Source: a virus (lineage: Duplodnaviria > Heunggongvirae > Uroviricota > Caudoviricetes). Taken from it: 7,318 nucleotides of DNA. Both the position numbers and the translations under genes were made by a program. Positions 1-7,318 of this stretch are shown here, piece by piece. The stretch is taken from positions 1 to 7,318 of IMG/VR virus record IMGVR_UViG_2531839446_000012, one strand, 5' to 3'. Positions within the stretch are counted from its first letter, which is position 1. The number at the start of each line of letters is the position of its first letter. Below the pieces are notes generated by a model. The model saw only the letters and a list, made by a program, of their open reading frames with translations. It ran no database searches and was not told the origin of the DNA.

Positions 1-68
1 CACCTCTCCACCGAAAGTCAGTGCTGGCTGTTTTTTTCCTTAATAAAGCATCTGTAACTGAAACAGTC

Positions 69-84
69 CGCATATTGATAATAT
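69..84. repeat. Left copy of perfect 16-bp direct repeat CGCATATTGATAATAT flanking the IS
   Basis: Identical 16-mer at 69-84 and 1421-1436, directly abutting both IS ends. Candidate target-site duplication, but far longer than the 3-5 bp usual for IS3-family elements. Confidence 0.9.
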
Positions 85-175
85 TGAGCTGGCCCCCTGA
101 AATACCAGACAGTAGATGTATCTTAAAATAAGAGATAGGCTTGGATATATGTCTAACACTAGTTCTAATTTTGAG

Positions 176-544
176 ATGGCTGGCGTTTTGTTAGGAAAAG
201 AGGTGCGTAAACGTAAAACACCTCAGGAAAAAATCGCAATTATTCAACAGACTATGGAGCCGGGCATGACGGTGTCCCACGTGGCGCGTTTGCATGGAAT
301 TCAGCCCAGTCTGTTGTTTAAGTGGAAGAAACAATATCAGGAAGGAAGCCTCACTGCTGTGGCTGCCGGTGAAGACGTTGTTCCTGCTTCTGAACTGGCC
401 GCTGCAATAAAGCAGATTAATCAGCTTCAGCGTTTACTGGGTAAGAAAACCATGGAAGTTGAGATCCTCAAAGAAGCGGTGGAGTATGCACAATCGCGAA
501 AATGGATAGCGCATGTGCCCTTGTTACCTTCGGACAAGGAATAG
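176..544 (+). CDS. IS3-family transposase OrfA (HTH DNA-binding, InsC-like)
   Basis: ORF-track frame 116-544; product from the ATG at 176 ([25 protein letters not shown]...[26 protein letters not shown]) aligns with IS2 InsC as recalled. The longest ORF starts at 116 but the first 20 codons have no counterpart in IS2 OrfA; 149 is another possible start. Confidence 0.8.
497..505 (+). other. Candidate -1 ribosomal frameshift site for OrfAB (CGA AAA TGG; A4 run 499-502)
   Basis: Only homopolymeric stretch in the orfA/orfB overlap; slipping back one base on AAAA puts the ATG at 502-504 in frame and joins ...AQSRK to MDSACALV... It is shorter than the A6G motif of IS911-type elements. Confidence 0.4.
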
Positions 545-1383
545 CCCCGGTAAGCCGTGTTCTGGGCGTGTCACGTGCGCAGTTAACATTAAGGATGAAG
601 GCATCTGATAACAAGCCAGATAAACGGCGTCAGAGGCGCGATGAGGCTGCGGATGCAGAAGTCTTATCGCGCATCCTGGATATCATTGGCGATATGCCAG
701 CATACGGGTATCGCCGTGTCTGGGCGATACTCAGGCGGCAGTCCCGAAATGAAGGACTACCGTTCGTGAATGCAAAGCGCGTTTACCGGATAATGAGCGA
801 AAATAGCCTGTTGTTGTTACATGACAAACCATCACGACGGCAGCGGGAACATAAAGGCCGAATATCGGTGAAGGAAAGCGACCAGCGTTGGTGTTCTGAT
901 GGCTTTGAGTTCGGTTGCGATGATGGCGAAAAACTGCGTGTTACGTTCGTCCTGGACTGTTGCGATCGTGAAGCCATAGACTGGGCCGCAAGCACGGGAG
1001 GTTACGATAAAGCGACAGTGCAGGATGTGATGTTAGGAGCGATAGAAAAACGCTTTGGCGATAAAGTACCGGAACAGTCCATCCAGTGGCTGACAGATAA
1101 CGGTTCAGCGTACAGAGCGCATGAAACACGGCAGTTCGCCAGAGAGCTGAATCTGAAGCCCTGCACAACGGCAATCAGTAGCCCCCAGAGTAATGGAATG
1201 GCAGAACGGTTCGTGAAAACGATGAAGGAAGACTACATCGCGTTCATGCCGAAACCAAATGTAAGAACGGCATTGCATAACCTTGCAGTGGCGATCGAGC
1301 ATTACAATGAAAACCATCCGCATAGTGCGTTGGGTTATCGCTCTCCGCGAGAATATCGACGTCAGCGGGTAATGTTAACTTAA
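502..1383 (+). CDS. IS3-family transposase OrfB (integrase/DDE catalytic core, InsD-like), probably made as an OrfAB fusion by -1 frameshift
   Basis: 293-aa ORF in the -1 frame relative to orfA, overlapping it by 43 nt; typical IS3/IS2 OrfB sequence (YRRVWAIL...WCSDGFEF...DNGSAY...[11 protein letters not shown]...[12 protein letters not shown]). Confidence 0.85.
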
Positions 1384-1420
1384 GATACAACCCCTGTCTG
1401 AAAATAAGGGGGCAAGAACA

Positions 1421-1436
1421 CGCATATTGATAATAT
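1421..1436. repeat. Right copy of perfect 16-bp direct repeat CGCATATTGATAATAT flanking the IS
   Basis: See left copy; 16/16 identity, same orientation. Confidence 0.9.
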
Positions 1437-1496
1437 ATTGACAGGCATCATTGCTGTCTGTGAAAAATAAGTCTCTACAAACATATAAGGCCTTTT

Positions 1497-1535
1497 AGCC
1501 AGCGTCTTCTTTCAGGTCAGTCGCTGGCTTTTTTT
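1497..1535 (+). terminator. Plus-strand hairpin plus T-run (possible intrinsic terminator), abutting the nanS-p stop
   Basis: AGCCAGCG (1497-1504) pairs with CGCTGGCT (1522-1529), 8 bp perfect, followed by T6-7 (1530-1535). The 17-nt loop is long, so confidence is low. On the minus strand the U-run precedes the stem, so it is not a minus-strand terminator. Confidence 0.3.
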
Positions 1536-1536
1536 A

Positions 1537-3387
1537 TTATGCTGCCGGTGCATTTATCTCCAGCACCAGACTTTCTATCTCAACGCCATACGCTGCATTT
1601 TTTGTAACATCCGTCAGCGTCAGCGCATTCAGTCCCAGTGTCAGACCGTCTTTTATAACCTGGAATGCCGGGCCAGCCACTCCATTCAGTTTCGGAGTAA
1701 CCGTGGCACTGCCGGCGGTGAACACCAGCTCCAGCGTCTGCCAGTCGTTACCGTAATCGCCGAACTCCCCCAGCTTCGTGTTTCCGGCTTTCCTGTGATG
1801 CATCAGATTCACTCTGCCGTCAGTGGTCTGAGTGAAGTACGACATCAGGAACGGATTACCGGTACCCGTCATCGCCACACCATCAGGAACGGGAGCATCC
1901 GTATACAGATAAATCCCCAGCCCGAACTGATTGTTGGTCAGTGCGCCTGACAGGCGGAACTTACAGGTCAGTCTGCCGCCCTGTGTCAGCAGGGTAATTG
2001 CGTCATCCACCGGATGCGTCAGGGACCAGGTTTTATTGCTCTGCTTGGTGATCTTAAATACACCATCTGACAACTGAATTCCGCCATCCTTAATGCTCCA
2101 GCCCTGCGCAGCAGCCTCTCCGGCTGCCGGCAGCAGGGAGATTGTGCGAACGGACGTATCTGCAGACGGACCCGATGGCGTGTTGCCGCCGGGCGAGGGT
2201 TTGATTTCCGGTGCCTTACCACTGATGAAGGCTGAGGTGCGCCCGGCTGCGTTCAGAATAGCGGTTGCCATACGATCCGGAATAATGCTCCTGCGCGCCC
2301 ATGAACTGAAATGTGTCGGGCGGTTTGATGATACCTGGTTTCCATTCGTTCTCGATGCCGCACCGTAATATCCTGATGCCGGAATATCCGGATCTTCTGC
2401 CGGCGCGTTAGTGGCGGTATTGACGCCGTTACCGTCTGTCATGAAGGGCACAAAATAAACGCCCTCACTCTCCCTGTTTTTATACGCGCCGTACACGGTG
2501 TCGTACTGCGTGCCGTAGGTATTTTTCCAGTAATACGTCGTGTCACCACAAATCCACGGCACATCTGCAGCACTGCCACCATGGCACTGCGCGTTAAACA
2601 CGGAGAGGTCAGCACGAAACTGTGTCAGCATGGCTGTAAACAGCGCAGGTTGCTGTGCGTGGGTGGCGGCGCTCATGTCAAACTCTCCCTGCATCCAGCA
2701 CACCGCCAGCAACACATTTTTCGGGTTCTTCTGTAATGCAGCTTTAGTGCGCGCAATCAGGTCCTGATATAACGGTTTACCCACACCCCAGCGTGCCGAA
2801 TCCTGGCTGGCCCCCGTGTCCGCACTGAATGTCCCCTCAGCGCCCTGGGTGAATGCAGAACCACCACGACAGCATGGTACCAGCAGGATCCCCGCGTTAT
2901 TCGGGATATACGGAAGCAGTTTTTTGGCAATATGTAAGCCCTGGCCGACACAGCCGTACTGCCCTTTGCTCAGGTCTGCCTTCGGATGATTCAGCGTACT
3001 CATATCCTGCACATCATGCAGGCAGTGGTCGGCCGGAATAATATCGTTATATCTGCAGGCAGCCCCACCCGGCGTAACTGTACTGCGGCGCGCCAGCTGT
3101 TTAATGCGCGGATCCGGAGCATCGTATGAATCCGGAAGCGGAAGCCCTTCCCCGTAAGCCATTGCATTGGACTGCCCGGCCAGTACGATGACGTAGTACC
3201 AATCCGGCTCAGTTGCACCACTGACCACCACATCACCTTCTGCTGCAATCGCCTGCATCAGGGTATAAGGGGTTATGGCCACCGGACTACCAAACGGCTG
3301 CCAGCCCTCTTTCAGTTTGTGTGTCAGCTTTTCCGCAAGGTCTGACGGCGACGCCGCCCTGACAACATCATAATGTTTAATCGACAT
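1537..3387 (-). CDS. nanS-p: Prophage sialate 9-O-acetylesterase, NanS-p type (N-terminal DUF1737-like, SASA/SGNH esterase core, C-terminal carbohydrate-binding region)
   Basis: Intact 616-aa ORF; N-terminus MSIKHYDVVRAASPSDLAEKLTHKLKEGWQPFGSPVAI and the esterase motif VLAGQSNAMAYG match the NanS-p proteins of EHEC lambdoid prophages as recalled. SD GGGAGA lies 7 nt upstream of the ATG at 3387. It sits downstream of the tRNA cluster, as in Stx phages. Confidence 0.85.
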   Translation of the reverse strand: MSIKHYDVVRAASPSDLAEKLTHKLKEGWQPFGSPVAITPYTLMQAIAAEGDVVVSGATEPDWYYVIVLAGQSNAMAYGEGLPLPDSYDAPDPRIKQLARRSTVTPGGAACRYNDIIPADHCLHDVQDMSTLNHPKADLSKGQYGCVGQGLHIAKKLLPYIPNNAGILLVPCCRGGSAFTQGAEGTFSADTGASQDSARWGVGKPLYQDLIARTKAALQKNPKNVLLAVCWMQGEFDMSAATHAQQPALFTAMLTQFRADLSVFNAQCHGGSAADVPWICGDTTYYWKNTYGTQYDTVYGAYKNRESEGVYFVPFMTDGNGVNTATNAPAEDPDIPASGYYGAASRTNGNQVSSNRPTHFSSWARRSIIPDRMATAILNAAGRTSAFISGKAPEIKPSPGGNTPSGPSADTSVRTISLLPAAGEAAAQGWSIKDGGIQLSDGVFKITKQSNKTWSLTHPVDDAITLLTQGGRLTCKFRLSGALTNNQFGLGIYLYTDAPVPDGVAMTGTGNPFLMSYFTQTTDGRVNLMHHRKAGNTKLGEFGDYGNDWQTLELVFTAGSATVTPKLNGVAGPAFQVIKDGLTLGLNALTLTDVTKNAAYGVEIESLVLEINAPAA

Positions 3388-3473
3388 CGAATTTCTCCCG
3401 TGTACAGGAACAGAGTTAAAAAGCCGGAACCGGAATCAAATCACAGGATGACCATCTGCCAGTGGCTGGTCGT

Positions 3474-3500
3474 AAAAAAAAGGCCGCGCCATGCGCAGCC
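3474..3500 (-). terminator. Rho-independent terminator (minus strand) between the membrane ORF and nanS-p
   Basis: Minus-strand RNA GGCUGCGC-AUG-GCGCGGCC (8-bp GC-rich stem, one G-U) followed by U8 (reverse complement of the A8 run at 3474-3481). Confidence 0.6.
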
Positions 3501-3701
3501 GGAAATAAAGGGATAACGATGATAGTTTGAGAAAAACAGAAATAACACTTTTGTGGCAAAGCATGGTGCCGGGTGCCTCCCGGTGAATTCAGTACCAGCA
3601 CCTGAATCCGCGATTATCCCATATACCTACTCGCTGATTGCCCCTCCGCACAGGGGGATTCACCATGCAGAAGTGTTTTTAATAAACAGCAAACAAAAAA
3701 A

Positions 3702-3869
3702 TCAAGCATTATGCAGGCTGTTTCTTTTTATCACCGGCCACAGCAATACCACAATGCCGCAGACCAGCACCCCATCCGCCAGCACCGACATGATTCTGCT
3801 GGTGAAATCCACCATCACCACCAGAAACAGCAGGAGTGCAGCCACAGTCAGGCGCAGTTTTACCGTCAC
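3702..3869 (-). CDS. Small hydrophobic membrane protein (55 aa, two predicted TM helices), translationally coupled to the TerB-like gene
   Basis: Not in the ORF track (GTG start, under 60 aa). The GTG at 3869-3867 overlaps the TerB-like stop as GTGA, with GGAG 10 nt upstream. Product MTVKLRLTVAALLLFLVVMVDFTSRIMSVLADGVLVCGIVVLLWPVIKRNSLHNA. Same strand and operon position as its neighbour. Confidence 0.35.
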   Translation of the reverse strand: MTVKLRLTVAALLLFLVVMVDFTSRIMSVLADGVLVCGIVVLLWPVIKRNSLHNA

Positions 3870-4298
3870 AGGTGATTCTCCAGACGAAGACCCAGAACAC
3901 CGGCAATCTCTTCCAGCACCTTGCGCTCTTCCGGCTCAATTTCGCCGTCTGCCTCCGCAATGGCCACCGCCACATCCAGCACATCTTCCGCTTCACGCGT
4001 ATCGTGTTTCACATCCTCGATCTCACGTAACGCCGCACGACGACCAATTTTAAAGTTCGTATCCAGCTGACCGATAATGGTTGCGCTAATCGCATTAATT
4101 TCTGACGTAAACGCGGACAGCGCAGGCTGATTACGCAGTACCTGTTCGATCTTCGCTTTCTAGGAAGCCTCACATTCACCATCTGCACAGGCCACCAGGT
4201 ATGCGGCGTTAATCACCACCTGTGCCAGATCGCGTTTTTCAAACTTTTTAATTTCCGTTGCCGCTCTGCGGGCTTTTTTTACCAAAAATACCAAACAT
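3866..4298 (-). pseudogene. TerB-like (tellurite-resistance TerB domain) gene carrying a +1 frameshift and an in-frame amber codon
   Basis: ATG at 4298-4296 with AAGGA SD gives MFGIFGKK, then the frame breaks in the A7 run (plus T7 at 4274-4280). The downstream frame reads ARRAATEIKKFEKRDLAQVVINAAYLVACADGECEAS*KAKIEQVL...DVLDVAVAIAEADGEIEPEERKVLEEIAGVLGLRLENHL, with TAG at 4162-4160. The two ADG...E..K repeats are the TerB signature as recalled. Removing one A restores a single frame. Confidence 0.7.
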
Positions 4299-4430
4299 CG
4301 TGACGTTCCTTTGGGTGGGTGAGCCAACGCCCGGAAGCGATCTGCCCACAGAGAAAGTCACACTGACCACTCCGTAAGCTCACCCCCGAAAGGCTCTGTG
4401 GTTGATATGCACCGGGCGTGGCGCAGATAC

Positions 4431-4455
4431 AAAAAAGGCCCGCCGAAGCGAGCCT
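4431..4455 (-). terminator. Rho-independent terminator (minus strand) 12 nt after tRNA-Arg
   Basis: Minus-strand RNA AGGCUCGC-UUCG-GCGGGCCU (8-bp stem, UUCG tetraloop) followed by a U5-6 run. Confidence 0.65.
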
Positions 4456-4467
4456 GGAAAATAAGTG

Positions 4468-4544
4468 TGGCGCGTTGTAGTGGAGTCGAACCAGTGACCG
4501 ATTGCTTAGAAGGCAATTGCTCTGTCCGGCTGAGCTAACAACGC
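4468..4544 (-). tRNA. tRNA-Arg (anticodon UCU), phage argN/argO-like
   Basis: Hand-folded cloverleaf: acceptor GCGTTGT/ACAACGC, D-arm GCTC...GAGC, anticodon stem ATTGC/GCAAT with loop CTTCTAA, T-loop TTCGACT, discriminator G, encoded CCA. One C-C mismatch in the T-stem. Confidence 0.8.
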
Positions 4545-4644
4545 AGAATACCGATAATGGACCGCCATCGGGGACCCGCCCCCGCACCAACAACCCTGTT
4601 ATGGTGTCGTCTGCTCTTCCTGATAAGCTAATGGCGGTATGTGA

Positions 4645-4720
4645 TGGTGGCCCTTGCTGGATTTGAACCAGCGACCTGGCGATTATGAGTCGCTCGCTCT
4701 CACCACTGAGCTAAAGGGCC
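4645..4720 (-). tRNA. tRNA-Ile2 (anticodon CAU, ileX/ileZ-like; formally could be tRNA-Met)
   Basis: 76-nt cloverleaf GGCCCTTTAGCTCAGTGGTGAGAGCGAGCGACTCATAATCGCCAGGTCGCTGGTTCAAATCCAGCAAGGGCCACCA: 7-bp acceptor, T-arm GCTGG-TTCAAAT-CCAGC, anticodon loop CTCATAA. Very close to E. coli ileX as recalled. Confidence 0.85.
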
Positions 4721-4769
4721 GGGACCAGAATAATAATGGTGCGAAATTAATTCTGCAATCTCATCCGTT

Positions 4770-5820
4770 TCAAACGATTAAATCCTGAACTTCCCTGACT
4801 GTCTGCTCAAAACGTTCAGTCTCCAGCTCAACGCCAATTGCACGACGCCCGAGCGCCAGTGCCGCTTTTACCGTTGAACCTGAGCCCATAAAAAAATCTG
4901 CAACCAGGTCACCCGGACGACTGCTTGCGCTGATTATCTGCTGCAGCATTTCTGCCGGTTTTTCGCACGGATGTTTCCCGGGATAGAACTGCACCGGTTT
5001 ATGTGTCCACACATCCGTGTACGGCACCTGCGCCGTCACACCAAAATACCGCCGCAGATGCTTATATTCACTCTGCAGCTCCGCATACTGTCGGTTCAGA
5101 GAGGCATACGTATCCACCAGCTGGTGGTGGGGCTTTTCCAGTTCACCCCGCTGATGCTTCTCTTCTGCCACCCGGGCAAACAGTGCCTGTAATTTCAGAT
5201 AATCGCTTTCGTTCGGCAGCTGCCACTGACCGGCACTGAACCAGTGCGACACCATGTTTTTCTTTCCTGTGGCATCTGCAATCTGTTTTGCCGTTATCCC
5301 CAGGACAGCGCGCGCATCACGAAAGTAAGCAATCAGCGGGGCCATCACATGCTGTTTCAGTGCCCTACCCTTCGCCTCATACCCGGCATCTTTCGGACGA
5401 TACGGCCCCTGATAATGCTCTGCGAACAGAATGCGCTCTGTGGCGGGGAAATACGCCCGCAGGCTTTCCTTGTTGCACCCGTTCCAGCGTCCGGACGGCT
5501 TTTGCCCAGATGATATGGTTCAGCACGTTAAACCGCTCACGCATCATGATTTCGGTGTCAGATGCCAGACGATGGCCACAGAACAGGTAAAGACTTCCGG
5601 CAGGTTTCAGCACCCGCCAGAACTGCGCAAGACACTGGTCCAGCCACTTCAGGTAATCTTCATCACCCGCCCACTGGTTATCCCAGCCCTCGGGTTTCAC
5701 TTTGAAGTACGGCGGGTCCGTGACTATCAGGTCAACAGAATTTTCGGGTAACGACCGCATAAATTCCAGGCAGTCGGCGTTGATTAACTCACAACTGGAT
5801 ATTTTTACAGTATTAAGCAT
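4770..5820 (-). pseudogene. Orphan DNA N6-adenine methyltransferase (beta class, N6_N4_Mtase family), split by a +1 frameshift as given
   Basis: N-terminal ORF 5377-5820 has motif IV (DLIVTDPPYF) and NHIIWAK; C-terminal ORF 4770-5348 has HPCEKP and motif I (DFFMGSGST). After WAK the N frame becomes Arg-rich junk, while the +1 frame continues plausibly (PSGRWNGCNKESLRAYFPATERILFAEHYQGPYRP...). Break is at the T4 run 5500-5503 (expected T3). No restriction enzyme gene nearby. Confidence 0.7.
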
Positions 5821-5852
5821 GGATCATTAAGCCTGTCTCTGATAGGCTCATT

Positions 5853-5871
5853 CTGCTTTTGCGCAAAGCAG
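5853..5871 (-). other. Stem-loop (7-bp stem, 5-nt loop) in the MTase leader
   Basis: CTGCTTT (5853-5859) pairs with AAAGCAG (5865-5871); no U-run follows. Confidence 0.3.
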
Positions 5872-5912
5872 TGGGCCTGAGGTTTGCTTGTGAACCCAAC
5901 GCATGAGCAGAT

Positions 5913-5943
5913 GGCTGGTGGGTGCCCCTTACACCCACCAGCC
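5913..5943 (-). other. Perfect 12-bp inverted repeat with 7-nt loop in the MTase leader
   Basis: GGCTGGTGGGTG (5913-5924) and CACCCACCAGCC (5932-5943) are exact reverse complements; loop CCCCTTA. No U-run on either strand, so not a canonical terminator. Confidence 0.4.
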
Positions 5944-5960
5944 GCCCATTTACCACAAAT

Positions 5961-5984
5961 AAAAAAGCCTTCAGGACTGAAGGC
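5961..5984 (-). terminator. Rho-independent terminator (minus strand) overlapping the stop of the small wHTH ORF
   Basis: Minus-strand RNA GCCUUCAG-UC-CUGAAGGC (7-8 bp stem) followed by UUUUUUAUUU. Confidence 0.6.
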
Positions 5985-6168
5985 GTCTGTAACAACCAAA
6001 CTGATAGTCTGCCAGACCCGCCATAACCAGCTGGGTCAGTATTAACTGGCAGCGTTCGCGTGAAAGGTAAGTATTCTGCGCAATCTCCCCGACTGTCGCC
6101 GGGTCGGTAACGCTTAATTCATTAAACACCACTCTGGCGGTTTCTGTCATATCCTGCTGTTTCAGCAT
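5971..6168 (-). CDS. Small winged-helix/HTH DNA-binding protein (65 aa), function unknown
   Basis: Internal ATG of ORF-track entry 5971-6291, product MLKQQDMTETARVVFNELSVTDPATVGEIAQNTYLSRERCQLILTQLVMAGLADYQFGCYRRLQS; the N-terminal extension is rejected because it crosses the upstream terminator and looks non-protein-like. HTH-like segment TVGEIAQNTYLSRERCQLILTQLVMAGL; weak SD AAGGG upstream. Confidence 0.45.
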   Translation of the reverse strand: MLKQQDMTETARVVFNELSVTDPATVGEIAQNTYLSRERCQLILTQLVMAGLADYQFGCYRRLQS

Positions 6169-6291
6169 GTCTTTTTCCCTTTTCCGGTTAACGTGACACA
6201 CCAATAACTCTTGTCGAAAAAGCCAGCAACCTGAAAGAACGGTATTAATAACCACCAGCGAATTTATTGCGCTGCTGTATATTACGGACAC

Positions 6292-7318: not shown

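Follow-up and report, generated by a model that had tools for sequence, protein, structure and literature searches.

Two of the three dispersed copies of a short motif in the window, a 7,318-nucleotide stretch of DNA, are very probably the Rho-independent terminators of the PasA sRNA locus, which occupies the nanS-p/holin spacer and is read against the late operon. These two copies, A and B, are probably Hfq-binding 3' modules as well. The window covers the late region of a lambdoid Escherichia coli prophage whose late genes are on the minus strand. The assignment rests on sequence identity to PasA, agreement with published RNA ends, covariation of the hairpin stems, and a local duplication. 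The initial annotation had reported three related stretches, all of which were present, and had read them either as decayed copies of a small palindromic element or as a recurring terminator module. The second reading holds for copies A and B, each a stem-loop followed by U7 at a mapped PasA 3' end, but not for copy C. The observation is real but ordinary: two of the three "copies" are the terminator hairpins of an already described prophage sRNA of the PasA/PasC family. The features are listed in Table 1.

Table 1. Positions of the motif copies and neighbouring features in the window
Feature	Position	Strand	Basis
Copy B, last 37 nt of PasA	1..37	+	100% identity to PasA nt 49-85, E. coli E2348/69 (NC_011601 743499->743415, minus strand)
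Unit A, first part	38..84	+	Follows the PasA terminator and is part of the 236-nt minor PasA; long PasA aligns through it in L002
ISEc48-like IS3-family insertion sequence	85..1420	+	orfA 116-544, orfB 502-1383; transposase domains
Unit A, second part	1437..1496	+	Alignment of long PasA nt 117-236 to 1421-1538
Copy A, predicted terminator hairpin	1497..1535	+	Fold, terminator scan, PasA/PasC alignment, stem covariation
nanS-p (SASA-family sialate O-acetylesterase)	1537..3387	-	ORF call; RefSeq annotation of relatives
Copy C, look-alike word AAAAAGCCAGCAACCTGAAAGAAC	6217..6240	+	In a conserved ~110-nt leader; no hairpin; background-level score

In EPEC strain E2348/69, PasA is expressed as an Hfq-stabilised RNA of ~85 nt, as established by Northern blot and RIL-seq (PMC8550237). 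It is encoded on the minus strand of NC_011601, from 743499 to 743415 for the major, 85-nt form and to 743264 for the minor, 236-nt form (Table S6, PMC8550237). These sizes were corroborated by Northern blots and the stability of the RNA was Hfq-dependent; the ends derive from RNA-seq coverage and Northern sizes rather than from nucleotide-resolution 3' mapping (PMC8550237). The window begins inside this RNA. What the window retains of copy B is a portion of the terminator loop, then the 3' arm GTGCTGGCT (21-29) and the U7 tract (31-37), with positions 11-37 resembling copy A. In L002, an uninterrupted relative that matches PasA nt 12-85, the same site carries a complete 9-bp hairpin, consisting of AGCCAGCAC, a 17-nt loop, and GTGCTGGCT, then T7, with a folding energy of -17 to -21 kcal/mol. 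The 5' arm lies just beyond the window start, so copy B, which had been described as degenerate, is a full hairpin truncated by the window edge. PasA nt 1-48, with the 5' arm and the seed GCCAGCACCU, are outside the window, and only the CACCU of the seed is visible at its start. Both L002 and E2348/69 have the seed, in the terminator's 5' arm. With no more than 37 nt of PasA in the window, the promoter, the seed, and the variant type (PasA or PasA-2) are not visible in it. A simple terminator scan did not detect hairpin B since its 17-nt loop exceeds the 8-nt limit of the scan. In the E2348/69 sequence, the 85-nt PasA ends at the last T after hairpin B, and the PasA Northern probe, GCCAGCACTGACTTTCGGTGGAGAG, corresponds to the late-strand 5' arm and loop of this hairpin.

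Copy A is complete within the window. On the plus strand, AGCCAGCG (1497-1504) and CGCTGGCT (1522-1529) form an 8-bp stem around a 17-nt loop, and the T7 run that follows extends to 1535, one base from the nanS-p stop codon (1537-1539) on the opposite strand. This hairpin had been assigned to the minus strand; its presence and its position beside the stop codon were confirmed, but the data presented below place its function on the plus strand. In L002, the hairpin folded below shuffled sequences on both strands (z = -3.0 and -2.4). At this site, the terminator scan reported a smaller alternative plus-strand stem (1514-1530) with the T-run. In E2348/69, the 236-nt PasA ends at 743264, which is 3 nt past the T-run of the hairpin A counterpart and next to the esterase stop codon. 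Thus, at the resolution of RNA-seq coverage, the two published ends fall at (743415) and 3 nt after (743264) the two T-runs. The 3' half of the long form aligns with the window through hairpin A (Table 1). The window differs from the E2348/69 locus in three ways: it has 2 nt fewer in the hairpin A loop, it includes PasA only from nt 49 on, and ISEc48 separates the terminators.

The genomic slot of the hairpins is that of PasA. The published orientation of PasA is '> < >' between E2348C_0688 (esterase) and E2348C_0689 (holin) (PMC8550237). A recent survey likewise placed pasA and pasC between esterase and holin-lysozyme genes, described a 3' stem-loop and poly-U in all Pas sRNAs, and concluded that PasA and PasC have a common origin (Zhu, Shabalina and Storz 2026). 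The esterase/holin layout of E2348/69 is that of the window's locus: the 3' end of nanS-p converges on the PasA locus, the holin gene lies ~300 nt past the window start in the uninterrupted relatives L001 and L002, and the sRNA is read opposite to both genes. PasA of E2348/69 prophage PP2, with its EHEC homologues EcOnc51/EcOnc52, resembles the window in slot (esterase > < pasA > holin) and strand; its major form ends at hairpin B and U7 and its 236-nt minor form at hairpin A and U7. Recognition of the PasA/PasC locus explains the occurrence of an A-run and a hairpin against the nanS-p stop codon.

The second family member, PasC of E2348/69 prophage PP5, has a body homologous to that of PasA. 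Its terminator stem (GCCAGCG/CGCTGGC) and U7 are those of copy A, stand directly against the esterase stop codon, and align to window positions 1493-1535; the PasC probe, CGCTGGCTAAAACGGGTAGATGTAC, corresponds to the A-type stem and its flank. Relative to copy A, the PasC stem is longer (GCCAGCGYCC/GGACGCTGGC) and the loop, of 8 nt, is different; the PasC hairpin is also the sole one in its spacer, whereas the window has two. In common with canonical Rho-independent terminators of Hfq-dependent sRNAs, the window's hairpins have a GC-rich stem, at least seven U's, and an A/U-rich single-stranded stretch before the stem. They depart from the canonical form in their 17-nt loops; in addition, the proposed PasA seed is in the terminator 5' arm, a location that Zhu et al. 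(2026) called unusual. Loops of this length are long for an intrinsic terminator and are a point against our reading.

Copy C does not belong with the other two: its resemblance to them is due to chance, and it is unrelated leader sequence of the first ORF after tR'. This ORF, of 65 aa (6168..5971, minus strand), follows a tR'-like terminator, and copy C is 48 nt ahead of its ATG, in a 5' leader and not at an RNA 3' end. Hairpin A stands at a gene 3' end, beside the nanS-p stop codon; copy C does not. Nor does copy C have two arms: no hairpin was found on either strand (z = +0.45 and +1.0). Using copy A as query against the window, B and C were the best non-self local alignments (scores of 30 and 30; next, 23). 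Among 300 dinucleotide-preserving shuffles, 0.7% gave a best hit of at least 30, and none gave a second-best hit that high. The two best hits exceed the shuffles, but such a null model is too lenient, since it takes no account of the composition of real sequence. Indeed, unrelated words combining an A-run with GCCAGC scored 29 (933W-type tR'), 28 (the terminator upstream of the holin gene), and 27 (an unrelated AAAAAAGCCAG word) against copy A. Phages that differ in their Q/pR'/tR' modules conserve this leader, usually with AAGCTG and not AACCTG, and in related phage DNA this usual form scores 25-27, which is the background of real DNA.

It is improbable that copy C is instead a true decayed inverted copy of the terminator module, left at a mosaic junction downstream of tR'. 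Its tied best score in the window would fit such an origin, as would the GCCAGC/GCTGGC stem that 933W-type tR' uses in the copy C orientation and the hairpin remnants found at the mosaic joint in 933W-like spacers (AAAAAGTGAGCCAGTC...). However, the complementary arm was absent from all 49 leader variants, with no fold, and RNAalifold yielded only a G.U-rich helix with no compensatory pair. Moreover, the window's CAGGTTG is the minority form, the common CAGCTTG reducing the score to that of the unrelated hits, and the loop words matching copy C (CTGAAAGAA) are not conserved among A-type hairpins.

The structure of the terminator stems is maintained among variants. All 96 cells of the 8-bp stem alignment were paired and three pairs showed compensatory double changes. 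The covariation score was 0.267 compared to 0.116 in shuffles, none of 500 of which reached the observed value, and the signal collapsed when the partners were slid by 1-3 columns. Phages with a single hairpin carry either a B-type stem (L043 and L024, with compensatory GCCAGTAC/GTACTGGC) or an A-type stem (the PasC arrangement), in each case directly after the esterase stop codon, so the A and B positions are equivalent.

The variants also bear on the strand. U7 was always on the plus strand, and the late strand lacked a U tract after the stem in all 12 variants, with an invariant A-run ahead of the stem instead. As the late strand has A7 ahead of the hairpins and no U tract, late transcription would not be terminated there. 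Further, a separate canonical late-direction terminator occurs just upstream of the holin gene, and the experimentally detected RNA is on the strand opposite to the late transcript. It is thus very unlikely that the hairpins act on the late (minus-strand) transcript, whether as the nanS-p terminator or as 3' stem-loops protecting the stx/nanS-p message from exonucleases, even though hairpin A begins right after the nanS-p stop codon and the late-strand RNA folds as well as the other strand (-18.4 and -20.8 kcal/mol). A paper on the nanS-p flanking region makes no mention of hairpins. Wobble pairs give mixed evidence: a U.G pair in the rare variant L069 works only on the late strand, whereas wobble pairing in the common PasC-type stem works only on the sRNA strand. 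Overall, the wobble evidence leans towards the sRNA strand. The hairpins may have a stabilising side-effect on the late mRNA.

Judged by alignment, terminators A and B head two diverged tandem copies of a ~150-nt unit. Unit A scored 49 against unit B, while 500 shuffles scored 19.1 ± 3.2 with a maximum of 33, and PasA with 40 upstream nt aligned with unit A over its whole length. Three elements in the second part of unit A, namely a TTGACA box, a GACAG..CTGTC stem, and an A/U-rich linker, have equivalents in pasA or in the sequence upstream of it; unit A also carries the stretch GGCAUCAUUGCUGUCUGUGAAAAAUAAGUCUCUACAAACAUAUAAGGCC. In uninterrupted relatives, the hairpins are 148 nt apart. The likeness of A and B reflects tandem duplication of the unit and subsequent divergence, and the possibility raised at the outset, that the motif is part of a longer duplicated fragment, applies to these two copies. 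The arrangement is similar to tandem terminators and duplicated sRNA genes (OmrA/B, PrrF1/2) in that homologous units, each with a terminator, lie head-to-tail ~150 nt apart. Unlike in OmrA/B and PrrF1/2, the downstream unit has diverged strongly and has been recorded only as the PasA 3' extension, the terminator of this diverged copy defining the long PasA isoform.

We tentatively raise the possibility, which we consider doubtful, that positions 38-84 and 1437-1535 together represent a diverged pasA paralogue that is or was an sRNA gene in its own right and not only the tail of the 236-nt species. If so, local tandem duplication would account for part of the growth of the Pas family. The 2026 survey reached the opposite conclusion (Zhu, Shabalina and Storz), which may be explained by BLAST with PasA missing so diverged a copy. 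ISEc48 would, in that case, have cut the putative promoter region from the second gene in the window. Sigma-70 promoter prediction for a plus-strand transcript yielded only weak 9-of-12 matches, in numbers no higher than in shuffles, and carries no weight in the assignment. Two further candidates were rejected. A 30-aa late-strand ORF between the hairpins (MFVETYF..., AAGG upstream) showed mostly non-synonymous changes and loss of the stop codon in L070. The proposal that the hairpins terminate an oppositely oriented 90-aa ORF located between the holin and lysozyme genes (L002 2005-2277) was superseded by the PasA mapping; the ORF itself had no Pfam match.

It is extremely unlikely that the three copies descend by decay from a small mobile or dispersed palindromic repeat (REP/BIME-, ERIC- or MITE-like): the motif does occur three times in 7.3 kb, oftener than shuffles allow, and one copy is palindromic, but neither strand matched a degenerate REP consensus at ≤3 mismatches, Rfam (whole window, E ≤ 1) returned no repeat or RNA family at any of the copies, the hairpin was confined to the esterase-holin spacer in 160 related loci with no terminal repeats or target duplications around it, and the two real copies are accounted for by tandem duplication, the third being at background level. 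The hairpins resemble REP/BIME units in being extragenic GC-rich palindromes at gene 3' ends; they differ in sequence, in their restricted distribution among those loci, and in the U7 adjoining each hairpin. The reconstructed spacer, including ~120 nt of the nanS-p 3' end, was present at a median of one place, and a maximum of 11, in the genomes having it, which is consistent with a prophage-borne sequence.

According to the terminator assignment, pasA transcription would mostly stop at hairpin B and its U7 to yield the 85-nt PasA, with the 5' arm of the hairpin carrying the proposed seed. A minority of transcripts would read ~150 nt further and stop at hairpin A and its U7, against the esterase stop codon, to yield the 236-nt species. 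The duplicated unit consists of a promoter-like box, a 5' stem, a linker, and a terminator, and phages with one hairpin, such as those with the PasC arrangement, probably arose by recombination between the two hairpins. Beyond annotation, the importance of these hairpins is small: they mark PasA/PasC, a validated sRNA locus associated with virulence and missing from standard genome annotation.

We infer that termination and read-through in the window's strain are as published, and the effect of the insertion sequence is likewise deduced. Copies A and B do bracket this element, as had been noted, but the bracketing is incidental, given the short distance between the hairpins in uninterrupted relatives. 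ISEc48 has inserted between the two terminators; this should leave the short PasA as it is, while read-through transcripts would run into the element, making the strain a natural test of the role of the long PasA isoform. Over 1-1336, the insertion sequence agrees at 99.3% with annotated ISEc48 copies; a 16-bp target duplication, CGCATATTGATAATAT, lies on either side of it, at 69-84 and 1421-1436. The empty site, reconstructed, was found at 99.7% over 308 nt.

All three stretches grouped as one motif in the initial annotation were present: copy A at 1497-1535, copy B at 1-37 and copy C at 6217-6240. Copy A forms the hairpin described, with an 8-bp stem (1497-1504 with 1522-1529), a 17-nt loop and a plus-strand T-run to 1535. 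Copy B (about 11-37), described as degenerate, seems so because the window begins inside its loop; in L002, a relative without the IS interruption, it has a complete 9-bp stem (AGCCAGCAC/GTGCTGGCT), a 17-nt loop and T7. The best non-self local alignments to A within the window were B and C (30 each; next, 23). Dinucleotide shuffles reached 30 in 0.7% of cases for the best match and never for the second-best, and the resemblance thus exceeds the shuffle null. As A-runs beside GC-rich stems are frequent in such DNA and the shuffle is blind to them, the search was repeated in approximately 160 related phage loci. The grouping held for A and B; it did not for C, which lacked a hairpin and scored at the level of unrelated words.

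Copies A and B are homologous, based on four lines of evidence besides the motif. The ~150-nt units that they head, units A and B, aligned far past the motif, as parts of a longer duplicated fragment would (score 49 versus 19.1 ± 3.2, maximum 33, in 500 shuffles), and shared blocks including TTTTC.ACAGACAG and TGTCAA.ATATT. Architectures of the esterase-holin spacer were surveyed in 80 phage contigs with nanS-p, the sialate O-acetylesterase gene. Some spacers had two hairpins, as in the window; others had a lone A-type stem (GCCAGCGYCC/GGACGCTGGC) followed directly by the sequence normally behind hairpin B, or a lone B-type hairpin, carrying the compensatory pair GCCAGTAC/GTACTGGC, right behind the esterase stop codon; another variant had CGCCAGCGTA/TACGCTGGCG. 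The A and B positions are therefore equivalent, and two- and one-hairpin spacers differ by one 148-nt unit. Among 12 distinct aligned variants, 96 of 96 stem cells were paired, with double compensatory changes in three of the eight pairs. The covariation score, 0.267 versus 0.116 for shuffled alignments, was reached in 0 of 500 and was lost on sliding partners by 1-3 columns. On the late (minus) strand, every variant kept the A-run 5′ of the stem and none had a T-run 3′ of it. Thus, the hairpins are canonical terminators for the plus strand only, against the late operon; a separate late-direction terminator lies just upstream of the holin gene. Among the alternative spacer types, the one most frequent in the sample (L006, L016, L040 and others; possibly 933W-like) had AAAAAGTGAGCCAGTC about 0-30 nt past the nanS-p stop; this is a relic of the A-run and 5′ arm followed by unrelated sequence, which places a mosaic joint inside the hairpin.

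A and B are terminators of the already-known PasA/PasC sRNA locus, and their biology is ordinary and already described. Pas sRNAs of E. coli E2348/69 were validated by Northern blot as Hfq-stabilised RNAs (Pearl Mizrahi et al., PMC8550237). In NC_011601, PasA is encoded on the minus strand and runs from 743499 to 743415 in the major form (85 nt) or to 743264 in the minor one (236 nt; Table S6, PMC8550237). It lies between E2348C_0688 and E2348C_0689 in the orientation '> < >', and has EHEC homologues EcOnc51/52 (PMC8550237). In the E2348/69 regions retrieved, E2348C_0688 is a SASA esterase and its neighbour a holin. There, the 85-nt form of PasA stops at the final T behind hairpin B, and the 236-nt form stops 3 nt past the hairpin A T-run, against the esterase stop codon. 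PasA nt 49-85 were 100% identical to window plus strand 1-37, while window 1421-1538 aligned with long PasA nt 117-236 and 1493-1535 with the PasC terminator. The PasA Northern probe, GCCAGCACTGACTTTCGGTGGAGAG (PMC8550237), corresponds exactly to hairpin B's 5′ arm and loop as read on the late strand, and the PasC probe, CGCTGGCTAAAACGGGTAGATGTAC (PMC8550237), to the 3′ arm and flank, read on the same strand, of the single A-type hairpin. The proposal of a recurring terminator module is thus borne out for A and B, which match PasA RNA ends, and not for C. Zhu, Shabalina and Storz (bioRxiv 2026) described the order esterase-pasA/pasC-holin-lysozyme. They reported that all Pas sRNAs carry a 3′ stem-loop and poly-U, that the seed of PasA overlaps the terminator stem, and that PasA and PasC share an origin. 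In the window's strain, pasA would be read on the plus strand, the majority of transcripts ending at hairpin B and its U7 and a minority reading through ~150 nt to end at hairpin A and its U7.

Judging from the alignments, the pasA unit has a diverged tandem copy, which occupies the stretch from the PasA terminator to the esterase stop codon. Such a copy next to pasA is stated neither in Pearl Mizrahi et al. nor in Zhu et al.; the latter judged pasA copies not to be products of tandem duplication, the closest pair being 22 kb apart (Zhu et al. 2026). A BLAST search with PasA would overlook so diverged a copy. The unit is rather unlikely to be expressed as an RNA of its own.

Copy C is treated as a chance look-alike. 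Its tie with B in the window (30 against A) would fit an ancient relic of the terminator module. However, neither strand forms a hairpin at 6217-6240, no variant carries a complementary arm, and RNAalifold found no compensatory pairs. The great majority of the 80 loci had the word in the form AAGCTGAAAGA, and only about 14 had the window's AACCTGAAAGA. The common form scored 25-27 against A, no better than a 933W-type tR′ (29), the late-direction terminator upstream of the holin gene (28) or another unrelated word, AAAAAAGCCAG (27). Loop words matching C vary even among A-type hairpins. A relic is accordingly very improbable. The 65-aa ORF has its ATG 48 nt downstream of copy C, which sits within a ~110-nt leader conserved downstream of tR′ despite quite different Q/pR′/tR′ modules. 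At least four tR′ and Q/pR′ module types precede this leader (6169-6290, minus strand), which was conserved in L083-L162. Inside it, a small hairpin can be seen by eye that RNAalifold did not detect; it has a UGAAUA loop and a GGTCG/CGACC, CGG/CCG or GGT/ACC stem. The other proposal, decayed copies of a small palindromic element, is rejected in the sense of a mobile repeat: A, B and C matched no Rfam family, no REP-like consensus was matched at ≤3 mismatches, and A/B-type hairpins occurred only in the esterase-holin spacer in all DNA examined.

The window comes from a lambdoid E. coli prophage and represents its late region, whose genes lie on the minus strand.

Features of the window
Feature	Position	Strand	Remark
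RusA	7308..6949	-	
DUF1133/Q-like protein	6952..6410	-	
tR′-like terminator, GCCACCGGAAGGTGG + T7	6292-6316	-	~100 nt downstream of DUF1133/Q-like gene
Short ORF, 65 aa	6168..5971	-	weak winged-helix-like match
DNA methyltransferase, two ORFs	5820..5377 and 5348..4770	-	
tRNA	4720..4645	-	ARAGORN 'Met', anticodon CAT
tRNA	4544..4468	-	
TerB pseudogene	about 3870-4327	-	
DUF3927	3869..3702	-	
STnc100-family sRNA match	3697..3525	-	Rfam 101.5 bits, E 7e-22
nanS-p, sialate esterase	3387..1537	-	
ISEc48-like IS3-family element	85-1420		16-bp direct repeat on either side (69-84, 1421-1436)

In relatives with an empty IS site, the holin gene lies ~300 nt past the window's first base. The tR′-like terminator region may yield a short pR′-tR′ RNA, as with StxS. 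The methyltransferase, a single intact 1050-nt CDS in L002 versus two ORFs here, is probably a frameshift pseudogene; the TerB-family gene has an internal stop in relatives as well. The tRNA that ARAGORN called 'Met' is annotated in RefSeq as tRNA-Ile in the identical L002 gene and is presumably of the phage ileZ type, reading Ile once lysidine-modified. The STnc100 match is directly upstream of nanS-p. STnc100 and PasD have a common ancestor, and pasD2 occupies exactly this position in E2348/69 (Zhu et al. 2026); Pas-type sRNA loci therefore flank nanS-p on both sides in the window.

The rebuilt empty site (1-84 joined to 1437 onwards) matched other E. coli genomes at 99.7% identity over 308 nt. 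The IS would remove the long PasA isoform and leave the 85-nt RNA intact. Target duplications of the IS3 family are usually 3-5 bp, and those of ISEc48 are far longer: 15-16 bp in four of four copies examined (16 bp in the window; 16, 15 and 15 bp in dcuC, an LPS heptosyltransferase gene and cvaB; L163, L164 and L165). The spacer point ..TCAATATGCGGAT.. (window ~69-90) was hit independently by ISEc48 in the window, IS629 in L051 and unrelated DNA in L053, the latter two ~140 nt past the nanS-p stop. Three independent interruptions at the same few bases suggest an insertion or recombination hot spot beside the ATATT-N3-AATAT palindrome.

Follow-up and report, generated by a model that had tools for sequence, protein, structure and literature searches.

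The length of the target duplication left by an insertion sequence (IS) reports the geometry of the transposase or integrase on its target, and it serves as a family-level diagnostic in IS annotation. In the IS3 family these duplications have been described as 'relatively conserved', with 4 bp in the IS407 subgroup, 5 bp in the IS2 subgroup and 3 bp in the others (Kojima, PMC10045372, summarising ISfinder). The 5-bp duplication of the IS2 group is also stated in PMC13463583, and a 2026 genome paper called 5-bp repeats 'characteristic of IS2 insertions' and listed ISEc48 without comment. Several discrete length classes are described in IS481 (6 or about 15 bp), IS1202 (5-6, 15-17 and 24-29 bp) and IS481EU (about 4, 15-16 and about 25 bp); the ~10-bp spacing between classes has been related to a single turn of the helix, and there is said to be 'no clue' as to how the 15- and 25-bp classes arise (PMC10045372). 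Within the IS1202 family, ISAba32 gives 5-6 bp, ISTde1 16-17 bp and IS1202 itself 27-28 bp, and the classes follow phylogenetic subgroups and correlate with transposase indels and terminal repeats (Siguier and colleagues, bioRxiv 10.1101/2022.12.17.520857). In full-text literature searches, no description of a 15-16 bp duplication was found for ISEc48, ISEcl1 or another IS2-group element; the DR field of ISfinder may already list such values.

The locus that we compare with these systems lies in a window of 7,318 nucleotides, which is the whole of contig ADUS01000070.1 from draft assembly GCA_000188875.2. The window spans the late regulatory region of a lambdoid prophage that resembles Stx phages. 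The prophage genes in it are all on the - strand and comprise RusA, a DUF1133 protein, a DNA methyltransferase, two tRNA genes, TerB/DUF3927 remnants and a SASA esterase. The IS sits in an intergenic position ~100 bp downstream of the end of the esterase gene, before the holin gene of related prophages, and its transposase genes are oriented opposite to phage late transcription. The case in the window is a routine single IS insertion in a prophage intergenic region. Its features are as follows.

69-84, no strand assigned: target-site duplication, left copy (exact repeat; single copy in the empty sites L001-L003)
85-1420, + strand: ISEc48-type IS of 1336 bp, IS3 family / IS2 group, with 5'-TG...CA-3' termini (full-length alignments)
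85-126, + strand: left inverted repeat (IRL), ~40 bp, imperfect, first letters TGAGCTGGCCCCCTGAAATACCAGACAG (comparison of IRL with IRR; inverted-repeat pair I1)
176-544, + strand: orfA, HTH_Tnp_1 DNA-binding protein (open reading frame list; Pfam HTH_Tnp_1, E = 3e-18)
499-502, + strand: probable site of -1 programmed frameshifting, A AAA and then an ATG of the -1 frame (orfA-orfB junction, read from the sequence)
502-1383, + strand: orfB, DDE transposase catalytic part (Pfam rve 2.9e-18, rve_3 4.3e-16, HTH_21 1.3e-09)
1379-1420, + strand: right inverted repeat (IRR), last letters ...GGGGGCAAGAACA (comparison of IRL with IRR)
1421-1436, no strand assigned: target-site duplication, right copy (exact repeat; empty-site comparison)
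1537-3387, - strand: SASA/DUF6645 carbohydrate esterase, nanS-p/yjhS-like (annotation of L001-L003; Pfam DUF1737, SASA, DUF6645)

The element at 85-1420 is 99.3% identical end to end with many ISEc48 copies, which carry the RefSeq label 'IS3-like element ISEc48 family transposase'. The alignments halt at 85 and 1420 in unrelated contexts, which fixes the ends of the IS. In identical copies RefSeq starts orfA at the position corresponding to 176 (CDS of L092), and an in-frame ATG lies upstream at 116. We found that orfB overlaps orfA and is read in the -1 frame relative to it, and the annotation of identical copies says 'programmed frameshift'; the A AAA at 499-502 is probably the slip site that joins orfA to orfB.

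The initial annotation had called the element IS2-like. That label is a fair one. The element has the overlapping reading frames and the -1 frameshift fusion OrfAB of the IS3 family, an rve-type DDE core with an N-terminal HTH (Pfam), and imperfect 5'-TG...CA-3' inverted repeats that begin TGAGCTGG... at 85 and end ...AAGAACA at 1420. It clusters with the IS2 group by its transposase and has IS2-type terminal repeats, the inverted-repeat core CTGGCCCCCTGAA...CCAGACA being common to both, and its OrfA is highly similar to that of IS2, but its overall identity to IS2 is only ~66-69% in DNA and ~62% in OrfB. We take ISfinder to place ISEc48 in the IS2 group as well. The element is therefore, by sequence, a member of the IS3 family and of the IS2 group, but with 16 bp in the window it departs from the 5-bp duplication of that group. 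A length ~10 bp above the short class of its relatives is what the helical-turn-spaced classes display, a likeness of behaviour and not of family membership.

We found exactly two copies of the 16-mer CGCATATTGATAATAT in the window, at 69-84 and 1421-1436 on the + strand. Both adjoin the IS ends directly, as had been reported from the first reading of the sequence. No further match was present in the window with up to 2 mismatches permitted, and 200 dinucleotide-preserving shuffles gave 0 chance matches. For such a repeat the initial annotation had left two readings side by side, an unusually long target duplication or an IS that had landed in a pre-existing tandem or near-palindromic repeat. 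Three IS-free prophages in complete E. coli genomes (L001-L003), which are 98.4-99.8% identical to the window over 5.9 kb to the right of the IS, decide between them. In all three the empty site has no IS and holds one 16-mer, not the two tandem copies that the annotation had named as grounds against a long duplication; it reads ...ctgaaacaatCCGCATATTGATAATATattgacaggc..., and the left flank of the window runs seamlessly into it. Since the three empty sites have a single 16-mer, the repeat is a real target duplication and there was no prior tandem repeat. In addition, the left flank terminates in AATAT and the right flank starts with CGCAT, so that the junctions conceal no 5-bp duplication of the usual kind. 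The 16 bp were duplicated from the target in the same step as the insertion.

A pre-existing repeat, in which transposition duplicated nothing long, could draw on the heptamer ATATTGA, which is present twice, 11 bp apart, in the empty-site sequence. However, an IS that had landed in such a repeat would still need a duplication of its own, which the AATAT and CGCAT flanks do not provide, and repeats of 15-16 bp also flank 33 other insertions whose targets are unrelated in sequence, as described below. Together with the single 16-mer in every empty site, this makes landing in a repeat next to impossible.

The occupied allele was found in the source contig alone. With a 1700-bp junction query, no match covering at least 80% of it was returned from 5426 complete E. 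coli genomes, and IMG/VR likewise gave none; an exact-protein look-up returned only ADUS01000070.1.

The duplication length of the element elsewhere was determined as the longest repeat abutting both IS ends, up to 30 bp, and all lengths come from standing genomic copies. Besides the window, we sampled 16 copies of ISEc48 that lie in unrelated surroundings on E. coli chromosomes and plasmids; all of these copies have identical 1336-bp termini. The genes that they interrupt include those for an integrase, an alpha-galactosidase, cvaB, dcuC, fimbrial ushers, a porin, a glycosyltransferase and others. The repeat was 16 bp in 5 of these copies and 15 bp in 9, and 2 had no repeat; counting the window, an exact 15- or 16-bp repeat is present in 15 of 17 copies and absent from 2. 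The initial annotation had allowed that the long repeat might be an oddity of one insertion, with other copies showing 3-5 bp. This was not borne out, as the other repeat-bearing copies of the same IS all have 15 or 16 bp.

Both lengths were checked against intact genes. When the one-copy empty site of the 16-bp case in dcuC was rebuilt, it matched the intact gene at 100% over its full length in 4355 genomes, and the rebuilt site of the 15-bp case in cvaB matched its intact gene at 100% over the full length in 405 genomes. These matches indicate that 15 and 16 bp are both true target duplications. No base was added or lost at any of the verified empty sites (the window locus, dcuC and cvaB). 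The two lengths can also come from one strain: in strain 3R a plasmid copy has 16 bp and an identical chromosomal copy has 15 bp.

Relatives of ISEc48 were collected by a metagenome search with OrfB, which gave a graded series, and their ends were located with coordinates anchored on OrfB and with relaxed motifs. One sister lineage was supplemented by six copies from complete genomes. The repeat-bearing insertions are distributed as follows.

ISEc48-type: 15 bp in 10, 16 bp in 6
~90% OrfB-identity type, with ends TGAACCGG...GGTCAAGGACA: 15 bp in 2, 16 bp in 4
~78% OrfB-identity type, with ends TGATGTAGCCCCC...GGGTCAAGATCA: 15 bp in 8, 16 bp in 4
Total, 34 independent repeat-bearing insertions: 15 bp in 20, 16 bp in 14

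Repeats of 3-6 bp or of more than 16 bp were found in 0 of the 34 clade insertions, and no other length up to 30 bp was seen. Among the metagenomic clade copies, 23 of 38 lack any repeat, which is expected; the putative cause is chimeric assembly across a repeated element, or recombination between IS copies. The ~78% type is very common, with about 2000 Klebsiella and Enterobacter plasmid records, and may be ISEcl1, given its co-occurrence with IS1X-type elements as in PMC7319535. In RefSeq and PLSDB the sister lineages carry only the name 'IS3 family transposase'. Collectively, these data indicate that 15-16 bp is the normal, element-wide footprint of ISEc48 and its sister lineages.

The distribution of lengths bears on two further ways in which a 16-bp repeat could have arisen. 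One of them has two steps, namely two independent, equally oriented insertions on different chromosomes, at sites separated by 11 bp and each with a 5-bp duplication, followed by homologous recombination within the IS that connected the left flank of one with the right flank of the other. The target does contain two similar motifs, NNNAT|ATTGA, 11 bp apart, which could be equivalent hotspots, and IS-mediated recombination does happen, as some copies are without any duplication. However, such a history predicts variable lengths, and deletions as frequent as duplications, whereas 15 or 16 bp was observed in 34 of 34 insertions with no shared motif, and no short-duplication IS allele was found at the locus among the 5426 complete E. 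coli genomes. We consider two successive insertions highly improbable. The other possibility is uncoordinated half-site integration, in which the IS ends attack independently and repair gives an arbitrary length. Retroviral integrases can integrate in a non-concerted manner in vitro, but half-site integration predicts a broad range of lengths together with deletions; only 15 or 16 bp were seen here, and the verified empty sites are exact. Independent attack by the two ends is accordingly very unlikely in our judgement.

We also examined whether the target sites have anything in common. Across 29 sites, aligned on either duplication edge, no position of a target consensus had meaningful information content, and neither an AT-rich core nor symmetry was found. 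The lack of a target consensus indicates that the element, not the site, sets the duplication length. From the likeness between the sequence just beyond the right repeat, TTGACAGGC, and the IS tip, TGAGCTGGC, the initial annotation had suggested an end-like target preference. The two agree at 5 of 9 positions, and TTGACAGGC was already present in the empty site. Over the 29 sites the best flank-to-tip match averaged 3.9 of 9, compared with 3.95 in shuffled flanks, which lends the suggestion no support.

As a control, the same measure was applied to IS2. A degenerate left-end pattern scan of representative genomes returned IS2-type ends alone and no ISEc48. Of 32 distinct insertions, 20 had exactly 5 bp and the remaining 12 had no repeat; none was longer. 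IS2-like elements of Klebsiella, Scandinavium and Rahnella, and two metagenomic lineages, also had 5 bp; together with IS2 these are the relatives at 56-66% OrfB identity. Intermediate lengths of 7-13 bp were found in none of the IS2-group lineages sampled, and a 27-28 bp class was likewise absent from the IS2-group elements sampled. When 17 OrfB sequences were placed on a plain distance tree by neighbour joining, without support values, the long-duplication elements formed one clade apart from all 5-bp lineages. On this tree OrfB identity is 77-100% within the clade and 54-65% to the 5-bp lineages. These results indicate that the length class follows the transposase phylogeny and that the long class is limited to one clade. 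In its simplest reading, the tree would place a single switch on the branch leading to the long-duplication clade.

Several sequence differences separate the two classes. The left tip is 5'-TA in every 5-bp lineage, whereas the canonical 5'-TG is found at both ends of each long-duplication element. The classes are separated by 12 fixed differences in OrfA. OrfB has 14 fixed substitutions and, within its N-terminal half, two 2-aa indels that compensate each other; the substitutions include the residue after the catalytic Glu (AERF vs AESF), KED vs KRD three residues beyond that residue, and the surroundings of the second catalytic Asp (an 11-letter stretch vs VEWLTDNGS). These class-specific differences in the tips, OrfA and OrfB are correlations, and we regard them as candidate causes of the duplication length.

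Very probably, then, the 16-bp repeat is the ordinary duplication made by an ISEc48-type insertion, and the transposase complex of this clade staggers target joining by 15-16 bp where that of IS2 staggers it by 5. In the proposed mechanism, the two 3'-OH ends of the IS would each be linked to a phosphate of a different target strand, with 15-16 bp between the two points, and the interval would be duplicated when the host repairs the two single-stranded gaps. On geometric reasoning, the stagger of the ISEc48 clade is most likely that of IS2 lengthened by one turn of B-DNA (5 + 10.5 ≈ 15-16). Both cuts would then fall on the same helix face with the same rotational setting, one turn (~35 Å) further apart. 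This could reflect a discrete change of the target-capture complex: the active sites might come from other subunits, the multimer might be another one, or the target might be looped or bent in a different way. A discrete change of architecture appears to fit 15-16 bp best. The lack of intermediate lengths in the sampled lineages also agrees with it, and a gradual drift of spacing looks unlikely.

The donor side offers a further hint. In metagenomic contig L149, which could be chimeric, the IRR of a ~78%-type copy is followed by 1 bp and then an IRL. This is a hint, no more, of the circular intermediate with abutted ends through which IS3-family elements move by copy-out-paste-in transposition. 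The spacer of the IS2 circle junction is 1-2 bp. If the L149 junction is real, it would suggest by analogy that donor-side geometry is unchanged and that target capture alone differs.

The 15-16 bp stagger could also be real while the spacing of the active sites has nothing to do with the helical repeat, so that 5 + 10.5 is coincidental. Transposases with 7-12 bp duplications illustrate that many spacings are possible, and a PDB sequence search gave no match to a related transpososome structure for the IS3 family. On the other hand, a jump of ~10 bp recurs independently in IS481, IS1202 and IS481EU, relatives of the IS3 transposases, and the range of 7-13 bp is empty in every IS2-group lineage sampled. 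We regard coincidence as unlikely, and favour the one-turn increment in the clade's stagger.

The practical consequences concern both annotation and experiment. Pipelines or curators that expect 5 bp will put the ends of these elements in the wrong place or take simple insertions for rearrangements. IS2 and ISEc48 form a closely matched natural pair in size, gene layout and the likeness of their ends, and IS2 is experimentally tractable; domain or residue swaps within this pair could locate the determinant of the stagger.

IS2 is the closest described system. It resembles ISEc48 in length (1331 vs 1336 bp), in its orfA with an HTH and orfB with a DDE/rve domain, in the -1 frameshift and in similar terminal repeats. 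Unlike the ISEc48 clade, it duplicates 5 bp and not 15-16 bp and has TA and not TG at the left tip, and its OrfB extends further at the C-terminus than that of ISEc48. What appears to be new here is an IS2-group clade with 15-16 bp; classes of this kind were already known in IS481, IS1202 and IS481EU. It is possible, though we put it forward only tentatively, that the ISEc48 clade represents, within the IS3 family, a so far unrecognised case of the 'plus one helical turn' class, in which a handful of changes (the TG/TA tip, the two 2-aa indels or the substitutions beside the catalytic Glu) toggles between two target-capture geometries, and that the same toggle underlies the 5/15/25 bp of IS481, IS1202 and IS481EU. 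As in the IS2 group, the IS1202 family has discrete classes that differ by ~10-11 bp and go with phylogenetic subgroups. Its transposases are only distantly related to those of IS3 and IS481 and belong to a different family with a single ORF and no frameshift, and the class-specific differences are much smaller in the IS2 group (2-aa indels only) than in IS1202. IS481 and IS481EU/Banshee are similar in that their members give ~4-6, ~15-16 or ~25 bp and that one element can produce both 15 and 16 bp. However, in IS481EU one element family yields several classes, whereas the ISEc48 clade yields 15 or 16 bp alone and the IS2 lineages 5 bp alone.

The left flank of the insertion site carries one difference from its uninterrupted counterparts. 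Window position 66, which precedes the duplicated 16-mer by 3 bp, is G, and all three near-identical empty-site E. coli prophages have A there; at every other position of the 84-bp left flank the window agrees with them. This difference is probably an ordinary SNP. We also found a GC-rich hairpin followed by a T-run on either side of the insertion site:

12-40, + strand: GC-rich hairpin, GCCAGCAC...GTGCTGGC, then the T-run TGTTTTTTT
1498-1535, + strand: GC-rich hairpin, GCCAGCG...CGCTGGC, then the T-run TTTTTTT

The first of these is completed by sequence that lies, in the empty-site prophage L001, just left of the window. Both hairpins are terminator-like, and their direction is opposite to that of the phage late genes.

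Elsewhere in the prophage, the window carries the following genes:

4468-4544, - strand: tRNA gene
4645-4720, - strand: tRNA gene
4770-5348, - strand: DNA methyltransferase gene, one of two ORFs
5377-5820, - strand: DNA methyltransferase gene, the other ORF

The tRNAs are a tRNA-Arg (tct) and one with a CAT anticodon, called Met by ARAGORN but tRNA-Ile in the RefSeq annotation of the matching prophages; the tRNA annotated as tRNA-Ile is presumably lysidine-modified. Between the two genes, the empty-site prophage L003 has an additional tRNA and L002 an IS421 insertion. What splits the methyltransferase gene into these ORFs is one extra base in an A-run near position 5503, which reads GGGCAAAAGCC in the window versus GGGCAAAGCC in L001, where the gene is intact (349 aa). 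No other difference was found over 1071 aligned bases. The frameshift may be genuine, or the extra base may be a homopolymer error in the sequencing behind this older draft assembly.

Among the other sequences compared, L123 and L164 have an IS2-like left portion (…gaatctccagacagttggtatcacttaaattagtgatag…) at about 2030-2130, left of the OrfB match, with a MIDVLGP-like OrfA start, joined to an OrfB and right end of the ~77% type. They look like hybrids of a 5-bp lineage and a 15-16-bp lineage, and the length of their duplications would be informative. In L050 (Escherichia albertii NBRC 107761), a left end at about 4030-4060, TGAGCTGGCCCCCTGAATCTCCAGACAACCAATA, combines the TGAG tip of the ISEc48 type with a terminal repeat that is otherwise IS2-type. 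No right end matching it was found within range; this left end may represent another variant, or else a remnant.

Abutting ends were found in two metagenome contigs. In L140 (SKEK01002701.1, 3407-3440), one base (C) separates a ~78%-type right end from an IS2 left end reading TAGACTGGCCCCC...; this end-to-end abutment of two different IS2-group elements may reflect insertion beside a related IS end. In L149 (OJTV01001662.1, 1969-1994), a single G lies between a ~78%-type right end and the left end that follows it, which is also of the ~78% type. Such an arrangement is like that of an IS circle junction, or of a tandem dimer whose spacer is 1 bp. Because the upstream copy is without its own left part, this contig may be a chimera.

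Follow-up and report, generated by a model that had tools for sequence, protein, structure and literature searches.

A tciA–tciB cassette with an interrupted TerB-family gene in the stx position of a lambdoid late region

Stx phages carry their stx genes in the late region, between a group of tRNA genes and nanS-p. The window analysed here (the whole stretch of 7,318 nucleotides, positions 1 to 7,318 of IMG/VR record IMGVR_UViG_2531839446_000012) carries other genes at this place, which raises the question of what occupies the toxin position, what it would do for the phage and whether this copy can still do it. We consider it quite probable that the occupant is a tciA–tciB cassette in a lambdoid cargo slot, that such cassettes are expressed late with TciA docked by TciB, and that the copy in the window is dead. 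All features located below lie on the minus strand of the window.

Both flanks of the slot have counterparts in phage 933W. On one side, window positions 4409-4871 are 85.7% identical to the 933W tRNA region, with the match ending 32 nt before stxA2; on the other, positions 3561-3686 are 72% identical to the segment lying 87-222 nt after stxB2 and 97.5% identical to phage 75/02 Stx (blastn). Because both flanks align, the intervening 722 nt of the window (3687-4408) take the place of 1,358 nt of 933W, exactly the stretch with stx2AB. These homology arms bear out the placement, proposed in the sequence-only reading, of the cassette at the stxAB position, between the late-region tRNAs and nanS-p. 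The gene order given there for the neighbours was confirmed as well, with a Q-type late antiterminator (DUF1133/Phage_antitermQ; 6410..6952), a tRNA with a CAT anticodon (tRNA-Ile2; 4645..4720; an ileZ-like tRNA-Ile according to PGAP in near-identical DNA), a tRNA-Arg (TCT; 4468..4544) and, downstream of the slot, a nanS-p-type esterase (DUF1737, SASA and DUF6645; 1537..3387). In alignment with 933W and O157 Z866, the spacer separating the two tRNA genes (4545..4644) contains a degenerate middle tRNA (argN of 933W), and ARAGORN called no tRNA in this spacer, even at a relaxed threshold. Unlike 933W, the window has, between Q and the tRNAs, a frameshifted gene for a DNA methyltransferase as well as an ORF of 65 aa. 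A terminator-like hairpin downstream of tRNA-Arg (4436..4455) is homologous to the annotated 933W terminator upstream of stx. The rest of the slot, which had gone unmentioned in the earlier reading, is an STnc100-like (PasD-related) sRNA known from the literature (3525..3697; Rfam RF02076, 101.5 bits against a gathering cutoff of 47). It begins 5 nt past the tciB stop codon, its core (3561-3686) constitutes the right-hand homology arm common to Stx phages, and it is followed, ahead of nanS-p, by another terminator-like hairpin with a T run (3482..3500).

The first gene of the cassette, tciA (3866..4298; 433 nt, from the ATG at 4298-4296 to the TGA at 3868-3866), is a TerB-family pseudogene. 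Its repaired product matches Pfam TerB (PF05099) over residues 32-139 (E = 5.8e-14; 52.8 bits against a gathering cutoff of 24.4) and PHROG 632 end to end (E = 2e-68), and a profile of 22 TciA proteins matches the TerB structure 2JXU in the PDB (E = 1.1e-16; residues 13-137 against 19-144). The TerB identification first proposed from the sequence is borne out by all three matches, the profile search with the repaired protein included. The AF2 model of TciA is all-alpha (pLDDT 89.4), and the top hits of a fold search with this model were the TerB-like structures 2H5N and 2OU3, at a TM score of only about 0.55. Two acidic (A/S)DGxxxxxE motifs stand out, in which D39, G40 and E46 as well as D117, G118 and E124 show no or almost no variation, with E46 invariant across the 22 diverse TciA proteins. 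The tciA gene codes for a stand-alone, full-length member of the TerB family, all-helical and cytoplasmic, with two ADGxxxxxE motifs. Product names in databases go further and imply that a TerB homologue of this kind makes the host resistant to tellurite, in line with its membership of Pfam TerB and its full-length homology to Klebsiella TerB. We regard this as very improbable: terZ, terA, terC, terD and terE are absent from the window and from every related locus examined, the resistant constructs described in the literature carry at least terBCDEF, the key membrane component is regarded as TerC and not TerB, and the gene in the window is interrupted.

The second gene, tciB (3702..3869; GTG at 3869-3867, TGA at 3704-3702), is intact and encodes a 55-aa DUF3927 protein with two transmembrane helices. 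In the sequence GTGA, the start codon of tciB overlaps the stop codon of tciA. The product matches Pfam DUF3927 (PF13064) over residues 3-51 of 55 (E = 3.3e-17; 62.6 bits against a cutoff of 25) and PHROG 1470 over residues 1-54 (E = 5.6e-30); these scores, like those for TerB, lie far beyond chance. Hydropathy delineates segments at about residues 5-24 and 26-48 with a short turn between them, basic residues are found at either terminus, the topology being deduced from the positive-inside rule, and the family shares the motif DFTS[KR]xMSxLADGxL...WP. The tciB product is a hairpin of approximately 55 aa with two transmembrane helices, the translation of which is coupled to the tciA stop. Natural TciA–TciB fusion proteins also exist (P0009 and P0065).

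The pair is already known, named and catalogued, and the observation is real but ordinary. It is annotated as tciA/tciB in JLK-2012, PPyecE and P1. PGAP labels it, under the product names 'tellurite resistance TerB family protein' and 'DUF3927 family protein', in about 800 of the 5,426 complete E. coli genomes. A tciB sequence lies 3' of tciA in all 149 IMG/VR copies, and a coupled small membrane ORF occupies this position in each of the nine loci from other enterobacterial species as well as in P1, Pollock, ChrisDB, Nican01 and LIET2, with stop/start overlaps of the GTGA, TAATG or TGATG type. Virulent phages are among the carriers, namely N4-like and jumbo phages and phages of Pantoea and Pseudomonas. 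The description of the 55-aa ORF as a conserved, translationally coupled membrane partner holds up, with conservation beside tciA found in nine of nine species loci. Neither of the two outcomes named as refuting in the sequence-only reading, failure of the TerB match and lack of conservation of the 55-aa ORF, occurred. The membrane partner is not universal, because two distant phages with TciA, Vibrio K481 and Rhizobium TM16, have no small membrane ORF downstream of tciA, and in Pseudomonas phage AF the ORF at this place is a different one, with a single helix. Since the TciA-profile scan of one genome per species yielded only nine loci, the taxonomic breadth of TciA rests mainly on the phage collection. 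Among intact tciA copies, codons 47-143 show 56 synonymous and 9 nonsynonymous variants, against a neutral expectation of about 3:1 nonsynonymous to synonymous (binomial p = 2e-25).

Two further associations were considered in this survey. Genes for tRNAs adjoin the cassette in the window, JLK-2012, P1 and ChrisDB; as a general rule this linkage was rejected, with a tRNA within 2.5 kb in two of the nine species loci and none annotated near the Pollock pair, and the adjacency more likely reflects a shared recombination hot spot. Phage 434 was rejected as a case of tciB without tciA: the gene upstream encodes a 247-aa membrane protein without a TerB domain and, since the match to the window is broken off within tciB, the 434 gene resembles a remnant of recombination and not an alternative pairing.

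Does the copy in the window still work? As the sequence-only reading implied, the tciA frame is in need of repair, and this at two places. Alignment with intact alleles places an in-frame TAG (4160..4162) at codon 46, in place of the GAG for Glu46, the conserved glutamate of the first ADGxxxxxE motif, and an A7 homopolymer (4274..4280; A6 in JLK-2012-type alleles) puts the ATG one base out of frame. The A7 run is common to other copies rather than private to the window and does not clearly inactivate the gene: in O157:H7 strain Z866 the A7 run goes together with GAG as codon 46, and the gene is called intact there by PGAP, from an alternative TTG start (window 4294-4292). The 47 A7 copies in IMG/VR comprise 30 with TAG, 16 with GAG and an open frame, and 1 that is cut. 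In the near-identical copy of 14EC007 (99.9%), PGAP flags an internal stop. The tciA gene of the window is a pseudogene with no intact frame, and the module is genetically dead; at most, the tciB product alone might still be made, coupled initiation having been lost.

The TAG was considered as a lesion private to one genome, and this was rejected, given that an exact 35-mer containing it occurs at 961 places in 576 of the 5,426 complete E. coli genomes, across many serotypes. Of all tciA copies in complete E. coli genomes, about 36% are of the TAG type. Such a wide spread would be accounted for if the allele were functional, through read-through of the stop or as a split gene consisting of an N-terminal peptide and a C-terminal 48-aa ORF; the frame 3' of the TAG is open in the 71 copies examined, and a PHROG family of 48-aa proteins (3920) matches the C-terminal ORF. 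Several observations nevertheless make function of the TAG allele highly unlikely. Of the 71 TAG copies in IMG/VR, 67 are damaged a second time at the 5' end, by the A7 frameshift (29 copies) or by loss of the start and the first ~18 codons (38 copies), the stop falls on a residue of the motif that is invariant, the neighbourhood encodes no suppressor tRNA, and the variants private to TAG copies are few and without synonymous bias (2 synonymous, 3 nonsynonymous). The counts themselves are explained by copy redundancy, by heavy oversampling of STEC clones and by recombination among prophages; the redundancy follows from the median of 4 tciA copies per carrier genome. The TAG allele is a common, horizontally spread and decaying pseudogene of multi-copy lambdoid prophages.

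The fate of tciB in these copies bears on another reading of the pair, in which TciB perturbs the membrane, in the manner of a holin or a regulator of lysis timing, and TciA serves as its cytoplasmic regulator or antidote. A broken tciB is found in 19 of 71 TAG copies versus 6 of 78 GAG copies (Fisher p = 0.002, for copies that are not independent), a pattern that would fit counter-selection of an unopposed toxin. The size and predicted N-in/C-in topology of TciB are those of class II holins and pinholins, helix 2 contains a near-invariant Asp, and in lambdoid phages the late operon contains both the pair and, about 2.5 kb downstream of it, the holin. However, tciB stays intact in 73% of TAG copies, the window's included, no Pfam holin family matches TciB, the carrier phages already encode holins of their own, and the pair is not beside lysis genes in P1, Pollock or the jumbo phages. 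We consider the holin-like interpretation decidedly unlikely. Given its retention in the same 73% of TAG copies, some role of tciB independent of tciA is conceivable, and tciB may have one.

Expression bears on when an intact cassette would act. Between 3300 and 4800, a crude consensus scan, which may miss weak or non-sigma-70 promoters, found no promoter-like site on the gene strand. Because no promoter of its own is apparent and the terminator at 4455-4436 precedes it, tciAB is expected to follow the pattern of stx2, with transcription in lytic growth that starts at the late promoter and depends on antitermination by Q, the presumed driver of transcription through the slot. A similar arrangement is seen in P1, where tciABC lies downstream of the C1-operated ban promoters. 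Once made, TciB would tether TciA to the inner membrane on its cytoplasmic side. The docking is proposed by analogy with the ter system, in which TerB is reported to interact with TerC, an integral membrane protein (Turkovicova 2016); we infer a putative physical interaction between TciA and TciB from synteny and coupling alone. The pair could then modulate, to the benefit of the phage, membrane or ion homeostasis in the infected cell, possibly by keeping the membrane energised or by excluding pore-forming colicins or superinfecting phages.

The sequence-only reading had instead suggested a stress or phage-defence moron, a gene pair of lysogenic conversion expressed in the lysogen and guarding the host against superinfection or against membrane or oxidative stress. 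The slot is indeed a known cargo position, held by stx in Stx phages, PHROGs places both families in the class 'moron, auxiliary metabolic gene and host takeover', and the ter cluster of plasmid R478, which includes terB, is linked in the literature to phage inhibition and colicin resistance. Direct support for a moron did not emerge: PADLOC-DB 2.0 gave no significant match (the best for TciA was PDC-S48, at 13.7 bits and E = 0.0058, with none for TciB), the scan for an upstream promoter-like site on the gene strand was negative and a terminator precedes the cassette, nonsense alleles amount to about 36% of E. coli copies, and the gene in the window is dead. Moreover, virulent phages, for which there is no lysogen to protect, carry the pair as well. 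Among these carriers, we take the Erwinia jumbo phages, Pantoea phage LIET2 and Pseudomonas phage Nican01 to be virulent. The N4-like phage Pollock belongs with them, being presumably lytic according to its authors. On this evidence, conversion of the lysogen appears unlikely. The virulent carriers, the apparent lack of an own promoter and the lack of a significant PADLOC match lead us to favour a membrane-docked TerB module of the lytic cycle over a defence moron of the lysogen.

We would go beyond this only tentatively. TciA–TciB might represent a lytic-cycle membrane module that is under purifying selection in temperate lambdoid and P1-like phages and in the virulent carriers alike and meets a general phage need, a generalization that we put forward as a possibility on the doubtful side. 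Its spread may fit a role in countering membrane-collapsing abortive-infection systems or in excluding competitors, with a TerB sensor carried on a 55-aa hairpin. Experiments on TciA or TciB were not found in the searchable literature. The P1 tci names were given by homology only, and the P1 tci genes are non-essential for plaque formation as judged by CRISPRi.

Our results show that lambdoid late operons have, at their stx position, a general exchange slot, bordered by the tRNA cluster and its terminator on one side and by the STnc100-like sRNA and nanS-p on the other, and that many non-Stx prophages carry a tciA–tciB cassette in it. The practical value is limited and concerns annotation: about a third of E. 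coli tciA copies have one nonsense allele in common, A7 alleles are called from the TTG start, and some phage records miss tciB-like ORFs. For biology, the question is what use a TerB protein with a tiny membrane partner is to lambda-like, P1-like and N4-like phages alike.

The cassette can be compared with four known systems. In the tciA-tciB-tciC operon of P1 (Lobocka et al.), TciA is a homologue (51% identity by tblastn, 40% in alignment), and TciB is a DUF3927 homologue that shares the conserved motif and lies directly downstream with a stop/start overlap. The P1 cassette likewise adjoins phage tRNA genes, and its operon, like that of the window, is expected to be active in lytic growth. 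It differs in that P1 has tciC, a 35-aa ORF with one helix, whereas the window has the STnc100-like sRNA after tciB; in that the P1 genes belong to the C1-controlled ban operon and those of the window to a Q-dependent late operon; and in that the tciA of the window is a pseudogene. With TerB of terZABCDE (Klebsiella and IncHI2 R478; 2JXU), TciA shares family, length and the two-motif architecture, and the membrane association of TerB through TerC is the model for the proposed docking of TciA on TciB. By contrast, the window is without terC, terD, terE, terZ and terA nearby, the gene is phage-borne, and a DUF3927 hairpin of 55 aa serves as partner where the ter operon has the multi-pass TerC. 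The stxAB cargo of 933W occupies the same slot between the same flanks (tRNA cluster and terminator; STnc100-like element and nanS-p) and is presumed to share Q-dependent late expression, but its gene content is unrelated, 1,358 nt as opposed to 722 nt, and the tciAB products are not secreted toxins. Phage JLK-2012 (JQ347801) and, as PGAP-labelled pairs, non-Stx prophages in O157:H7 and other E. coli have the same cassette, 90-98% identical to that of the window at the DNA level and likewise flanked by the late-region tRNAs and by nanS-p/yjhS. There, however, tciA is intact and codon 46 is GAG, with A6 and an ATG in frame in JLK-2012, and the tRNA sets and Q types are different.

The window is the late region of a lambdoid prophage and is read on the minus strand, where a RusA gene (7308-6949) comes first, followed by a Q-type antiterminator gene with DUF1133 and Phage_antitermQ domains (6952-6410), a 65-aa ORF, an N6/N4 DNA methyltransferase gene (5820-4770) split by a frameshift into ORFs 5820-5377 and 5348-4770, a tRNA with a CAT anticodon (4720-4645; near-identical DNA carries a tRNA-Ile annotation), a 100-nt spacer (4644-4545), tRNA-Arg (TCT; 4544-4468), a terminator-like hairpin (4455-4436), the two ORFs under study, tciA and tciB (4298-3702), an STnc100-like RNA (3697-3525), a second terminator-like hairpin (3500-3482) and a nanS-p-type esterase gene with DUF1737, SASA and DUF6645 domains (3387-1537). 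The spacer looks like a decayed tRNA gene, since it aligns with argN of the reference Stx2 phage 933W, has scrambled anticodon and T arms and yields no tRNA with ARAGORN or Rfam. On the plus strand, ISEc48, an IS3-family element (about 85-1420; 99.3% identity with annotated copies), is inserted 3' of nanS-p between two copies of the direct repeat cgcatattgataatat (69-84 and 1421-1436), which at 16 nt exceeds the usual target duplication of this family. The near-identical DNA of strain 14EC007 has an intact methyltransferase gene of 1,050 nt, in place of the split one, and IS421 in the interval equivalent to the spacer.

The tciA frame runs from ATG 4298 to TGA 3866, and tciB from GTG 3869 to TGA 3702, so that stop and start overlap as GTGA. 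With its two lesions repaired, TciA matches Pfam TerB at 52.8 bits (gathering score 24.4; E = 5.8e-14) and, along its entire length, the PHROG 632 family ('tellurite resistance'; E = 2e-68); a profile built from 22 TciA homologues hits 2JXU, an experimentally solved TerB, over nearly its full length (E = 1.1e-16). The AlphaFold model of an intact database homologue with 98% identity to the window TciA (P0001) is confident (pLDDT 89.4) and all-helical; it comes closest in fold to the TerB-like structures 2H5N and 2OU3, at modest TM scores of about 0.55. TciB (55 aa) has two hydrophobic segments, basic ends and the conserved motif DFTS[KR]xMSxLADGxL...WP; it matches Pfam DUF3927 at 62.6 bits (gathering score 25) and, end to end, PHROG 1470, labelled 'TciB-like' (E = 5.6e-30). 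The sequence-only reading, which had described a TerB-domain gene followed by a GTGA-coupled 55-aa ORF with two transmembrane segments in the position of stx, was thus a real and accurate observation, and it survived both the TerB profile search and the check on conservation of the small ORF beside tciA.

Its structural interpretation is correct, and its placement of the pair is borne out by alignment with 933W. The left arm (4409-4871) corresponds to the 933W tRNA region and stops 32 nt short of stxA2, and the right arm (3561-3686) corresponds to the sequence 87-222 nt past stxB2, with 97.5% identity to the equivalent place in Stx1 phage 75/02. From the positions of both arms, the 722 nt of window 3687-4408 stand in for 1,358 nt of 933W that carry stx2AB. 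The right arm coincides with the core of the STnc100-like sRNA, which is related to PasD (Rfam RF02076; 101.5 bits, gathering score 47) and begins 5 nt past the stop codon of tciB, with the second terminator after it. This core is also kept just 3' of stxB in phages of both the Stx1 and the Stx2 type, which makes the sRNA the right-hand limit of the exchangeable slot; it might be a product of the 3' end of either transcript, tciAB or stx. According to a 2026 preprint, STnc100-like RNAs are related to PasD, a prophage sRNA, and TerB is among the conserved neighbours of Pas sRNA loci.

The tciA copy in the window is a pseudogene. Codon 46 (4160-4162) is TAG instead of GAG, and the lost Glu46, which closes the first ADGxxxxxE motif, is invariant across 22 diverse TciA proteins. 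In addition, a run of seven A residues (A7; 4280-4274) throws the ATG out of frame, where the lambdoid phage JLK-2012 has six. Read from this ATG, A7 alleles close after 16 codons, and a TTG (4294-4292) opens the TerB frame; such alleles may start at the TTG, undergo a +1 slip on AAA-AAA-A or fail to initiate. O157:H7 strain Z866 combines A7 with GAG and is annotated by PGAP from the TTG four bases past the ATG (WP_001303509.1), and 16 IMG/VR copies with A7 and GAG keep the TTG frame open, so that A7 alone may not inactivate tciA, whereas TAG does. The rest of the window looks degraded too, with its frameshifted methyltransferase, degenerate middle tRNA and inserted IS element.

Intact tciA is under strong purifying selection, as shown by 56 synonymous versus 9 nonsynonymous changes in codons 47-143; the changes confined to TAG copies (2 synonymous, 3 nonsynonymous) do not suffice for a verdict. 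Of 5,426 complete E. coli genomes, 804 carry a conserved tciA 59-mer, in all at 2,678 places and in a median of four copies each. An exact 35-mer spanning TAG is found at 961 places in 576 of these genomes, about 36% of tciA copies, in O157, O26, O103, O111, O121, O145 and non-STEC strains, and TAG is present in 82 of 351 IMG/VR tciA stretches; these counts are inflated by heavy sampling of STEC clones. A functional TAG allele would fit such spread, but this alternative is very unlikely. The comparison covered 71 TAG and 78 GAG copies, the latter biased toward intact tciA because they were chosen as best-scoring tblastn matches. The in-frame ATG is kept in 4 of 71 TAG and 78 of 78 GAG copies, A7 is present in 29 and none, the 5' end is deleted in 38 and none, and tciB is broken in 19 and 6, respectively (for tciB, Fisher p = 0.002, with copies that are not independent). 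In the 38 deleted copies (for example, loci L096, L103 and L136), a leader just 3' of Q, the same sequence as window ~6170-6240, is fused to tciA at about codon 19, and the small ORF, methyltransferase, tRNAs and tciA start are gone. The simplest reading is that the TAG allele is a young pseudogene, which recombination has passed between redundant lambdoid prophages sharing a host and which is still decaying. PHROG 3920 (48 aa) seems to represent the C-terminal remnant (4012-3866) that gene callers predict as an ORF in TAG copies.

The pairing extends well beyond E. coli. All nine loci from other species, including Pantoea, Pseudescherichia, Franconibacter, Buttiauxella and 'Enterobacter' pulveris, carry an ORF of 49-54 aa, predicted to form two transmembrane helices, that starts at or a few bases from the tciA stop (overlaps GTGA, TAATG, TGATG or TTGA), with the DUF3927 motif in eight. 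A coupled small ORF also follows tciA in P1, the N4-like phage Pollock and, in divergent form, one Erwinia jumbo phage; it is present and unannotated in Pantoea phage LIET2 and Pseudomonas phage Nican01 (PP179318). The Nican01 ORF (60 aa; locus L184, 1335-1517) begins 3 nt past the TerB gene stop and has a clear DUF3927-like motif, IDSVSRIISMCADGFL...WPLIKK; it is an overlooked tciB homologue. The exceptions are Pseudomonas phage AF, where a different, one-helix ORF is coupled by GTGA, and Vibrio K481 and Rhizobium TM16, in which no small membrane ORF lies 3' of tciA. Phage 434 has an annotated TciB (locus L002, 3287-3445), but its 5' end and the upstream gene have been replaced: homology with the window covers nanS-p and the sRNA and ends inside tciB, and the upstream gene encodes an unrelated protein of 247 aa that spans the membrane several times and matches neither TerB nor any other Pfam family. 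TciB of phage 434 is a chimera. Two database proteins (P0009, 197 aa; P0065, 170 aa) join TerB and DUF3927 in a single chain, probably because the frame shifts at the GTGA junction or ahead of it; either natural frameshifts or fusions, or else sequencing errors, could account for them. The pair adjoins tRNA genes in three unrelated lineages (P1, JLK-2012 and ChrisDB), and a tRNA-Asn/tRNA-Thr pair 5' of tciAB is common to JLK-2012 and P1; this association is not general, as only two of the nine species loci have a tRNA neighbour.

No sigma-70-like site was found on the gene strand in window 4800-3300, and the terminator 5' of tciA is homologous to one annotated 5' of stx2 in 933W. We therefore expect tciAB transcription to rely on Q-modified polymerase coming from the late promoter, the established mode for stx2. 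The P1 genes lie 3' of C1-operated ban promoters and the pair is carried by virulent phages, both of which point to a job for the phage in lytic growth. The alternative of a lysogen-protecting defence moron, close to the stress or phage-defence role suggested from sequence, finds no support here, given the missing sigma-70-like site, the carriage by virulent phages and the pseudogene in the window. An interaction of TerB with TerC, an integral membrane protein, has been reported; on this model, TciB would serve as the inner-membrane anchor of TciA, whose acidic motifs could there sense or bind a cation or other ligand, and the pair would stabilize the infected-cell membrane or exclude pore-formers and competing phages, a hypothesis that we consider rather doubtful. 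Two further alternatives, both unlikely, are tellurite resistance, as in the PHROG label and the PGAP name of tciA ('tellurite resistance TerB family protein'; tciB is a 'DUF3927 family protein'), and a holin or toxin-like pair, which the two hydrophobic segments of TciB would fit. No experimental test of tciA or tciB function was found in the searchable literature.

The element itself is already catalogued. JLK-2012 carries the pair, annotated tciA/tciB, in the same place, with tRNAs on one side and yjhS/nanS-p on the other, and PPyecE_EH1910 has it as 'TciA/TerB-like'. The names derive from tciA-tciB-tciC of phage P1, where they were assigned by homology to terB and where the genes are non-essential by CRISPRi and constitute one variable region of P1-like phage-plasmids.

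Follow-up and report, generated by a model that had tools for sequence, protein, structure and literature searches.

A probable pseudogene of the TerB-family gene tciA, with an A7 tract and an internal TAG codon, in the late region of an Escherichia coli prophage

Organization of the Prophage Late Region

The window—that is, the whole stretch of DNA analysed, 7,318 nucleotides of the viral record IMGVR_UViG_2531839446_000012—corresponds to the late region of a lambdoid Escherichia coli prophage. Read along the minus strand, the order begins with the genes for RusA, a DUF1133 protein (in the Q position), and a methylase; it proceeds through a tRNA gene with anticodon CAT, a degenerate tRNA, and a tRNA-Arg gene with anticodon TCT; and it continues from there with a terminator-like hairpin, tciA, tciB, a small RNA of the STnc100 type, and an esterase of the SASA/NanS-p type. 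The features surrounding tciA are the following:

1-1490, plus strand: IS3-family element with overlapping open reading frames at 116-544 and 502-1383, situated directly past the 3' end of the esterase gene
3525-3697, minus strand: STnc100 small RNA, between tciB and the esterase gene (full-length Rfam match; 101.5 bits, E = 1.4e-22)
3702-3869, minus strand: tciB (DUF3927), intact, encoding a small membrane protein (Pfam DUF3927, 62.6 bits; PHROG 1470, "TciB-like")
4436-4455, minus strand: terminator-like hairpin with a T-run, between tRNA-Arg and tciA
4468-4544, minus strand: tRNA-Arg, anticodon TCT, 5' of tciA (ARAGORN and Rfam)
4545-4644, minus strand: degenerate tRNA-like stretch between the two tRNAs, in which neither ARAGORN nor Rfam calls anything
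4645-4720, minus strand: tRNA, anticodon CAT (tRNA-Ile in RefSeq; ARAGORN and Rfam)
4770-5820, minus strand: DNA methyltransferase, split by an extra T at 5500-5503 (T4 versus T3) into open reading frames of 147 aa and 192 aa, and intact with 349 aa in close relatives

The prophage around tciA is decaying, as is evident from the insertion of the IS element, the frameshift in the methylase, the degenerate tRNA, and a broken pair in the T-stem of the tRNA-Arg. The closest relatives, L001 and L189, have holin and lysozyme genes where the window has the IS3-family element, and no similarity between the window and either of those two loci was found before about position 1491. In the degenerate stretch, an acceptor stem of 7 bp and the CCA end are preserved, but the anticodon arm is scrambled; the stretch can be aligned with the second tRNA (Arg, TCG) of the prophages of the EDL933 type, and we read it as a decayed copy of that tRNA. 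In the strain 14EC007, an IS421 is inserted at the same position. As to the tRNA-Arg (TCT), the T-stem reads CCACT in the window instead of the CCAGT of its relatives, which difference, at position 4494, breaks one pair. A second terminator-like hairpin, at 3500-3482, follows the STnc100 match.

Identity of tciA and of Its Partner Gene tciB

Once the reading frame is repaired as described below, the translation of tciA matches the Pfam family TerB (PF05099) with 52.7 bits (cut-off 24.4; E = 6.3e-14) and, over residues 1-143 of 143, PHROG 632 (E = 2.1e-68), a family annotated as "tellurite resistance" and assigned to the moron category. The repaired translation also aligns, at the level of sequence, with the TerB of the PDB entry 2jxu_A (E = 5.7e-8, query residues 15-137). 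That protein, from the ter operon of Klebsiella pneumoniae, shares PF05099 with tciA, but the homology is distant: the TerB gene sits in the terZABCDEF operon, whereas tciA adjoins tciB in a phage late region; and no tellurite phenotype is known for tciA.

The intact tciB has a GTG start codon that overlaps the stop codon of tciA by 4 nt (GTGA). The tciB stretch of the window is identical to that of L189, which locus encodes WP_000216653.1; the length of the tciB product, being between 43 and 55 aa and varying within every class of tciA allele, is uninformative about the latter. The PHROG families matched by the two genes, 632 and 1470, are both filed as moron genes. The same tciA-then-tciB pair occurs in the same order in the lambdoid coliphages JLK-2012 and PPyecE_EH1910, the former of which has 91.6% DNA identity to the window and bears the two genes under the names tciA and tciB, and the tciA-tciB-tciC cluster of phage P1 likewise consists of a gene of the TerB family followed by one for a DUF3927/TciB protein; unlike these coliphage relatives, the tciA of the window is broken by an A7 frameshift and a TAG. 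The gene names themselves are guesses inherited from the P1 annotation. In P1, tciA, tciB, and tciC proved to be nonessential in a CRISPRi screen (PMC10695390), apart from which finding the literature on tciA/tciB, on DUF3927, and on prophage TerB consisted of annotation-level mentions; nor did the PADLOC defence models yield any significant match.

Reading Frame and Lesions of tciA

The elements of the tciA remnant in the window are:

4307-4310, minus strand: Shine-Dalgarno-like AGGA, read from the sequence, with a spacer of 8 nt to the ATG and of 12 nt to the TTG
3866-4298, minus strand: remnant of tciA (TerB family), a probable pseudogene of 433 nt from the ancestral ATG to the TGA
4296-4298, minus strand: ancestral ATG start codon, the Met at which homologues of several genera and the PHROG 632 profile begin
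4292-4294, minus strand: TTG in the TerB frame, the RefSeq start in the A7 alleles (product MVFLVKKARR...) and the beginning of the CDS in EDL933
4274-4280, minus strand: A7 run, first lesion, with one A more than the A6 of intact alleles
4248-4250, minus strand: TAA ending the 16-codon reading from the ATG (product MFGIFGKKSPQSGNGN*)
4160-4162, minus strand: TAG, second lesion, a nonsense change from GAG (Glu46)
3866-4012, minus strand: residual GTG-started open reading frame of 48 aa from the list of open reading frames, a C-terminal fragment of TciA matching PHROG 3920

On the minus strand the ATG (4298-4296) is followed by TTT GGT ATT TTT GGT, the A7 run (4280-4274), and GCC CGC AGA, and the normal TGA of tciA lies at 3868-3866. 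Relative to the frame of the ATG, the long TerB frame is shifted by +1, and the removal of one A from the run joins both frames into MFGIFGKKARRAATEIKKF..., so that the repaired product, of 143 aa, reads MFGIFGKKARRAATEIKKFEKRDL...ADGECEAS*KAKIEQ...LENHL. An earlier note on this DNA, made from the sequence alone, had described two independent inactivating lesions in a TerB-like gene within the interval 4160-4280, an interval whose ends coincide with the final base of the TAG and the leading A of the run and which thus comprises both lesions. That note's description of the sequence is borne out: the ATG frame breaks at the A7 after MFGIFGKK and would be restored by an A6—the actual state of intact homologues—and the TAG at 4162-4160 is in frame (...ADGECEAS*KAKIEQ...). 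The TAG truncates any product of the window at residue 45, in the first half of the TerB domain (residues 31-138 according to Pfam), and the first in-frame start 3' of that codon leaves only 48 residues.

We assigned the status of lesion to these two states by direct comparison with homologues and not by statistics of chance. A protein search returned 164 relatives, whose full-length members, of 141-148 aa, come from E. coli, Klebsiella, Salmonella, Serratia, Pantoea, Enterobacter, and the Erwinia/Salmonella jumbo phages, and begin with MFG[IFLM]F.KK.R in a single unbroken frame. Because homologues across genera thus begin with MFGxFxKK in one frame, we take the ATG as the start codon of the ancestral gene. 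Of the 80 best IMG/VR loci, 35 had the tract GGT-A6-GCC and 43 had TTC AAA AAG AAA ACC (AAAAAGAAAA), in frame in both instances; at codon 46, 78 had GAG, and the other two, L023 and L043, had TAG. The tciA of EDL933 also has GAG at the position of the window's TAG. Intact relatives accordingly carry either A6 or AAAAAGAAAA at the run together with GAG at codon 46, so that the states in the window are derived, the one through the insertion of one A and the other through a GAG-to-TAG transversion. The comparison also settles the choice between GAG and CAG, which the earlier note had offered as the original codon, in favor of GAG (Glu46). Both lesions are confined to near-identical (about 97-100%) prophage copies of E. 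coli, and the divergent homologues are all single-framed, contrary to the conserved split architecture that had been contemplated as an alternative to decay.

Frequency of the Two Alleles in Complete Genomes

Homopolymer-length errors are frequent in long-read assemblies, and the methylase of the window is also frameshifted in a T-run, in a form present in no complete genome; both circumstances would be in keeping with an artefact of sequencing or assembly hiding a true sequence with A6 and GAG. To type the TAG in 5426 complete E. coli genomes we relied on a 55-mer with the T of that codon at its centre, in which each 28-base megablast word spans the T. The TAG version was found at 1006 places in 577 of the genomes (538 records matching all 55 bases), and the GAG version at 928 places in 456 genomes. 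For the tciA family as a whole, 3989 places were counted, distributed over 840 genomes (median per carrier genome, 6 copies); the TAG allele constitutes approximately a quarter of all the tciA copies. Since the low-complexity filter of BLAST would mask the A7 run, we dropped the megablast-word approach for that tract and counted it by means of blastn with a word size of 11 plus exact identity, a procedure that gives records and not places: the exact 47-mer with A7 was found in 556 complete-genome records. In IMG/VR, 88 TAG loci and 47 A7 loci were present.

As a control, the same word approach was applied to the methylase, whose T3 version was located at 567 places and whose T4 version, that of the window, in 0 of the 5426 genomes; from this result we conclude that the approach separates private from shared states. 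The methylase frameshift, private to the source of the window, could have arisen by recent mutation or else be an error of sequencing.

The combination of A7 and TAG itself occurs, with 99-100% identity, in the strains 14EC007, ML775 (O103), Z1323HEC0423, and O157:H7 PV15-279, where RefSeq labels the gene as "tellurite resistance TerB family protein, internal stop". The A7+TAG allele is, then, already known as a pseudogene in RefSeq (CR535_RS16800, ACRHMA_RS14210, WHU62_RS09625, and ECpv15279_RS10785), but the CDSs of those entries begin at the TTG and so record the stop alone, and not the frameshift with respect to the ancestral ATG. With the identical A7 and TAG states, the A7+TAG haplotype included, recurring across IMG/VR contigs and hundreds of genomes that were finished independently of one another, and with a G-to-T substitution being atypical of homopolymer error, we accord the artefact explanation a virtually negligible probability. 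The two alleles also occur apart from each other elsewhere, in agreement with the earlier argument for real decay as opposed to a single sequencing error.

Allele Combinations and Independence of the Lesions

The combinations of tract and codon 46 encountered were:

A6+GAG: intact copies
AAAAAGAAAA+GAG: intact copies
A7+GAG: EDL933 and 14 distinct IMG/VR contexts
A7+TAG: the window and 13 contexts
A6+TAG: 2 contexts
AAAAAGAAAA+TAG: 2 contexts
5'-truncated+TAG: about 47 of 81 TAG loci in IMG/VR, the commonest context of the TAG

Because each lesion occurs without the other in some genomes, the two are independent. The 5'-truncated copies with TAG have lost the start codon and the first ~15 codons. 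In the one truncated locus that we examined (L085, 4400-5130), tciA lies behind a different Q gene, of the 273-aa zinc-finger type; that locus is without tRNA genes, and its tciB bears a 1-nt deletion. The TAG is embedded in a nearly invariant local sequence that is joined to several—at least four—5' backgrounds, a pattern that would fit a single origin of the mutation, followed by recombination among prophage copies.

Consequences of the A7 Tract Alone

Whether the A7 is inactivating in itself is less evident than for the TAG, and to that extent the claim of two inactivating lesions is to be qualified, since RefSeq treats the A7+GAG copies as intact proteins of 142 aa that start at the TTG (MVFLVKKARR...). 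The CDS of EDL933 (EDL933_RS14775, WP_001303558.1; L003, 1626-2054) starts there, and the proteins P0008, P0010, P0012, and P0052 begin with MVFLVKK, their residues 2-5 differing from the MFGIF consensus of the family. These TTG starts in the O157:H7 entries of RefSeq are a consequence of the displacement of the ancestral ATG out of frame by the A7.

A reading with only one true lesion would accordingly consider the A7 as the normal form of a sub-lineage that starts at TTG, leaving the TAG as the sole cause of inactivation in the window. Besides the annotation of the A7+GAG copies as intact (P0008, P0012, and P0052 among them), that reading can invoke the downstream sequence: the remaining 135 codons are open in 14 of 14 distinct A7+GAG haplotypes, among which the polymorphism amounts to 15 synonymous versus 10 nonsynonymous changes (p about 1e-4 against neutrality). 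Moreover, the A7 is never found on an A6 background, the nearest pair differing at 20 of 850 sites, which points to an old and stably inherited state. Against these considerations, all the divergent homologues use the frame of the ATG; that ATG, which is retained 4 nt 5' of the TTG and has the AGGA at 8 nt versus 12 nt for the TTG, should capture most of the initiating ribosomes; and the synonymous skew is of a kind that recombination could import, the tract being at the extreme 5' end of the gene. TTG is, in addition, a weak start codon. We therefore judge the single-lesion reading to be a possible, if rather unlikely, one, while recognizing that the A7 may leave the gene leaky instead of inactivating it. 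The verdict on the window is unchanged by this question because the TAG truncates any product.

Absence of Tract-Length Switching

A homopolymer placed directly after the start codon, with both A6 and A7 in the population, might suggest that the tract acts as a switch for phase variation, or that programmed slippage, ribosomal or transcriptional, restores the frame there in some of the products—runs of AAA lysine codons being known slippery sequences—and the earlier note had indeed mentioned slippage or phase variation as an option. The comparisons of tract length lent no support to that proposal: among 50 distinct masked haplotypes, none differed in tract length on an otherwise identical background (the 20 differences between the nearest A6 and A7 sequences, cited above, being in the 850 flanking sites), and among 95 IMG/VR matches there was no tract of A8 or longer and a single A5, the latter in a rearranged copy. 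A fast phase switch was rejected on those grounds. The tract is, furthermore, not conserved, with AAAAAGAAAA taking its place in 43 of the 80 best IMG/VR loci and other codons in other genera; and the shift needed would be +1 or -2 instead of the usual -1. Efficient transcriptional slippage requires runs of about 9 or more, in comparison to which the A7 is shorter. A gene with a programmed frameshift was likewise discarded in view of the single frame of all the divergent homologues and of the many close alleles with AAAAAGAAAA, which contain no pure run. In the window, finally, the TAG 3' of the run would make any such rescue pointless. We accordingly regard a switch or slippage function of the A7 as very unlikely. 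In the contingency loci of Neisseria, Haemophilus, and Campylobacter, as in tciA, a mononucleotide run inside the 5' coding end sets the frame; but the run of tciA, unlike those of such loci, is short (7), exhibits no switching between close relatives, and is unconserved in homologues.

Read-Through of the TAG and Signals of Selection

The commonness of the TAG, present in 577 genomes, along with a frame beyond the stop that is open and whose polymorphism is mostly synonymous, raises the alternative that the codon is tolerated or even used, either through suppressor read-through or through functional half-proteins; and phage tRNA genes are located immediately 5' of tciA. Those tRNAs, though, have the anticodons CAT and TCT, and the degenerate stretch between them fits no tRNA model, so that an amber suppressor (anticodon CTA) beside tciA was found by neither ARAGORN nor Rfam and read-through by a neighbouring suppressor tRNA was set aside. 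Half-proteins fare no better: in the commonest IMG/VR context of the TAG, the absence of the start and the first ~15 codons makes the N-terminal part inexpressible, while the TAG cuts the single TerB domain (31-138) in its first half and the next start leaves 48 residues. A functional or tolerated TAG is, in our estimation, extremely improbable.

The polymorphism itself gave contradictory indications. The A7+TAG alleles had 2 synonymous versus 6 nonsynonymous changes, which ratio appears neutral and differs from that of the A6 alleles (Fisher p = 0.011), albeit with small counts and with recombination between paralogues as a confounding factor. Across all the TAG alleles, the region 3' of the stop contained 19 synonymous versus 7 nonsynonymous changes, a proportion similarly subject to confounding by recombination and not different from that of the sense alleles (p = 0.56); the frame after the TAG was open in 18 of 19 distinct TAG alleles. 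The predominance of synonymous changes after the TAG runs contrary to free decay, but gene conversion from intact paralogues would look alike. The pN/pS ratio was therefore discarded as a discriminator between dead and live copies, the A7+TAG alleles appearing neutral and the pooled TAG alleles constrained under the influence of paralogue recombination and small counts.

Selection, as opposed to drift or hitch-hiking, could account for the commonness of the TAG. Both lesions would even be selected states if the A7 maintained a reduced level of TciA, through the TTG or through rare slippage, and if the TAG had spread because the loss of TciA, with tciB and the late genes kept, benefited the lysogen or the phage; this proposal we consider doubtful, with a small chance of being correct.

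Proposed History of the Window Allele and Implications for Annotation

We conclude, with a probability of about 0.85, that the feature in the window is a pseudogene of tciA, a moron gene of the TerB family, disabled by the A7 and the TAG and producing no full-length TciA. In the sequence of events that we propose, the change from A6 to A7 at codons 7-8 sends the frame of the ancestral ATG into a TAA after 16 codons, and the change from G to T turns Glu46 (GAG) into TAG; hence, even upon initiation at the TTG, ribosomes would be expected to stop at codon 46 and no full-length TciA should result. Both mutations are long-standing and in circulation, having arisen separately in a gene family present in multiple prophage copies, and recombination between prophages may have brought the A7 and the TAG together. 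The loss would presumably be tolerated because other copies are present and the gene is nonessential.

With the A7+TAG allele already recorded as a pseudogene, what the present analysis adds is the wide distribution of both lesions as alleles in the population, the possibility that the A7 is only partly inactivating, and the frameshift hidden in the "intact" TTG-started proteins of RefSeq. The biological weight of the observation is small: a redundant, nonessential accessory gene has decayed, which is unsurprising for a defective prophage in a type of genome that typically harbours several paralogous copies. For annotation, its value is that the true start of the family is the ATG, the MVFLVKK... 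proteins of O157:H7 and its relatives being frameshifted at the A7 with respect to the ancestral gene. Should tciAB prove to have a function, such as one in phage exclusion or stress tolerance, the map of alleles would indicate which of the prophage copies could be active.

The 48-aa open reading frame that matches PHROG 3920 would, together with the TAG allele, represent pseudogene debris across many STEC prophages. PHROG 3920, a family of "unknown function" with 48 residues, corresponds to residues 96-143 of intact TciA and, to judge by that correspondence, appears to be made up of pieces of disrupted tciA genes.
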